The notes below the pieces were generated by a model. That model did not search any database, was not told the origin of the DNA, and was given only the letters and a program-made list of their open reading frames with translations. Made by a program: the position numbers and the translations under genes. From positions 124,001 through 188,000 of the IMG/VR virus record IMGVR_UViG_3300044680_000280: DNA of 64,000 nt; one strand, 5' to 3'. This document shows positions 1-64,000 of this stretch, piece after piece. The stretch's first letter is position 1, and each line of letters opens with the position of its first letter.

Positions 1-3000
1 TCGGAGGAATCCGTTACCCAGGTCGTCGAGGAGCGTGACGCCCGCGACTGCCGTCTGGTTTGCCGTGACGGGGTCGAGAGTTCGCTCGATGCTGGTAAAG
101 CCCAGAATCTTGCGGTGCGTATAGGGAGTCGCCACGTCGATTGCTGGGGAGCAGGACGCTCCTGCAACCGCCGCCGCAAAGAAGGTTCCGTCCACGATGC
201 TGTCGTAGGACTGGCCGGTCTCGTCGGTCAGGGTGATATCCGAGCTGTCGGGGTAGAGAGCCAGGATACGGTTCGAATTGAGGCTCTTGGCAACGGACTG
301 AGCATTGCTTGGAGTGGTTCCCGAAGCGAATCCGATCATACCCATGCGCTCTGCTTGATTTCGAATGCTCGACTGAACTTCGCAGTGCTGCGTGAGGTAC
401 GCAAACACTGAGGTGTCCGTCGCGAGCGGAACGATGACGTCGGGCTTGACATTGCCAGGAAGCGGGGTCGCGAGACCTTGAATCGCAGCGATGAAACTCG
501 CATCCGACGCCTGGTTCGTGTTCGCGACGGTGAGAACCTGGTCGATACCAACGAGAACCGCACCGTTCTGGACCATCAGATAGAAGGCAAGGGAGACGCG
601 GTTCTGCGGGCTGACCGCACCGAAGTTGGCCTCGACTGTCTTCTGCTGCTGGTAAAGACGAGTCGTGTAGTCCTGCTTCATGTACGTGTAGGACACGTAG
701 TAGGAGTCACCAATCGAAGGCGCGACGCCCGAGGGGTCGAACGTTTGAACCGTACCTGTATCGTTCACTCCGACACCGACCGTGTTCGAAACCGTTGTCT
801 CGAGACCGGGAATGGCGTACGTCGGAATCGACGAGGACACCTGGAAGGTTTCGCTTACGGTCAGGGTGAAGCTTCCAGCCGAGTCGTACGAGCCGCTCGA
901 GGCTGGGAGAACTGTGAAGCGAAGTCCCGTGACTTCGTCAACATAGGTCTGACCAGGGTAACCGACGTTGTTCGTACCCGTACCCGTACCGCTCGCATTC
1001 GAGGAGGTGACGACGTAGTTGTTCGTGGCGTCTTCGCCGTTATCCCCATCCGTACCAGGCGTGAGCCCGATGTTCGTAGTGGGATTGAAGGCCGAATTAC
1101 CCGAGGTGACGAAGGCGATGCTAGAGGATGCCGCACCGACGGTCAAAGACTCGAACGTGATGTAGTTCAAGCCATTGAGCTGATCGACATAAGCGACCGC
1201 GCCGCTTACGAAGCCCGACGTGGCCATCAGCTCATCGACAACTTCGTAGGCGAAAACCTTCGTCTGCGTTGCCGTCTGATTGACGGTGAGTCCGAGAGTC
1301 GCGTTCGACGTGCCCGAACCGATGGAGATGATCGAGTTGGCGTTATTCGTGGGGCTCGTCAAACGGAGCTTGTTGACGTTTCCAAGAGTTCCCGCCGACG
1401 CAACACCCGAAAGGCCCGGAACCGTATTGATGAGCGTCACAAGGGTCGACGTGGTAACGGAAGTACCAGCCGTCAGGGTGATGGTGTACTGAACCCCATT
1501 GACCGTAATGATGAGCTGGTCGTTGACACCCGCCGTGATGTTGAACGGTCCCGCAACCGATCCGAGAATCGTAGCGGGCTTGTTGATCGCACCAGGGGTG
1601 CCGTTCGCCGACTGGAAGGTCGTGAATCCAAGAACCGTCTCAACGGTTCCCTGCTCAATCGTGATGTTCGACACACTATCGAAACCGCCGGGGAGAGCCG
1701 CCGGAGTCGAGTAGCTGAAGATGTGAAAGAGCACGTCTCCGCCCGAGATCTGCGATAGGCCGGCGAGATGGTTCGGCGCCGTACCCGAGAAGGTGGCGTT
1801 CGCATCGATTGCCGCGTTGATCGCAGCCACGATAGCCGTAGGGGTCAGACTTCCGATAGGGATCGGGGCTACGACCGCCGTGCCGTCAATGAGCAGGTTG
1901 AGGTAGGGGGCCACTTGGGCTGTCGTCGCCGAATTCGTTGTACCCGTGTAAGATGCACTGAGCGTAACGACCGTACCAACAACCGTGGAAACGGTGTACG
2001 GAGTACCGGGCTGAGAAGCGAAGGTGACCTGAGAACCCGCTGTCAAGTAGCCCGTCTGATTGAGCGACGCGTTGACGACGGCCGAGGATGCCGTCACGGA
2101 GAATGTGCCGAGGAGGGCAGTTCCCGTGATGGTGATGTCACCGCCTGAAGGCGTAACGTGCTTACCGACGACAACGCCGCGAGCGGCCGACGCCAGGTTT
2201 GTCGTCACGTCCGTTCCATTGACCTCAGTTACCCAGGTTGCTGAGTAGGGGCTGAAGAAGCTGTAGGGCTCGGAGTTTCGATTCGTGAAAGAGGCGTTGT
2301 TCGCAGCGGCAGTCCCGAAGGTCACCGTGACAACCTCAGACACGGGCGTTCCAGCACCCGTGTGGAACGCATCCGGAATCGACTGCGAACCGCGAGGCCA
2401 CTGGACTGTCTCCGAAAGACCAGACTTCGTACCGAAGAGGATCTGGTAGAGGGGAGCGTTGTTGTTCGCATCGAGCATCGTGTACTGCCCGAATCCCAAA
2501 CCGCCCGGAACTTGGCACGTGAGGATGAAGGTATCGTCCTCGATGCGAGAGTACCAGAAGGTCGCAAACGCTTGGAAGTCCGGCGGAACCGGATTCTGAA
2601 GAGTGATGAGTCGGTTGGGGCCGTCGACCGCCGTAACAGTGACCTGTCCACGGTTCAGCGCATCGCGAAGAGACCGACCCACGTAGACCGTAACGAGGTC
2701 GGGTCGGTTCGTGACAACGTCTTGTCGTGAATTGGTAACCGACGCGAACAGGGTTTGTCCGAGTGGCGTATTGCGTCCGTTACCAGTGGTCGGCACCTCG
2801 GGAAGGAGGAACTGGTTCGGCGATACTGTTGCAGGAATGACCTGCGTGTTCGTCACTCGCGAGCACGGAGCGAGGAAGAGCTGGTCGTCGATGAGAAGCC
2901 CAGAGACTAGAGTCTCGTCGAACGGTTGAGCGCCCGGCGTCGTGGAACCCGCCGCAACGACGAAGCTTGTACCCCAGAAGATGACCGACACCGACGATGA

Positions 3001-4143
3001 CGGATTCGAAAGCACGAAATCCGTTCCCGGAAGGTAGTCGTTTCGACCCATCGCGATACCGCACTGAAGGATCGAGGTGACGAGAGCGTTCGGAAGGTAG
3101 TCGAACGTATCCTGCCAGGTATTCGAGAAGTACGTGACCGTGACGGTCGTCCCCGCGGCGGGCGCGAAGGAGAGAGTCACAATACCGTTCGTACCGTCGA
3201 GAGCCGTCGGAATGGTCTGCGTTCCGTTGACCTTGACGACGACCTTGCTTGTATCCGTCGTGGTAACGCCGCCGCCGCTGCCATCGACAACCGGGATCTG
3301 GTAAACCTGGAAGGCCTGGTTGCGAGTGGTCGCGGTCCCCGATGAGAATCCGAGAAGGCCGTTGGCCGTGCCAGAACCGATGACGAGATTCTGCGTCGTG
3401 GTGAGCTGAACGTGATTCAAACCGTCGTTGTCGGTGGAAACCGTAGCAACAAGGTTGGCGATAGCCGCCGCGTTGACCGCAGAGGCGAATCCCGCCGCCG
3501 TGTAAGTGTTGGCACCGAGAGTGATCGTTGAGCTCGTGCCGTTGACGGTGACCGTGAACTGGTCGCTCTGACCCGAAACAACCGTGTACGGTTCGGCTGC
3601 TGGCGAGACGAGAATCGCCTGAACTTGGGTGACCTGCGAAGAAACGTCATCCGTAAAGGATGTGTCGCCGCGGTGGAAGTAGTACGTAACTCGAACAATG
3701 TCCGTCGGTTGCGTCGGAACCTGAAGGGTAATGAGGCCCTTGGCGCCCTGAACCGAACCGACCGCGACCGGCGTACCGTTGACGGTAACAGTAACGGCAT
3801 TCGCCGAGTTCGTTACGATTCCTGTACCCTGTCCGTTGGTAATCGGAAAGTTTCGAACCTGGAAGGTCACGAGAGTTCCCGTCTGAACTCCAAGCACGGG
3901 GTTTTGGGGGTTGGTCGCGTTGACGACCCACTCTTCCGTGACGTCCTCGTTCACGATCTGCTGATCGACCGTTGCCGACGAACCTCGAACGAGCTCAACG
4001 TTATCGATCTCCAGGTCCTCCTGGCCGACACCGACAACTACCGGGATCCTTAGACCGGCAGTGAGGTTCGCAGTGTTCGCTTGCGTTAGCGTGCGGGTGT
4101 ATACGCCCGGGGGAACATAACTGAGGAACGGTCCCAAACTCAT
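1..4143 (-). CDS. Contractile tail sheath protein, 3'-partial (>1381 aa; runs off the left edge)
   Basis: ATG at 4143 reads MSLGPFLSYVPPGVYTRT (typical sheath YxxPGVY start). The frame was open wherever I translated it and ends at position 1 with NQTAVAGVTLLDDLGNGFLR, like a sheath C-terminal domain. Missing from the ORF track because its stop lies outside the window. Confidence 0.9.
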   Translation of the reverse strand, partial: MSLGPFLSYVPPGVYTRTLTQANTANLTAGLRIPVVVGVGQEDLEIDNVELVRGSSATVDQQIVNEDVTEEWVVNATNPQNPVLGVQTGTLVTFQVRNFPITNGQGTGIVTNSANAVTVTVNGTPVAVGSVQGAKGLITLQVPTQPTDIVRVTYYFHRGDTSFTDDVSSQVTQVQAILVSPAAEPYTVVSGQSDQFTVTVNGTSSTITLGANTYTAAGFASAVNAAAIANLVATVSTDNDGLNHVQLTTTQNLVIGSGTANGLLGFSSGTATTRNQAFQVYQIPVVDGSGGGVTTTDTSKVVVKVNGTQTIPTALDGTNGIVTLSFAPAAGTTVTVTYFSNTWQDTFDYLPNALVTSILQCGIAMGRNDYLPGTDFVLSNPSSSVSVIFWGTSFVVAAGSTTPGAQPFDETLVSGLLIDDQLFLAPCSRVTNTQVIPATVSPNQFLLPEVPTTGNGRNTPLGQTLFASVTNSRQDVVTNRPDLVTVYVGRSLRDALNRGQVTVTAVDGPNRLITLQNPVPPDFQAFATFWYSRIEDDTFILTCQVPGGLGFGQYTMLDANNNAPLYQILFGTKSGLSETVQWPRGSQSIPDAFHTGAGTPVSEVVTVTFGTAAANNASFTNRNSEPYSFFSPYSATWVTEVNGTDVTTNLASAARGVVVGKHVTPSGGDITITGTALLGTFSVTASSAVVNASLNQTGYLTAGSQVTFASQPGTPYTVSTVVGTVVTLSASYTGTTNSATTAQVAPYLNLLIDGTAVVAPIPIGSLTPTAIVAAINAAIDANATFSGTAPNHLAGLSQISGGDVLFHIFSYSTPAALPGGFDSVSNITIEQGTVETVLGFTTFQSANGTPGAINKPATILGSVAGPFNITAGVNDQLIITVNGVQYTITLTAGTSVTTSTLVTLINTVPGLSGVASAGTLGNVNKLRLTSPTNNANSIISIGSGTSNATLGLTVNQTATQTKVFAYEVVDELMATSGFVSGAVAYVDQLNGLNYITFESLTVGAASSSIAFVTSGNSAFNPTTNIGLTPGTDGDNGEDATNNYVVTSSNASGTGTGTNNVGYPGQTYVDEVTGLRFTVLPASSGSYDSAGSFTLTVSETFQVSSSIPTYAIPGLETTVSNTVGVGVNDTGTVQTFDPSGVAPSIGDSYYVSYTYMKQDYTTRLYQQQKTVEANFGAVSPQNRVSLAFYLMVQNGAVLVGIDQVLTVANTNQASDASFIAAIQGLATPLPGNVKPDVIVPLATDTSVFAYLTQHCEVQSSIRNQAERMGMIGFASGTTPSNAQSVAKSLNSNRILALYPDSSDITLTDETGQSYDSIVDGTFFAAAVAGASCSPAIDVATPYTHRKILGFTSIERTLDPVTANQTAVAGVTLLDDLGNGFLR

Positions 4144-4268
4144 TTTCGAGGCTCCCAGAGGAACGAAGGGTTAGGTCTGAATGCGTGTCTGATCTAAATC
4201 TGTCGCGAAACGCGAGAAGTGTCGTCTGGTTTGGATTTAGTATCTACGCAGTGAGACCTAACAAAGGA

Positions 4269-4712
4269 CTAACGATTCTTTCGATTTTCAGCCCTTTGTG
4301 CCCGCATCGAGTCAAATACAGCGTTCGAAAGTTCCTTACGGGCTTGCCTACCTGTCTGGGTCATAGGCTCATAATCGATAAAATCTCGACTCGTACGACG
4401 GATGAGCGCATGGGTGCCGCCCAACGCTCGAGCTTCCTGCTTGACCCTCTCCCGTTCGTGATATTGGGCCCATCGAGCCTCAGCGTCCCGACCGACCACC
4501 TTGTCAGCCGTTGGGTAATCGTCGACATGAACCCCCGTGTTGGCGGTTGAGCCAGTCGTGGAACCCTTGAACCCAAAAGACATGTTGCCGTCCCACACCC
4601 TAAACGCATCCTCCCCGCACTGGGGACACGCATGAGTCAGGTTCTCTGCCATCTTGAGGGTTCTTTCGAACTCCAATGAGCAATCGTTGCACTCAAAAAC
4701 GTATCTAGGCAC
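4269..4712 (-). CDS. FmdB-type zinc-ribbon protein
   Basis: MPRYVFECNDC...CPQCG: MPxYxF-CxxC...CxxC pattern. Confidence 0.7.
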   Translation of the reverse strand: MPRYVFECNDCSLEFERTLKMAENLTHACPQCGEDAFRVWDGNMSFGFKGSTTGSTANTGVHVDDYPTADKVVGRDAEARWAQYHERERVKQEARALGGTHALIRRTSRDFIDYEPMTQTGRQARKELSNAVFDSMRAQRAENRKNR

Positions 4713-4719
4713 GGGTCAC

Positions 4720-5922
4720 CTACTTGATCCTTTCGAAGTCACTATTCCGGCCAGCAAACAGGGGGAGGGTCGCGAAGACCAGATTGTTCGCTGTAGCGAT
4801 GAGCCCGGCCGAACTCGTTGGATCGCTGGGATCTGGAACCGTGCCCACAATAGCCGGACCGGGAATGGTCGGTTGAAGCTTGCTGATGGTAAAGGGTAGA
4901 GGAACGTGGAGTTCCCAGTCCGTCTGAATCTGAACGGTAAGGGAAGACGTGTACATGATGATCTCCCCGGTCTCATCCATGGGCTCTTCGCTCTCACCAC
5001 CCAAACTGATGTCAGTGATCTCAATACCCTCGTTCGAGAGAAAAGGACGCTTGTCCGCCCAAAGGTACATCATGACCCAATCCGAGATTTCCTCTCGCTG
5101 AATAGGGTCCTGGGATATGACATCGAGCTCGAAAGTCATATCCCACTTACCCCCGAACGCCTCAGCAGTGGCGACGCGGTCCTGCGTGACCACAATAGCC
5201 ACGGTATCGCCCTTTTTTGCCCTCTTTCCAAATGCCAGCACCACCCCCGGTAAGGTCTTGAAGTCCGCCGTGTTCCACTGGAATGCAACAGGACCTATGG
5301 ACTCAGCGGCATATCGATAATTGGCCGTAATCCTAGCACCCGGATTAAACGGGGTGAGAAACCGTATCTCCGAGGTTTGGTAATTGACCGAATAATCCGT
5401 TCCCTCTTTAAGCATGTAGCGACCATTCTCGTACATACGAACGGTACCGGCCACGGGTGTTCGCTGGAACGCAGCGTGTGTCTCCACTCCAGATTGAAAA
5501 TAGATGATCGGCTCCTGAGTGGCATCTAGGAGGGGATCCAAAATATACTCGCCATATTCGCTCGCATTCTGGGGGACCTTCAGAATCTCCATAAAGTACA
5601 CACCCGGGATGGTTGGCATGACGTCATTGTTTGACTGAAGTACTGCCATATCCTCGCGTACCCACTCGAGCGGATATGCGGGCGTACCAAAGAAGGCGAG
5701 CATAACGTGACTGACGACCTCCCCAAGGGAATTGTCAGCGGACAGAGAAACCTTGTTGGCGTTGACCCCCTTCAGAACAATACCGTATTGCGGACGCTCT
5801 GCGAACGAGTATCGATCCTGAATAAACGGGACGACCTTATCGTACACGGGATGCTTCGAGAAGGAGTCCTTTAACTCCTCCAGTAGCCGCCGCTTCATCG
5901 CCCCGCTGAGTCGATAGAACAT
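4720..5922 (-). CDS. Virion structural protein, probable tail terminator/completion protein
   Basis: 400 aa, just upstream of the sheath. C-terminal FELDVISQDPIQREEISDWV resembles tail-completion proteins; also carries a GTDYSVNY beta-module. Positional inference. Confidence 0.45.
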   Translation of the reverse strand: MFYRLSGAMKRRLLEELKDSFSKHPVYDKVVPFIQDRYSFAERPQYGIVLKGVNANKVSLSADNSLGEVVSHVMLAFFGTPAYPLEWVREDMAVLQSNNDVMPTIPGVYFMEILKVPQNASEYGEYILDPLLDATQEPIIYFQSGVETHAAFQRTPVAGTVRMYENGRYMLKEGTDYSVNYQTSEIRFLTPFNPGARITANYRYAAESIGPVAFQWNTADFKTLPGVVLAFGKRAKKGDTVAIVVTQDRVATAEAFGGKWDMTFELDVISQDPIQREEISDWVMMYLWADKRPFLSNEGIEITDISLGGESEEPMDETGEIIMYTSSLTVQIQTDWELHVPLPFTISKLQPTIPGPAIVGTVPDPSDPTSSAGLIATANNLVFATLPLFAGRNSDFERIK

Positions 5923-5923
5923 A

Positions 5924-6931
5924 CTATCCCGCGTGCTCTTCCAAAGCTAGAACGAGGAGACCTTCGGCTACCGCCGTCATGGGGTCTCTAGCCATACGGA
6001 TCTCACTGATGTTGACGGGAAATCCCTTCTTCTTGATTTCCCCGTACTCTTCCTTGAAGACCTGTTCGAAGTTACCAGCCAGCGTCGTACCGCCAGAAAT
6101 GACGAATGGGATGGGGTCGGGCAAATCGACGCTCGACTGCACCCGATTAAACTGAACCGCGATATTCTCGAGACAGTACCGAATGAGGGAACGGGCATAG
6201 AGGGCGATGGCTTCCTCATCCCGGTTGCTTTTGCTGGGATTGGCAATATCGACGCCACGTTCCTTGAGAGCGCACATCCGAGATGCCGTACTACCCATGG
6301 CTTTCGCAGCGTTCCGGTCGATCCAGTCTCCCCCGCGAGAGAGTGAGAACTCGAGACCCTTCACCGTCTGGTAAGCCAGAGCAACGTTGCACATTCCACT
6401 CCCAAAGGAGACGGCCAGCCCCGAGAAAGTCTGGTCAGCGCACTGCGAATAAATGAGGGCCATCGCCTCATTCATCGGGTGTGCCGTGTATCCCTGCTCA
6501 GAGAGGATCTTGCGGAAAATCTCCGTGTGGTAAACGATGTCCTGATCGGCATCGATGGGCGCCGCCGGCACTGAGTAAAAACAGTGTTCTCCAGCGACTC
6601 GGGGCGTTTCGACAACATCCTTGATGAGGAGACTCAAAACCTGCTGGGCCTTGAGCTCTCCTGCCGAAATGACTCCCTGACTGAGGGGACGTCGAACCTC
6701 CCGCTTGAACAGATTTGCCATGGCGAGAGCCGAATCTCCGATAACGATGAGCTGACCATCGATGTCCACGAAGTCTACCTTCGATAGACGGAGCTGCTTT
6801 TTGACCTCGGGCTCCAAGTCCAAGAAGGCGTCTCGGATTCGCTTGGTTGTGATCTTGTCTCCGACCTGCCTGGCCGAAACGACATTCATCGTGCCCAGGT
6901 CCAACCCAATTCCCACGCTCTCTTTGCTCAT
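5924..6931 (-). CDS. Actin-fold (MreB/FtsA/ParM-like) ATPase
   Basis: All five actin-superfamily motifs in order: IGLDLGT (phosphate 1), NEAMA (connect 1), SFGSGM (phosphate 2 variant), SGGTT (adenosine), PMTAVAEG (connect 2). Confidence 0.85.
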   Translation of the reverse strand: MSKESVGIGLDLGTMNVVSARQVGDKITTKRIRDAFLDLEPEVKKQLRLSKVDFVDIDGQLIVIGDSALAMANLFKREVRRPLSQGVISAGELKAQQVLSLLIKDVVETPRVAGEHCFYSVPAAPIDADQDIVYHTEIFRKILSEQGYTAHPMNEAMALIYSQCADQTFSGLAVSFGSGMCNVALAYQTVKGLEFSLSRGGDWIDRNAAKAMGSTASRMCALKERGVDIANPSKSNRDEEAIALYARSLIRYCLENIAVQFNRVQSSVDLPDPIPFVISGGTTLAGNFEQVFKEEYGEIKKKGFPVNISEIRMARDPMTAVAEGLLVLALEEHAG

Positions 6932-6979
6932 CTGATTTTCTCCATTGTTTTCATCTGATAGCGCTCTAAGCGCAAGTTT

Positions 6980-7762
6980 TCAAATCTTCCAGGGATCCCT
7001 TGCGTACTTAGCTCCGCCCTGAGACGGTTCCATTGAACGACTGCTTCGTTGCTTGAGTAAGTATACGAACTCCTCATGCTTGTCGGCGAAGCTTTGAAGG
7101 AGATTCTCGATACCATCGGTCATGGTGCCTTTGGCTTTCATCAGCTTGGACACGATCTGAAGTAGAACGAGAAAGCGAAGAGCTCCTTTGAGGGAGATCA
7201 GAACGTTTTCATCCGGGCTCGCCACAAGCGGGGCACCGTTGTAAAGTTCCTTAAGAATCAGCAGCACATGCGTAGACTGGATGACCGCGTTGACAAGTAC
7301 TGGCGTTCCTACACCGACTGAACGCTCGGCCAACTGGTCAATCATCTTGAGAGTGTCGTTGTACAGACGTTCGAAAAGCTGGTGATCCGCGTAGAAGGAG
7401 GGGCCAGACGCCTGCCAGTGATGGGTCTGATGGGCCAGGTTGATCGCCCGCATGAACGACAAGAGAGCCGCGAGCTCAGCCATTGACTCCTGACCATAGT
7501 CGAGAAGGAAATGGGCGAGAACGTTGGCGACTTCTTCGTTAGCGGCCTCCTTGCTGACCATCGCACGCACTTCGGCCAGCGAATCACTATCAGGCACGCC
7601 CGAAGCTTGCTTGGGGTGTCCAGCAGCTTTCCACGTATCGGCCCCAGGAAGATAGGGAGGACCCATCTTCAGGTGGTCGTACGTTGAGGGGTCGTGCCAG
7701 ACGGCATAAATTGCCGGAGCGTGACCGTTCTCGTACGGATTCTCGGGACCTTGATCAGCCAT
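6980..7762 (-). CDS. Dps/ferritin-like four-helix-bundle protein with N-terminal extension
   Basis: HQTHHWQASGPSFYADHQLFERLY...IDQLAER matches the Dps HW-x-G-x-F-xx-H...D-xx-AER pattern. Likely start is the ATG at 7762 (MADQGPEN), not the track start at 7882. Confidence 0.75.
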   Translation of the reverse strand: MADQGPENPYENGHAPAIYAVWHDPSTYDHLKMGPPYLPGADTWKAAGHPKQASGVPDSDSLAEVRAMVSKEAANEEVANVLAHFLLDYGQESMAELAALLSFMRAINLAHQTHHWQASGPSFYADHQLFERLYNDTLKMIDQLAERSVGVGTPVLVNAVIQSTHVLLILKELYNGAPLVASPDENVLISLKGALRFLVLLQIVSKLMKAKGTMTDGIENLLQSFADKHEEFVYLLKQRSSRSMEPSQGGAKYARDPWKI

Positions 7763-8123
7763 CGGTCGTCGGTTCTGATTCGGGAACCTCGAAGGAGGTC
7801 GCCTTCCACTCGTCGTCGGCCATCTTCTTCCGTTTGGTCTGCACTTTTGGACCTGGACCTGCTCCCATGGCTGCTTCCTCACGGAGATCCTGCCCTACAC
7901 TCGAGGGAGTCTCCCGTTCGGGCTTAGCAGAAAATGACTTGCCTGAGTAGGGCGACCTGACGGTCATCCTTTTTTCCTCAAGCCAGAACCGATGTCCTTC
8001 GGCGTCCGTGTATTTCCAAAGCATGGGAGATGCAGCCTGCTGCTTCTTCCCACTGTTTTTGGCAGCAAGCTTCTCGATGAGCTCACCGGCTTGTTTGCTG
8101 AGCTGATTTTGAACAGGGTGCAT
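7755..8123 (-). CDS. Hypothetical protein (122 aa)
   Basis: ATG start; overlaps the next gene by 8 nt; contains K/R-x-A motifs. Confidence 0.65.
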   Translation of the reverse strand: MHPVQNQLSKQAGELIEKLAAKNSGKKQQAASPMLWKYTDAEGHRFWLEEKRMTVRSPYSGKSFSAKPERETPSSVGQDLREEAAMGAGPGPKVQTKRKKMADDEWKATSFEVPESEPTTDG

Positions 8124-8156
8124 CGTTTGCCTCTAACTTGCACCGCAATAGAAACT

Positions 8157-8708
8157 CTACACACGCCCCTTCTGACGAAGTTCCCTCAACTTACCCGCGG
8201 CCCCCGAAACCGCACCATCGTCCGACTCCCCCCGCTTGGCCTCGATTCTCATTTCCGAATTCTCTGGAGTGATGCTCGACGGTATGAATGTGGGGACCTC
8301 CGATGCCACAACCTGAGGTCGTGAAACGGGAGCCAACGTTACGGCTGGGCTGGCTGGAATGGACGCCCCCACAGATTGTAAAAGCGTCAAGATTGAATCG
8401 AGCTTCTTTGCTTGGTCGACGAGAGCCTCCTTGAGTGCCTTGTTTTCCTCCTCCAAGGAAGGGACCTTAGGCACCACTTTTGGCTCGGGCGCTGGAATAG
8501 GCGGGGGAACACCCGGACCACCGTGAGAACCCGGATTCAACCGAAAGAGATGTTTCTGACCAATCGCCCGCCACAAGTCCTTCGACTCGTAGGCCCTATC
8601 CCCAGGAATTGCTACGGATACCCCATGAGGGACATCTATTCCCAGGTCATGTAGAATACACGTCGGGGTCCTAAGCCCAAATACGACGACGTTTATTTCT
8701 ACCGGCAT
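8157..8708 (-). CDS. Hypothetical protein (183 aa, Pro-rich with short coiled coil)
   Basis: Tightly packed ORF on the operon strand. Confidence 0.65.
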   Translation of the reverse strand: MPVEINVVVFGLRTPTCILHDLGIDVPHGVSVAIPGDRAYESKDLWRAIGQKHLFRLNPGSHGGPGVPPPIPAPEPKVVPKVPSLEEENKALKEALVDQAKKLDSILTLLQSVGASIPASPAVTLAPVSRPQVVASEVPTFIPSSITPENSEMRIEAKRGESDDGAVSGAAGKLRELRQKGRV

Positions 8709-8710
8709 GG

Positions 8711-9223
8711 TTACTTCCCAGTCAATACACCTTTGAGCTGCTTCATGACCTCGGCGGCCAATCGAGCCTTAACAAATTCTCGGGTTTCCTTCTTCGCCTT
8801 GTCAATAAGCGTGGTAGGACGGTACCCGGGATGCCACCAACTATTATGCAGCATCGACGCCCCAGTCGCCCATCGAAAAATGGTGGTACCGTCCTCAAGT
8901 TTGATGGGTATCGGACGTTTGGCCTTGGTAAGCCATGTCATCTGATGCGCCTTGCTCCCGTAAAGGAGTGGGAAGAACCCGGCGAAGTTTGTTGTAAGGA
9001 CTAAACTGCTTTTCTTGACGTGAATCTGTAGAGATTTGGCAATCTTAGCCTTGACTTTCGCGGAGTAGGCTGGATGAGTGATGAGACCCTCTAGCTTCTT
9101 CTTTAACCTGAGGTTGAGTTGGTACTTGAGGCTCCGAAGAACCTTGGCCGGATCTGCATGGAGGTTTCCCTCCCCGAGGATGGGTTTACCGTAAATACCA
9201 GTGACTCGACGACGAGGGGACAT
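8711..9223 (-). CDS. Hypothetical basic protein, possible neck/tail-completion component
   Basis: 170 aa, Lys/Arg-rich, abuts the neck-like gene; positional inference only. Confidence 0.5.
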   Translation of the reverse strand: MSPRRRVTGIYGKPILGEGNLHADPAKVLRSLKYQLNLRLKKKLEGLITHPAYSAKVKAKIAKSLQIHVKKSSLVLTTNFAGFFPLLYGSKAHQMTWLTKAKRPIPIKLEDGTTIFRWATGASMLHNSWWHPGYRPTTLIDKAKKETREFVKARLAAEVMKQLKGVLTGK

Positions 9224-10576
9224 TTAGTACTCGATATTCGCCCAAACGGGCTGGCGACCGCGGAGCTGACGATCCTCTGGGATCTCTGGCTTGTCCGTGA
9301 TCTGATTGTCTGCTTCATACTCCGGCCCGTTGGGCATGAACTCAACGGCTGGAAACCGCAGATTATCGAGCGGGACACGGTACCGAATGTCCTTCTCATC
9401 AAAATGACCGACGTTGAAGTGCTGCTGCAAGAGCATGCCCCGATTGGTCGGCATCCGAACGCCGCCTATCGTGTACCGCTCCCCATTGATCTTCACAATG
9501 AAATCCCGTTGAGATAGGAGCGGGCTAGGTCCTGTCCAAGTCTCATAGGTGTGCGTCACCGTGCGGCCTAGGTCCTTTTGGGAGATGGTCTTTTCCGAGT
9601 CGTCGGGGGCGATGATGATATCGTACGGACCATCGTAACCCCCAATGAAACCGGTACCATAGCAAAGTGGGTCGTCATTAATCGGCTGCTTATGCACATC
9701 GTCAGGAATGCACGGGCATGGGACACCCACCTGTTTGCGGAGAAACACCTTGACGCGCTCCCCGCCCTGCTCGAGAATCCAACGGTTACGCCGAACGGCT
9801 TCCCGCCACATGTAGTCCATTTTCTCGAGCTCGTACGAGTTCGTCATCGTAGCCGCCTCGAGCGGGGTCTCCATGAGGTCGTTGCACTGAACCGTCGTCA
9901 GACTGTTGTTCACCGGAATGCCGACTGTCGTAAAACGCCAGAAAACCCGCTGAACAAGGTCCGTTCGCAAAAGGGCTTTCGTGTATCGATAGGTACACGT
10001 AACCTTGCTCGTTGCCGTGGGAACAACCGTAGGTAGGTAATTCTGCTTGGAGGGATCCGGATACCGTCGAATGTCGATCTCAACCTCACCCGTTTGCCCG
10101 ATGACCGAGAGAACTGGAACCTCGGTTCCGTCAACAAAGACTTGAACGTCTAGCGGGGAGTTCGCGTAGGTCATCTGAGAACCCGGCTTGACGATGGGAT
10201 GGCGAAGCGTCCTGAAAACGTACCTGGGGTGATAAAGTCCCGCGCCCTCGTCCCCAAAAGTCACCCAACTGTTCGACACGTCCTCATCGGGAACGAGTAC
10301 GTTGTCCGTCACATCCCTCCAGTAACCGGAACCTACGGGGTAATCCGTGATCCGTTCGAAAGGTCCAAACTCCGAATCGAACGAGCGGTAGATGTTGACC
10401 CCCAAGATTTGGAAACGGCTATTAACCGCCAAGTTTGAGGGATTGTCCCAAGTGAGATCAAAGGCGCCCGGTCGGTGAACGCTCCTCATGAAAGCGTTCA
10501 GAGGGGATGCGGGCCAGGGGGCTCGAGAGAGCTCTAGCTCAGTGATATTTCTGTCACGATTAGTGGCGTACGGCAT
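9224..10576 (-). CDS. Putative neck/head-closure protein
   Basis: About 450 aa. C-terminal half has CPC...PLCYGTGFIGGY followed by a stopper-like region (QRDFIVKINGERYTI). Confidence 0.55.
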   Translation of the reverse strand: MPYATNRDRNITELELSRAPWPASPLNAFMRSVHRPGAFDLTWDNPSNLAVNSRFQILGVNIYRSFDSEFGPFERITDYPVGSGYWRDVTDNVLVPDEDVSNSWVTFGDEGAGLYHPRYVFRTLRHPIVKPGSQMTYANSPLDVQVFVDGTEVPVLSVIGQTGEVEIDIRRYPDPSKQNYLPTVVPTATSKVTCTYRYTKALLRTDLVQRVFWRFTTVGIPVNNSLTTVQCNDLMETPLEAATMTNSYELEKMDYMWREAVRRNRWILEQGGERVKVFLRKQVGVPCPCIPDDVHKQPINDDPLCYGTGFIGGYDGPYDIIIAPDDSEKTISQKDLGRTVTHTYETWTGPSPLLSQRDFIVKINGERYTIGGVRMPTNRGMLLQQHFNVGHFDEKDIRYRVPLDNLRFPAVEFMPNGPEYEADNQITDKPEIPEDRQLRGRQPVWANIEY

Positions 10577-10614
10577 CAACGGCCCTCAAAGTAGCCGTCG
10601 AATAAGAAGAGGTG

Positions 10615-10911
10615 TCACTCCTCGGACGGAATGTCTGGCATGACCAATTCGATGACGCCCGTCGTTCCGTCAATAGTCACCTGGGTCTCTGAGGAAATCC
10701 CTCGAGCCTCGAGTTCCCGTGCGAAAAGTCGACCTTTTTCCTCATCAAGGGTTCGTGCGGCCACGATGAGGGGAATCTTCTCGAGCTCCATGTTGAGGAG
10801 GGTCTCGGCGACCTGCTGGCGACTGCCCATGATGCGGGACAGATTTCGAAGGACCTCGGGGGAGACGGGATCCTTAATGCTGAGCTTTGGTAGCTTGGGT
10901 TCAGCGGGCAT
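10615..10911 (-). CDS. Hypothetical protein (98 aa)
   Basis: ATG start, operon context. Confidence 0.6.
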   Translation of the reverse strand: MPAEPKLPKLSIKDPVSPEVLRNLSRIMGSRQQVAETLLNMELEKIPLIVAARTLDEEKGRLFARELEARGISSETQVTIDGTTGVIELVMPDIPSEE

Positions 10912-10920
10912 ACCAGTCCA

Positions 10921-11205
10921 CTACACCGTGGATGCTGAGACCTTCTCCAAAATCATAGCGAGCAACGGACCGATCTTCTCGAACTCGGTCCTCATGTCCT
11001 CCGAGACTTGTTTGAGGAGAGCAACATCCTCATTGGTCGAGGTCACAATCCGTTCGATAGAATCCAACCGACGAATGACACCGGCGAGGTCGTTGTCTAC
11101 CTCATCCACATGCCTGGTTACAAGCTCGAGTTTCGGAGCCACCGCGGCAACAACGGCGATCATAGTCTCTGAGTCTAGATTCTCGAATGTTGCTCTTGTA
11201 CCCAT
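10921..11205 (-). CDS. Hypothetical coiled-coil protein (94 aa)
   Basis: ATG overlaps the upstream TAA (TAATG coupling); heptad pattern. Confidence 0.6.
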   Translation of the reverse strand: MGTRATFENLDSETMIAVVAAVAPKLELVTRHVDEVDNDLAGVIRRLDSIERIVTSTNEDVALLKQVSEDMRTEFEKIGPLLAMILEKVSASTV

Positions 11206-12089
11206 TAGAACCCCACAAACTTTCGTGGACTCAATACACCACGTCCTGCATAGGGTCCGAAAGCGCTTCGAATACCCGTACCAAACTTAGGTTGCTGGAC
11301 ACCCTTGAGGATGTTGACGGTAGCTTTCGCCTTCTCAAGTTGCTGCGTGAAGTTCTCTTGAGCCGCCTGCTGGGCCGCCTCGTACTTCGAAGACTTGTCG
11401 AGGTTTAGGCTCACCCCGCCGATGGTATAGTCGAATTCATCGGCAACCCAATTGATACGAAGCGCCTGAAGGGCGAAGACCATCGCACCCGTCAGAAGCA
11501 AAGTGCGCCACTCAGGTTTCATCGCAACCATGGCGTCAACACTGGCAAACGGTGTCCTAGGGGGAGATGCGATGATCTCATCAAGGGACCGCTCAAGGTA
11601 TTCCTTAAGTTCGTTATTTTCCCAAATGAAGCCGAAGACTCGGCTAAACTGAGATATGGTCTCTTCGTGGGTCGGCGGACGAAAATGGTAATTGCGGTCA
11701 GGAGAGTTTGACACAAGCATACCAGACTTCTGAAGGATGAAATTGTGCCAACCTTCTGCCGTGAGATCATACATGTAGCGACGAGAAGAAAGTCTCTCTG
11801 TAGATAGAACCCGAACTGATGAAGAAGCACCGGCAACGACCGTTTGGGGACTCAGTGACTCCACCTCAGTCTTGAGTTTCGGGGTAAGAAACACACGATG
11901 ACCACCAGTCAGGACAGACGAGCCTTTCGTTGTATGTACCCTAAAAATAGGCTCTGACTCGACCTCTGCGCGCTGTACTTGGAGAACTCGCTTCCACTCC
12001 TGCACCCCGTTCGGGGACACGGATCGAACTCGCAAGGTCCCCGTGTAGAATGCGGACTTGATTCTCTCACTTTGCTGGGGAGTTAACAT
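11205..12089 (-). CDS. Split-intein C-precursor: IntC (aa 1-128) plus 166-aa C-extein of a probable head-tail adaptor/neck protein
   Basis: Block B VLTGGHRVF, block F MYDLTAEGWHNF, block G GMLVSN|S(+1). No block A. Has its own SD (AAAGGA, 5 nt before ATG). Confidence 0.88.
   Translation of the reverse strand: MLTPQQSERIKSAFYTGTLRVRSVSPNGVQEWKRVLQVQRAEVESEPIFRVHTTKGSSVLTGGHRVFLTPKLKTEVESLSPQTVVAGASSSVRVLSTERLSSRRYMYDLTAEGWHNFILQKSGMLVSNSPDRNYHFRPPTHEETISQFSRVFGFIWENNELKEYLERSLDEIIASPPRTPFASVDAMVAMKPEWRTLLLTGAMVFALQALRINWVADEFDYTIGGVSLNLDKSSKYEAAQQAAQENFTQQLEKAKATVNILKGVQQPKFGTGIRSAFGPYAGRGVLSPRKFVGF
11706..12089 (-). mobile_element. IntC fragment of an atypically split intein (128 aa)
   Basis: HINT blocks B, F and G; terminal Asn followed by Ser+1; penultimate Ser instead of His; no Cys in the fragment. 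Confidence 0.85.
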
Positions 12090-12345
12090 CGAAGTCCTTT
12101 TCCGTCCAGATCAAAAAGTCCCACCCCATACTGGCCGCATAGGAAGAAGCTGCCTCAAGTCGACGCTGCACGTTATGGTCCGTTGGGAGAGACAGCACCC
12201 AACTTGCTTTAACTTCAATGAGAGCAACGGTTCCATCCTGATGTGTCACAACAAAGTCTGGAAGCATCCAGCGACCGTCCGGAAGTTCTATTCGCGGTTC
12301 GAATACGTACTCTCTAACGGAGGGGTCCTGGTCTAATAAGGACAC
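12067..12345 (-). CDS. TnsA-N-like PD-(D/E)XK endonuclease (92 aa, possibly N-truncated)
   Basis: LLDQDPSVREYVFEP...LPDFVV...LIEVK...GWDFLIWTE matches the TnsA N-terminal / T4 gp4-like nuclease pattern. GTG start, no clear SD. Confidence 0.75.
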   Translation of the reverse strand: MSLLDQDPSVREYVFEPRIELPDGRWMLPDFVVTHQDGTVALIEVKASWVLSLPTDHNVQRRLEAASSYAASMGWDFLIWTEKDFDVNSPAK

Positions 12346-12362
12346 AACGACAAGGGATCAGT

Positions 12363-12860
12363 TCAGGATGTGCCGTGAATGGCTTCGTATAGGTCACGGA
12401 TAGATACTACCATATTCTCCCCACTCACGTCAACTTCTATCGTCTCCTCTTCACCTACACAATTGTCCCTAAGTAGAATACGGAGTCTCCGACCCATGTC
12501 CTGCTCCGCGGACGTTAGGGTCGGTTCAATCGAATCCGGGTTGACCTTGTCAATAACCGAAAAGTTCATGAGCACTTGCTGAATGGGCGCCCCCGGCATT
12601 TCACGAAACGTCCAGCGAATGCGATATTCTCCTAGATTTGCGTCCAAAGGAACGATAATGCTCGCAAAGTACTCCCCTAGCGATGGGTTGACGGGCTGAC
12701 GACGCGGAGCCCCAACGAGAACTTCGCGTCCCGTCGTAAAGTCGTAGAGAGCGTAGCTAATCTCGGCAGCGTTCTCGGGGGTTCCGTTGACGTTGTCGAG
12801 AAAAATGCTCAAGTCGTTACGACCGAGCTGCTGTCCCTTGTAAAAAGCGCTACCGCTCAT
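12363..12860 (-). CDS. Split-intein N-precursor: 133-aa N-extein (Ig-like structural domain) plus IntN (32 aa)
   Basis: Ends ...RILLRDN|CVGEEETIEVDVSGENMVVSIRDLYEAIHGTS*, an intein block A (Cys1...I-x-DL) followed by a stop. Confidence 0.82.
   Translation of the reverse strand: MSGSAFYKGQQLGRNDLSIFLDNVNGTPENAAEISYALYDFTTGREVLVGAPRRQPVNPSLGEYFASIIVPLDANLGEYRIRWTFREMPGAPIQQVLMNFSVIDKVNPDSIEPTLTSAEQDMGRRLRILLRDNCVGEEETIEVDVSGENMVVSIRDLYEAIHGTS
12366..12461 (-). mobile_element. IntN fragment of an atypically split intein (32 aa)
   Basis: Cys1 codon at 12461-12459; block A-like sequence; acidic composition complementary to the basic start of IntC. Confidence 0.8.
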
Positions 12861-13186
12861 TTGACCTCTTCGAGATCCTCCTGTGGCACAACGTGTCGAC
12901 CGTTCTTCTCGAGCTGTACATAGAACTTTCCAAACGGAATGTATTTCTCGATGGTACCCACGTCTCCGTGCCAGTGAGTTAAACCGTGAGAGGGCAGAAC
13001 CCTTACCCTCGTGCCTGGCTTCAGGCTAGACGGCACGCTCGCAACGCGAGCGACAACCTTCTTGACAATGAGGGCGTCCTGAAAATCTCGAAGTTCTCGA
13101 CTCATGGCCGTCTTTCCTTGGGACTTCCTCTTACTGGGAAGCCAATCCTCGTTTTCTGCGTCTAGGTGTATCTCAAGCTTGGCCAT
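12857..13186 (-). CDS. Small protein with C-terminal SH3/KOW-like domain (109 aa)
   Basis: Likely ATG at 13186 coupled to the ART stop (TAATG); LKPGTRVRV...GDVGTIEKY...FYVQL is an SH3-like barrel pattern. Confidence 0.6.
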   Translation of the reverse strand: MAKLEIHLDAENEDWLPSKRKSQGKTAMSRELRDFQDALIVKKVVARVASVPSSLKPGTRVRVLPSHGLTHWHGDVGTIEKYIPFGKFYVQLEKNGRHVVPQEDLEEVK

Positions 13187-14415
13187 TACTTCTTCTTTCC
13201 ACCACGTCCAACACACTTACCGTGTATGGCTGAAGCTCCCATCACAACCATCTCAGCCTCACCAGTATAATCTGTATTCGTTTTGGCTTTTGGGTTTGCA
13301 TCGGATCCCATGATCGGGGTCGTCAGATAGGACCAAAAGATATTTTCCACGGGAACCTTCATTTTGAAGGCGGTTCCAAAGCCGGTAGCTTGAGACGGGT
13401 CCGAGGAAAAGCTTGAAAGTTCCCTTGTCTTCACCACGAGGTCATCCCCCGGCTGAGCCTTATCGGCACCTTGCCCATTGACTCCCCTGAACAAGGTGAG
13501 TTCCTTCAATCCAAGATGCTTAAAAACAGCACGGTTGAATTTCAGAATCTCGTGGGCGTACTCTTTCATTGCTTGGTCCTTGGCACCCCTGGCCCGACCC
13601 TCTTTGGCGTCCGCCTCTTCCTTGGGAAGAGTGTAGCCCTCAACCCCGAGACTGCTCATGAGCCCATTGATCTCATCGGAGGGTGGTTGACCAGAAGAGT
13701 CCGTCCAGTCCATGACCAACCCATTATGGACCTTGTTCAACTTGGAATTGGACTTCAAATGCTTTTCAAAGTACTCCCCGATCATGTACCCGTTGACGTG
13801 GAGTAGCTTCTCAGCTTCAGACAACTGAGAGAAAGCCTCCTTAGCGACGGAGGGGGTGTCCTTGTCAGACCTGGCACCGAATTTCTTCTCGTATTCGGCA
13901 ACACCCTTCTTCATCTTCCCAATCACCTCATCCAAAGCCGCCTTGTGTTTGGAAAGGGTCTCATCTACTTCCTTGTCCGTAACGATGAGTTCCCCTTTTG
14001 GGGACATTCCAACAGACTTCTTGCTCTCCGTCCTTTTGCCATTGGACTTCGAAGGTTCGGTCTTGGGCTTCGAATCCGTGGACTTATCGGACTCTTCCTT
14101 AGGGGCTTCTCGAGGTATGGGGTCCCTCTTCTCAGGATTCTTCTTGGCCCACTCGTGGTACTCTTTGAGGGCCTTCCGAAAAACGTCTTTATCCTTGAGC
14201 GCCGTCGTAAAGGAGACATCCTTGAAACGGTCTCTGGTTTCTGGATTCGGATTGGGAACCTTTTCCGATCCGCCCTGATGGACCTTATCTAGCCACTCTT
14301 TCCACCGAGGCGGTACCCCACCCTTAGATGGATCCTCTTCCTGAGCGTCCGCGGTGCGGCCCAAGAATCGGGTCATAACTCTCAGAGCAATAGGGTTCAT
14401 TCGACTCAATCCCAT
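13186..14415 (-). CDS. ADP-ribosyltransferase-domain protein (R-S-E class)
   Basis: C-terminal TLFRGV (R), LSSFSSDP (SxS), GEAEMVV (ExE) in canonical order; charged low-complexity N-terminal half. Confidence 0.78.
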   Translation of the reverse strand: MGLSRMNPIALRVMTRFLGRTADAQEEDPSKGGVPPRWKEWLDKVHQGGSEKVPNPNPETRDRFKDVSFTTALKDKDVFRKALKEYHEWAKKNPEKRDPIPREAPKEESDKSTDSKPKTEPSKSNGKRTESKKSVGMSPKGELIVTDKEVDETLSKHKAALDEVIGKMKKGVAEYEKKFGARSDKDTPSVAKEAFSQLSEAEKLLHVNGYMIGEYFEKHLKSNSKLNKVHNGLVMDWTDSSGQPPSDEINGLMSSLGVEGYTLPKEEADAKEGRARGAKDQAMKEYAHEILKFNRAVFKHLGLKELTLFRGVNGQGADKAQPGDDLVVKTRELSSFSSDPSQATGFGTAFKMKVPVENIFWSYLTTPIMGSDANPKAKTNTDYTGEAEMVVMGASAIHGKCVGRGGKKK

Positions 14416-15803
14416 CCGTACTTAACTACCCGACAGGTCGGATCCCCTGGAATCGGTTTGGTCACGGCATCAACGACCTGAAACGGAAAATCTACCGTAG
14501 TGGGGGCACCCTGAAAGGTCACCTGATAGGACCACCTTATGAGCCAATTACCGGGTTGACCGTTCTCCCCCGACGTTCCCGTAGCGTAGTAAAGCCCCAC
14601 CTTCTGCATAACGGGGGACTTTGCGAATGGACCCGTCTGCATAATGAGCTGACCCCGAACCTGGTACATCGTGTAGCTCACGTTGTACGGAGAAATGGGA
14701 TTTCGAGAACGATCGAAGAGGCAGAGCATAAGATCCCCCCTCGTGAACATGTACCCCCAGCGAAACTGCTTGGTCAGACATGGATTGGTCTGAACATTCC
14801 CACCATCATCGGGGCACTTGCATCCGCCCCCGTGTGGATGGTATTCATCGTTACCGCCGCCACAATTACCGCTGTACGGATAACTGCCCTGACCGTACGG
14901 ATAATTTCCACCGCCCCCACAATCCCTACCCCGTCCAGGAGATAGTAATCGCCATCCCTCTTTGCGCTCCCAAATGTCTAGGTTCGTGTGACCGCACAAC
15001 CTCAACTGAGACCGCTCCCAGTTGTCAGGTAGCGTAGGTTCAGGGTTAGAACTGATGGGTGGGCAGACCGTAGTGACAAGAAGGAACGCGGCGCCACCAC
15101 CCTCTCCGAAGATCGGCATAGGAGCTGAATCCGCTGTCGTTGCAAATCCCAACGCTGAGCCACTCAAAAAATCGTAGGTGAAGAAGTTGGGCTCAGAGAC
15201 CGTAGCACCACCCGACGTAGATCCAGAGAGTAGAACTGCAATGTTGTCGAGAACGGTCGCCATGCCCCCGTCCCGCCCCGAAACGAGGGCAAGAAGATGG
15301 GGCACGGGTGTCGATAGGGTAGCAACCCCTCCGTCTCGACCAGTCTCACGGTAGACCGTATGCGGGGGAATAACTCCAGTGGCAACAATGACCGCCGAAC
15401 CGGCCAAGAGGGCGGTCACAGTGTCCGTTCGAAACGTAGACCCTCCCTGCAACGTAAGGATGACCCCACAGTCGACTCCAGACGCGGTGAATGTTGACTC
15501 GCTTGCTATCTCCGAAGCAACGCCGTCAGACACGAACACGGATTCACCGAACATGTCGGAAACAGCACCAACGTTCACGCGAGGCGTCAACGAGGAGTTT
15601 GCTGATGGGGAGGAGGAGACGGTATATTGAGCTGAAGCGTTGAACGCAATCGTAGCGCTTCCAGACGCAACAGAACCAGCCGCATAGTGCGCCTTTGGAA
15701 TATGACCGAATGACGAAGCTCCGGCCAGGTCCGTCGCTACGAAGTACCTCTCCGTGACAAACGAATCCGCGACGATATTCGCACTAGCGGACATCAGAGG
15801 CAT
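14406..15803 (-). CDS. Virion structural protein (465 aa) with C-terminal Ig-like domain
   Basis: Ala/Ser/Thr-rich N-terminus, Gly/Cys-rich linker, and a C-terminal domain resembling the N-extein at 12462-12860. Confidence 0.6.
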   Translation of the reverse strand: MPLMSASANIVADSFVTERYFVATDLAGASSFGHIPKAHYAAGSVASGSATIAFNASAQYTVSSSPSANSSLTPRVNVGAVSDMFGESVFVSDGVASEIASESTFTASGVDCGVILTLQGGSTFRTDTVTALLAGSAVIVATGVIPPHTVYRETGRDGGVATLSTPVPHLLALVSGRDGGMATVLDNIAVLLSGSTSGGATVSEPNFFTYDFLSGSALGFATTADSAPMPIFGEGGGAAFLLVTTVCPPISSNPEPTLPDNWERSQLRLCGHTNLDIWERKEGWRLLSPGRGRDCGGGGNYPYGQGSYPYSGNCGGGNDEYHPHGGGCKCPDDGGNVQTNPCLTKQFRWGYMFTRGDLMLCLFDRSRNPISPYNVSYTMYQVRGQLIMQTGPFAKSPVMQKVGLYYATGTSGENGQPGNWLIRWSYQVTFQGAPTTVDFPFQVVDAVTKPIPGDPTCRVVKYGWD

Positions 15804-15806
15804 AGA

Positions 15807-16190
15807 TTAGGCCTCAGTGATTTGCAACTGCCCCGCTGGGAAGGAAACTTGCGTAGATGCTAGAACGGTCCTCGGGGCTCCAAGGGCGCCGTAGTAGAGC
15901 AGGTTACCGCCCGACACGTTGTCCACGATACCCCATGCGACAATCGTACCCCAGGTAGCTGAAGCGGTAGGGAACAAGATGTCCGCAACGTTGGATACAA
16001 CTCCTTCACTCGCAGACGTCCAGGTAACTGCTTGACGCGCGTACGATCCACCAGAAACCTCAACACCGGCAGAAGTCGGAGTCGGAGAAGTCGTATAGAT
16101 AGCAACGTATACGGCGGGGGGCGACTCATACGAAACGTCGTTCAGCACCGCGTTGAGCATAACGTTGTCGAGGTACTGGCTCTTGGGCAT
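15807..16190 (-). CDS. Small tail-fibre-associated protein, paralog of 16878-17270
   Basis: YLDNVMLNAVL...VYVAIYTT...EVSGGSYARQAVTW pattern seen in phage minor tail proteins. Confidence 0.65.
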   Translation of the reverse strand: MPKSQYLDNVMLNAVLNDVSYESPPAVYVAIYTTSPTPTSAGVEVSGGSYARQAVTWTSASEGVVSNVADILFPTASATWGTIVAWGIVDNVSGGNLLYYGALGAPRTVLASTQVSFPAGQLQITEA

Positions 16191-16235
16191 AACGTGGACT
16201 CCTACCTCAGTCGAAAAGACAAGAGCTTTAGAGGG

Positions 16236-16640
16236 CTATTGGCAGCCCGGCTTGTTGAAAGACGAGGAGAGCCCACCAGGGGGTCCTGAGGACGGGAGTT
16301 CCGTGACATCGTAGTCCTGAGCCGCAATTTGCGTCCCTGACGGATAGATGATCAGAAGCCGCCAGTACCCCACCGCATTCGGCATGAACCGTACGTTGTA
16401 ATACCCTGGAGCCCCTGGAATCTCGTTCCAATAAACTTTACCGGAGGCGATTTGGGAGTCTGTAACCCCAGAACCGCTGGTCAAAACCCAAGGTTGAGGA
16501 ACGTTGTTAAAAAAGAGGGCATCCTGAATTTGCAGGATCGTAAGCCCAGTAACGCGAGTGTACCCGTCGGGCTGAAAGAAGTCCGCCTGGTCGCGAACAA
16601 GCTCATTATTGTATACTACGCGCCCGCGTGTGGTAGCCAT
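16236..16640 (-). CDS. Hypothetical Ig-like structural protein (134 aa)
   Basis: Beta-rich; GYYNVRFMPNAVGYWRL. Confidence 0.6.
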   Translation of the reverse strand: MATTRGRVVYNNELVRDQADFFQPDGYTRVTGLTILQIQDALFFNNVPQPWVLTSGSGVTDSQIASGKVYWNEIPGAPGYYNVRFMPNAVGYWRLLIIYPSGTQIAAQDYDVTELPSSGPPGGLSSSFNKPGCQ

Positions 16641-16643
16641 CCG

Positions 16644-16814
16644 TCACCTCTTGTACGGACGAAGTACAACCACTTCCTCACCTGTTGGTGTTTTCCCTGG
16701 GAGTAGCTCAGCGGGTAAGTCCTTTCGAATACTCGACCTAGCCGAATACGAGGCTCCTGCCAAACCGCCGGTTCGGGCATCCGAAGTAAGGATGGCGGAA
16801 ACGCGATGTTCCAT
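16644..16814 (-). CDS. Small hypothetical protein (56 aa)
   Basis: ATG at 16814 (MEHRVSAIL) with GGAAGGA upstream; fills the gap between neighbours. Confidence 0.45.
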   Translation of the reverse strand: MEHRVSAILTSDARTGGLAGASYSARSSIRKDLPAELLPGKTPTGEEVVVLRPYKR

Positions 16815-16877
16815 CTTGTTGTCCTTCCTCCCAGAATTCGTTTGTCTCACACCCTCACTGGAAGACATTATCGGAAT

Positions 16878-17270
16878 TTATGCTTCTGTGACGCTGAGTG
16901 CACTCGCAGCGAAGGACATCGTATCGCCGATTCCGATGGTCTTGGCGGTCGTGAGGTTACCGAAGTACAGGATGTTGCCGCTCGTCGAAGCGTCGAGAAT
17001 GGCAACGGCAACGACTGAACCGACCGCCGTTGCGGCGCCGGAACCGAAGAAGCTCAGAACACCGGTGTTCGAGGTCGAACCGCCCGAAGGAGTGCTGAAG
17101 GTTGCCGCCTGGCGGGAGTAGTTCGCATCCGAAACTTCTGTGCCGCTCGTAGATGGCGTAGGGGCTGTCGTGTAGAGCGCCACGTAGACCGTCGTAGGAG
17201 AGGTGTACGAAACGTCCGTAAGGACGGCGGCGAGGACCTTATCGTCGAGGTAAATGGATTTGGCAGCCAT
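16878..17270 (-). CDS. Small tail-fibre-associated protein, paralog of 15807-16190
   Basis: YLDDKVLAAVL...VYVALYTT...EVSDANYSRQAATF; aligns end to end with its paralog. Confidence 0.65.
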   Translation of the reverse strand: MAAKSIYLDDKVLAAVLTDVSYTSPTTVYVALYTTAPTPSTSGTEVSDANYSRQAATFSTPSGGSTSNTGVLSFFGSGAATAVGSVVAVAILDASTSGNILYFGNLTTAKTIGIGDTMSFAASALSVTEA

Positions 17271-17333
17271 GAGGGGATCGCTCCTTCTGAGTCGTCTGAA
17301 TCTTGTGGGTGATAAAAGGAAACGTGATTGGAA

Positions 17334-17582
17334 TCACCCCATGTGGACCAAGGATTTGAGACTTTTGACCGCGTGCGAGTAGGGCTGCGCCGCGACCTTG
17401 CCGGTATTGTTGAACCAGGCTGCCTTCAACCCTTCGATGTCACCCACCGAAGTGTCGAACACGAAATGAACACGGTTCCCCTCACGCTCTGTACGCTTCA
17501 TTTCTAGCCCAGCTACCTGAAGGTAACTGGCCATGTACAAATCGGGTGTCCGGAACTCGTTTACGTCACTTGCTTTTTTCAT
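17334..17582 (-). CDS. DUF5659-like small protein
   Basis: TPDLYMASYL...G...VHFVF pattern, recalled rather than searched. Confidence 0.5.
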   Translation of the reverse strand: MKKASDVNEFRTPDLYMASYLQVAGLEMKRTEREGNRVHFVFDTSVGDIEGLKAAWFNNTGKVAAQPYSHAVKSLKSLVHMG

Positions 17583-17607
17583 GACCGTTCGTCCTCATCT
17601 CTATCTG

Positions 17608-17636
17608 AGATCCACCCCCATTCCGAGGGTGGATCT
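17608..17636. promoter_or_regulatory. Intergenic hairpin (10-bp stem, 9-nt loop)
   Basis: AGATCCACCC / GGGTGGATCT perfect inverted repeat downstream of the 17664 stop. Confidence 0.5.
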
Positions 17637-17663
17637 TTGGGTTGTGATTGGTATTCCTGAATA

Positions 17664-19052
17664 TCAGGTAACCGTGAATGCAACCGGGAAATTGACCCAG
17701 TCGATCGAACCGTTGTTCGCCTCAGGAAGGAATCCATTCGGATTACCCACTGTCACGCTCGAAGACGAGATGTACGACAGAACACGGAAGGTACCGTTGT
17801 TCGACGGGCTATTGCAGTTCGAGAACCGAATGAACGAGCCGACCGAAGCTGCTGACATACCCGTCAGACCCGTGATGGTGGAAACACCAAGAACTGCGGA
17901 AGAGATGGTCGCCGAGCTACCAGAAATGCAATTGACGGTAGACTCGAACTTGACCTCAACAGTATTCCCAGCGACACCAAACCCATTCAGAATCGAGGCA
18001 GGGATGACGATCGAGGTCGAAGAAACCGACCCAGTCGTACCGCCAGAAACCGTGTTCACAATGAGCTCTTGGTTGACCTTGACCGTAGCGCCCGTCGTGG
18101 GGTTCGTAACGAGAACCGCGGTGGAACTGAAGTACTCGGAATTACCGAGACCAACACCAGTGATGGTGATGTCCCCCGTATTTGGGCTGTTGTGAACCGC
18201 GCCCGTGATGCTCGGAAGAGGATAGGTGAAGAGAGTCGTACCGTCGTTTTCGACGACCGTGATGGCCGGTCCGTACGCTGGAAGCGGAACGAGACGGGGA
18301 TCGGGGTTGAAATTCGGCAACAGGTAACCAGCAAGATTTCCAACCTGGAAACTCTTGAGGGCTACGTCCGACTCAACAAACTCGGGAGCGATAACATTGG
18401 CAACGGACGCGACGCTTGGCGAAGCACCAAGAGTCGAGAGTAGGTTTGCCGCCGAAACGTTCAACGGGCCGCCAACGGGCAGAAGAGCCGTGATGATGGT
18501 CGACGCAGTCGGCATCGTAAAACTCGCGCCCCCGGATACCAGGTGGGCTGGGGTGTTGAATGTCGAACCGTCGCCAGTCGTGTCGTAGGCGATGTACGCT
18601 CCGACACCGACAGCCGTCGACTGAAGAACGAACAGGGTACCAGTTGCCGTGTCCGTGGTGGCCGTTGCCGCGACGCCAGCACCCGTGAGAGCCGTGTTCG
18701 CCGCCGCAAGCAGGGTGGTCATGCTCGCGTAGGTGGCCGCCGGAATGGTGACCGCCGTGAAAGAACCGCCCGAGGATGTCTTCACGCGAAGGACATTGTT
18801 CGAGCCCGTGAGGGTCAGAGGGAACGTGACCGCCGAGCTACCCTCGACGCCTGACATGACCCCGCCCAATCCGTTCGACAGACCGTCATTGCTGAGTCCA
18901 GCAAGAAAGTTTGTCAAAGCCGTGGGGCTCGGGTATTCGAGGTACTGCGTCTGACCCGGAGGATCGACCGAAAAGTTGATTTGGGAGGTAGGCTCCAGGT
19001 CCGCCAGAAAGATCGGTCCCGGAAGGTCTCCTCGAATAACTCCTACGCGCAT
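17664..19052 (-). CDS. Virion structural protein (462 aa, Thr/Ser/Gly-rich beta modules)
   Basis: High-GC3 codons. Contains an NNGTF module shared with the 949-aa protein and an Ig-like segment shared with 19479-20093. Confidence 0.7.
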   Translation of the reverse strand: MRVGVIRGDLPGPIFLADLEPTSQINFSVDPPGQTQYLEYPSPTALTNFLAGLSNDGLSNGLGGVMSGVEGSSAVTFPLTLTGSNNVLRVKTSSGGSFTAVTIPAATYASMTTLLAAANTALTGAGVAATATTDTATGTLFVLQSTAVGVGAYIAYDTTGDGSTFNTPAHLVSGGASFTMPTASTIITALLPVGGPLNVSAANLLSTLGASPSVASVANVIAPEFVESDVALKSFQVGNLAGYLLPNFNPDPRLVPLPAYGPAITVVENDGTTLFTYPLPSITGAVHNSPNTGDITITGVGLGNSEYFSSTAVLVTNPTTGATVKVNQELIVNTVSGGTTGSVSSTSIVIPASILNGFGVAGNTVEVKFESTVNCISGSSATISSAVLGVSTITGLTGMSAASVGSFIRFSNCNSPSNNGTFRVLSYISSSSVTVGNPNGFLPEANNGSIDWVNFPVAFTVT

Positions 19053-19471
19053 GATGTCAGACTCCCTTTTCGTAACGGTGGTTGGTCAAGTCTCGGCGTG
19101 CCGAGCAGTGTTTGATCGGCAAGACGACCCCGTAGGAGGTCGAATTTGAGGAGTCTGAGGACGGCTCCGTAATCCGAGTAAAAGTGCGAAATGGCTTGAA
19201 GGAACTTGAGTTGGTCGGCCTTCCAAGAAAAAAGGGCCGCTCGGATGTGGACTCGCATCCCCCTGAGGTATTTGATGTACAGGTCGCGCCGGTCAAGAGT
19301 TTCAAACTCACCCTCAGCCTCCGAGAGGCGTTCGAATCGGCCCTCGATGTCCTTAATGAGAGCCCGCACTTGGCTCCCCATGAGGAGATTCTGAGGCCGC
19401 CAACGATTCTCGATCTGCTGAAAGGCGTCGCCTTCCCGCTCGATGAGCCGTCGGAGGAGGATGTAGTCCAC
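19043..19471 (-). CDS. Hypothetical helical protein (142 aa)
   Basis: GTG start; more protein-like than the competing frame. Confidence 0.5.
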   Translation of the reverse strand: MDYILLRRLIEREGDAFQQIENRWRPQNLLMGSQVRALIKDIEGRFERLSEAEGEFETLDRRDLYIKYLRGMRVHIRAALFSWKADQLKFLQAISHFYSDYGAVLRLLKFDLLRGRLADQTLLGTPRLDQPPLRKGSLTSCA

Positions 19472-19478
19472 GTGTTCA

Positions 19479-20093
19479 TCAGGCCAGGGTGAAGGTGTTG
19501 GAGTTTTGCTCGTTGGCGTTGACAGTGACCGTATTTCCAGCCGACGGAGCCGTACTGAAAGCCGAAAGCGGAATCGTGATGCTCGTGGCCGAAACCGTAC
19601 CCGTGGCGGCGAGGATCTGAGCCTGCGTCCACACCGCAGGGGATGGAGCCGTTGCCGTACCCGCCGCGAAGGTGACTGTCGTCGTGTCGGGCGAAACCGA
19701 CGTCAGGGTCGTCCCCGTAACACTCGCATTGGAAGAGCTCGAGTGGCTTGCCGCCGTAACAACGGGGGCTGCGACTTGAGAAGCCGTCAGACTCGTGACC
19801 GTGACAAGCTCCGCCTTCTGGAGGTTGAAAATGCGACCCTCACCCGAGGACAGTAGAACCCTGGGAGTCTCGTCCAAGTCGATGTAGCCGGGAACCGAGG
19901 GGTATCCTTGGGTCGTTCGATTGAACGCGATGTAACAGGACTGTTTGGGGGCTTGGGCATACCCATCCCTCTTGTAGGCCTTGGGATCGCCTTGAGAGCC
20001 CAAACGGTATACGGTTTTGTTCGGGAGTCCGTCATCGATGTCGTCGACGAGGATACCACCAACGACTGTTTGGTTGTGTTGGACACGCAGCAT
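19479..20093 (-). CDS. Virion structural protein with C-terminal Ig-like domain (204 aa)
   Basis: C-terminal half resembles the Ig-like segment of 17664-19052. Confidence 0.65.
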   Translation of the reverse strand: MLRVQHNQTVVGGILVDDIDDGLPNKTVYRLGSQGDPKAYKRDGYAQAPKQSCYIAFNRTTQGYPSVPGYIDLDETPRVLLSSGEGRIFNLQKAELVTVTSLTASQVAAPVVTAASHSSSSNASVTGTTLTSVSPDTTTVTFAAGTATAPSPAVWTQAQILAATGTVSATSITIPLSAFSTAPSAGNTVTVNANEQNSNTFTLA

Positions 20094-20139
20094 GGTTTTG
20101 GGCTCCTAGAATTCGATTTTGAGGTCTGATAAGTAAAAG

Positions 20140-20694
20140 TTACAAGGAAGTTGACCCCAAAGGACGCTTCGCGTGGTCCACGGGAACGACATCTTTCGTC
20201 AAGAAGGCATAAAGGTCCTGCGGAGTGGTGTTCTTTGCGATAAGGGCGTCCGCACCGGGGTACTTGCTTACCTGAAGCACGAATACAATGGCTTCCGAGC
20301 AAAACATTGCCCGTTGCTCATGCAGTGGGTTCCGAATCTTGAACTTAAGCCATCGCCAGGTACGCTCTAGCCATCTTTCGTAGACGACAACGGCCTCCCC
20401 GAGGAGGCCGCCCACGTCATACGAACCCCCGAGCCACCCCATAGCCCGAATCACCCCATCTTCAACGGGGTACGGTAGAGTGACTAGCGACACAAGGTGA
20501 TTACCAACCGTATACCCCTCGTAAGGAATCAAGTGGTACCCCTGCAAAACCGCCTCAAGCACCCACTTTTGTTGACCGTAAAACGCTGTCCCGGGGTCCA
20601 AAAGGAGCCAACAGTGACTAATCGTGGATCCGGTAAACCATTGAATGATCTTGGAAAGCCAGGTGTTCGAATTTGAGAATCCTACGCTGATCAT
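20140..20694 (-). CDS. Permuted papain-like NlpC/P60 (YiiX/YebB-type) enzyme
   Basis: ISHCWL (His) precedes LGGSYD and MFCSE (Cys), the circularly permuted order. ATG at 20694 coupled to the upstream TGA. Confidence 0.78.
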   Translation of the reverse strand: MISVGFSNSNTWLSKIIQWFTGSTISHCWLLLDPGTAFYGQQKWVLEAVLQGYHLIPYEGYTVGNHLVSLVTLPYPVEDGVIRAMGWLGGSYDVGGLLGEAVVVYERWLERTWRWLKFKIRNPLHEQRAMFCSEAIVFVLQVSKYPGADALIAKNTTPQDLYAFLTKDVVPVDHAKRPLGSTSL

Positions 20695-21836
20695 TCTGTC
20701 TCCACTATGCAGTAGAACGTTGCGGCCGCCGCCGTGCCCGTGAAGGGGACGTCGTGCTGGAGCTTGATTTTTACATACATTCCGCTTGCCGACTCGATGA
20801 CAAGAGCCGACTGATAGTTCCAGGAAAGGATGACGTGAGGAGTGTTCAATCCGCGCCAAGAAGAGCCGCCAAGAGCCGGATACGTGGGATAGGACAACTG
20901 GGCGTCGTTCTGGTAATCGTTCATCGTCTTGTAATTGAGACTGTTCCCCAACGGAATGACTGTTCCAGTGGGCACGGCCCCCGAGGTCACGAGTTCTGGG
21001 GCAAAAAAGTCTACTATACCGTAGAGCTGGAAGGTTGTGGTGTCCGTAATGCCGATGTCCGTTGTGAACTGGACCTCAGCGGAGTCAATGCTCAGGTTCG
21101 TCCCTGAGTTCGGTTTGATAATGAACGAGGAATCCACCATATAGTGGTATGTGACGGTAACGACATCGGTCGGCTGATTTGCCGCGAGAAAGTGGATGAT
21201 CCCGTTCTTGTAATCGATCGTGTAGTCCCCGCCCGTACCGTAATGCGGATCCTGTTCCGTCTTCTGGGTCCCATTCACGTAAACGCTGACTCGGTAGGAC
21301 TGATTATTGCTGTCGACTAGGTAGTCCTCCCCAGTCAGTTTACCGTGGTAACTGTCAATGAGAGTTTGCTTAGAGGTCGCATAGTTGAGGTGCGTACCAT
21401 CATCGGTTGCGGTTTCCGCCGTGATGAGAACTGAGCTACCGTACCAAGTTGTGGGATCCGTCCAATCGTGCGAATAAAGAGTGGCGCGAACAACGCTCGT
21501 TTTCTCAGAGGCCACTCGGATACGCCCGTCGGCCAACCTGGGAGCCACGGTCTGGTTAGAACTCGTATGGTAATTGGTTAAAAAGTCAGTTGTGTCAGTG
21601 TCGTTTTGAGCCTGGGAGTAATCAGAATCAAACTGGAAAGTAGGAGACACTGACGAGAACACCAAGAGGCATTTGTATGCGATGTCGTCGTCAAAAGCGA
21701 AGACACAGTAACTGTCAACTTGGGTGATGTATTGTACGGACAAGTTCTTAGCTGTGCAGATCGCCTTGAAGTCGGGCCACCGTAGGGTGACGACCGCCGA
21801 ACTGTTGAAATGGATTTGTTGCGCGTAGGTGGTCAT
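20691..21836 (-). CDS. Fibre-associated structural protein (381 aa)
   Basis: Likely ATG at 21836 (MTTYAQQI; ATGA overlap with the fibre stop); DYTIDYKNGIIHF beta-module. Confidence 0.6.
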   Translation of the reverse strand: MTTYAQQIHFNSSAVVTLRWPDFKAICTAKNLSVQYITQVDSYCVFAFDDDIAYKCLLVFSSVSPTFQFDSDYSQAQNDTDTTDFLTNYHTSSNQTVAPRLADGRIRVASEKTSVVRATLYSHDWTDPTTWYGSSVLITAETATDDGTHLNYATSKQTLIDSYHGKLTGEDYLVDSNNQSYRVSVYVNGTQKTEQDPHYGTGGDYTIDYKNGIIHFLAANQPTDVVTVTYHYMVDSSFIIKPNSGTNLSIDSAEVQFTTDIGITDTTTFQLYGIVDFFAPELVTSGAVPTGTVIPLGNSLNYKTMNDYQNDAQLSYPTYPALGGSSWRGLNTPHVILSWNYQSALVIESASGMYVKIKLQHDVPFTGTAAAATFYCIVETE

Positions 21837-24685
21837 TCGAAGTACCCGTTGATGAATATGGTGCCACGAACGACCCCTGTAGTCGGACCATAGAGGTGTT
21901 TGACCAAGATGAGGAAGTACTTCCCAGGTTGTACAACGATGGGTGCGGTTAGAGTTTGGGTAATAGGTGATCCTGTAAAGATGGTGCCCACGGCGGAGCT
22001 CGCCGGTGCGGTAAAAATGCCCAAAACGTATCGTTGACCTGTAGCCGTACTCGGATTGTTGGAGTTGGCCACCATGAAGCTCCACTCCTCAATGTTGATC
22101 GTCGCCCCTAAAACCGTCGTGACGAACGGTTGGGGCATGTAAATTTCTGTCACATACAAGGTATAAGGTGACGGTACCTGATACCCGAATACCCCGTAAA
22201 GCGACTCAGACCCGCTCGTTGTCGCTATATCGAAGTCACCACCCAAGTACGCATAATTGACGCCGGTCGTGGTAGGAGCCGCAGAAGAGGGAGCAGTGGT
22301 GAAAACCTGAGAGGTCTGTAAGAACGTTGTTGGGTCAATGCCCGCTGAGCGTCCGGTTCCTGCTAATTGATGTGCCCACGGTTTGGACTCATCGATGTCA
22401 TAGCGCCAGGACTGAAAACCGGTGATCTTCGTTTCAGGAGCCGCACTCGCCGTACCAGTCGTATACACACGGGCAAAAGCAGGCAAGTGGGAGACTGCGG
22501 CCGCAACGTTTGGAGTGGCTAGGGTTATAGGAGCAAAGTAGTCCACAAGGGGAACGCCAGTCTCTGACTCAATGATAAATCGTGCGCCCCCGTCCTCGAC
22601 CCACACAAAAAACAGGTAGTAGGTAGTACCCACGAGGGTACCAAGAGAGGAGGAGACGGTCTCTGTCCCGTTGTTGGACGTAACCGCGAAAATAGTGCCT
22701 GACGAGTTAAAGCGAAAGAAGGCTCCGTTACTGACGACCGCAGTTGTGCCCGACGGAGCTCCGAAACCCAACTCACTGACAGAGTTGGTTCCTTGAGTGA
22801 CGAGTGCTTTGAACGAGCACCCGGTCGGAGCCTGGTTAAACAATGCAAATTGGCTGTTGCTTGTGATAATCGCATAGGTTGTCGTAGTCGTGATGGCACC
22901 ACTGTTCAGTGTGAGTAGACCACCACTCTGACCTATTGTCATCGTTCCAGTACTTTGAGTCCAAACCCACGTGTTGATGTTGCTTCCCTCAACGGGGTCG
23001 AAACCAACAAGCGTTTGGTACCCTGGAGTGAGGTGGCCTAAACGATTTGCTCTCGCTACCCTACCGACTCCCGAGGACTGACCAATAATGGGGACGCCTG
23101 TCTGGGCACCCGCTGTCATTGCCGTACGGTCGACAACAGATCCTAGATTACGTACCAACCCCGCCGAATCAATTCCGGATACAGGCACTGGGTTAGTCAA
23201 TGGGGTGTTGGCGACAGGAGTGGAACCCTGAACAGGAATAGGCTCCCCGTTGAAGTCCTGATCTATCTGAAGTCGATCGATATCCTCAAAAAAGGCGTAG
23301 TCAACTGAAAGAGTGGTGCTCGATGCGGCTGTCCCAGTATTTCCAATATCGGCGATAATGAAAAGTGGTGTGTACGGAGTGGGGAGGTGGATCGTATTGA
23401 TTGCCACCACGATCCCATCGATGGACAGGGTCGCCTGGTTAGCTGAAAGTCCAATGTTGTACGTGTGGTAAGTCGCCGTGGTTCCACCATTCGGCAGTGT
23501 AACCGTCGTGCTCTGGGTGTCAGTGACCGCACTAGTGTATGCTGTTGTGAAGGTAACCTGAGTATTGTTTGTACCGCTAAATCCAATGACGGCCTGCTGA
23601 TTTATAGAGGTGGGGTTGTCTACCAATCCAAGGTATGCCGATTGGTTCGCAATACGTTGAGACAATGAGGCGTAGAATTGAATGTTGAACGGGAGGTAGT
23701 CCGAAAGGCTCACAATGGATCCAGAAGACCCGCTCGTGGTACCCGTGGCAATACTCACAATCGAACTGGCCACTGTGATTGAGCCGGCCGAAGGAGTCGT
23801 AGTCTTCCAATTGCTGACGACACTCGTTGCGCCGCCCGTTGTACCCGTATAGTTGGTGTCGAGAATAAGCTGTGTTGCCGAAACAACATATGAGACCTGC
23901 GCGTAGAGGGTCTCAGAATCAGCAGACTTTTTGACGTACTGACCCATTTTGATCTGGGTCGTGAAAGAAGTCCCAGAGCCAGTAACCGTAGTCGAACCGT
24001 TCGTAAACGTGACGGTACCCGTTAGGGTTGTCGTAAGAGCCGTGCCCGTGAAGTCGTCCCGAAAACTGCCCTCATCGGTAATAACCGGACCTCGGGTCTC
24101 AAGATTCCCATAAGCGTCAATAGTTGGGGTGCCATTTCCCGAGATGTAAGATCCTGGATCTGGGTACGAACTTGATGCCTGCTGATCTATCTCGGTAATG
24201 TTCGCGTTACTGTTCGGGGAAATGGTGACCACGAGGGCGTCGTCCGTAGCCAGTGGAGCCACACCCGATGGCTTAACCGCAACTGGCCCGTTACCAGCAT
24301 TATCGAAAATACCGGTTGTCCCAGCAACCTTGTTGACGAGAGTCGCGTACACGCCGCCGAAGGACGGCGTCGTACCCGTAACCGTCCAGGTGATCTGGAA
24401 GCAGCTTCCTCTGGCCATGGCCAGAGATATGATCTGTGTGCCCACCGCCGTGATGGCCGTCCCCACGGCTGAGCTACTAATGGCGGTTGTAAAGTTCCCG
24501 GGGTCAACTTCCTGAATCGTAAACGTAATGGTAGGGGTCGTCCCTGAAACGGTGCCCGTAACATTGACGATAAGGACGACTTCTTTTGCCCCTACATCTT
24601 CGAATACGCCTGACGACCCCGACGCCGTAACCGTGGCGTTTGCCAGTACAACTTGTCTATAGTCGTCGATTACGACTTCCATCAA
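21833..24685 (-). CDS. Tail fibre/adhesin-like protein A (950 aa)
   Basis: Thr/Ser/Gly-rich, multi-module; N- and C-terminal domains paralogous to 26356-29166 and 29214-30155. Confidence 0.7.
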   Translation of the reverse strand: MMEVVIDDYRQVVLANATVTASGSSGVFEDVGAKEVVLIVNVTGTVSGTTPTITFTIQEVDPGNFTTAISSSAVGTAITAVGTQIISLAMARGSCFQITWTVTGTTPSFGGVYATLVNKVAGTTGIFDNAGNGPVAVKPSGVAPLATDDALVVTISPNSNANITEIDQQASSSYPDPGSYISGNGTPTIDAYGNLETRGPVITDEGSFRDDFTGTALTTTLTGTVTFTNGSTTVTGSGTSFTTQIKMGQYVKKSADSETLYAQVSYVVSATQLILDTNYTGTTGGATSVVSNWKTTTPSAGSITVASSIVSIATGTTSGSSGSIVSLSDYLPFNIQFYASLSQRIANQSAYLGLVDNPTSINQQAVIGFSGTNNTQVTFTTAYTSAVTDTQSTTVTLPNGGTTATYHTYNIGLSANQATLSIDGIVVAINTIHLPTPYTPLFIIADIGNTGTAASSTTLSVDYAFFEDIDRLQIDQDFNGEPIPVQGSTPVANTPLTNPVPVSGIDSAGLVRNLGSVVDRTAMTAGAQTGVPIIGQSSGVGRVARANRLGHLTPGYQTLVGFDPVEGSNINTWVWTQSTGTMTIGQSGGLLTLNSGAITTTTTYAIITSNSQFALFNQAPTGCSFKALVTQGTNSVSELGFGAPSGTTAVVSNGAFFRFNSSGTIFAVTSNNGTETVSSSLGTLVGTTYYLFFVWVEDGGARFIIESETGVPLVDYFAPITLATPNVAAAVSHLPAFARVYTTGTASAAPETKITGFQSWRYDIDESKPWAHQLAGTGRSAGIDPTTFLQTSQVFTTAPSSAAPTTTGVNYAYLGGDFDIATTSGSESLYGVFGYQVPSPYTLYVTEIYMPQPFVTTVLGATINIEEWSFMVANSNNPSTATGQRYVLGIFTAPASSAVGTIFTGSPITQTLTAPIVVQPGKYFLILVKHLYGPTTGVVRGTIFINGYFE

Positions 24686-24709
24686 CCTCAGACAACTATA
24701 GAAAGAAGG

Positions 24710-26287
24710 TTACTCACAACCAGTCGATGGAGCCGTCGTACAACTAGCCGCAGTCGTCACACTCTTCGTCGCAATGCAACTCAGGTAGTTCTTGTAGACC
24801 GTGCCGTTGGAACTGGGCGTAAAGCTTGTGGTATCATTGAGCAATTGGGGATTGTTTGAATCGGACCAAGACCAAGCAAAGAATCCGATGTCTTGTGTGT
24901 CCGCCCAACTGAGGAAAAGAGGCCACCAAGCCGAACCCGTAGACGTATCGCATGCGTAGTATCCAGTCTCACCTACAACGATGGGATACCCTGCCGAAAG
25001 CACCGCTTGAGCTCCAAGTCCCGATGATGGGTCACAGAGCTGACTGAAGGTGGAAGCAGGGTTCGTGGTGCAGCCGCCCTGGTCGTCGTAAACGTGCCAG
25101 CTAGCCGCGAGGTTGTTCGCAGGGTCAGTCGGTAGGTATTGGGTCCAAAGGTCAAGGTTGGACGAGTAGCCAGGACCCCCCAGAATGATGAGATTGTTGG
25201 CTCCTGCGGTTCGAACGGTGTTGACGAGCGTTTGCCAACCAGCAACCGCGAAGTTCATCATGGGGCAGGACCCGCTCGACGCGGCCGTACTTCCATTCAG
25301 AAGACACGCGAACTGCTGAGCTTCGGTACCCGAGCTCATATTGGGCTCGTTGAACAAGTCGAAGATTACGTTCCCATTGCTTGCAAAAAGCCCAGCAACC
25401 TGTTGCCAGAACGTAATGCTGTGATCGACGTCTGGCATCAAACCCTGATTGAGAGCCTGAGTAGTTCCAGGGGCTGACATGTGAAGGTCGAGGATGACGT
25501 ACATGCCTTCCGACGTGATGAGATTCACCGCCTGCTGAATTGGGGTCTCGTAGTTAACCCCACCAACGCTCGCATCCGTACCATTGATACCAAGCCAGCA
25601 ATCCTCATTCAGAGGAATACGAACGGCATTGATACCCCAAGACTGCATCGCTGTAAGGCTGTCTTGAGTGAGGGGAGACGGTCCTCCTTCGGGGGACAGT
25701 ACAACGGCCGGTGGACCCCACGTAAGGCAGAAGTTCTCCGAGCCAGACTCGTCAACTCCATGAAGAGTGACCTTGTTGCCATTCGAGTCGGCAACATATC
25801 CATGCGCCCCGCCCACGCCCACGACCGCATGTAGGCCACTTGAGGGTGGGAGGCTAGACGAAGATATTGAGGTCGTCGTTGTACTGGTCGACGAAGACGT
25901 TGAGGTCGAAGTCGAAGAAGCGGTAGAGGTCGAAGTAGAGTGAGAGTGCGTATGGGAGCTACTCGAACTCGTCGAGGTTCCAACAATGGTCGATGAGTTG
26001 GAACTAGAAGTCGAACTGGGGGACGATGTCAGCGTCATCGACGATGATGAAGTTGACGGGGAACTCACTGAGGTCGATGAGTGAGTGTTTGACGACGTTG
26101 ACGTCGTGCTGGAGCTGGACTCTACCGTATACGACGTCGAGGACGTCGACAGAGTTGACGAGGTCGTGGTGGACTCCGTAGAGGTTGAGGACTCGGGCGG
26201 TGGTGTGCCCCCGCCGCAGGCTACGACACAGAGCAGCCCCACAGTGAATAGAGATACGAATTGACGACCAATGCGGGACCAAACCAT
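24710..26287 (-). CDS. GH5 glycoside hydrolase lipoprotein (cellulase-like) with Ser/Thr linker
   Basis: Signal peptide and lipobox VVAC; about 120-aa S/T linker; then AVRIPLN, ILDLH, LFNEP (acid/base Glu), WHVY, VGETG (nucleophile Glu), FAWSW. Confidence 0.9.
   Translation of the reverse strand: MVWSRIGRQFVSLFTVGLLCVVACGGGTPPPESSTSTESTTTSSTLSTSSTSYTVESSSSTTSTSSNTHSSTSVSSPSTSSSSMTLTSSPSSTSSSNSSTIVGTSTSSSSSHTHSHSTSTSTASSTSTSTSSSTSTTTTSISSSSLPPSSGLHAVVGVGGAHGYVADSNGNKVTLHGVDESGSENFCLTWGPPAVVLSPEGGPSPLTQDSLTAMQSWGINAVRIPLNEDCWLGINGTDASVGGVNYETPIQQAVNLITSEGMYVILDLHMSAPGTTQALNQGLMPDVDHSITFWQQVAGLFASNGNVIFDLFNEPNMSSGTEAQQFACLLNGSTAASSGSCPMMNFAVAGWQTLVNTVRTAGANNLIILGGPGYSSNLDLWTQYLPTDPANNLAASWHVYDDQGGCTTNPASTFSQLCDPSSGLGAQAVLSAGYPIVVGETGYYACDTSTGSAWWPLFLSWADTQDIGFFAWSWSDSNNPQLLNDTTSFTPSSNGTVYKNYLSCIATKSVTTAASCTTAPSTGCE
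25850..26200 (-). repeat. Low-complexity Ser/Thr-coding tract
   Basis: Encodes the SSTSTESTTTSSTLS...SSSS linker; boundaries approximate. Confidence 0.8.
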
Positions 26288-26355
26288 GACGAATACCTCC
26301 CAGGTACAACGGGAATCGGATTTGATCTGGGTCTGGTATGGTCCTAAAGTCGGTC

Positions 26356-29166
26356 TTACTGGAGCATTGCGTCGAGAGTCACCATGCCTCGGTTGATCTG
26401 ACCAGCCGTGACGTTTCCGAGCGGAACGCGAAGAATGACTTGGACGTACTTACCACCAAAGCACACGATGGGAACCTTGGGGGTGTACTGAATGATTCCA
26501 GGGGTGAAGGGGTCCCCGAGGTTGGCGGATTTGGGTGCCTGCTGCATTCCGATGGCCGTACGAACTGGTGGGTTAGCGCCAGCCGTAGCCAAGGATGCGG
26601 CGCTGGATCCGACGGCGAGACCCCACTGAAGAAGTGTCGGCGTCGTCGTGCTTTGGGCGCCCATCAGGAATGTCGCTATCTGAATGCTCCAAATGACGAG
26701 TGTGAAGCCCGTCGGAACCTGATACGCAAAGAGCAGATAGTCCGTTTCAGCGGATGCAGGGGTGTTAAAGGCGAAGAGTCCGCCAAGCGTTGTGTATGCC
26801 GCCGTAGTGTTTGATAGCGACGTCGTCGCAATGGTGGACGGTGCCGTGCTGTTCGAGAAATTCTGTAGCTGGACACCAGTCAGGGGATCTGCAATACCGC
26901 TGCGAGAAGCAGACGCGAGCTGTTCGCCCCAAGTCGAGTTCGTCGAAAGATCGAGCTGCTCAACCGTAACGGACGTCAGAATGGCGTTGGCCGCGGTTCC
27001 AGGAGCTGTACCGCCGTTGTACACACGAATGGCAGCGGGAATGTGTCCCGTTTGAATGAGAGCGCCCTGAGTGGCCGGAGTTTGCAACGTGGTCGTTGCA
27101 AAGACCGAGTTATCCCAGTTTAGAATGTCGAGTCGAGCAATCGTACCGTAGACGTAGATGACGAACGTGTAGTAGTTCGCAGCCGTCAGAGCGGTCGCAA
27201 TGACCGACGTGGTTTCCGTTCCGTTGAAGTTGATGACGAGCTCTTGTGTACCCGCTGAAGTGATTCGGAAGAAAACTCCGTTAGTAGGGGCCGCGTTCGT
27301 AGCAGCGGCGAGGAACCCGAGCTCAATCGTGGCGTTCGTCTGAGCAGTGAGCTTTGCCTTAATGCGAGTCTGAACGGCAAACTCACCGTTGAGGAGGAAG
27401 GACTTATTCGACGTCAGAATCGAATACGCGTTCGCAGTCACGACGCTCGTAGAGTTCATGCTGAACGAAGTCTGAGTCTGTGCCTGAACAAGGCCGGACG
27501 TGGATTGAGCCCAACGAACCGTATTGACCGTCGTTCCATCGAAGGTGTCGAGGAATTCCAGACTTTCGGAACCCACTCGAAGACGATTGGCTTCACCGAA
27601 GGCAAACTCACCAACGAGGGCGTTGTCCGTCAGAGGGGCGAACAGAACCGGGTTACCGACAATGGCAGCGCCGCCAGCGGCAGGACCAACAACAATCGGT
27701 CGGCCCGAAGTGTCCGTTGAAAGGGCACGAGCAAGCGTACCGTCGGAGCCGCCGATGACCGCAACAACAGGCGGAGTCGCGGAAGCAACCGGCGCCTGAA
27801 AAGGGACTGCGGGATCGTACATGTCCGAGGCACGTAGGGTGACGTTTGCTGTACCCGACGTATACGCGGTAACCGTGACACGAGTGAGACCTGAACCGGT
27901 ATCCCCAAGGATCGACTTTGCTGTGGCTCCGTTAGCCGAGGCGAAGACAACAGTCTGCGTGATGGCGAGAGTCGTAGGATCCTGGAAGAAAGTGTTGCTC
28001 CAGGTTGTACCGCCGTCATACGAAATCTGCGGGGTGATCGTTCCGATCAGGGTTCCCGCCGCGAGCTGCATGCCCACTCCCGACAAGCCCGCCGTGGTGA
28101 TTTGAACCGCTGCGTTCAAAGCTCCGAGGGCGCCGGTTGCCGTGACATCGGAAGCCGAAAGGGTGATGGAGTTGTTAGGCGAGATTGCAACAACAAGGGC
28201 TGGGTCGGCTGCAACAGCCGCCGTGTTGGGCGCTTTAACCGCAACTGGACCGTGCGTACCGTCCGTGATTTCAAAAGGCCACGCACCCGAGAGAGCGGCG
28301 GCTGTGCCCTGGTTGACAGCACCGATGGTGTTCGAACCAGTCGGAAGTGGAGCTCCAATTTCAACGACCTGGGCACCAACACCCGAATCGAGAGTGACCG
28401 TAGCTGTACCCGTGGCAACCGTATTACCGAGAACGCGAACCTGCTGGTATCCAGCACTCGGGATTTCCCAGTTACCGTTCGCCGTCGTTGATGTAACTTC
28501 AACGCCCGTAACCGGAACGATGGCATTGACGGCTACCCAGTTGGTACCGTCGACTGTCGCCTGGAAGGACAGGGTTCCAGTCCAAGTGCCAGTGACCTCC
28601 ACACCAGTCGAGGCGGAGCCTTGCGTGTTGACAGCAACGTTCTGCGTGCTCGTGATTGTACCGGTAGACGTACGGTCCGTATATGTGATGGTAACGGGAA
28701 CCGAAGTACCGTTCGTGATACCCTGAATCGTGATGGCCGTGGCACCAGGAGAACCGGCCGTACCGAAGGCGGGAACACCGCTTGTCCCATAGAGTTCCGA
28801 GGTGCCGGCAAGTTTGTTGACAAGCGTCGCGTACACGCCGCCGAAGGACGGCGTTGTACCGCCGACCGCCCAAGAAACCTGAACGCAGGAGGCCACCATC
28901 GTCGGAATGGTGATTGTCTGAGTCCCGACTGCCGTGATCGCAGCGCCCGAAAAGGTTGGACCGATCAGCGTCGTTTGATTACCAGGATCAACCTCTTGAA
29001 CCGTGAACGTCAGGGTCGGAGTCGTACCCGAAACGGTTCCTGTGACGTTGATAACGAGAACCAGTTCTGCGGCACCGTAGCCAGTGAAAACGGCGGACCC
29101 GCTGGTCGTAACGGTCTGATTCGCTAGGACAATGGTCCTAAAATCCTGAATTGCTACTTCAGCCAT
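26356..29166 (-). CDS. Tail fibre/adhesin-like protein B (936 aa)
   Basis: N-terminal about 120 aa nearly identical to fibre A; lectin-like central domain; shared C-terminal ETDY..F.YQVP domain. Confidence 0.7.
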   Translation of the reverse strand: MAEVAIQDFRTIVLANQTVTTSGSAVFTGYGAAELVLVINVTGTVSGTTPTLTFTVQEVDPGNQTTLIGPTFSGAAITAVGTQTITIPTMVASCVQVSWAVGGTTPSFGGVYATLVNKLAGTSELYGTSGVPAFGTAGSPGATAITIQGITNGTSVPVTITYTDRTSTGTITSTQNVAVNTQGSASTGVEVTGTWTGTLSFQATVDGTNWVAVNAIVPVTGVEVTSTTANGNWEIPSAGYQQVRVLGNTVATGTATVTLDSGVGAQVVEIGAPLPTGSNTIGAVNQGTAAALSGAWPFEITDGTHGPVAVKAPNTAAVAADPALVVAISPNNSITLSASDVTATGALGALNAAVQITTAGLSGVGMQLAAGTLIGTITPQISYDGGTTWSNTFFQDPTTLAITQTVVFASANGATAKSILGDTGSGLTRVTVTAYTSGTANVTLRASDMYDPAVPFQAPVASATPPVVAVIGGSDGTLARALSTDTSGRPIVVGPAAGGAAIVGNPVLFAPLTDNALVGEFAFGEANRLRVGSESLEFLDTFDGTTVNTVRWAQSTSGLVQAQTQTSFSMNSTSVVTANAYSILTSNKSFLLNGEFAVQTRIKAKLTAQTNATIELGFLAAATNAAPTNGVFFRITSAGTQELVINFNGTETTSVIATALTAANYYTFVIYVYGTIARLDILNWDNSVFATTTLQTPATQGALIQTGHIPAAIRVYNGGTAPGTAANAILTSVTVEQLDLSTNSTWGEQLASASRSGIADPLTGVQLQNFSNSTAPSTIATTSLSNTTAAYTTLGGLFAFNTPASAETDYLLFAYQVPTGFTLVIWSIQIATFLMGAQSTTTPTLLQWGLAVGSSAASLATAGANPPVRTAIGMQQAPKSANLGDPFTPGIIQYTPKVPIVCFGGKYVQVILRVPLGNVTAGQINRGMVTLDAMLQ

Positions 29167-29213
29167 GTGGTTCCCTCACATGACTTGGTCCAAAAAGACT
29201 TTAGACGTCACGA

Positions 29214-30155
29214 TTACTCGAAGTAACCGTCAATCATACAAAACCCCCGAATCTGTTGTCCAGGAGTTGCGTTAGACATTGGGATCCTGAGTACGATATG
29301 CAAGTACTTTGTAGTACTGATCACAATTGGAGTGTCTGGCCTGAAGTTGACGGGAGACGAACTAAAACTATCTCCTATTCGAGAGGACTGAGCCGCGGTC
29401 ATCGTTCCGAGTGGGAGAAAAGCAGGGCCGCCTGATGCCAAAGATGGATTCGTAGCGTTCGCCCCTATAGCCCACTGCAAAATAGTTGGCTGTGCACTAC
29501 TAGACTGACCGAATATCTGAGCCCCAATCGAAATAGATCGCAAATACAGGTTGGAGCCCGTAGGAACCTGGTATCCAAAAAGGGCGTAGTCCGTCTCACT
29601 GCCAGAGATGGAGTTAAACTGCCAAAGACCCCCAAGAGTTGAGTAACTGGGTACCGTATTTGAGAGAGTAGCGAGGGACGGGGCGGAGTTGTTTGTGTAG
29701 TTCGCGGTCTGAACCTGCGACACGGGGGTAACGATTGTGGATCGATTCGTCCCAGCCGCCTCAGGCTGAGGATTGCCCAGAGCCGCGACAGAGACGTTGA
29801 CCCCAGAAAAAGACGGCGTCGTGCCCGTGAGTGTCCACGTAACAACGAAGGTGCCCGCGCCTTGAACTGGCACTGAAAACGTGCCAGCAAGAGTGCCCGT
29901 AATGGGGCCCGTACTAACCGAACCGCCTATTTGCGTCGTTTGGTCGATCGGATCGACCTCGGTCATTGTAAACGTGATCGTCGGAGAAATGCCCGTCGGG
30001 GCATTTGTGATATTGACGATCAGAGAAACTTGGGGAGAACCGTAGCCTGAAACAATCGCGCTTCCATTAGCCGTGAGTGTGACAGCGGACTGAACGATCT
30101 GTTCGTTCGGATCCGCAAAGGTCGGCTGGGGGGCTAGGAAGAATATGCCGGGCAT
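29214..30155 (-). CDS. Short fibre paralog C (313 aa)
   Basis: N-terminal and C-terminal domains of fibre B joined without the central region. Confidence 0.7.
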   Translation of the reverse strand: MPGIFFLAPQPTFADPNEQIVQSAVTLTANGSAIVSGYGSPQVSLIVNITNAPTGISPTITFTMTEVDPIDQTTQIGGSVSTGPITGTLAGTFSVPVQGAGTFVVTWTLTGTTPSFSGVNVSVAALGNPQPEAAGTNRSTIVTPVSQVQTANYTNNSAPSLATLSNTVPSYSTLGGLWQFNSISGSETDYALFGYQVPTGSNLYLRSISIGAQIFGQSSSAQPTILQWAIGANATNPSLASGGPAFLPLGTMTAAQSSRIGDSFSSSPVNFRPDTPIVISTTKYLHIVLRIPMSNATPGQQIRGFCMIDGYFE

Positions 30156-30865
30156 TAGACGTTCCTGACGATATTCTCACTCGTCACGGAGTTGCCGGAA
30201 TATGTATACGTTATGGTAGCCTGAGCAACGACCGTGAGCCCCGTGGCCGTATCGTAAACCGTCCTGACCTCCTGGGTCACCTTATTCCCAGTGTACGTAT
30301 AGTTGATGGTCTTGATGACGTTAGAATTCGAAGTCTGAGACCATTTTTCCTGAGTGACCCGCCTATTCACACGAGTGACCGAATACGTTGTTCCCAACGA
30401 GACGGGCTCGTTGTCCAGAAGCTCATGATTCGAGATGTCCGTGAGAGCCTGTTGGGCTACGGTTGAACTCGTAACGGTTTGTTCTTCTGTATTGAATCCG
30501 ATATAGCTCAACCCTGACGGGTACATGAAGGTGACATTTCCTCCTGTCGATGAGGGAATGATTTCTACCGTAGTAAAACTCGTGTCCGTGGGAATCGTAG
30601 CCACGTGATACGTCCCATCCGCGCCAGAAGTACCGCTGAGAACCGCTATGTCCCCGGGAGATACCGGATGGTCCTTCGTAAGAAGGATTCCCTCTCCGTC
30701 TGAGGCGAGATTCACGACAACCGTGCTCGTACCGTGAGTTGTCGAAACTAAGGTCGTGGTAAGGTATACCGCCGACCCGTCGGACACCAACTGAGCGGCA
30801 TCGACGAAGTCCGAATGGACTACGTCAGTCGCTTGTATTCCCGGTAGAGTTACTGACGGCGGCAC
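30155..30865 (-). CDS. Structural protein (236 aa)
   Basis: GTG start; beta-rich; C-terminal TINYTYTGNKVTQE repeats. Confidence 0.55.
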   Translation of the reverse strand: MPPSVTLPGIQATDVVHSDFVDAAQLVSDGSAVYLTTTLVSTTHGTSTVVVNLASDGEGILLTKDHPVSPGDIAVLSGTSGADGTYHVATIPTDTSFTTVEIIPSSTGGNVTFMYPSGLSYIGFNTEEQTVTSSTVAQQALTDISNHELLDNEPVSLGTTYSVTRVNRRVTQEKWSQTSNSNVIKTINYTYTGNKVTQEVRTVYDTATGLTVVAQATITYTYSGNSVTSENIVRNV

Positions 30866-31313
30866 TTACGTTCGACCCTTCATCCGCCACTGGGGTTACC
30901 TTACGCGGCCGTCCCCTCCTTCGACCGGGCGGTGGAGCCGTAGAAGGTGTAGGCTCGGGAGCGCTCGCTTGAGTCTCACGGAGAGCCTCTTGGCGCTCTT
31001 GTTCTCGTGCCCTCTCTTCTTCGAGTCTTCGCTCCTCCAGTACTACGTACCCATTCACAACCGAAAAAAGGATACTTGCCATGGAGGAGAAGGCATGGCC
31101 CTGAGCCTCGATTGCCGCCGCCTGGGTCCTCAGGGTTTGAGCCTGAGCGAAACAGCTTTGCTTGCGATTCTCGGTCTCCTGGTGAAGCTGAAGAATCGTC
31201 TGCTGATACAGAGCAAACGTTTCGGGATTCAACCTCTGAGATCTCTGGAGATCCAGCAATCTCGTCCGTATCCGAATCAGGTCGTTTTGGGGGTTGTTTG
31301 ATGCGGGGTCCAT
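30825..31313 (-). CDS. Coiled-coil protein with AT-hook motif
   Basis: Long helix, then PPPGRRRGRPRK. Confidence 0.6.
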   Translation of the reverse strand: MDPASNNPQNDLIRIRTRLLDLQRSQRLNPETFALYQQTILQLHQETENRKQSCFAQAQTLRTQAAAIEAQGHAFSSMASILFSVVNGYVVLEERRLEEERAREQERQEALRETQASAPEPTPSTAPPPGRRRGRPRKVTPVADEGSNVSAAVSNSTGNTSD

Positions 31314-31559
31314 TTATTTCATTCCTTTCAATGTGATCTCACCTCGAACTAAGGCATTCGCCAAAATGAGGCATGGTTCGCAGTAAATACCAGCAACAAG
31401 GTGTCCTTTGGAGGTCACCTTGAAAAAACGCGTGGGTTCCTCCGGCTTACTCTCACCATTTCTACGGAACATGGTAGGAGCGAAGTGCCCAGAACTACAC
31501 CAGTTCTGGGCGGGAGGAACCTTCTGCTCATCGATACTGAGATCGGCTTTGGGTAACAC
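31314..31559 (-). CDS. Hypothetical protein (81 aa)
   Basis: Abuts the downstream ATG; TTG/GTG-type start uncertain; CEPC motif. Confidence 0.45.
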   Translation of the reverse strand: MLPKADLSIDEQKVPPAQNWCSSGHFAPTMFRRNGESKPEEPTRFFKVTSKGHLVAGIYCEPCLILANALVRGEITLKGMK

Positions 31560-31577
31560 TGGGTTACCCTACACCGT

Positions 31578-34427
31578 TTAGAGTACCCAGTAATTGACGT
31601 GTTGGCCGGCCTTGATGGCCCAGTACGGAGTAATCGAGGTCGTGCTGGTCTCGGCATAGTCGTCACCGTTGGCGACCGTGCCGGGGTCACGGAGAACACC
31701 GTTCCAGTGAACGATGAGACCCCTACCGTTATTGGAGCCGTCCAGAACGTACGTCGCGCCGCCCGGAAGGGTGTGTGCCGTATTTGCCGGAAGAGCCGAA
31801 CCGAGGCGTTCAATGTACCGGGTAACCGTCGCCGAGGAGATGGCGTTCGAAAGGGCCTGAAGAGAGGCCGTGATGGTCGAGCCGGAGGTGAGGTACGGAC
31901 CCGTGAAGGTGTCGTCACCGATCTGCTGGTTGAGAATGTTGAGCGCCGAGATAACCGTGTCCCCTGCGCCGCCCGGAAGGTACGAGAACGGGAAGTAGTT
32001 GCCCGTGTTCGTAAGAGAACCCGAAATGTTCGTATCCGGGTAGGTCGTTCCGATCTGGCTGAGGATGTTGTCGATCTCCTGCTGAAGGAACGCGTCCGAG
32101 ACGAGTCCAAGAGCCGGGGTCGTTCGAAGACAGTTGACGTCGAGTAGGTCTCCTCGCTCGCCCTTACCGTAGATGAAATTGACGGTCGTAGCCTGACTCG
32201 ACTCCCAAACGTACGGAACAGCCTGCGTGCTGATATTTCCGCCGACCGGAACCGAGTAGAAGTTGATTTGAACCGAGTTCGGGCTGGTCGAAGTTCCCTC
32301 GGTCGTGACACCGAAGACCTTGTTGCCTTCGTTGGTCGTATTCGTCGCGGCCGACGCAGCGTAAGTGGTACCCGAGTAGTTCGTCGTCAGAACGATGTTA
32401 CCGCTCGAAACCGAGAGGATCGTGTACTGTGTGTCAGTACCGTCTGACGTGAAGGTAATCTTGTTACCCGCGACCAGGGCGCTAACCTGAGAAGCTGTAG
32501 TCGGAACTGTGGCCGAACCGTTGGTGATAGCGAACGTTCCGCTCAGAGCCGTTCCGCCGATGACGAAGAGCTCCTCGTCCGTCGCCGTGTTGACGATACC
32601 GACGTAGCAGCTCTCAAAGTCCCCAACGTATGGAGGGGTGTCGAAACACGGAATACCCGTCAGAGATTCAATGTTCGCGTGCGGAAGATTGCCAGTCGAC
32701 GTGATGACCACGTTCGTGTCGGTCGAAGCAACCGCCGCCGAATAGTAAACCTCGTTGACGTTGAGAACCTTCGCGTCGAGGGGGACCATGTTGGCCAGGT
32801 TCTTCGGAATCGGAACGAGGTTCAGGTCCGGACGGAGATACGTCGGAACGGGCTGGTCATAGTTGACGCCCTTGATCGCCGTTCGGTCCGTACGCTCGAA
32901 ATCGAGGTCGTCGTTGATGACGTACGGGTTGCGTTCGGTCCACATGGTACCCGTGTCACCAGAGACGGCCGATGCATTGGCAACGGACACCTGAGTCGCA
33001 CTTGTGTACGAAACGATGAGGAACGTTCCGTTGTTGCCAGCGTTCGTGAATCCACTCATCTGTAGGAAGTGACCCACAGAGTTCTGGGTCATATTCGCAA
33101 GACCCGTAATGGGAACGATACCCGCGGAGGGGGTGCCGGTTACAGGAGCGCTACCCGAATTGAAGCTCGTCCACGCGATGTTTCCCGAGTTCGAATCTGG
33201 ATAGTATCCGTTGGGATCCGACACAACCGCGGTGCCCGAAGCGGACGAACTGACTGTGAAAACGCCGTTGTTGCCGGCTTCTCCCGCGAGGGCAAGAAGA
33301 AGAAGGCTTCCCGTGGGAGCCGTTCCCGTCAAACCGCCGATGGCCAGCGCGTATGGGGTTGGAGTCATGACGGCCGTGGTCGCGGAGTTCGTCGTCCCCG
33401 TGTAATCGGTCGTCAGGGTGATGGTCGTACCGCCCGTGATCGAAAAGATCGTGTACTGAACAAGGGGGCGAGTCGCAAAAACGATCGTATCACCCGCAGA
33501 AAGGACACCCGTCTGCGAGGTCGACGCCGTGACAACGTTCGACTCGTGAGTTACCGCGAACGTTCCATACAGCGGAAGAGAAACCGCTTCCGCTGTGTAC
33601 GTGCCCGATGTTCCCCCATATGTCGACGTCAGGGTAATGGCCGTACCCGCAACCGTGAGGACCGTGTAGGTCACACCGAGAGCGGTGCCGTCATCGAACG
33701 AAACGTTGTCGCCTGGGAAGAGAAGACCATTTTGCGACACGGAAGCCGTGACCGATGCCGAACCGTTCGCAACGAGGAATGTCCCCGACAGAGTAACGAG
33801 GTTCGAGACCAACGCAGCAGTGGTCGCCACATTCGGCGTTCCCGCGTAAGCCACCGTCAAAGTGAAGGTCGCACCAGTAACCGTCGCAACCGTGTAGGCG
33901 ACTCCTGGCTGAGAAGCGAAAACGACGACGCTACCTGGCACCAGGATGCCAGTCATCGAAACCGAAGCCGTCACCGTAGTCGACGCACTGACCGCAAACG
34001 TTGTTGGAGTGTACAGCGGGGCGCCGCTATTGATCGCGGCAAGGGGAATCACTTCCGCCGTGGTCGAAGCGTTCGTCGTACCCTTGTATTCCGTAGCAAG
34101 GGTGACCGCAGTGCCCGCAACCGACGCAACCGTGTACTGAACGCCCGGTTGAGAAGCGAAAACGACGACTTCACCTGCATACAGAAGACCCGCTTGGGTC
34201 GTCGACGCCGTAACCGACGTCGAGTCGTTCGCCACCGAAAAAGTTCCCGTTAGGGTCGGAGTTGTGAAACCCGTGATGGTGGCACCCGTACCCGAGTTGA
34301 GAACAACGGGCATACCGAGACCCGCCGTCTCATCCAATAGCCACCGATTGTTGTTTTGATACGCGGATCCAGCGACGTCGAAGTCCTGCTGAACCGAATT
34401 GAAACGGAAATACGGTGTGTAGGTCAT
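31578..34427 (-). CDS. Large repetitive virion protein (949 aa; fibre-like)
   Basis: Five copies of an about 70-aa GTF-x-V...TAS..Q.G.L..G..V.F.S..G..YTV..V.GT..TL...Y.GT module; high-GC3 codons. Confidence 0.75.
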   Translation of the reverse strand: MTYTPYFRFNSVQQDFDVAGSAYQNNNRWLLDETAGLGMPVVLNSGTGATITGFTTPTLTGTFSVANDSTSVTASTTQAGLLYAGEVVVFASQPGVQYTVASVAGTAVTLATEYKGTTNASTTAEVIPLAAINSGAPLYTPTTFAVSASTTVTASVSMTGILVPGSVVVFASQPGVAYTVATVTGATFTLTVAYAGTPNVATTAALVSNLVTLSGTFLVANGSASVTASVSQNGLLFPGDNVSFDDGTALGVTYTVLTVAGTAITLTSTYGGTSGTYTAEAVSLPLYGTFAVTHESNVVTASTSQTGVLSAGDTIVFATRPLVQYTIFSITGGTTITLTTDYTGTTNSATTAVMTPTPYALAIGGLTGTAPTGSLLLLALAGEAGNNGVFTVSSSASGTAVVSDPNGYYPDSNSGNIAWTSFNSGSAPVTGTPSAGIVPITGLANMTQNSVGHFLQMSGFTNAGNNGTFLIVSYTSATQVSVANASAVSGDTGTMWTERNPYVINDDLDFERTDRTAIKGVNYDQPVPTYLRPDLNLVPIPKNLANMVPLDAKVLNVNEVYYSAAVASTDTNVVITSTGNLPHANIESLTGIPCFDTPPYVGDFESCYVGIVNTATDEELFVIGGTALSGTFAITNGSATVPTTASQVSALVAGNKITFTSDGTDTQYTILSVSSGNIVLTTNYSGTTYAASAATNTTNEGNKVFGVTTEGTSTSPNSVQINFYSVPVGGNISTQAVPYVWESSQATTVNFIYGKGERGDLLDVNCLRTTPALGLVSDAFLQQEIDNILSQIGTTYPDTNISGSLTNTGNYFPFSYLPGGAGDTVISALNILNQQIGDDTFTGPYLTSGSTITASLQALSNAISSATVTRYIERLGSALPANTAHTLPGGATYVLDGSNNGRGLIVHWNGVLRDPGTVANGDDYAETSTTSITPYWAIKAGQHVNYWVL

Positions 34428-34447
34428 TGAGAGTCTCCGACGGGGGG

Positions 34448-34972
34448 TTAGGCGGCTACTTGATAATTCGCGACCAAGGTGGTTCTTGCAACAGGGGTAA
34501 AAGTTAAGAGGTTTATTGTGTCGAAGCCGGTTCCAGGTCCACCACTTTCAGAAATCCAGTAATCCCCAACGCCGGGATTCGTCGTACTCGTCTGAATCAG
34601 ACGGCGACTATTCGAAAAGACCTCGATCGTCTGCATCGTCGTAAGGTTATTGATGAACTTGTCGGGGGTTGTGAACTTTCGATTGGTCCCATCTCGAGCC
34701 CCTATAAGGGGAATCCCGACTTTTGGCGTGACTTGATTGAGACCCTGAGAAAGCTGGAGAAGACTAAGAATCCCCTCATTCTCAAAATCCTCGTACCAAT
34801 GATGTACAGAGGCGTCCCCAAATATGACTTGGCGTAAACGACTGAGGAAGTACCTCTGATAGTCGTCCTGCGTAAACGAATTGGGTATCGCGTTGGCGAT
34901 CTCCCCCGAGTCCGCCTGGTCGTCTACCTCATCGGCTCGACGAATCTGTCTGTAGCGAATTTCGGAGGTCAT
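34448..34972 (-). CDS. Structural protein (174 aa)
   Basis: C-terminal DYWISESGGPGTGFDTI module shared with 34985-35302. Confidence 0.65.
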   Translation of the reverse strand: MTSEIRYRQIRRADEVDDQADSGEIANAIPNSFTQDDYQRYFLSRLRQVIFGDASVHHWYEDFENEGILSLLQLSQGLNQVTPKVGIPLIGARDGTNRKFTTPDKFINNLTTMQTIEVFSNSRRLIQTSTTNPGVGDYWISESGGPGTGFDTINLLTFTPVARTTLVANYQVAA

Positions 34973-34984
34973 GCGTCAAACCAC

Positions 34985-35302
34985 TCAGGCAACAATGTAG
35001 TTGACGACTAGTGAATCGTTAGAGTACGGGGCGTACGCTAGAGTTATGGTGTCGAATCCTGTACCCGATCCGCCGCTTTCCGAGACCGTGTAGTCCCATA
35101 GAAGTGTTTGCAGAACACCGTTGTAGTAGACCTCAATGGCAAAAAAAGGGACGTTCTGAAGAAACTTGTCCCCAAAAGGTACCGTAAATACCTGATTAGA
35201 TTGATCTAATAGTCCTAGAGGGGTGACCTCAGTTCTGTACCTTGCAACCGAAATGAAAAGTTGCTGGGCAGCTTGAAGCGAGAGGTAATTGACAAGATAC
35301 AC
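34985..35302 (-). CDS. Structural protein (105 aa), paralogous module
   Basis: DYTVSESGGSGTGFDTI; GTG start with AAGGAGG SD. Confidence 0.65.
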   Translation of the reverse strand: MYLVNYLSLQAAQQLFISVARYRTEVTPLGLLDQSNQVFTVPFGDKFLQNVPFFAIEVYYNGVLQTLLWDYTVSESGGSGTGFDTITLAYAPYSNDSLVVNYIVA

Positions 35303-35324
35303 TCGAACCCTCCTTCGAGTGTAT
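35297..35324 (-). promoter_or_regulatory. Hairpin with SD in the loop and the GTG start in the stem
   Basis: Perfect 11-bp stem ATACACTCGAA/TTCGAGTGTAT; minus-strand loop GGAGGG. Confidence 0.55.
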
Positions 35325-35983
35325 TACCTCGGGTAGGCGAGAGTGAATCGAGCAGAGAACTCCACAGCGCCGCCACCGCCACGGACCCAAAGAGAACCCT
35401 GTGTCCCCCTCAAAGAAGTGAATTGCTCAGCCGTATCCGGTGGGACTTTCGTTTCGGGTCCGCCCGCTTCCGTCGAAACGTACAGACTGTTCGACGGGTC
35501 CTCGTTATGAATGTGGAAGTCCTCCATCAAACGAGGGAGATCGATCTGGAACGAGTTTGCGGTCGATGCGCCAGAAGGAGCCTGACCGTGAATCGTAACG
35601 ATACCTACCCCATGATTGGATGAGTCCGGAAGGAGAAGCGTTGGGGCCCCAACGAGTGTCTCAGTGCTTCCTACGACCTGAGCGAACTGAAGCCAAATAT
35701 CGCTCGTGTCCGTAAGGCTGAAGGTCGCTGGATTGAAAACAATACGAACGTTCCGACCGCTCGATAACTGACCTGTAAATCCACCCAAAGGTTGGGCGTC
35801 CACGGTATTGATGTTGATACTGGGGTCCAAATACCCGACATTCGTAACCGTGAGAAATGGCGTAAAAGAGCCGTCGAAGTTCGTTGACGACTTCAAGCGG
35901 TACCCTGTCGCACCGTAGGCGAAAGGCGTGAGTACGTCGACATAGTTCGGTCGGCGTCGAACAACTGAGAAGAGGCGGTTCAT
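35324..35983 (-). CDS. Structural protein (219 aa)
   Basis: Beta-rich two-domain ORF in the operon. Confidence 0.6.
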   Translation of the reverse strand: MNRLFSVVRRRPNYVDVLTPFAYGATGYRLKSSTNFDGSFTPFLTVTNVGYLDPSININTVDAQPLGGFTGQLSSGRNVRIVFNPATFSLTDTSDIWLQFAQVVGSTETLVGAPTLLLPDSSNHGVGIVTIHGQAPSGASTANSFQIDLPRLMEDFHIHNEDPSNSLYVSTEAGGPETKVPPDTAEQFTSLRGTQGSLWVRGGGGAVEFSARFTLAYPR

Positions 35984-35987
35984 GGTC

Positions 35988-36419
35988 TTATGTACCCTTC
36001 ACGATTAGTGGATCAAAGGTCCTTGCCGTAGCGTCCGCCACCTTCTTCCCGTGATCTTTCGCAACTTCCGTACGAGCGAATTCCTTGGCGTCTTTCCAAG
36101 TACCCGTCTCGACCCCGCGAAAATTGGGTTGAAGCTTTGGTTTGAACACATGGTCGCGTTCCCGACGAGCCATATGCTCTCGATGACGAGCACGGTAGCT
36201 GTTCTCCTTCATGGCTTTGGATGCCCAGCCACCCGATTCACCATCCTTAAGGACGAACTGAACCGAACTGGGATCAAAAACAATCTGGCACTTGCCGCCT
36301 TCACAACTGTTGCAAAGAAGGTTCTTCTCCCCGTTTCGAACGTCGTCGTAGTCCGAAAAACTGAGACGCATGTCTCCACTGTCATTGCAGGTTTGGCATT
36401 GTACTTGGTAGGTGGGCAC
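35988..36419 (-). CDS. FmdB-type zinc-ribbon protein (second copy)
   Basis: MPTYQVQCQTC...CNSC. Confidence 0.65.
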   Translation of the reverse strand: MPTYQVQCQTCNDSGDMRLSFSDYDDVRNGEKNLLCNSCEGGKCQIVFDPSSVQFVLKDGESGGWASKAMKENSYRARHREHMARRERDHVFKPKLQPNFRGVETGTWKDAKEFARTEVAKDHGKKVADATARTFDPLIVKGT

Positions 36420-36421
36420 GG

Positions 36422-37666
36422 TTATTTCTCCGATCCCCTATTACGCCAAACGGAACACGCTTGATGGAGAAATTCGACCGGAGTACCACTATTTACCCAA
36501 GCCTTCACCGGTTCAGGTACAAGAGACCACTCCACGTCGAGGCCTAGTAGCCCCATATCCCCGGCCAGGTCAGAAGACTTGATCCACTGTTGAGGCCAGG
36601 ATTCCCCATGCTTTCGTAGCTGGAATTCAGCAGTCTTGAACTCCGCCCCGCCTCTCGCTCTCACATAGATGGGCGGCTGCTTGCCCCAAATAACCGCGTG
36701 ACCCCCATCCTGATTGGTAGGAGCCAAGGACAACTCAGCCACACGGACCTCGTGCGCCCGCTTCGCCATAGCAGTCTTAACCGCCTGCCTCTTTGGTCCG
36801 ACCTGCCATTTGCGGATGTTGGAAAGAACCGCCGCCACGTGCTTACAGACCCGATTGATCCCCTCAGGGTCTCGAATAACAGGTTCGGAAGCCGTGCCTC
36901 GGGGTTTTCCATCAATGTAATTCTCACCCTTCGACCAATGCTCAGAACCGAGCCACCGCCACGCAGGACAGGAGCACGACAGGTGCAGGTCCATCTTGGA
37001 AAGATTCGTAACGTTCCCCGTGCGGATCGCCTTGACCTTTACGACCTTCGATCCATTCCCGCAATTCACGGCAAAGATCCATCGAAGATTGGGAATGTCC
37101 GCTCGCTTGAGATCCGCGGTGCATTGATGCGAACGTTCCGTCACAAGAGGGTTTAGTCCATCCTCAATAGCGTGGAGGCGTGTTGCAACCTTGATACCGT
37201 CGTCAGACACGTCCGCGGACATGACCAGTTCCGGCGCCGAATTGGCTAGGTGAGACTCGAGAACGAACTCAACCGAGGCATAGTGCTTGTACTTGCGGTC
37301 GCCTCGATACGGGTATTTCGTGATCGATTGATCCCCCGGAGGACGTCCCCCTGGATCTGTATACTCCGGGTGAACCTCCTCCATATGACGACCATCTCCC
37401 TTCTGGTCGTCCTGAGGCTTGGCCATATCGTCGGGTCGGTCCCGCCTGTAAATGGAGCCGGGTTCAGCCTTATCGAACTGCCTCTTGTCGTCCTCAGGCT
37501 TGTTAAAGGTTGACGTACCAGGAATATCTTTATCGAGAGACATCCCCTTGTCCGCTGGACCGCCCCCAGGAAGCTTCGCTTCCGCAATAGGCTCCTGCCG
37601 CTTCGAAGACCCGTAGTCTCGACGAAGCGTCAGGGGTTGCGACAATGCGAAACGACCATGGCTCAC
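36422..37666 (-). CDS. SWIM-type zinc-finger protein (414 aa)
   Basis: LSCSCPAW...RVCKHVAAVL (CxC...CxH). Confidence 0.65.
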   Translation of the reverse strand: MSHGRFALSQPLTLRRDYGSSKRQEPIAEAKLPGGGPADKGMSLDKDIPGTSTFNKPEDDKRQFDKAEPGSIYRRDRPDDMAKPQDDQKGDGRHMEEVHPEYTDPGGRPPGDQSITKYPYRGDRKYKHYASVEFVLESHLANSAPELVMSADVSDDGIKVATRLHAIEDGLNPLVTERSHQCTADLKRADIPNLRWIFAVNCGNGSKVVKVKAIRTGNVTNLSKMDLHLSCSCPAWRWLGSEHWSKGENYIDGKPRGTASEPVIRDPEGINRVCKHVAAVLSNIRKWQVGPKRQAVKTAMAKRAHEVRVAELSLAPTNQDGGHAVIWGKQPPIYVRARGGAEFKTAEFQLRKHGESWPQQWIKSSDLAGDMGLLGLDVEWSLVPEPVKAWVNSGTPVEFLHQACSVWRNRGSEK

Positions 37667-37669
37667 GAA

Positions 37670-38506
37670 TCAACCCTGGTGCTTGTCTTTCACTACGTTC
37701 TTGTGCTTTTCCCAATTATCGGCAGCCGCTTCGAGGGCTTCCTGGGACATCGAAGGGTTGCTCTCCTTGAAGCCCTTCATGACCTCTTCGCGGCTGCTCG
37801 CTTGCTGATAGATCATCGCAGCAACCTGAGCCGAGGTCGGCGTCATCTGATCCGCGAGAACGTTGCGGAGCCAATTCGACATCGCAGCGGGGCTTGGAGG
37901 AGTCGCCGAAAGAACATCGGTGGCAGCCTTGCGGAACGCCGCAGCAGCCTTGGGGGCTTCCACGGACGCTCGCTTGGTACGGGTCCCATTCTCGATTCGA
38001 GCGAGAAGGGTCATCACCTTCGCGAGCGGGACGGCGCCCTTGGTCTCGGTTTCGACGGCGATATCATTGAGAATTTCTGCGGCCTGCTTGGGAGTCATTT
38101 GCTTTTCCTTAGGTGAGTCGGTTTCGGAACGTCGTTGCAAGTATCGGAGACGAACGTCTTGAAGGGCATCCTCGAGCTCGTCCGCTTTCTCCGGCTTCAA
38201 ATTGTCCTTGATTTCCTCATAGTCCAAACGAGCCGCCGCCATGGCGGAAGCATCGAGGGCTTTCTCCATCTTGAAAAGGACATCAGGAACACCATGGATT
38301 AAATGAGCAGCGACCTCAAAGAAATGGTCCCGCTGGGGGCTTTTCTCGATGAGGTCGATGGCTTCCTTGACGTACTTTTTTAGCTGAGCACAGCGAAGTC
38401 GCGCGTCACCCAATTCCTCGAGCAGATAGACCGTGATACCACCAGCAACCTTGTTGGTTGACGCAGTCTTACGGACGCAGCGATCTTCAGGCACTTGTGT
38501 AGTCAA
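37670..38506 (-). CDS. Helical hypothetical protein (278 aa), possible internal head protein
   Basis: TTG start uncertain; several K-x-A motifs. Confidence 0.6.
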   Translation of the reverse strand: MTTQVPEDRCVRKTASTNKVAGGITVYLLEELGDARLRCAQLKKYVKEAIDLIEKSPQRDHFFEVAAHLIHGVPDVLFKMEKALDASAMAAARLDYEEIKDNLKPEKADELEDALQDVRLRYLQRRSETDSPKEKQMTPKQAAEILNDIAVETETKGAVPLAKVMTLLARIENGTRTKRASVEAPKAAAAFRKAATDVLSATPPSPAAMSNWLRNVLADQMTPTSAQVAAMIYQQASSREEVMKGFKESNPSMSQEALEAAADNWEKHKNVVKDKHQG

Positions 38507-38576
38507 GAGGCTACTCCCATTTCGTCTCGGCGGAACCGAGCATTCAAAGGACTAGCCTCACAAATACACTATGCTA

Positions 38577-39875
38577 TTACGCGGCGTCGGGCTCAGTAAA
38601 AGCCTGCGGAAATTCCTGAAGAAGCAGGGCCTTCATATCATCCGATTCCGCGGCGTAGACTGCCTGAAGCACGTCCTTACGTTCTGAGAAGTCGGCTTCC
38701 AGACGGGCAAGCTTCTTCTTGGGCGACAACGTAAAATCGTAGTTGGCCGGGAAGTCGGGACATACCGCCTTCGCCACCCTACGCCGGACATCGAGATTCG
38801 CAGGCACGGGAGGCGGGGGTTCCGCCGATGCAGTGACACGAGCGGGGGCTCGCTGAGGAGCAGGTGCCGGAGCGGCCTTGACCGGGGTTCGGCGCGGACC
38901 GTTCGTGGTCGTGAATTTGATGCCGTCCTGCTCAAAGGTTTCGATGTTGTCCTCGGCCGTATGTACCGTACCAACAATATCTCCGTCCGACTCATCCCCA
39001 ATAACGGAGCCGCCGCCGACATGATTTTTGAAGCTCATGCCTTCCGAATGACCCTCGCTCTTCGACACCACTCGAGCTACGACCTTTCTGGACTGTGGAC
39101 GCTGAATAGGAGGCGAAGGCTCTTGCTCAGTCACGTATTGAGAACGAAGAGCTTCCTTCTTGAGGAGGTACTCCTGCTGTTCCTCGGCGGACATACGATT
39201 GAGCATGTCCTCTTGCGTGATACCCTCGCCGGCCTGAATCTGAGCGTTCTTCGCAATGTGCATCGCTCGAGCGGCTCGTTCGCTAGTCAGATCGAGACGT
39301 TCCTTCGACCGCTCCCCCGCAGGCGTCACAAGCTGACGATCGAGCTCAACACCGTCCTGAGCTTCGACCTCCATGACCCCACGTTGAGTACGAACCTTCG
39401 TACCAGGAGTCACGTAGTTGACCGGGGTCTGTCCACGAACATAGCCCCTGTTGTTCGAAGCGGTTCGGTTGGCGTGCTCCCGTGTGTTCCCAACTTCTCG
39501 CTCGTCCGACTCAGTCGTGACAATGTGCGAACGGGGTTGAGGATTGAGCGGATTGCCCCCAATGACCGGGCGAACCTGAATCTGAGCTCGAGTCCTCTGC
39601 TCGTAAAGAGGGTTCCCCTCCTCGTAGTCCTCAGCAAGGACCATCCACCCAGCTTTGTACGCCCCTCGGAGAAACGGGAGCTTGTACTCGGAACCTTCTA
39701 CCTCTGCATTGGTGCCGTCGAAGTAGATCTCCGCGCCGGTTCGAACGGGAACACCGGACTGCCCGAGAGTGAAGGGCCGAGTGGCGATAAAACGAAGCAT
39801 ATCGCCTTTTCGGAACATGATCTGACCGGACTGAGATCGTGCCCCATTCTGTTGTACATTCGGATACGTGTTCAT
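38577..39875 (-). CDS. Hypothetical protein (432 aa)
   Basis: Long ORF in the operon; globular termini with a low-complexity middle. Confidence 0.7.
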   Translation of the reverse strand: MNTYPNVQQNGARSQSGQIMFRKGDMLRFIATRPFTLGQSGVPVRTGAEIYFDGTNAEVEGSEYKLPFLRGAYKAGWMVLAEDYEEGNPLYEQRTRAQIQVRPVIGGNPLNPQPRSHIVTTESDEREVGNTREHANRTASNNRGYVRGQTPVNYVTPGTKVRTQRGVMEVEAQDGVELDRQLVTPAGERSKERLDLTSERAARAMHIAKNAQIQAGEGITQEDMLNRMSAEEQQEYLLKKEALRSQYVTEQEPSPPIQRPQSRKVVARVVSKSEGHSEGMSFKNHVGGGSVIGDESDGDIVGTVHTAEDNIETFEQDGIKFTTTNGPRRTPVKAAPAPAPQRAPARVTASAEPPPPVPANLDVRRRVAKAVCPDFPANYDFTLSPKKKLARLEADFSERKDVLQAVYAAESDDMKALLLQEFPQAFTEPDAA

Positions 39876-39953
39876 TGTTATCTCCTTGGGGTGATTGAGG
39901 AAGCGTAGAAGCTCCCATTAGAGATAACTCCAAAAGTAAATTAGTAGTTTGGT

Positions 39954-40454
39954 CTACTTGAGGGTAACGAGGGGACGAGGATCATCACTGCCGGGCGTCC
40001 AAATGTCACCGGCATCATTCTGCTCATCCGCAGCTTCCAGAGTAAAAGCCTGCTCTTTCGTCTCAGCGCCCCAGATCGGCTGAATGTCTTCGAGGTTATC
40101 GTCCCCGGTAAGTTGAGCCAACGCTGACTCGATCGCGGTAACCTCCGTCTTTTTGTCGACGAGAGCCGTCGACAGGAACTGGGATAGACGGAGAGCCATA
40201 AGGTTCGAGCACTCACTGGGACTGGCGCCCTTGTCCTCCCATTCCTTGGAGAATGTGGCGAGGGGAGTTCCGTTACCATCACACTTCGAGAAGTCCTCGT
40301 AGGCCTCCAAGATGACATGAATGGTCCACTCGTCCGTACCAATGTCGGAAGGTTCGCATGTGAAGCGTACGTGAACCTTGGGAATGGCACCCGGGTTGAT
40401 TCCTTGGGAGTACAGGTTCAGGACTTGAGTGATCTTGGCAATCTGGGCGGACAT
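39954..40454 (-). CDS. Acidic hypothetical protein (166 aa)
   Basis: ATG start, operon strand. Confidence 0.6.
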   Translation of the reverse strand: MSAQIAKITQVLNLYSQGINPGAIPKVHVRFTCEPSDIGTDEWTIHVILEAYEDFSKCDGNGTPLATFSKEWEDKGASPSECSNLMALRLSQFLSTALVDKKTEVTAIESALAQLTGDDNLEDIQPIWGAETKEQAFTLEAADEQNDAGDIWTPGSDDPRPLVTLK

Positions 40455-40464
40455 GCCCGCCCCA

Positions 40465-40830
40465 CTACACCACCGCTCCGTGCTGGATCAGTACATTTCT
40501 AACAGTCCGCACGATGAGAGACATCCGACCCGCCACAAGGCGCGGGGTATCTTCAACTTCATGCTGCCAAACACGAAGGACCGTCCAACCATTCTTCCGA
40601 AGTCGGGCGTCCCGTACGTCCAAGGACTTCGAGTACTTGATGCTCGAGCGTTTCGAGGAGTGCTTGGAGCACCGTCCCTCGTCACAGTCCTGAACGAAGA
40701 TGGCAACTTTGCAGTTGGGGATGGTAACCGATGGGACAACCCCAAGCACATCCTCATTGGTCTTGAACCGAACTCCGAACTCCCATAACGTCGCACGGAG
40801 CAACTTCTCGGCGGGCGTACCAAGCGGCAT
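40465..40830 (-). CDS. Vsr/DUF559-like endonuclease homolog, catalytic motifs degenerate
   Basis: TPAEKLLR..LW..G.RF...P...KVAIFV...RD..LRKNGWTVLRVWQHE skeleton; PD replaced by PS, and DGCFWH replaced by QDCDEG. Confidence 0.7.
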   Translation of the reverse strand: MPLGTPAEKLLRATLWEFGVRFKTNEDVLGVVPSVTIPNCKVAIFVQDCDEGRCSKHSSKRSSIKYSKSLDVRDARLRKNGWTVLRVWQHEVEDTPRLVAGRMSLIVRTVRNVLIQHGAVV

Positions 40831-40865
40831 ACCCCAGACGGTTTACTAAGGGAAGTGCTGTTTTT

Positions 40866-40895
40866 TTGAACAATCAGAATGATATGTGCTATTAA
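40866..40895 (+). promoter_or_regulatory. Candidate sigma70-type promoter for the tRNA
   Basis: TTGAAC-N18-TATTAA with TG at the extended -10 position, in an AT-rich gap. Confidence 0.45.
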
Positions 40896-40903
40896 ATAAA
40901 TGA

Positions 40904-40936
40904 ATGCCCGATCGATTAGCACAATCGATCGGGCAT
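40904..40936. promoter_or_regulatory. Perfect 14-bp hairpin
   Basis: ATGCCCGATCGATT-agcac-AATCGATCGGGCAT, 14 nt upstream of the tRNA. Confidence 0.7.
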
Positions 40937-40950
40937 CGAGAAATGTGGAT

Positions 40951-41022
40951 GGGGAGTTAGTTTAACGGGCAAAACACAAGGCTGACACCCCTGCAATACG
41001 GGTTCGATTCCCGTACTCTCCA
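40951..41022 (+). tRNA. tRNA with anticodon GAC (Val-decoding) and G3:U70 acceptor stem; no encoded CCA
   Basis: Acceptor GGGGAGT/ACTCTCC+A73; D-stem GTTT/AAAC; anticodon stem CAAGG/CCCTG (one A:C mismatch) with loop CTGACAC; T-arm ACGGG-TTCGATT-CCCGT. Confidence 0.85.
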
Positions 41023-41045
41023 CACCCACAGATTTAAATGAAAAT

Positions 41046-41086
41046 AGTAAATGGGAGAAGGTTTTTCAAGCCTTCTCCCATTTACT
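41046..41086 (-). terminator. Intrinsic terminator downstream of the major capsid gene
   Basis: Perfect 16-bp stem AGTAAATGGGAGAAGG/CCTTCTCCCATTTACT, 8 nt after the MCP stop, followed by ATTTTCATTT on the minus strand. Confidence 0.75.
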
Positions 41087-41094
41087 TCACTCGC

Positions 41095-41976
41095 TTAGAA
41101 GCGGGTGATGACGAGGCGGGTGAGGCCTTTGGGGTTGAAGGCACCGATGCCGACATTTTCGAAACAAGAGAAGCCGATCGTACGAGCCTTCGGGTCATCG
41201 GCGCTCAGAACCGTCAGCTCGGTGCGGACGGGGAATCGACCGAAGTTTTCCGGCTCGGCACAGACGTACACGAACCCGACGGGCACGAGACGGCTGATGA
41301 TGATTTGGGCACCCCAGAGAACGGCCTGAAGGCCCGTCTTGAGGAGGGTCGCCTGGGACTCGATGTCCAGGATGTCACGACCGAACTTGCGGATGTCCGC
41401 GTAGTCGACCGCGTTCATGTAGATACGAGCGACGCGAAGGTCGTTTCGCTCGATCTCGGCGAAGGCATCGGCGAGAACCGACGGGCTGAGAGGAGCCACG
41501 ACGGAAACGTCGGGGTTCGTCTGGCCGGGGAGGGTGTCGAAGCCGGAGACGGCAATCGAGTCGAGAACCGCGAACACGCGCTCGTCTTCCGCGGCCTGGA
41601 TCTGCGCCTTCGCGAGGTCCTGAGCGCGTTCGATGAGGTCGAATCGGCGTTCCTTGATCTGGGTCAGCGGAATCTCGGGGTTCGAGGCACACTCGAACAA
41701 CGGGAAGATGACTCGGCGCGGCTTCTGAATGGCAAGAATGTTCTCGCCTTCTTCACCGACGACGAACGCCGTGACCTCAGGGTCCTTGTCGTAGATCGGC
41801 AAGGCGCCGTCCGGGAGCTGCTCGACGAGGAAGGTCTTGCGACCGACCGCCGTGTAGTCTCGGCGAAGGCGGAGGGGTTGGATCATCGAAGCTGCGAGCT
41901 TCGAGCGACCGGCAGCGGTCTTGATGTACTCGCTGATGATTGCTTGCTTGGTTTCGTTCGAAACTTGGGGGTACAT
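41095..41976 (-). CDS. Major capsid protein (HK97-type, 293 aa)
   Basis: Order protease-scaffold-decoration-MCP; strongly biased codons; own terminator; sequence pattern (GRKTFLVEQLPDGALPIYD, ASNPEI, AEDERVF) of HK97-fold MCPs. Confidence 0.85.
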   Translation of the reverse strand: MYPQVSNETKQAIISEYIKTAAGRSKLAASMIQPLRLRRDYTAVGRKTFLVEQLPDGALPIYDKDPEVTAFVVGEEGENILAIQKPRRVIFPLFECASNPEIPLTQIKERRFDLIERAQDLAKAQIQAAEDERVFAVLDSIAVSGFDTLPGQTNPDVSVVAPLSPSVLADAFAEIERNDLRVARIYMNAVDYADIRKFGRDILDIESQATLLKTGLQAVLWGAQIIISRLVPVGFVYVCAEPENFGRFPVRTELTVLSADDPKARTIGFSCFENVGIGAFNPKGLTRLVITRF

Positions 41977-42004
41977 GGCTTTCCTTAGCTCCTCTTCTTC
42001 TTTT

Positions 42005-42625
42005 TCAGACTCGAAGGTCGATCACGAGGAGCGACGAGTTTGCATCCGGGGCAACCTTGACCACGCCAAGTTGCTTGACGTAGTAGATCTGGTTCTGACC
42101 AGAGACGTTGTATTCGTACGCATCGGCGAGGATGTTCGTGACGAATCCGTTGACGCTGGCGTAGACCGCGTCACCCGGGTTGTACGTAATCGTCGTGCCG
42201 GGCGTGATTTGCGACTTGGTCTCATAGACGGCGAGTCCGAGAGACGTGCCCGAGCCGCAGAGGTACGGAGCGCGACCCGAGGCGACGCCCGGGGTGTTCT
42301 CGTACGCATTGCCGATCGCGTCGTTGACAAAGATACCGAGGGGCTTGCACCCAGCGGCGTAGGAAGCAGTGTTCGGACCACCGTGGAAGCCGTTACCGTA
42401 GTCGGGGCGCGTGAACGCGACCGATCCACCGAGAACGCCGACCTTCGAGATTGACGCGAGTGTGGTGGATGCTTGTCCGGCGACTTTGCAGGGATTGGCT
42501 TGCGTGAAACCGTCCGGCGTGAGCATACCCAGCGAGTTGCGGGTAACGACGTGGAAGATTTGAACGCGAGCCGAGGTCTCCTTGAAATCACCCGAGCCTT
42601 GTCCACCGATGGCATAGCTGGTCAT
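42005..42625 (-). CDS. Capsid decoration/cement protein (206 aa)
   Basis: Directly upstream of MCP; KPLGIF...YET...Y.PGDAVYAS.NG pattern; high-GC3 codons. Confidence 0.6.
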   Translation of the reverse strand: MTSYAIGGQGSGDFKETSARVQIFHVVTRNSLGMLTPDGFTQANPCKVAGQASTTLASISKVGVLGGSVAFTRPDYGNGFHGGPNTASYAAGCKPLGIFVNDAIGNAYENTPGVASGRAPYLCGSGTSLGLAVYETKSQITPGTTITYNPGDAVYASVNGFVTNILADAYEYNVSGQNQIYYVKQLGVVKVAPDANSSLLVIDLRV

Positions 42626-42683
42626 GTTGAGAACTCCATGGGCTTGTTGCTTGGGGTGCTTTGATCCGATTTACATATTTGGA

Positions 42684-42713
42684 GATAACTGGAGATGCTA
42701 ATCCCCAGTTATC
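42684..42713. promoter_or_regulatory. Intergenic hairpin after the scaffold gene
   Basis: GATAACTGG / CCAGTTATC 9-bp stem. Confidence 0.4.
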
Positions 42714-42719
42714 AAACCG

Positions 42720-44144
42720 TTATCGATTGTTGATTCCGAAATGCTCGCGAACGTCCGGAGCCGAGGCCCAGAGATTGGAGAGCTTGTCTACGTCGGTTCC
42801 CGCCGTCTTCGAGGTCGGAGCCGCGCCACCACCAACTCGGCTTACGCCTGCCGTGGGACGAGTACCGACGGTACGAGTCGAAGGGGAGCGAAGAACGTTC
42901 GCCTGAACCTGTTGACCCTGCTGAGCCTGTTGGGCTTGCTCGGCATCATCCGTCTCTTGATTCGCGAAGAGGGTCTTGAGAACGTCGTCTTCCGGTCCGA
43001 GTTGAACTTCGCCGACGTCCATCGGGGAGGGTTCGAGTTCGATGTCGCCGAGTCCGGCAACACTCACGTTGGTGGCCGTTGCAGGAGCGAGCATGTCGTC
43101 GAGGAGCTGGTCATCGCTCGCCTGGAACTGTTGACCCTGGCCCTGCTGATCTTGCTGACCTTGCTGACCTTGCTGACCTTGCTGACCCTGTTGAGCGCGC
43201 AGTTGCTGAACGGCCTGCTGAACGAGAGTGGAGATCTGCATCTGCTGCGTCGCCTGCTGTTGCTGGGGCTGGCCTTGACCCTGACCCTGACCTTGACCTT
43301 GACCCTGCTGATCGCCTTGGGCCTTTTTCGCCGAGGCAACGGGGTTGTTGTGTCCCCACTGGCCGCCCGGGAATTCGGCTTGCGAACCTTGCTGCTGCTT
43401 CATGGCCTCTTGAACCATCTGCTGAACAGCGGCCATGGCCTTCTGCTGGTCGCCCTGACCCATGGCCTCCATACATTGCTGCATGGCAGTCTGGTAAGCG
43501 GCGGACTCCTGCTGCATGCCGCCCTGTTGACCCTGCTGACCCTGGTCCTGCTGGGCAGCCTGCTGACCCTGGTCCTGCTGGGCAGCCTGCTGATCTTGCT
43601 GAGCGGGCGGGGGCTCTTGCTGTCCCTGATCCTGAGCAACGGGCTGTGCAACGGCGGCCTGTTGATCTTGCTGAGCGGGGGCTTGCTGACCCTGTTGACC
43701 CTGCTGGTCATCCGCGAGTCGCTGGAAGGTCTCAATGAGATCCGAGTCACGAAGGGCCATGAGTGCAACGGCCTGATCCTCGACGACAGCTTCGGACGCA
43801 GTCGGAAGCAACTGACGGGCGATCTTCACGCAAAGGTCGGCCTTCTTGAAAACGAGTTGGTCCGCAGCGGACTTCGCCATCTCCGGGTGGTTGAAGGTCT
43901 CGGGACGAAACTCGGCTTCACCGATCTCGTTGCGCTTGGTCGCGCCTCCCGAGTATTCCTTTTCCCACTCATTCGGGGAATGGACGTCCTCGGCCCAAGA
44001 CGACGGCGTACCGTTCATGTACTTGCTGGCCGGGGGGTTCTTGCTGACGTGGTCTTGATTCATGAGATACGGGTCGGCCACTTTCGGCATGGCAGCCGTT
44101 CGCTGAATCTCGGCACGATTCCAAGTAGTGCGTTCACGCGTCAT
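42720..44144 (-). CDS. Gln-rich capsid scaffold-like protein (474 aa)
   Basis: Between protease and decoration/MCP genes; about 200-aa Q/G/A low-complexity core. Confidence 0.65.
   Translation of the reverse strand: MTRERTTWNRAEIQRTAAMPKVADPYLMNQDHVSKNPPASKYMNGTPSSWAEDVHSPNEWEKEYSGGATKRNEIGEAEFRPETFNHPEMAKSAADQLVFKKADLCVKIARQLLPTASEAVVEDQAVALMALRDSDLIETFQRLADDQQGQQGQQAPAQQDQQAAVAQPVAQDQGQQEPPPAQQDQQAAQQDQGQQAAQQDQGQQGQQGGMQQESAAYQTAMQQCMEAMGQGDQQKAMAAVQQMVQEAMKQQQGSQAEFPGGQWGHNNPVASAKKAQGDQQGQGQGQGQGQGQPQQQQATQQMQISTLVQQAVQQLRAQQGQQGQQGQQGQQDQQGQGQQFQASDDQLLDDMLAPATATNVSVAGLGDIELEPSPMDVGEVQLGPEDDVLKTLFANQETDDAEQAQQAQQGQQVQANVLRSPSTRTVGTRPTAGVSRVGGGAAPTSKTAGTDVDKLSNLWASAPDVREHFGINNR
43140..43595 (-). 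repeat. Coding tandem repeats: 9-bp (QQG)n at about 43140-43195, 6-bp (QG)n at about 43275-43305, 27-bp unit x2.3 at 43532-43593
   Basis: CCTTGCTGA runs, TGACCC/TGACCT runs, and CCTGCTGACCCTGGTCCTGCTGGGCAG repeated exactly. Confidence 0.85.
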
Positions 44145-44187
44145 GATAGGTCACCCTTTTCTCGAACAATGGTGTTTATAGAAAGAA

Positions 44188-45681
44188 TCACGACCCCAAA
44201 TCAAAGAGTCGTCCCTTATCAGTAAAGGACACCTTCTCTTCGGACGTGAGGTCACGGCCCAAAACGTTTCGACAGGCTGTCAGGAATGCGTCCGTATCCT
44301 TATACGGGCGCATTCCGTTAACAGCGAGTACCGTCGAATAGACTCGTGACTCACCGGCCTTGAAGGACCTTTTCGTCATGAGATCGATTTGACGGGAGAC
44401 TGCAAGTAACTCACGACCACTGAACGAGCCCGTCTTTACGAGGGAAGCCCATCCACCGTTCTTGTGCAAAATCAAGCCCCAAAGGACCTTTTTCGCAATA
44501 GAAACGTCGCGTGTTGAAGCTAGGACACTCTTCGCAATAGCGCGCCATTGAGAACTCTGGAGGGAGGACTTGATGATCGACTCGTTCTCTCGATTCTCAT
44601 CGAGTCCGAGATTGGACACTTCGTCCTTAGAGATCTCGTCACGCACCTTCTTAACGACGTGGTCACGAATCGTGTTCGCCAGATCGTCGACCGCCTTCGA
44701 AAGCGGACTGGCCTCGGGCTTCTTGTCCTCTTCCTTGGGGGTTGATTCTTGGGGGTCCGTGCCAAAGTCCTCCGAGAGAACCCTACGAACATGTTCCGGG
44801 ACGATCAATCGAGCCGCCTTCGACATAATGCCGTTGTCGTTCGCGCGAATGGGTTGTGAGAACGCAAAGGACATTTTGCCCTGCAAGTTCTCAATGTCCC
44901 CTGCCGTTAGGATGCTTCGAAGTACTGCCCCGGTGAATGCGGGATTCGCAACCCAAGAAGCCTCGATGAATCGAACCGAACCCGGTTCCTCCGTCACGTG
45001 ACCGCAGAGCTCAGCGATCTTACGCTTCTTACCGAAGCTATCGTAGAAATCGGAGCCCTTGAAGTACTTGACGTGAGGGCAAAGTTGAGTCTCATCGTAC
45101 GCGACATTGCCGCATTTCGTGCAGAGCGTGAACTGAACCTGGCAACCCATGGATAGGGTCTTCAAAGTTCCGTCAGAGATGGCTTTGACGAGAGGCTTGT
45201 GTTTGCGATCCGTTGCTACGAGGATGTCTACGTAAATGGAGTCGCCGATGTCACGAGCCGCACTGTCAATGATTTTGCCCTTAGAGAGCTCCGGGATCTG
45301 AATGTGCTCAACGTAGTTTTCTCCGCCCGTGAAGGTGCGGAACGATGCCATGAGGAGCTTGCGTTCCCAGCAATCGTTGTTGTTGTTGATGTACTTGAGC
45401 GTGCCCGGCGTGACGTGCCAGTCGGCGTATTTTCGATCGATCTGAAAGTTCTCAACAACCATCTTGCCGAGGGGCTGGTCGACTTGCTCCGTGTCAACTG
45501 AAGCAATGATGGTGCAGTGCGATAGTAAGTATTGCTTCGGGTCGTACTTGTCTAGAACGACCTTCGACGCATTGCGTACGTTAAAGGTGGTTTCGGTAGC
45601 TCGCGAACGGATCTCATCCCAACCAGCGAAGGTAATCGCTGGTTTGACGAGAGCTGCATTGGCGAACTTATTAAAAGCCAC
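44188..45681 (-). CDS. Prohead (capsid maturation) protease with zinc-finger insertion
   Basis: NYVEH (His), LSMGC (Ser nucleophile), CTKCG...CPH Zn motif, EASWVANPAF; position before the scaffold. Confidence 0.78.
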   Translation of the reverse strand: MAFNKFANAALVKPAITFAGWDEIRSRATETTFNVRNASKVVLDKYDPKQYLLSHCTIIASVDTEQVDQPLGKMVVENFQIDRKYADWHVTPGTLKYINNNNDCWERKLLMASFRTFTGGENYVEHIQIPELSKGKIIDSAARDIGDSIYVDILVATDRKHKPLVKAISDGTLKTLSMGCQVQFTLCTKCGNVAYDETQLCPHVKYFKGSDFYDSFGKKRKIAELCGHVTEEPGSVRFIEASWVANPAFTGAVLRSILTAGDIENLQGKMSFAFSQPIRANDNGIMSKAARLIVPEHVRRVLSEDFGTDPQESTPKEEDKKPEASPLSKAVDDLANTIRDHVVKKVRDEISKDEVSNLGLDENRENESIIKSSLQSSQWRAIAKSVLASTRDVSIAKKVLWGLILHKNGGWASLVKTGSFSGRELLAVSRQIDLMTKRSFKAGESRVYSTVLAVNGMRPYKDTDAFLTACRNVLGRDLTSEEKVSFTDKGRLFDLGS

Positions 45682-45684
45682 GTG

Positions 45685-46008
45685 TTACCTCAGAGTGTTC
45701 TGCCCGGAAAGGCGCTTCTGCATCTGTTCAACAATTACAGCGCATGTTTCGGAGAGCTCCTGAATGGCTGGAACAACCATAGTCAGAACTAAAGTAGGAT
45801 CTTCCGTCCTGCCGACCCCCATGCGCTGCATACCCTTTGAGCGCTTTTCCGCTTCGGCAATCGACTTGAGAACGTCCTCGTAGCCGGCTTTGATGGCTTT
45901 AATCGCGTCGTGCTCTTCTTTTTTGGCAAGAATCTCCGCGGCCAGCTCCCACTGTTCTTCACTGGAAGACTGCTTCATTGCCATACGAATCGCAGTTCGT
46001 TCGTCCAT
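45685..46008 (-). CDS. Helical hypothetical protein
   Basis: ATG at 46008 just after the upstream stop (track uses GTG 46017). Confidence 0.6.
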   Translation of the reverse strand: MDERTAIRMAMKQSSSEEQWELAAEILAKKEEHDAIKAIKAGYEDVLKSIAEAEKRSKGMQRMGVGRTEDPTLVLTMVVPAIQELSETCAVIVEQMQKRLSGQNTLR

Positions 46009-46010
46009 GT

Positions 46011-46742
46011 TTACCACTCCACCGGTTCACCCTCGGGGCCGAGGAGATCAGATTGTCGAAGAAGAAAGAGATCCTTAGGACACGCGAACAGTCGAACGCG
46101 GGCTCCCTTGTCCATCTTATACGTTGTTTTTCGCATACCCGTGCCACACTTGGGACAAGCAGGCTTTCGTGTACCTATGTCTCCGGAAGTTGCACGGTAC
46201 TGCCTATTGGCGGCAGCCCAATATGCCGCCGTCTTGGCAGCATGTTGCTGGATACGAAGCTCTACGAAATTCGAGGCGACTCGATAGAACTTCTGAATCT
46301 CCGAACGCATCGTAGTATCGTTACCACCCACGGTGGCATATCGCCTCCAAAGAGCGTCGTATGCCGCAACCTCATTCGCGCCCTTTGACCAAACCTGCGC
46401 CAAGTCTCGATGAAATCCGGCGGGGAGACCCGTGGTCTCCCACAGCTTGCTCGAGGATGCCCAAACCTCTCGAGCTTTTTCAGTATCGAGACCTACGTAG
46501 GTCTGGTCAATAAGGGACGGAGGAAGCCAGTTTGACACACTCGGCTGAACCACAACAACGTCGTCTGGAAAGATGCGATCAACCCCGTAAGGAAACTGGA
46601 CATCCAGAACCCCGAGTCCTCGATGCACAGCCGTGACTCGACCCACGAACGGAGAAAGGGCGAGCCCTCCCGTTCCTGGGGCGAATCGTTGGACGACATC
46701 CCCGACCTTGAATTCACGGACCAGCTTCCAATAGTCAATCAT
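46011..46742 (-). CDS. Hypothetical protein with SH3-like N-terminus and C-terminal Zn-ribbon-like motif
   Basis: FKVGDVV...VGRVTAV; CPKCG...ACPKD. Confidence 0.6.
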   Translation of the reverse strand: MIDYWKLVREFKVGDVVQRFAPGTGGLALSPFVGRVTAVHRGLGVLDVQFPYGVDRIFPDDVVVVQPSVSNWLPPSLIDQTYVGLDTEKAREVWASSSKLWETTGLPAGFHRDLAQVWSKGANEVAAYDALWRRYATVGGNDTTMRSEIQKFYRVASNFVELRIQQHAAKTAAYWAAANRQYRATSGDIGTRKPACPKCGTGMRKTTYKMDKGARVRLFACPKDLFLLRQSDLLGPEGEPVEW

Positions 46743-46785
46743 GTTTTACCTCTCAGTTGGTGGCTCCCGAAACGGGAGGAGAGGC

Positions 46786-47187
46786 TCAGGTACCGCTGTT
46801 GAACGGACCGTGACCCGGAGCGAGCTTGCGACCCGTAGAGTCCATGCCGTGCTGCACGACCGAAGACTGATCCGGGCTTCCGTACGCCTTCATGTAGGGC
46901 TCGTCACCTTCCGTCTGGATTGGCTCCATCGGATTCGCGAACGTCCCCATGTAGGACTCGTCTCCGTCACGCTTCAGGACTTCTGCTTGGCGCGTACGGA
47001 ACGACTCGATGCCGAACGTCGCGACTTCGATGAGGTCGGCGGTCTTGTCGAGGTTGTTGACCACGTCTTTTGCCGCTTCGAAGGGCATACCCCACGACTT
47101 GTGGTTGGCTTGAATGTGGCGGGCGAGACCGTCCAGACGAGTAAGGATCGTCTCGGCGTCTTTGGCTGCAAACTTGGGCATCGTCAT
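46786..47187 (-). CDS. Hypothetical protein (133 aa)
   Basis: ATG, GGAG upstream, high-GC3 codons. Confidence 0.65.
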   Translation of the reverse strand: MTMPKFAAKDAETILTRLDGLARHIQANHKSWGMPFEAAKDVVNNLDKTADLIEVATFGIESFRTRQAEVLKRDGDESYMGTFANPMEPIQTEGDEPYMKAYGSPDQSSVVQHGMDSTGRKLAPGHGPFNSGT

Positions 47188-47236
47188 GACTGGATTCTCC
47201 GGTTATTGGGCTTTTGGAAAAGTTGGTGGGTTCGAC

Positions 47237-50200
47237 TCAGCCGAGCTTCTTGATCGTCTCGAGAAGAGGCTGGTAGGCCGCTCGGAGCTGGGGATTTGCA
47301 TGTGCAAGTCGAATGACGGCGGAACGAAGACCGTGGTAGGCAGCGTCCTTCTGCTGGCTCTGACCGTCTTCCTTCTTCTCTTCCTTGCCGTCTTCCTTCT
47401 TCTTCATGTGCTCGAGAAACTGGGGAGGAACCTGTCCGCCCTGCTTCTGGTCTTGCTGAGCCGGTTCCTGGCCTTCTTCCTGAGCAATCTTGTCAGAGAG
47501 CTCAACGAGGTCGTACGCAAGAGCGGGATTCGAGGCGTACTTCACGGCGAGCTGTCGAATGCGAGCGGCGGTCTTCATGGGCTTTTCCTCTCCTGACGGA
47601 GGAGCATAAGGGGATTTGGAACTTGATTTCACTTTGTGGATTCGATGTGTGTACTCGAGACTGCCCGAAGCGCCGGGCGGGGTTGACTTGATCCGATGCT
47701 CAAGCTCATGAGGGCCCATGCCCTCTTCATTGAGCTTTTTTGCATCTTTGGGGTCGTACCCATTCTCTTTGAGAATTTTCTCGAGTTCGGAAAGCTCGTT
47801 AGGATGAGCTGAAGCAATAGCGACCGTAATCGGTCCTTTGATGTTGCTTCGATCCGTCAGCAGAGTGTCCGTCTGCGAGTGGCCGCCCAACTTTGCGAGG
47901 AGCATATTGTAAAGCGGGGGTTGCAACCCGACGGAATACTTGCCATTTTCGCAAGAGCGAAGGGCTAAATCGAGAGCTGCCCTGAGCTGGGTGTCTCGAT
48001 AAATGCCATCGATCGCGGAGGACAGAACAGGAGCCTTCAACCATTCTCGAGCGGACTTCAGAATCGTGTCAAAGTCCTTGTCTCCGAGGTCTCGCTGATG
48101 CACTTGCCCCCAACCCACATATGGAGCGAAGCCCTCATGTCCTTTGGGGTACGGCTCGACACCCCAATAGACGGCCTGCTTCGCCCTCTCGGCAACTCGA
48201 GATACGGAATCACCCATCGTTCTGATGGGCTTACAAATAGAATGTTTGCGTGAACGATCAACGACGGACCAAAGAAGATGGGCGGTCTTGTCTGTGTTGG
48301 CTACTCCCATCTGACGACGGTAGCGGTCAAATAGCTCATTCTTGTTCTTCTTGAGGTCTTCCTTGCTACCACGCGATTGCAGATAGCCTTCCGGTCGACG
48401 CGGGGGCTCAGGAAAAGAGGACTCTCCTTTTTCTCGATAGGGGTCCTTCTTCTGTTTCTTAGCCTGTTCCTTCTCGTACTTCTTATGCTGAAATTCCCAG
48501 CGTTTCAAACTATCCTCGTAGTCGTCATACTCCTGCTCCTGAACGAGCTTTTTGACGAATGGGAACTTCTCGGGAGCGAGGGTTCGAATCTTCTCAACCA
48601 CTCGTTCCCGAAGGCTCTCCTTAGCTGGAACGAGATCTCGCATATTTTCAGGATATTCCTTGGCCCGTTCGTCGAAGAATTCTCCCATGCGACGAACCTT
48701 GTTGGCAATGTCGCGCGGAGTCTGGTGTTCCGAGATGGCATCGGGTGAGTCGGGGTCCAGAAAATCGTGTCGAGCACTGAGATAATCCGCCGCCTGAGAC
48801 CACCCGACGGCTATTTGTTGGGCGGCCGGGTCCCCGTCAAAGTGCTTCAGTAGTTTACCAATCTGCTTCACCGTGCCCAAAGAGGGGGGCGGGGGCAGAT
48901 CCTCATCGAGCTCCGGATCGTATTCTTCCCCCTCTTGCTTAGCCCTCTCCTCGTGCTTTTCGATCAGCTTGTCTCGCTTGGCCTGCCAGCGAGCATAACG
49001 ATCGGTATCTTCGCCCATGATGCCACGCTTAACTGCATCGGCGAAAATGTGCTTGGCGCTTTCCTTGGCTCTAGCTAGGTGGTCCTCTTCCGTCTCTCCA
49101 GGCCTACGACCGAGGGTTGTGTCCGCAATGGCGCCCAGGAGTTCTCTTGGGGCTCCCGTCTTTTTCTCAAGCCGGTCAACTTCCTGCTCCCTTGCCGCAA
49201 GGGACATCGCAACAACGAACATCTGATGTTTCTGGAGAGCGGCGGCCTGCTCTTTGGGGTGAAGTTTCGCGAACGGAACCTCTTGTCCCGTACTATCCAC
49301 GCCAACACTTGGAGGACGAACTTTCGATGGATCGGTCTCGTAACCGGTCTCCTTTACGAGGTCAGTGAGCTCACCGTCCTTAGCGTGAAGCTTTGCTGTA
49401 TTGTAATTTTCGACCAGATCCCTCACGTCATCGGGGTGCAGGTCCATGTCGCGAAATTTTGCGGCCACCTCAACAGGAAAGTTCTCAATGAGTTGCCTGG
49501 TTGCCTTATCTTTTTCCGCCTCTGTCACCTTTCGACGTGGAATCTTCGGCGCAGGTTTGTGGATCTCGTGAGCCGCATCAATGAGGTCTCCGACCGTTCT
49601 AACCCCCTTAGGAAGGTCGAGATTTTTCAACTCGGGAATCGACTTTTTGAGGTCGACGTACCTAGCGTGTTCTCCGAGTTTCTTCTCAAGGGACTCAGAT
49701 AGCTCGCTATCGGGATTCGAAAGGTCTTTCAGAAGATTCGAGAAGTGGGGATCCTTCTCGGCCATCTCCTTGAGGGGTTGGAGATTCGCCTGTAGGTTCT
49801 GCTCTTCTTCAAAGCGCTCCTTCCAGGAATACTTCTCCTCATCGGAAAGCCGATCGAACGGCACATGCTTTCGACGCTTCTCGTCGAAAAATAAGGGGTT
49901 CCCGTCATCGTCCTCCGAGGTACTGTACTCTTTGGACGCCCACTCTTTGAATTCAGGGGTTTCGTGAATCTTAGACTTTAGGAATTCGTCAACCTCGGCC
50001 TTATCGTCTGGATGCATCTCCTCTCGAGGGGATACTCCGAGGGCCTTCTGGACAGTCTCGACCAGCTTGTTGACAGCATCTTCCGACCTATCCTCATCCC
50101 TGGGTTTTGGCTCTTTTTTCTCGGGTTCGGGCTTGGTCGCCTGAAGGGCGTCAACGAGATCCCCGACACTCTTTACCCCTGACGGAAGACCAGAAACGCT

Positions 50201-51118
50201 TTTCGATATGTCCTCAGCGGGATTGATCGTATTTCGGAGCTGATAAAGGGAGTTCGGGTCCTGACCGTCGATTTGATGAACAACAGTCTTGAGGGCTGGA
50301 TCCTTCTCGGCCAACTCGCGAATCTGCTGACCCGCATCGGAAACCGCCTTCTGTTTCTCAGGACTGACTTGCGACTCAGGCGCCTTAGGCCCTTCCTGCT
50401 TTTTCTCGGCCGGTGCAACCTTCTGAGAGGGCTTGCCGTGGGGGGCACTTTTCGCCCCGTGAATTGCCTTACGAACGTCACCAATGGTCTTGAATTTGAA
50501 CTTCTCGAGAACAGGGAACTTCTTTAGAAGTCCAGCTTTTTCCAGGGGGAAATCGTTCGGAAACCCACCCAACGACTTAGGATCTTTGGAGAAGAGGCTC
50601 TTGGCAAAGGACTCCAGGTAGGGGTCCTCCTTCATCTCATCGCCGAAATCGGCGTAGAGTTGCTTGTTATCCTCGTGAGGTGGGGCACTCTCGGGCTTGG
50701 GCTCTTCTGGTGAGTGAGGCTTGGGCACCTCTGGCGCCGAGCCAGAGTCCGACTTCTCCTCCCCTTCGGGTTCTACCTTCTCGTACTCGGATCCCTTCTC
50801 TTTTAGGGTATCCTTGTTGACGTAGCCCACCCACCCAGTATCCTTGTGCCGAACTTTGACCTTGTTGGTGATGTCCAACTCATCCGCCTGACGTTGTAAC
50901 CACCGGTTCACAACCCGTCCGCCAACAGATCCTCCGATGTCCTTCCGGTTCATCGAGAGGTCCTTGTCGGGCTTCGAATCGGGGTCCTTGTCGGGCTCGA
51001 TGAGCTCTCGGCGCTTGTCATGCCGAGGCGGCTTGACCTTAGGAGCAGGACGTACAAGGCGCTCGGCCTCATCGTTCTCCCGCTCAAAGTGGTCCTTGGT
51101 GGCGCGACGATCACCCAT
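47237..51118 (-). CDS. Large charged protein (1293 aa), candidate internal head/ejection protein
   Basis: E/K/D/P-rich; immediately downstream of the portal; multiple K/R-x-A motifs. Confidence 0.65.
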   Translation of the reverse strand: MGDRRATKDHFERENDEAERLVRPAPKVKPPRHDKRRELIEPDKDPDSKPDKDLSMNRKDIGGSVGGRVVNRWLQRQADELDITNKVKVRHKDTGWVGYVNKDTLKEKGSEYEKVEPEGEEKSDSGSAPEVPKPHSPEEPKPESAPPHEDNKQLYADFGDEMKEDPYLESFAKSLFSKDPKSLGGFPNDFPLEKAGLLKKFPVLEKFKFKTIGDVRKAIHGAKSAPHGKPSQKVAPAEKKQEGPKAPESQVSPEKQKAVSDAGQQIRELAEKDPALKTVVHQIDGQDPNSLYQLRNTINPAEDISKSVSGLPSGVKSVGDLVDALQATKPEPEKKEPKPRDEDRSEDAVNKLVETVQKALGVSPREEMHPDDKAEVDEFLKSKIHETPEFKEWASKEYSTSEDDDGNPLFFDEKRRKHVPFDRLSDEEKYSWKERFEEEQNLQANLQPLKEMAEKDPHFSNLLKDLSNPDSELSESLEKKLGEHARYVDLKKSIPELKNLDLPKGVRTVGDLIDAAHEIHKPAPKIPRRKVTEAEKDKATRQLIENFPVEVAAKFRDMDLHPDDVRDLVENYNTAKLHAKDGELTDLVKETGYETDPSKVRPPSVGVDSTGQEVPFAKLHPKEQAAALQKHQMFVVAMSLAAREQEVDRLEKKTGAPRELLGAIADTTLGRRPGETEEDHLARAKESAKHIFADAVKRGIMGEDTDRYARWQAKRDKLIEKHEERAKQEGEEYDPELDEDLPPPPSLGTVKQIGKLLKHFDGDPAAQQIAVGWSQAADYLSARHDFLDPDSPDAISEHQTPRDIANKVRRMGEFFDERAKEYPENMRDLVPAKESLRERVVEKIRTLAPEKFPFVKKLVQEQEYDDYEDSLKRWEFQHKKYEKEQAKKQKKDPYREKGESSFPEPPRRPEGYLQSRGSKEDLKKNKNELFDRYRRQMGVANTDKTAHLLWSVVDRSRKHSICKPIRTMGDSVSRVAERAKQAVYWGVEPYPKGHEGFAPYVGWGQVHQRDLGDKDFDTILKSAREWLKAPVLSSAIDGIYRDTQLRAALDLALRSCENGKYSVGLQPPLYNMLLAKLGGHSQTDTLLTDRSNIKGPITVAIASAHPNELSELEKILKENGYDPKDAKKLNEEGMGPHELEHRIKSTPPGASGSLEYTHRIHKVKSSSKSPYAPPSGEEKPMKTAARIRQLAVKYASNPALAYDLVELSDKIAQEEGQEPAQQDQKQGGQVPPQFLEHMKKKEDGKEEKKEDGQSQQKDAAYHGLRSAVIRLAHANPQLRAAYQPLLETIKKLG

Positions 51119-51154
51119 CGTAATCAGAGAGGCATAGCTAGAAAACCATTCGGA

Positions 51155-52987
51155 TTATCCGAATCGGTTGTCCGGCGGGGCCGCTTCCTCTTCCTTGATC
51201 TTGAGACCCAGGTACTCGGCAATCTTCTTGGTGACATCGCTCTTTTCAGCCAACGACTGACCAACCGCACTATACAGACCACGAGACATCTCGGTGAATA
51301 TCGCGTCATTGACCGTGAACATGTCATTCTTGATCTTCCGAGCCGTGTCGTCCGGATCGATATTGAACATCTCGAGAATGAGGTCGATCGAGATCGAACC
51401 CTTCTGGTAGAGGTTGAAGAGAGCGTCGTAGGTGTCCTGCGAGTCGCGGAGCGGCAAACGAGTGAAGGAAAGACGGGGGTACAGGATGACTTCTTCGCCC
51501 CACTTATCCTTCTCAACGAATCCCTTGCGACGGGCAACGGGTTTGAACAAGTACTCTTCGACGTATTCTTGGATCATCTCTCGAAGGAATAGGTATCGCT
51601 GATTGATGACCTCGAGCTTCAAGCGGTCGCCAGAGTACAGGGTCTCACCAGAAAGCAAGGATTCCGTAACGCCTAGACCCGTGCGTAGACGACGTTCTGT
51701 TTGCTCGTATTCAGCCGAAAGGTCGAGAAGACGGTCTTTAGACCCCATTTCCTCCCAGTGAACCTCATAGTTGGCAATGATAGAGTAGTCAGGATCGACA
51801 AGGGACAAGTCGACCTGCTCTCGGAGGTCATCAGCATCGGCGTCAGAGATGTCCTCCGCCCAAACGATGCGCTTAGGAGTCATCGCACGGTCGGCAATCT
51901 GAGTTTGAGCCTGACGAAGTTTTTCACGATAATACAGAGTTCGAAGACACCGATCCAGAATACTCTGCCCCAGCTCCTCGCCCGCCTGCTTGCGGCTCGA
52001 GAGCATGTACACGAAGCTTCCTTCGTCGGGATCCGTGCCAAGAGGAATGAGGCGCCCCTGCCCGATGTACTCACGTACTTCCTCGGGCATCTCTTGGACC
52101 ATCTCCTCAGCGACGGGATCTCCTAGTTTGGCTTCCTCCAACAAGGCACGATCTCGCTCTGACGGAATGAGCTCAACACGAACCTTATCCGAAAAGGAGA
52201 ACGTTTTGACTTCGACCTGATCGATCGGAAAGATGATGAGACGATCCCACCCTTGGTAGTGCTTCTGGTAGTAGGAGAGTTCCTCTTCCTCTCGGTTGTC
52301 TTTTTCGATGTATCCTTTTTCGAGAACTTCTTTCGCCTCGCCGTCCTCCATAAGAACGTTCTTCGGAACCGTCTGTTCGCGATAACCAACGTCGGGCGGA
52401 ACTTGAACGTCGGAATCTTCAGCAAAAATAGGGCAAGTACCGTCCAACCATAGGTGGTGAACTGCCATAATGAGCTTCTGAAAGAGTTTGACCTTCTTCG
52501 TCATTCTCTCAAAGAAGCTGAGAATGTACTTGCCATAGTCCTCAGCACTTTCGAATCCCTTCGGAAACGTACGAGGTTTGGGTGCTGCAAGGCGTACCTT
52601 CGAGAGCGGGAGTTCTGTATGAAGGTCGATCGCTTGCGCTACGATCTCATCCGTATTGTAGAAGTGTCGGTAGATCTCCCGCTTTTCCCGAATCGATTGC
52701 GGAAGCTGAAGAAAGTCTGTCGATAGTTGCGGAGAAAAGAACGAGCTGGAGCCCGACTGTACCGTGTTGGCGCCCATCACGGGATCGATGGCAAAGGCGG
52801 AGGACTTGTTACGATAACTCCCCATCTGGCGAGCTTGCTCCCTCGCCATCCGCTCCTTGGCGGTCAACGGTTGCATCTTGTTCCCGTACGGCTGCGAGAC
52901 ATACGGACGGTTTCTGGCTGGCGCCGAGGGCACCACCAGTCCACCACGTACATTCGTGACGTTCGTGAACTTACTACCTAGGGGCAT
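51155..52987 (-). CDS. Portal protein (610 aa)
   Basis: Position downstream of TerL; portal-like helices (IVAQAIDLH, SILDRCLRTL, TGLGVTESLLSGE, LSFTRLPLRD). Confidence 0.85.
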   Translation of the reverse strand: MPLGSKFTNVTNVRGGLVVPSAPARNRPYVSQPYGNKMQPLTAKERMAREQARQMGSYRNKSSAFAIDPVMGANTVQSGSSSFFSPQLSTDFLQLPQSIREKREIYRHFYNTDEIVAQAIDLHTELPLSKVRLAAPKPRTFPKGFESAEDYGKYILSFFERMTKKVKLFQKLIMAVHHLWLDGTCPIFAEDSDVQVPPDVGYREQTVPKNVLMEDGEAKEVLEKGYIEKDNREEEELSYYQKHYQGWDRLIIFPIDQVEVKTFSFSDKVRVELIPSERDRALLEEAKLGDPVAEEMVQEMPEEVREYIGQGRLIPLGTDPDEGSFVYMLSSRKQAGEELGQSILDRCLRTLYYREKLRQAQTQIADRAMTPKRIVWAEDISDADADDLREQVDLSLVDPDYSIIANYEVHWEEMGSKDRLLDLSAEYEQTERRLRTGLGVTESLLSGETLYSGDRLKLEVINQRYLFLREMIQEYVEEYLFKPVARRKGFVEKDKWGEEVILYPRLSFTRLPLRDSQDTYDALFNLYQKGSISIDLILEMFNIDPDDTARKIKNDMFTVNDAIFTEMSRGLYSAVGQSLAEKSDVTKKIAEYLGLKIKEEEAAPPDNRFG

Positions 52988-53507
52988 CGCGCACTATTCC
53001 CGCACCATACAAACTAATCAAATCATCAAGAGAATTACCCTCCAAAGTTCGGAGTGGGTTGTCGTTCCTCAGCGGATTAGGAGCAACCTCCTTAACTCGC
53101 CTCTTTTCTTCAGCTTGAGCTCTACGGCTCGCTTCCCTTCGTTCAAAAGCTTCCTGTTCATCTCGCTGAAGCCCTAGAGCCCGGTCGAGTGTGCGATCCG
53201 CGATGACCGTTCGCCTTAAACCCTGTTGGATGGCCCCCGCAAACCGCCCCCAAGCGCCCGCAAATGACACGTATGCGGTGGACGCCGTATCCGAAGACGC
53301 ATTGCGTCTAGCATGAGCGTAGAGTTGCTGAGAAAGAGCCACAATCCGCGTAGCAGCGAGATTGACAGTTTCTCGTAAACCCTTGATCTCTTCGACAATT
53401 TCCTCGGCTTTCATTGTCCGAGGTTCTCGCGTACCGGCCGTAACCCGAGAACGGTAGATGTCCTCGTTTTTACCACGTCTGATTTGATCTTCGATTTCAC
53501 TGGGCAT
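52974..53507 (-). CDS. Helical hypothetical protein (177 aa)
   Basis: Coiled-coil ORF overlapping the portal start by 14 nt. Confidence 0.6.
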   Translation of the reverse strand: MPSEIEDQIRRGKNEDIYRSRVTAGTREPRTMKAEEIVEEIKGLRETVNLAATRIVALSQQLYAHARRNASSDTASTAYVSFAGAWGRFAGAIQQGLRRTVIADRTLDRALGLQRDEQEAFERREASRRAQAEEKRRVKEVAPNPLRNDNPLRTLEGNSLDDLISLYGAGIVRDAPR

Positions 53508-53513
53508 GAGAAC

Positions 53514-54059
53514 TCACAGCTTCGTTTGGACACCGAGGTAATACTGGTTGACAGCTTTGGGCAACTGGGACACGACTCCACAGTAGAGGGCTGGAGCGAG
53601 AGGGCTGGCACTGAGGGTTAGCTCATCCTCATTAGTCCAATACCCCCGTAGAGACATGAAGAGTGGTTGATTTGGGGTGTAAACGATCGAAACGAAGGGT
53701 CCTCCCATCATTCGAGATGCGTAAGTGTATTGCTCGTAAGCTATGGTGGAGATGATGGCCCGACCAGCCATGAGAACCCCGTACCCGTAATACAGGGGTT
53801 GCTGGGTCATCGCAGTATATTGGTCAGCCGCCTCATCCGAACCCCAGAGCATGAACCCACCGAAAAGTCCCGAGGAGTACGTGAGGATTGGATTGTCAGG
53901 ATCCGTGTACGTATCCCACTGGGCGCCCTGCCCCCCAACCCAACCCCCGGATAGCATCTCCTGGGAGACTGACATCGAGTAGCCGTCGCCTTTGGAAAAG
54001 ACAACACAGTCTCGTCCACGGATCAGGTCTATACCCTGGAAGTCTATCTGAAAGCTCAT
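53514..54059 (-). CDS. Decoration-like protein, tandem paralog 3
   Basis: RGRDC...KG...GW.GGQG.QW...GF.LWGS.E..DQ...YASRM.GP...IVY...SLRG..TNEDE shared by all three. Confidence 0.65.
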   Translation of the reverse strand: MSFQIDFQGIDLIRGRDCVVFSKGDGYSMSVSQEMLSGGWVGGQGAQWDTYTDPDNPILTYSSGLFGGFMLWGSDEAADQYTAMTQQPLYYGYGVLMAGRAIISTIAYEQYTYASRMMGGPFVSIVYTPNQPLFMSLRGYWTNEDELTLSASPLAPALYCGVVSQLPKAVNQYYLGVQTKL

Positions 54060-54571
54060 ATCTGAACCTGCACTGTCAGGTAGTTGTTGGTCAAGACGGC
54101 GTCGGGTATTTGAGAAACAGCACCGGTCACGAAACCAAAACCGCTCTCATCCTCGTTGGTAAACAACCCCCTAAGGGAAAAGTAGAGTGGCTCTCCCGCT
54201 GTGTAGACGATAGGAACGAGCGGCCCAGCCATTCTAGAGGCAAGGGTATAAACCTCGAAGGTTCGCGTTGCGATAACCCACGGACCAAAACAGTAGGTTG
54301 CAAATCCGTAGGTGGGCTGGTTTTTCGTATACGAGATGAATTGGTCTGCACTTTCGTTCGAACCCCAGAGAAGAAACCCGCCGGGTAGCCCGTTCGAAAA
54401 GGTCACGATGAATGTGTCATCGTCGAAGGCCGCATCCGTCCATTGAACCCCCTGCCCACCTTGCCAACCCGTGGTCATAAGGTTCGTGTCAACCATAACG
54501 GTGAAGGACGGGCCCTTGGAGAAAACGGCAACGTCTCGATCACGGTAGTAGGGTTCAATGTTGACGGACAT
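54056..54571 (-). CDS. Decoration-like protein, tandem paralog 2
   Basis: Same motif set. Confidence 0.65.
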   Translation of the reverse strand: MSVNIEPYYRDRDVAVFSKGPSFTVMVDTNLMTTGWQGGQGVQWTDAAFDDDTFIVTFSNGLPGGFLLWGSNESADQFISYTKNQPTYGFATYCFGPWVIATRTFEVYTLASRMAGPLVPIVYTAGEPLYFSLRGLFTNEDESGFGFVTGAVSQIPDAVLTNNYLTVQVQI

Positions 54572-54577
54572 GGGTGC

Positions 54578-55105
54578 CTAAATCGAAATTTGAATGGTCA
54601 TGTACCCACCCGTGGAGGCGGAGGGAACTTGAGAAACGAAGCCAACGTACAAAAGATTGGGCGCTCTGGGGTCTCCACTGAGAGTCCACTCGTCCTCCGA
54701 GGTGTAAAGACCCCTCAACGAAAACCTGAGGCGCTGGCTTGGCGTGTAGACAATGGGAACGAGAGGCCCGGACATGCGAGACGCGTATGTGAACTCCTCG
54801 TATTGAGGGGTCAGAATGAGCCAGCTACCAAAACCCATAACCGCGTACTTGTAGTAAGGTTGAGCTTGGGTCATTGACGTGTACTGGTCAGACGATTCGT
54901 TTGACCCCCAAATCAGAAAACCGGCCACGTACCCGTCAGAGAGCGTGACAACACGATCGTCCGTGTCCGAATTCGACCACTGAACCCCAATACCGCCCGG
55001 CCACCCGAGAACGGAGAGGTTCTCGTCGACGGTAGGCGTGAAAGTTTCTCCCTTGACCAGGGTGTAACAGTCGCGAGTACGGGGAATCTGAGTGTCAACC
55101 GACAT
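54578..55105 (-). CDS. Decoration-like protein, tandem paralog 1
   Basis: Same motif set. Confidence 0.65.
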   Translation of the reverse strand: MSVDTQIPRTRDCYTLVKGETFTPTVDENLSVLGWPGGIGVQWSNSDTDDRVVTLSDGYVAGFLIWGSNESSDQYTSMTQAQPYYKYAVMGFGSWLILTPQYEEFTYASRMSGPLVPIVYTPSQRLRFSLRGLYTSEDEWTLSGDPRAPNLLYVGFVSQVPSASTGGYMTIQISI

Positions 55106-55114
55106 GGTAACCCC

Positions 55115-55366
55115 TCACACGAAGGTGTCTGACTTCTTCTCGTGAGGGAGTTGGGACCACCCCGTAACGACTTTTTGAAGGAGCTCGAGCTCCTTCATAC
55201 TGCCCAACCCTAGCTGGTCCCAAGAACCCCCAAGAGTGCGAAACACGACTCTAATTGACGAGTAGTCAGCAGCCTTGACCTTGAAGTCGTCCGCAAACAT
55301 GTGCTCAATGAGCTGCTTGATGACCTTGTTGGCGAAGATTTTGGGGGGCTTCGGGCGGTCGTTCAC
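55115..55366 (-). CDS. Hypothetical protein (83 aa)
   Basis: GTG start, operon context. Confidence 0.55.
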   Translation of the reverse strand: MNDRPKPPKIFANKVIKQLIEHMFADDFKVKAADYSSIRVVFRTLGGSWDQLGLGSMKELELLQKVVTGWSQLPHEKKSDTFV

Positions 55367-55389
55367 GTAAGAGCAACTATAAAAAGGGT

Positions 55390-57399
55390 CTAACGCATGC
55401 GACCGCGGAACCCGCGACTTATGCCTGCTCGTGGGCTCATTCGCTCAGTGAATACCCCATGCTTGCGCATACGGGACATGTGGTATCCCTGCAAACTAGG
55501 ACCGGTTGGATTGCGAGTCTGCTCAAGTCCCTTATAGGTGTGCTTGAGGTTCGACATCTTGTCAGCAGTGAGCCAAACCGCTCGGACAAGAGCGTCCGCC
55601 TGGTCGTCGTGGTATCCACTTTTCTCAGGCGCCCCAACTATGACAATGTTCCTTGACACCTGCTCGGCTTGAAGGGTTAGGAGCTCAGAGATGAGGGGAG
55701 AGTGCTTGGATTGGGAGCCGGCCCCCGGAATTGGGTAGTCGTAAAGAACGAGCTTGTGGTCAAGCATGAAGGACTTTACCGTTTGGTACATTTTCGACGT
55801 TGTGTCCCGAGTGAAGAACTCACACTTGATATGACCGTACCCTCGCTTGATGAAGTCCTGCTCCATCGACATACCCTGCCACCGGTCGTAAAGACCGTCC
55901 GTAATGTGGAATCGCTTGGTCAGACCTATGAGCCACTCCAAAATCTCGTCAAAGTCTAATCGGTCCTCATCCTGCATACGGCGGGCATAATCGCAGGAGT
56001 AGTCGGTAAGGTGCGGATTGAGCTCCTTCCAGTCGTAACCGGCACGCCAGTACTCATGATAGGCCAGAACGATCTTACCGTCTAGAGGGTACGTAATGGC
56101 AACAGCGGTACCGTCTCGATCCCCTGCGGCACTACCGATACCGATGTCAAGCCCTAGTTGGTGCGGATACTTCGGGAACCCAACCATAATGGGGCGACGA
56201 ACTGGATCAACACAGTCGATGAGGTCCTTCTCCCTCTCAATCCAGGCACGGACTCGATCCGAGAACCGAGCCCCATGCTCAGTTTCAAAAGTTGTCGGAT
56301 CCTCGTAGTACTTCTCTCGATAGTAGTCGGAAGAAACCGTGGGATTGATCTCCCAGGTGGGCATCTGAATTGCCAGCTTGTTGTACGCTCCGTCCCCGCC
56401 CTTCATGGCTGTCTGAAAAAGCTCGTAAAACTTGCCAGACTTGTTGAGTGGCGAAGAGATGCAAATGATACGTCCCTCGTTCGGCCCTATAGGCTTGGTC
56501 GAGTCCTCAGGATCTTTCGGAGAAAAAGCCGCCTTGCTAGGAGAGATGGCGTCGTAGATATCCTTTGCAGACGACTGACCCTCATCAATAAAGTGAGCCA
56601 TCTCATCGAGAATCATGACGATGTTACCAGCACCGCGGAGACCCTTGGCGATGCAGCTTTTGAACGTGACTCGAATCGTCGCCTTGCCGTTCAGAGACTC
56701 GTAGCGACCGCCCGCCGTACGGTAGGACGTACCAAACTTCTCGATGTCGTGAGGCGTACGAAACTTGATATCACTGAGAGTGTTAGAAGCAATGTACGGT
56801 TTGAAGTAGTCGCATCGAGCCAAGTGGGAAGTCACCTCATTGAAGAGAAGCCCCGCCTGATCCTTGTCCGTAGCGACGGAGATGATTTGGATCCGGTTGC
56901 CTGAGGGTAATCCGTAGTAGCTCTGAGGATGGTGTAAATTGAGGAGACGGTAAACCTCGTAGCTGGCAAAAATACCTGCCAAAGTAGTCTTTCCTCCGCG
57001 ACGGCCGATGGGCAAAATGAGCTCTCGGCGCTCATGGTCCTGCTCCGCGATGTTGCAGCGGCCCTCACTATAGAGGTACTTCAAGTACTCGACCTCAGTG
57101 AATTGATACTTCACATGAGTCGCAAGCATGTCCTTGATCTCGATCGTCTTCGTCGTGTCGTCGAGAGGAATGTGGTAGTACAACTTGACAATAAAGCGCT
57201 GTACTGGGTAAAGGGTCATGCCTAGACCCCAGTCGCTCTCAATGTACTCAATGATGTTGAAAATGCGTGGCTGCTTAGGTCGAACAATGACGTCATCCTG
57301 ACCGACGTTCTGGTCTAGAACGGCTTCAACTCTCTGTTTTGCCTCTTTGCCAGCTTTTCGAATGAGGGCCGACAGACCCCCTGCTTCATCTTTCGCCAT
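55390..57399 (-). CDS. terL: Terminase large subunit
   Basis: Walker A IGRRGGKTT, Walker B MILDEMAHF, coupling motif ISSP, RNase H nuclease LGLDIG and HDDQADA. Confidence 0.95.
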   Translation of the reverse strand: MAKDEAGGLSALIRKAGKEAKQRVEAVLDQNVGQDDVIVRPKQPRIFNIIEYIESDWGLGMTLYPVQRFIVKLYYHIPLDDTTKTIEIKDMLATHVKYQFTEVEYLKYLYSEGRCNIAEQDHERRELILPIGRRGGKTTLAGIFASYEVYRLLNLHHPQSYYGLPSGNRIQIISVATDKDQAGLLFNEVTSHLARCDYFKPYIASNTLSDIKFRTPHDIEKFGTSYRTAGGRYESLNGKATIRVTFKSCIAKGLRGAGNIVMILDEMAHFIDEGQSSAKDIYDAISPSKAAFSPKDPEDSTKPIGPNEGRIICISSPLNKSGKFYELFQTAMKGGDGAYNKLAIQMPTWEINPTVSSDYYREKYYEDPTTFETEHGARFSDRVRAWIEREKDLIDCVDPVRRPIMVGFPKYPHQLGLDIGIGSAAGDRDGTAVAITYPLDGKIVLAYHEYWRAGYDWKELNPHLTDYSCDYARRMQDEDRLDFDEILEWLIGLTKRFHITDGLYDRWQGMSMEQDFIKRGYGHIKCEFFTRDTTSKMYQTVKSFMLDHKLVLYDYPIPGAGSQSKHSPLISELLTLQAEQVSRNIVIVGAPEKSGYHDDQADALVRAVWLTADKMSNLKHTYKGLEQTRNPTGPSLQGYHMSRMRKHGVFTERMSPRAGISRGFRGRMR

Positions 57400-57402
57400 T
57401 TG

Positions 57403-58080
57403 TTACCTAACCAATTCAGCAGCCTTTTCCTCCCAACCCTCGAGATTGGTGCTCAAGTGGTTGAATAGGAGATCAATTTGCTCGGGGGACATGTTGATTT
57501 GAACACACCCCTCACGAAACGCTGCGATGATGTATTGGAAGAGCTTCTGCATACGCTCACTCTTGAGATTAATGGTGTCGGCGCCCATTCTCTTGATCTC
57601 GAGTTCTATCTCGGCGATCTTCTTAAGACCATCGATGCGTCGAGTTGATATCTGAGCGGTATCCCGACCAAACTTACCGTTCTCTAAACGCTGATGGTGT
57701 AGAGCCGCGGTTTCGCGAGCCACCTCCTCCTTGATACGATTCATCAGTTCGGCAGTATCCGAACGATTCTGGATGGACCTTACAATGGGGTCTTCTTCAA
57801 TGAATTCGGCTCTCTCCTTGACTATCATCTCATGATACTCAAGGTCACTTTCGACCGGCTTGCGTTCAATCTTTCGAGGACGCCCCACCTGACGGCTAAT
57901 CCCCTTCGAAGCGCTTACTACGGCGTGAATGGGAAGCAGTCTGGCGATCTTGTCGAACTTACGATTGGTGACGGATTCGAGAACCTCTACCTCTTCGTTT
58001 GAACCTAAGTACGAAGACTCCTGAACTTCTGAATTCTCGTCACCCTCACTGCTCGTACTGACTTTTTTGTTTTCATTCAT
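57403..58080 (-). CDS. Putative terminase small subunit (225 aa)
   Basis: Helical ORF immediately upstream of terL; likely ATG at 58080 (MNENKK); positional inference. Confidence 0.5.
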   Translation of the reverse strand: MNENKKVSTSSEGDENSEVQESSYLGSNEEVEVLESVTNRKFDKIARLLPIHAVVSASKGISRQVGRPRKIERKPVESDLEYHEMIVKERAEFIEEDPIVRSIQNRSDTAELMNRIKEEVARETAALHHQRLENGKFGRDTAQISTRRIDGLKKIAEIELEIKRMGADTINLKSERMQKLFQYIIAAFREGCVQINMSPEQIDLLFNHLSTNLEGWEEKAAELVR

Positions 58081-58087
58081 TTGGATC

Positions 58088-58459
58088 CTACCGATCTGAC
58101 CGTACCCCCTCAGTCCTAATGAGGTACTGGGATAGATTGTAAACAGTATCGTAGCCCCGATCCTTGGGAACGGATCGATCAATAGCCTTTTGCATGTCAT
58201 TTCCCGTCTCAACGAGGTTGAGAACGCCGGCGTGATTTGGCGTGAGGTTAAACACATCCTTGGGCTGAATATCGCGGCGATTCATCTCCGCATCTTCAAG
58301 CATGGTCTCACCATTTTCCCGCACGATCTCACGAGAAATGCCACGAGGGGCATTTACGGGCTTCGTCAGCTTTTTCGCGTGCTGACGAGCTCCGGGAGGC
58401 TGATCGGCCACCCTCTGAAAGCGTGCGGCGACCTTGAGCGCGATCAAGGTGTCGGTCAT
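58088..58459 (-). CDS. Hypothetical protein (123 aa) with leader LIALKVAARFQRVAD
   Basis: ATG; leader resembles that of the ART protein. Confidence 0.65.
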   Translation of the reverse strand: MTDTLIALKVAARFQRVADQPPGARQHAKKLTKPVNAPRGISREIVRENGETMLEDAEMNRRDIQPKDVFNLTPNHAGVLNLVETGNDMQKAIDRSVPKDRGYDTVYNLSQYLIRTEGVRSDR

Positions 58460-58461
58460 GA

Positions 58462-60495
58462 TCAGACCTTGACCCTGGTCCTCCCGAGCACGATGTCGAA
58501 GGACGCGGTTTTCACGGGCTCATTGAGCTCAATGTCCATACCGTGATTTTGAAGTTGGTACTCCGTAATGACGGACATACCGCTTGGAGCAAGAATACTT
58601 GCGGGGTCGACCGACTGAGTCGAAGGACCGGAAGCAAGAATGGCTTGCTGCTGAGCGGACTTGTCGACGTAGGGAGGCTCGACCACGAGCGGTTTGTTCA
58701 ACTTTGAACAGGTCATGTTGTGGTTGTGTACGCAGCTACCGCACTTATCGCCGAGTTTGGCGTAGGGAACCTGCTTGGCACGGAACAACCGAGACACCTC
58801 TTCACATCCGTGACCGTAGTCGTCATAGACAGACGGATTGACGTAGTAAATGCCCTGTAGTCCTTGCTCGGCAATAACGCTCTTCAGATCTTCCTTGGAG
58901 GCGGCAAGGTCTCGAACCTCGTATCGCGTCTTGAGAGCTCGAAGCAAATCCTTACCGTACAGCCCTTCGTTCATGTACTTAGAAGCGGTTTTCACGATGT
59001 TTCGCTTCGTCGTACCACTAGCGACATGTTCTTGACGGGGACCACCAGCCCACTGATAGAAGAGGTCCATACGCTCGGCCGTCCCAGAAGGTTTACCCTG
59101 CTGAGAAGAAACTCGATCGTGAATGCTCTTGAGTGCGGAGCGGGGGTCAGATGTCCCAAGAGAGGCCGATTTCTCCCAAGCAGGAATGCGTCCGGCATTC
59201 TTGTGTTCGAGAAGAACGGCCTCTACGGTATCCCACGTGTAGAGGTCAGAGGCCGCCTTTACCAGGGGCTTCCCGTAAAGCATGCAGCGACTGATCTTGT
59301 TGTAAATGCAGGATTCGCACTTGGAACCCGCCACCATGGCACGGACTCCCGGGTTGTGTTTTGCCAGGAAGTCGGCACCCTCATGGCAGTCCTCGAAACT
59401 ATCTTGAGTCGAGTAAACCGCCCCCAGTAGACCGGCTTCCTTGAAATAAGGCTCCCACTCTGCGCGGGTCTCGGCAAGGTCACTCAAAGGAAAACTGACC
59501 TTGAGGGAGGAAGCCAGCTCGGCCGCCGTACGGCCCTTGAGAAGCTCCCGCCGAACGAACGCGATAATCGGTTTGGACTTCAGCTCCAGGTGAAGTTTTT
59601 CGTCCCGTTTCCGAGTCAAACTACTGGCCTGAATGAGGCGCTCACCCGATTCTTGAACGGGCATCACAGCAGGCTTGGGGAGCTGATTTTCCCCGACGCC
59701 CTTGTACACTGGGGCTTCCATCTGCGGCGCTTCCGCCAACATAGCGAGTCGAACCCGCTCTCTCGGAGTGGCATTGCTCGAAGCCTGAATGACTTTGCCG
59801 CGAGTTTGTTGGAGCTGCTCAACCTCAGCCGCAAGCTGGTCCGTGTACGGAACGTTGAGAACAATTTGCTTGTGGAAGACAGAGCAATTCGTTGTTCCGC
59901 CGACCTTCTTGGCATGGATGCATCCGCTGCATTCGGGCTTTGCAACGATGTACTTGGCATCGCAAGCGAAACGTCGAACGAAGGTGGTGGTGTTTTTGGG
60001 CGACTGGGCACAGTTAGGAAAGTCCGACGCCTGAATGTATACCGGCCCTAGGAGTCCCCTCTCCTGAAGCACAGAAGCGATGACATCACGATTGGCCTGA
60101 AGGGTCGGTAGGTCAAATCGAGCCGTAAGAAGCCGCTTCAAGTTGGATGAGTCCGTGGACTGCATCATGGCGTAACGTGTGATCTTCGCAATATCCTCGG
60201 CGCGGTCACGAAGCTTCCCGTGCGCCTGAGACAAGTCCCCCATCGTGTGAACCTCCCCCGCTCCTGGGAAGGGCTTCACCACCTGCTTGTTTGGCACAAG
60301 ATACGAGGTCGTCGGTTTGTCGTCTCTAGCCCAAAGTCCGACGAGGTCTGGAGAAATGTCCAGATTCTGCTTCGGTAGAGCCCCCTGGCCTGGAATCTCT
60401 CCAGCACGGTACTCCGCGTCATCGATCTCAAGCCACTTGAGATCCGAAACGCTACCTTCCTTCAGGAAGTCACTGAGATCACCGAGTTCAGCCAT
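58462..60495 (-). CDS. 677-aa protein with three Cys-rich internal repeats
   Basis: C...C-x2-C-[IV][HY]...C...K-[PQ]-[LI]-V repeated three times. Confidence 0.7.
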   Translation of the reverse strand: MAELGDLSDFLKEGSVSDLKWLEIDDAEYRAGEIPGQGALPKQNLDISPDLVGLWARDDKPTTSYLVPNKQVVKPFPGAGEVHTMGDLSQAHGKLRDRAEDIAKITRYAMMQSTDSSNLKRLLTARFDLPTLQANRDVIASVLQERGLLGPVYIQASDFPNCAQSPKNTTTFVRRFACDAKYIVAKPECSGCIHAKKVGGTTNCSVFHKQIVLNVPYTDQLAAEVEQLQQTRGKVIQASSNATPRERVRLAMLAEAPQMEAPVYKGVGENQLPKPAVMPVQESGERLIQASSLTRKRDEKLHLELKSKPIIAFVRRELLKGRTAAELASSLKVSFPLSDLAETRAEWEPYFKEAGLLGAVYSTQDSFEDCHEGADFLAKHNPGVRAMVAGSKCESCIYNKISRCMLYGKPLVKAASDLYTWDTVEAVLLEHKNAGRIPAWEKSASLGTSDPRSALKSIHDRVSSQQGKPSGTAERMDLFYQWAGGPRQEHVASGTTKRNIVKTASKYMNEGLYGKDLLRALKTRYEVRDLAASKEDLKSVIAEQGLQGIYYVNPSVYDDYGHGCEEVSRLFRAKQVPYAKLGDKCGSCVHNHNMTCSKLNKPLVVEPPYVDKSAQQQAILASGPSTQSVDPASILAPSGMSVITEYQLQNHGMDIELNEPVKTASFDIVLGRTRVKV

Positions 60496-60512
60496 CGAAG
60501 GGCTCCTTCACG

Positions 60513-62228
60513 TCAATTTCCTGGCTTTGCATATGGTCCCTGGTCATCTCGTTGATTGGTCCAGTCGGGTCGCATGTTCGGGGTGGTATCGTCCCACTTG
60601 GTGTACGGCTCATCGACACGTTCGTACCTATACCCTGTATCCATGAGATCCTTATCGAAAGTCTCGTTGACCGCCGTATCGTCCCCTGGAAGGGCCGTCT
60701 GGGCAAAAAGGAACTCGTTGTCGTGTAGGGGACGGTGATAGAGGGGACGAGGCGGGCCCTGCGGGCTACTGTTTGGCAATTCGCTTTGACCCATCACGGG
60801 ATTCTCCGTAGGGCCAGTGATTGTGTCCTGGTCGTTGTCTTTGGGGCCCGTGTAATAGTCCGCTCTAGCAACCCCATTGCCGTCTTCGTCGGGAAGCCCA
60901 CTGCTTGGGCCGGGTTCTGACGGATTCAGAAAAAGAGCTTGAACCTGTCTGATTCGCTCTCGGGCAGTCCTATAAATGGTATCGAGCTTTTGCTCAACCG
61001 TCTTCGTGGTGTCGGTCTCCGAACGATCGTGGGTTTTGCCTCCCGGGTCATACGGGAGCTCAGCACGGGGGCCATAAACGCCCTTGTCCCCCTGATCATT
61101 GTACGCTGAACCTCCACCAGGATTCTTAGCGCCCTGGCCGTGAGCATCGTTGCCGTTTCCACGTCCGATACCAAAATCGAACCCCTCACTCGGAGTGTGA
61201 TCCGTCGGCATGGCTGACTCAGCCACTGGGGCCTGAGGAGCCGCCTGTCGACCACCGTCGATCTGGTACGCCGGCTGATTGCCGCGATCCTGGCTCATGG
61301 GCTCGCCACTGACGCCTTCGTCCGTAGACCAATCGTCCTTCGGGTCCTTCTTTTCGTCTTGATTGACCGAACCGAACGGCCCAGTCTGGTCCGTGTCCGC
61401 ACGGTCGAGGTGTTCGACCCTAGGTCCTGGCAGAGTGTTGGGATTCACCGACGAAACAGCCAAAACAATCTCTTCGGCAATCTTCTCGATAGGTGAACGC
61501 CGATCGTACAAGGAGGCCAACTTCGGACGGGCCTTGTTGCCACTCCCACCCTCCCCGGGCTTAGGAGCCTTGCCCGGAGCGGCATCCCCGCCGCCCGGAA
61601 GGTCGGAGGCGGGCGGCTTGCCTTCCTTCTCCTTCATCTTCTTGACCCAGGACGAGCTAGGCTTACCGGTCTTTTCGACTTCCTCTTCCTCCTCGTCCGT
61701 CTCCTCCTCAGAGTTATCGAGCATGTTCTCGGACTCTCCGATAAGTCGCTCTATGCTCGCGAGGTCGTCCTTCGAGAGTTCCCCGATCTTCGGTTTCCAA
61801 TGGGGGGCATTGATCTCATCGTGCACCGTGTCGGACACGGCAGAAAGGGCCTCGACAGCTTCGTAAATCTTCTGCCGAAGTTCCGTGACCTTCATGATGT
61901 ACCCACGGCCACCGAGCATGCCGTCGGGGCTCACCGTTGAGGACTTGACCCGGTTGAACAGACGGTAGGCCTGAAGGGCGTGTCCAAGAGAAACACTCAT
62001 TGCCCAAAGCATTTTGGCCATGGGTTTCAAGGACTTGGGATCAAACTTATGATCCTTAGGAATCTGTCGATTTGCGGGCCCGTTGGGACCCTCTGGCAAC
62101 TGACCCGCGGACCCCGGCACGGAACCAGGAACTGGCATTTCCTGGTCGTTACCCTTGGCGACACGGATGTTCTCCGCTCGTCTCAGGGCTTCTTTGACTT
62201 GAGCTCGGTAGTCCACAATGCCTCCCAT
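60513..62228 (-). CDS. Largely disordered protein (571 aa), candidate internal head protein
   Basis: Helical N-terminal domain, then a P/G/D-rich tail with K/R-x-A motifs. Confidence 0.65.
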   Translation of the reverse strand: MGGIVDYRAQVKEALRRAENIRVAKGNDQEMPVPGSVPGSAGQLPEGPNGPANRQIPKDHKFDPKSLKPMAKMLWAMSVSLGHALQAYRLFNRVKSSTVSPDGMLGGRGYIMKVTELRQKIYEAVEALSAVSDTVHDEINAPHWKPKIGELSKDDLASIERLIGESENMLDNSEEETDEEEEEVEKTGKPSSSWVKKMKEKEGKPPASDLPGGGDAAPGKAPKPGEGGSGNKARPKLASLYDRRSPIEKIAEEIVLAVSSVNPNTLPGPRVEHLDRADTDQTGPFGSVNQDEKKDPKDDWSTDEGVSGEPMSQDRGNQPAYQIDGGRQAAPQAPVAESAMPTDHTPSEGFDFGIGRGNGNDAHGQGAKNPGGGSAYNDQGDKGVYGPRAELPYDPGGKTHDRSETDTTKTVEQKLDTIYRTARERIRQVQALFLNPSEPGPSSGLPDEDGNGVARADYYTGPKDNDQDTITGPTENPVMGQSELPNSSPQGPPRPLYHRPLHDNEFLFAQTALPGDDTAVNETFDKDLMDTGYRYERVDEPYTKWDDTTPNMRPDWTNQRDDQGPYAKPGN

Positions 62229-62497
62229 TAGCCCTTGAGGGGCTCCCCATTGTCGTCGAAGAGTCTCTCGATGAAGAAGTTCCCGCCTTCCTTCTTCAAC
62301 GCCCAGAGGTCTCGCTCGCTGCGATGAACGAGGGTCTCGGCGGACACTCGGACGAATTCCGAGATGTCCCCAAGCGAAGCAACTCGACGGCGACCCGTCT
62401 TGTGCGGAGAAACGATTTGCGGTTCCCGGGACAATAGAGCATCCATACCAGGAGAACCGGACATCTCGAAATCGCTGAAATCAAACGGCTTAGACAT
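62228..62497 (-). CDS. Hypothetical protein (89 aa)
   Basis: TAATG coupling to the next gene. Confidence 0.6.
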   Translation of the reverse strand: MSKPFDFSDFEMSGSPGMDALLSREPQIVSPHKTGRRRVASLGDISEFVRVSAETLVHRSERDLWALKKEGGNFFIERLFDDNGEPLKG

Positions 62498-62503
62498 GGT
62501 TCC

Positions 62504-63406
62504 TCACGATACGACGAAGTTGACGCAGAGATCTTGGTGGAAATTAGAGGAGTACCCGCTGACACGAAGGGTCTCCGTGTATGTGCCACATTGCATGTTC
62601 AACGTCGGCTGAACAATAACCGTCGTGGTCTGAGCAGCGCCGCCCGAAAGGGTTCCAGTAGGCGGACCGAATCCTACCAGCCACGGGGAGTTACCGATGA
62701 GCTTTTGGATTTGGTAACTCAACGAGGAACCAGATAGCCCAGTGTTCTGAACTTGGAAGGTTTGGGCGGGCACGGGCGGGAACGTACCATCACCATTCGC
62801 CGTAACATAGAAGGTCAGCGTCGTGGGGGTGAGGGCAATCGTCGCTACAGGCTGAACGATAATCGTGACAGGTATGACCTGAGGACTGTTCGGGGCATAC
62901 GAGTCTTGAATCGTAATGTTTGCCGAATAGGGGGAATTTGCCGCCAGAAGGGATGTTGAGTCTACGGCAACGGAAAACACACCTGATCCGTTGAAAGCCA
63001 AGCCCGTAACATTGGCAGGATTGACAGTCACGAATCCAGAGTCCGACGTGATGCTTACGGACAAAAGAGAGCCGTACACACCACCATTCGATACGGTAAC
63101 GTTCTGCGGAATTCCGAACCCCAGTCCCTCGGTCTGAGTGAAGGTCAAAGACGTCGGGCTCAGGATGATCGACGGAGCAAACGCATTTTGTAGGGCGGTG
63201 ATACTATCCGCCATCGCATTGACGACCGGTCCAGGAATGGGGATGGTGTCGCGGAGCAACCCGAACGGAGTAATGACGTCCCTGATCGAGAAAAAAGGAG
63301 ACGCCTTCGACACATCCACGCGAGTCGTCCACCGCCAAACCCCTTGCGGTAATTGGACCTGGTATTGGTAGTCTTGAAACTGGATAGTGCTCGCGAAGGT
63401 CGACAA
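62504..63406 (-). CDS. Protein with two BACON/Ig-like domains
   Basis: I.L.PT.LTF...Q...V.N.G...L......W/F...P..G.L.......V.V......G.Y...I pattern twice; TTG start. Confidence 0.7.
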   Translation of the reverse strand: MSTFASTIQFQDYQYQVQLPQGVWRWTTRVDVSKASPFFSIRDVITPFGLLRDTIPIPGPVVNAMADSITALQNAFAPSIILSPTSLTFTQTEGLGFGIPQNVTVSNGGVYGSLLSVSITSDSGFVTVNPANVTGLAFNGSGVFSVAVDSTSLLAANSPYSANITIQDSYAPNSPQVIPVTIIVQPVATIALTPTTLTFYVTANGDGTFPPVPAQTFQVQNTGLSGSSLSYQIQKLIGNSPWLVGFGPPTGTLSGGAAQTTTVIVQPTLNMQCGTYTETLRVSGYSSNFHQDLCVNFVVS

Positions 63407-63453
63407 GGTCGCGCTCCTATAGACAAAGGAACGCCCGCATAAAAGGAAACCGC

Positions 63454-63726
63454 TTAGTTAGCCTTGGGTTTCACTGGCACGGAGTCGTCTCCCTGGGCCG
63501 CCCGCTCGAGAAGAACGGCGTATCCCGCCATTCGTCGGAGGAAGTCGATGCTCTTGAGGGTCCGCTGCTTGATCCTCACGGCGGTCATTCCCAAGGCCTT
63601 TGCCACCTCATCCGTTGGGTTAGGGCAGTGCTTAGCCTTGTACAGTTGAATCAGAATCTCCACGTCCTCTTTCGAAAAAACAGCTTTGAGGTCTTCGCGA
63701 AATTGGTCTTTGTCGAGGAACTTCAT
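63454..63726 (-). CDS. Small HTH protein (sigma region-4-like)
   Basis: FSKEDVEILIQLY...TDEVAKALGMTAVRIKQRTLKSIDFLR. Confidence 0.55.
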   Translation of the reverse strand: MKFLDKDQFREDLKAVFSKEDVEILIQLYKAKHCPNPTDEVAKALGMTAVRIKQRTLKSIDFLRRMAGYAVLLERAAQGDDSVPVKPKAN

Positions 63727-63750
63727 GTCTCTCCGTGTGGTGTGTGATAA

Positions 63751-63882
63751 CTAACAGTTAAACCTACCCCAAACGAACGGGCGCAACTGGCCAAAGGACG
63801 AACACAACGTGAGGTTGCTGAGGAATTCGGCGTGTTCCCATCATTGGTTGGCAAAATAGGAAGGAGAGAAGTTTGGAAGTAG
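63751..63882 (+). pseudogene. Start-less remnant of a homing-endonuclease-type HTH domain
   Basis: Between in-frame stops, reads LTVKPTPNERAQLAKGRTQREVAEEFGVFPSLVGKIGRREVWK*, the C-terminal HTH pattern of phage HNH nucleases. Confidence 0.55.
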
Positions 63883-64000
63883 GTACTTCTCTCAAAAAAC
63901 TTCATCTCCACCCCTGTCCGCCCACTGCGGCAACTTGACTTCTCTTAGTATGTTGAACCCTTTTGATGAAATAGCACTGAATATCTTCGCGTAATCATTG

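What the first reader, a model, noticed from the sequence alone, without database searches (positions are those of the whole stretch)
40951..41022. tRNA with Val anticodon on an alanine-type acceptor stem
Seen: anticodon GAC, with acceptor pairs G1:C72, G2:C71, G3:U70, G4:C69 and discriminator A73. Established: G3:U70 with A73 is the main AlaRS identity set and AlaRS ignores the anticodon; ValRS reads A35, C36 and A73. Inference: dual identity, so it could insert Ala at GUC/GUU codons (mistranslation) or serve a non-decoding role such as a decoy against anticodon nucleases. The A:C mismatch in the anticodon stem also allows simple decay.
Basis: partly seen in the sequence, partly recalled or inferred. 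Interest (0 to 1): 0.6.

Follow-up and report, generated by a model that had tools for sequence, protein, structure and literature searches.

The report
Alanine-type tRNA with valine anticodon
A 407-kb phage from peat carries one stray tRNA gene that is built like an alanine tRNA but reads valine codons, so if it is made it should put alanine where valine belongs; it was found in this phage only and is most likely a recent, probably accidental, acquisition.

Summary
Window 40951-41022 (+) is a well-formed tRNA (Rfam 64.2 bits) with anticodon GAC, G1:C72, G2:C71, G3:U70, G4:C69, A73 and an A29:C41 mismatch. Two metagenome assemblies carry the identical sequence.

By descent it is an alanine tRNA. 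Its T-arm plus 3' acceptor strand occurs in 18 database stretches: 15 are tRNA-Ala, none is tRNA-Val. Bacterial tRNA-Ala(GGC/CGC) genes match it at 59 of 72 positions. A G3:C70 control pattern found nothing. An Ala covariance model beats a Val model by 8.4 bits.

It sits alone and antisense in a hypervariable spacer behind the major capsid gene, about 53 kb from the phage's 37-tRNA cluster, which already has a normal tRNA-Val(GAC). None of 80 related phage loci has a tRNA there.

The mismatch and the missing CCA are normal for this phage's tRNAs, so they are not signs of decay.

From published identity rules, host AlaRS should charge it and ValRS should be hindered by the G.U pair. If expressed, it would insert Ala at GUC/GUU codons. 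Expression and charging are untested, and no promoter was found.

It is a natural counterpart of known mistranslating tRNA-Ala anticodon variants, with no evidence of selection. Moderate interest.

The parts
40951..41022 (+). tRNA gene with anticodon GAC (Val), Ala-type acceptor stem (G3:U70, A73), an A29:C41 mismatch and no encoded CCA
   Evidence: ARAGORN; Rfam 64.2 bits; Ala model R1 65.0 bits against Val model R2 56.6 bits
40904..40936 (.). Perfect 14-bp hairpin 14 nt upstream of the tRNA. On the minus strand it is followed by a T-rich tail and is called terminator-like; on the plus strand it would lie in the tRNA's 5' leader
   Evidence: Inverted repeat I2; terminator-like site 40937-40903 on the minus strand
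41046..41086 (.). 19-bp hairpin between the capsid gene's stop codon and the tRNA's 3' end. Probably the capsid gene's terminator, possibly acting in both directions
   Evidence: Inverted repeat I1, 95% complementary. Not called by the terminator scanner
40897..40904 (.). Left copy of the 8-bp direct repeat TAAATGAA that brackets the hairpin-plus-tRNA unit
   Evidence: Direct repeat D2, spacing 138 nt. It may be chance in AT-rich spacer DNA
41035..41042 (.). Right copy of the 8-bp direct repeat TAAATGAA
   Evidence: Direct repeat D2
41095..41976 (-). Major capsid protein gene (HK97 type). The tRNA lies antisense just beyond its 3' end
   Evidence: PHROG phrog_2522 major head protein, E 3.3e-51; Pfam Phage_capsid, weak; 531 relatives in IMG/VR; RNA contigs cover 41254-41700
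40465..40830 (-). Small Vsr-like endonuclease gene on the other side of the tRNA
   Evidence: Pfam Vsr, E 4e-6; PHROG endonuclease, E 9.6e-10; homologs in only 3 of 80 related loci

Best explanation
This is an alanine tRNA by descent that now carries a valine anticodon. It belongs to a lineage of tRNA-Ala genes with the acceptor stem GGGGAGU/ACUCUCC, an AT-rich D-arm and the T-arm ACGGG-UUCGAUU-CCCGU. That lineage is found on bacterial chromosomes and on some phage contigs. One copy, now with GAC where its nearest relatives have GGC or CGC (a single G35-to-A change from GGC), sits as a roughly 140-bp module in the hypervariable spacer behind the major capsid gene. It is antisense to its neighbours and about 53 kb from the phage's own tRNA cluster.

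Shown here: the anatomy, the Ala-type homology, its absence from related phages, the phage's second normal tRNA-Val(GAC), and the lack of any phage synthetase.

Inferred from published identity rules: if the gene is transcribed, host AlaRS charges it with alanine, because G1:C72, G2:C71, G3:U70, G4:C69 and A73 are all present and AlaRS does not read the anticodon. ValRS sees A35, C36 and A73 but is hindered by the G.U pair, so at most part of the pool carries valine. The tRNA would then put Ala, or a mix of Ala and Val, at GUC and GUU codons.

Because it is private to this genome, redundant for decoding, and would hit about 5% of the phage's own codons, I take it as a recent and probably accidental acquisition or anticodon mutation that selection has not yet removed or remodelled. 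I do not take it as an evolved mistranslation device.
For: Anatomy.

Ala descent:
- The 23-nt T-arm plus 3' acceptor strand occurs in 3 viral, 13 metagenome and 2 prokaryote-genome stretches. Fifteen are called tRNA-Ala (UGC, AGC, GGC, CGC), one is an aberrant tRNA-like gene, one is a tRNA-like RNA without a normal anticodon arm, one is cut by a contig end, and none has a Val anticodon.
- Full-length identity is 59/72 to tRNA-Ala(GGC) L147 and tRNA-Ala(CGC) L145/L149, and 57/72 to L146 and L144.
- The G3:C70 control pattern gave 0 hits.
- In the MAG that holds both matching tRNA-Ala genes, its tRNA-Val(GAC) is only 49/72 identical.
- Ala model 65.0 bits against Val model 56.6.
- Against L147 the anticodon stem shows a compensatory A31:U39 to G31:C39 change and U27.G43 to C27:G43, so the lineage evolved as a working tRNA.

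Private insertion: no tRNA in 80 capsid-linked loci; gene order kept on both sides with a variable island between; island length 0.4-5.1 kb in 40 relatives; L004 shows the empty site.

Redundancy: the cluster holds tRNA-Val(GAC) with G3:C70 and tRNA-Val(UAC).

No AlaRS, class Ia synthetase or AlaX-type domain in the phage.

Not decayed: 7th of 33 Rfam scores in its genome; stem mismatches and missing CCA are the norm.

Identity rules: PMC9976931. Strong mistranslation by tRNA-Ala(GAC) in yeast: PMC10543346.

Codon load: GUC+GUU are 68% of Val codons and 21 of 25 in the capsid gene.
Against: - No evidence of transcription. No sigma-70-type promoter is called on the plus strand, and RNA contigs cover only the capsid gene. 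Short tRNAs are rarely captured in such libraries, so this is weak negative evidence.
- Charging was not tested, and the host and its synthetases are unknown.
- Identity to the nearest tRNA-Ala genes is only 82%, and 4-5 of the 10 anticodon-stem positions differ. The anticodon arm could therefore have come from elsewhere (a chimera) rather than by point mutation.
- The search pattern fixed U70, which biases hits towards Ala. The C70 control could be run only on viral contigs.
- The covariance-model test has little power: the single held-out tRNA-Val also leaned to the Ala model by 1.7 bits.
- Records very close to this genome are withheld from the searches, so 'private' holds only against relatives about 75% identical in DNA.
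- ValRS might deacylate Ala from this tRNA in trans, by analogy with ThrRS editing of Ala-tRNA-Thr (PMC9976931). That would blunt any mistranslation.
Confidence: 0.55

Rival explanations
1. Silent relic. The module is hitchhiked DNA that is not transcribed or not processed into a stable tRNA, so it has no effect on translation.
For: It lies antisense to all neighbouring genes, between two hairpins that look like terminators for the opposite strand. No promoter is called. No RNA contig covers it. It is absent from all relatives. With A29:C41 open, the cloverleaf is predicted 5.9 kcal/mol less stable than an alternative fold.
Against: Its general tRNA score is high, 7th of 33 in its genome. All conserved tertiary positions are intact and the D-stem is fully Watson-Crick. 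One stem mismatch is typical of this phage's tRNAs. Phage promoters need not look like sigma-70 sites. The RNA data are contigs from libraries that rarely capture tRNAs.
Confidence: 0.25
2. Working valine tRNA. Despite the G3:U70 pair, it is charged mainly by ValRS through A35, C36 and A73, and simply adds decoding capacity for the phage's commonest Val codons, GUC and GUU.
For: The major ValRS determinants A35, C36 and A73 are present. Its anticodon loop CUGACAC is identical to that of a tRNA-Val(GAC) in the closest relative. GUC and GUU are 68% of Val codons.
Against: A G.U at 3:70 significantly impairs valylation of E. coli tRNA-Val (PMC9976931). The minor determinants G20 and G45 are replaced by C20 and A45. 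G3.U70 with A73 confers alanylation in every system tested. 0 of 22 other tRNA-Val genes have G3:U70. Its relatives are all tRNA-Ala. The phage already has a normal tRNA-Val(GAC).
Confidence: 0.1
3. Non-decoding role. The tRNA acts as a decoy or replacement against tRNA-targeting host defences, as a processing signal, or as a recombination site.
For: Phage tRNAs can counter anticodon nucleases (PMC10264068, PMC11555353). The same acceptor/D/T-arm module occurs on a non-decoding tRNA-like RNA with a long stem (L142). The site is a recombination hotspot.
Against: The anticodon arm is canonical, with a 5-bp stem, a 7-nt loop, U33 and A37. The paper consulted names no defence that targets tRNA-Val. 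No integrase or repeated copy of the module is present in the genome. The gene is not conserved.
Confidence: 0.05

Closest known systems
tRNA-Ala anticodon variants that mistranslate: engineered in yeast (Cozma et al. 2023, PMC10543346) and natural in humans (PMC12084884)
   Same: An alanine tRNA body with G3:U70 carries a non-alanine anticodon. AlaRS ignores the anticodon, so alanine goes in at the wrong codons. The exact GAC(Val) variant was made in yeast: 11.9% of detected peptides were mistranslated, and it was among the variants with the greatest growth reduction.
   Different: This one is natural, encoded by a huge phage, solitary and antisense in a structural-gene region. It has diverged from any known tRNA-Ala at 13 of 72 positions rather than one, and neither its expression nor its charging has been shown.
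Dual-identity tRNA-ProX families of Streptomyces and Kitasatospora (Schuntermann et al. 2023, PMC10404621)
   Same: A natural bacterial-type tRNA whose body specifies one amino acid and whose anticodon specifies another.
   Different: Those tRNAs are conserved across genera and usually lie next to a dedicated ProRS isoform. This tRNA is in one genome only, and the phage encodes no synthetase.
G3:U70 transplants giving double identity, such as tRNA-Tyr and tRNA-Phe (reviewed in PMC9976931)
   Same: A tRNA carries G3:U70 with A73 as well as the anticodon determinants of another synthetase. The tRNA-Tyr construct was charged quantitatively with either amino acid in vitro.
   Different: Those are laboratory constructs built on non-Ala bodies. 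Here the body is Ala-type and it is the anticodon that is foreign.
Ordinary phage tRNA genes, used for codon supplementation or to replace host tRNAs cut by defence nucleases (PMC10264068, PMC11555353)
   Same: A phage-encoded tRNA, in a phage that carries 37 others and a tmRNA.
   Different: It lies outside the cluster, on the opposite strand, duplicates an anticodon the cluster already has, and has conflicting identity signals.
tRNA gene remoulding, or anticodon shifts between isoacceptor families (from my own knowledge of the literature; not checked here)
   Same: A tRNA gene changes its anticodon first and its identity elements later. A relative's tRNA-Val(GAC) with an Ala-like acceptor stem but A3:U70 may be a finished example.
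   Different: Here the identity pair G3:U70 is still in place, so the switch, if it is one, is incomplete.

Membership tests
tRNA (Rfam RF00005) | Cloverleaf that scores above the family's gathering threshold | tested here: met
   64.2 bits against a threshold of 29, over the full model; 7th of 33 in its genome
tRNA (Rfam RF00005) | Conserved tertiary and loop nucleotides (U8, A14, G18, G19, A21, U33, purine 37, the T-loop, the 15:48 pair) | tested here: met
   All read directly from the sequence and ARAGORN's drawing
tRNA-Ala (alanine identity) | G3:U70 wobble pair | tested here: met
   G at 40953 pairs with T at 41019; identical in two assemblies
tRNA-Ala (alanine identity) | A73 with G1:C72, G2:C71 and G4:C69 | tested here: met
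   Read from the sequence
tRNA-Ala (alanine identity) | Anticodon NGC | tested here: not met
   The anticodon is GAC
tRNA-Ala (alanine identity) | Closest homologs are tRNA-Ala genes | tested here: met
   15 of 18 stretches sharing the 3' module are tRNA-Ala and none is Val; best full-length matches are 59/72 to Ala(GGC) and Ala(CGC)
tRNA-Ala (alanine identity) | Isotype model for Ala scores above the other isotypes | tested here: inconclusive
   Home-made models give Ala 65.0 bits and Val 56.6 bits, but the training sets are small and the one held-out Val also leaned to Ala by 1.7 bits. tRNAscan-SE was not available
tRNA-Ala (alanine identity) | Aminoacylated by AlaRS | not testable with these tools
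   Needs an aminoacylation assay
tRNA-Val (valine identity) | A35 and C36 in the anticodon, and A73 | tested here: met
   Anticodon GAC and discriminator A. Determinants as listed in PMC9976931
tRNA-Val (valine identity) | Regular acceptor helix without a G.U pair at 3:70 or 4:69 | tested here: not met
   G3:U70 is present; 0 of 22 other tRNA-Val genes collected have it; a G.U there impairs ValRS
tRNA-Val (valine identity) | Minor E. coli determinants G20 and G45 | tested here: not met
   The D-loop AACGGGCA gives C20 and the variable loop CAAU gives A45
tRNA-Val (valine identity) | Homology to tRNA-Val genes | tested here: not met
   No tRNA-Val among the nearest neighbours: the phage's own Val(GAC) is not among the 30 closest tRNAs and the MAG's Val(GAC) is 49/72. 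The anticodon-arm pattern hit no tRNA in viral contigs
Dedicated mistranslation systems (tRNA-ProX with ProRSx type) | Partner synthetase encoded nearby | tested here: not met
   No AlaRS, class Ia synthetase or tRNA_SAD domain anywhere in the 407-kb contig; the neighbours are a capsid gene and an endonuclease gene
Dedicated mistranslation systems (tRNA-ProX with ProRSx type) | Conserved across related genomes | tested here: not met
   Absent from 80 related loci and from the tRNA sets of 5 related genomes

The most novel reading that the evidence does not exclude
The phage deliberately expresses an alanine-charged tRNA that reads GUC and GUU. The purpose could be to degrade host protein quality during takeover, to diversify its own structural proteins such as the neighbouring capsid, or to keep translation going when host tRNA-Val is attacked. 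That would be the first virus-encoded mistranslation device.
Probability: 0.06. Interest if true: 0.8.

Novelty: new member of a known kind. Interest (0 to 1): 0.4.

Why it matters
Because AlaRS ignores the anticodon, tRNA-Ala anticodon variants are the textbook route to mistranslation. They have been engineered in yeast and found as rare human alleles, and bacteria have evolved dedicated dual-identity proline tRNAs. My literature searches found no phage example. This locus offers a natural, sequence-intact candidate with the exact anticodon (GAC) that was among the most harmful in yeast. It also shows how such a gene can arise: an Ala-type tRNA lands in a recombination hotspot of a huge phage. 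If it proved to be expressed and Ala-charged, it would show that viruses can carry genes that change how codons are read without changing stop codons. If it is silent or Val-charged, it is a useful warning case for annotating phage tRNAs by anticodon alone.

Tried and rejected
1. Searching viral contigs for the anticodon arm, allowing repair of the mismatch: 33 hits, all in coding sequence and none a tRNA. No Val donor for the arm was found.
2. The exact 25-nt 5' half and a degenerate 19-nt 5' pattern in viral contigs: 0 hits and 5 non-tRNA hits.
3. The G3:C70 version of the 3' module in viral contigs: 0 hits.
4. BLAST of the tRNA against GenBank phages: only weak, mixed-isotype matches (Asp, Val, Ser, His).
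5. Searching 88 genomes of the MAG's class: only the MAG itself matched.
6. The idea that the Vsr-like endonuclease carried the tRNA in from a tRNA cluster: rejected. It has no paralog in the genome, and its homologs in L002, L003 and L004 have no tRNA beside them.
7. My first guess that the related tRNA-Ala lineage is purely phage-borne or mobile: rejected. L146 lies after proB-nadD-HD-rsfS on a bacterial chromosome.
8. A sigma-70 promoter for the tRNA: my candidate TTGAAC-18-TATTAA lacks the invariant final T, and the scanner does not call it.
9. RNA evidence: the metatranscriptome contigs stop inside the capsid gene.
10. The relative's A3:U70 tRNA-Val as a clear Ala-to-Val remoulding: ambiguous, because it is equally close to a Val(CAC) and an Ala(GGC).
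11. L141 as a second Ala-acceptor tRNA with a non-Ala anticodon: it is an aberrant tRNA-like or tmRNA-like fragment.
12. Liu et al. 1997 (PMC147156) is not held, so it is cited through the review.
13. No protein structure or complex prediction was relevant.

Full report
**Observation.** The window holds exactly one tRNA, at 40951-41022 on the plus strand (ARAGORN; Rfam RF00005, 64.2 bits, E 1.2e-12, full model). From the sequence and ARAGORN's drawing, the acceptor stem is GGGGAGU paired with ACUCUCC, which gives G1:C72, G2:C71, G3:U70 and G4:C69. The discriminator is A73 and the anticodon loop is CUGACAC (anticodon GAC). The anticodon stem has a single A29:C41 mismatch, and no CCA is encoded. 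All the usual tertiary positions are intact. Contigs of two DNA runs from different peat samples and studies match 40300-41700 at every base. So U70, A35 and C41 are not assembly errors, although both runs may be sources of this assembly.

**Setting.** The window is part of a single 406,734-bp virus contig with 55% G+C. The contig carries 37 further tRNAs and a tmRNA, all on the minus strand between 218 and 246 kb. That cluster holds a second tRNA-Val(GAC) with G3:C70, a tRNA-Val(UAC) and three tRNA-Ala genes. The tRNA in question lies alone about 53 kb away, on the opposite strand. It is antisense to all its neighbours.
- On one side is the major capsid gene, 41095-41976, minus strand (PHROG major head protein, E 3.3e-51).
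- On the other side is a small Vsr-like endonuclease gene, 40465-40830, minus strand.
- A hairpin flanks the tRNA on each side, and an 8-bp direct repeat (TAAATGAA) brackets the upstream hairpin plus the tRNA. The repeat could be a trace of insertion or could be chance.

**Private to this genome.** The capsid protein has 531 relatives in IMG/VR, and the best 80 are more than 90% identical in protein. None of those 80 loci has a tRNA within about 6 kb of the capsid gene. Gene order is kept on both sides, but the stretch between the capsid gene and the next conserved gene is different in each lineage. It ranges from 0.4 to 5.1 kb in 40 relatives. In L002 the site holds a LAGLIDADG/HNH homing endonuclease. 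In L004 the capsid gene, a terminator and the Vsr-like gene follow one another with no tRNA, which looks like the empty site. The tRNA sets of five related genomes (44-48 tRNAs in four, 10 in the fragmentary fifth) contain no close homolog. One caveat applies. The visible relatives are only about 75% identical in DNA, and records very near this genome are withheld. 'Private' therefore means absent from relatives at roughly genus distance.

**Descent.** The decisive result came from searching the 23-nt T-arm plus 3' acceptor strand, which leaves position 3 and the anticodon free. It occurs in 3 viral, 13 metagenome and 2 prokaryote-genome stretches.
- Fifteen are called tRNA-Ala, with UGC, AGC, GGC or CGC anticodons.
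- One is an aberrant tRNA-like gene, one is a tRNA-like RNA with a long stem in place of the anticodon arm, and one is cut by a contig end.
- None has a valine anticodon.

Several are close over the whole length: 59 of 72 positions for a tRNA-Ala(GGC) (L147) and a tRNA-Ala(CGC) (L145, which is identical to L149), and 57 of 72 for L146 and L144. Outside the 23 positions fixed by the search, identity is still about 73%, including 18 of the first 19 bases against L145.

These relatives are ordinary bacterial genes. L146 follows proB, nadD, an HD-domain gene and rsfS. The MAG labelled Clostridia holds both the GGC and the CGC form, while its tRNA-Val(GAC) is only 49 of 72 identical to the orphan. 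The control pattern with C70, which a normal valine ancestor would have, found nothing in viral contigs.

Compared with L147, the anticodon stem carries a compensatory A31:U39 to G31:C39 change and a U27.G43 to C27:G43 change, besides the U41-to-C change that creates the mismatch. The lineage therefore evolved under tRNA constraints. A single G35-to-A change turns GGC into GAC.

**Isotype models.** tRNAscan-SE was not available. I built covariance models from 15 tRNA-Ala and 21 tRNA-Val genes, none of which had been fetched through similarity to the orphan. The orphan scores 65.0 bits on the Ala model and 56.6 on the Val model, even though it carries a Val anticodon. Held-out tRNA-Ala genes gave differences from -4 to +22 bits. 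The only held-out tRNA-Val gave +1.7, so this test is supportive but weak.

**Is it decaying?** Probably not.
- Its general tRNA score ranks 7th of 33 in its own genome, above the phage's own tRNA-Ala(GGC).
- 28 of the phage's 38 tRNAs have at least one stem mismatch, and 24 lack an encoded CCA.
- With A29:C41 open, the cloverleaf is predicted at -17.2 kcal/mol against -23.1 for an alternative fold, and repairing the pair makes the cloverleaf optimal. This is a mild warning only.

**Expression.** This is unknown. No sigma-70-type promoter is called on the plus strand. Metatranscriptome contigs from peat and moss cover the capsid gene but stop at 41254. Such libraries and contig assemblies rarely capture tRNAs.

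**Likely mechanism (inferred).** G3.U70 governs alanylation in bacteria, archaea and eukaryotes. Transplanting it confers alanine acceptance, and a tRNA-Tyr given G3.U70 was charged quantitatively with either amino acid (PMC9976931). ValRS relies on A35, C36 and A73, but a G.U at 3:70 or 4:69 significantly impairs valylation. The minor determinants G20 and G45 are absent here (sequence). The phage encodes no AlaRS, class Ia synthetase or AlaX-type domain, so host enzymes decide.

The expected product is mainly Ala-tRNA, perhaps with some Val-tRNA, reading GUC and GUU. Those two codons are 68% of the phage's Val codons, about 5% of all its codons, and 21 of the 25 Val codons in the adjacent capsid gene. 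In yeast, the engineered tRNA-Ala(GAC) gave 11.9% mistranslated peptides and was among the variants with the greatest growth reduction (PMC10543346). A device with that cost to the phage itself, present in one genome and redundant with a normal tRNA-Val(GAC), looks more like a recent accident than an adaptation. Cross-editing by ValRS could also lower the effect; this is an inference by analogy with ThrRS.

**Rivals.**
- Silent relic, 0.25. Favoured by the antisense position, the missing promoter and the lack of RNA evidence.
- Genuine valine tRNA, 0.10. Disfavoured by the G.U antideterminant, the homology, and 0 of 22 other tRNA-Val genes having G3:U70.
- Non-decoding role such as a decoy, 0.05. 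It has no specific support, and the phage-tRNA paper I read names no defence that targets tRNA-Val.

**Novelty.** Mistranslating tRNA-Ala anticodon variants are known in engineered yeast and as human alleles. Dedicated dual-identity tRNAs are known in Streptomyces, where they are conserved and paired with their own synthetase. My literature searches found no phage case. This is a new natural member of a known kind, in an unusual carrier, without evidence of function. Interest is moderate. It would be high only if expression, alanine charging and conservation were shown.

Noticed in passing
window 39876-41094; L002 6883-9495; L004 6883-7030: The spacer behind the major capsid gene is a recombination hotspot. 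Its length ranges from 0.4 to 5.1 kb in 40 relatives. In L002 it holds a LAGLIDADG/HNH homing endonuclease, while L004 has the bare capsid-terminator-Vsr arrangement.
   Followed up: yes
L122 15614-15685 (minus strand), in the relative G001: A tRNA-Val(GAC) in the closest relative's cluster has an Ala-like acceptor stem (GGAGCUG/CAGCUCC, A73) but A3:U70, and the same CUGACAC loop as the orphan. It is equally close to a neighbouring Val(CAC) and to this phage's Ala(GGC), so it may be an Ala/Val chimera or a completed anticodon shift.
   Followed up: partly
L124 431-504; L133 237-315; L140 10161-10235; L134 223-314: Related huge phages and one metagenome contig carry suppressor-type tRNAs, with anticodon CUA (called 'Pyl') or UUA (called 'Stop'). 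This hints at stop-codon reading in some of them. ARAGORN found none in this genome.
   Followed up: no
L142 1520-1625: A 106-nt tRNA-like RNA has the same Ala-type acceptor, D-arm and T-arm as the orphan, but a roughly 19-bp stem where the anticodon arm should be (fold z-score -5.35). It looks like a non-decoding tRNA mimic.
   Followed up: partly
genome 218179-246034 (outside the window): The phage carries 37 tRNAs and a tmRNA (tag ANDNGIPDLAIAA) in a 28-kb minus-strand cluster. Its tRNA-Ala(UGC) call at 232791-232866 is poor: 3 stem mismatches and no Rfam hit.
   Followed up: partly
L123 13516-13600; L125 1234-1308; L083 5822-5895; L131 9676-9749: A few non-Ala phage tRNAs also show G3:U70 (two Asn(GUU) with G73, a His and an Arg(CCU)). 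None has A73.
   Followed up: no
window 41254-41700: The capsid gene is covered by contigs of peat and moss metatranscriptome runs from studies other than the DNA runs, so this phage or a near relative appears to be active in the field.
   Followed up: partly
L146 7643-8232: The closest bacterial tRNA-Ala(GGC) is followed directly by a DDE transposase fragment, which suggests this tRNA gene is itself a landing site for mobile DNA.
   Followed up: no
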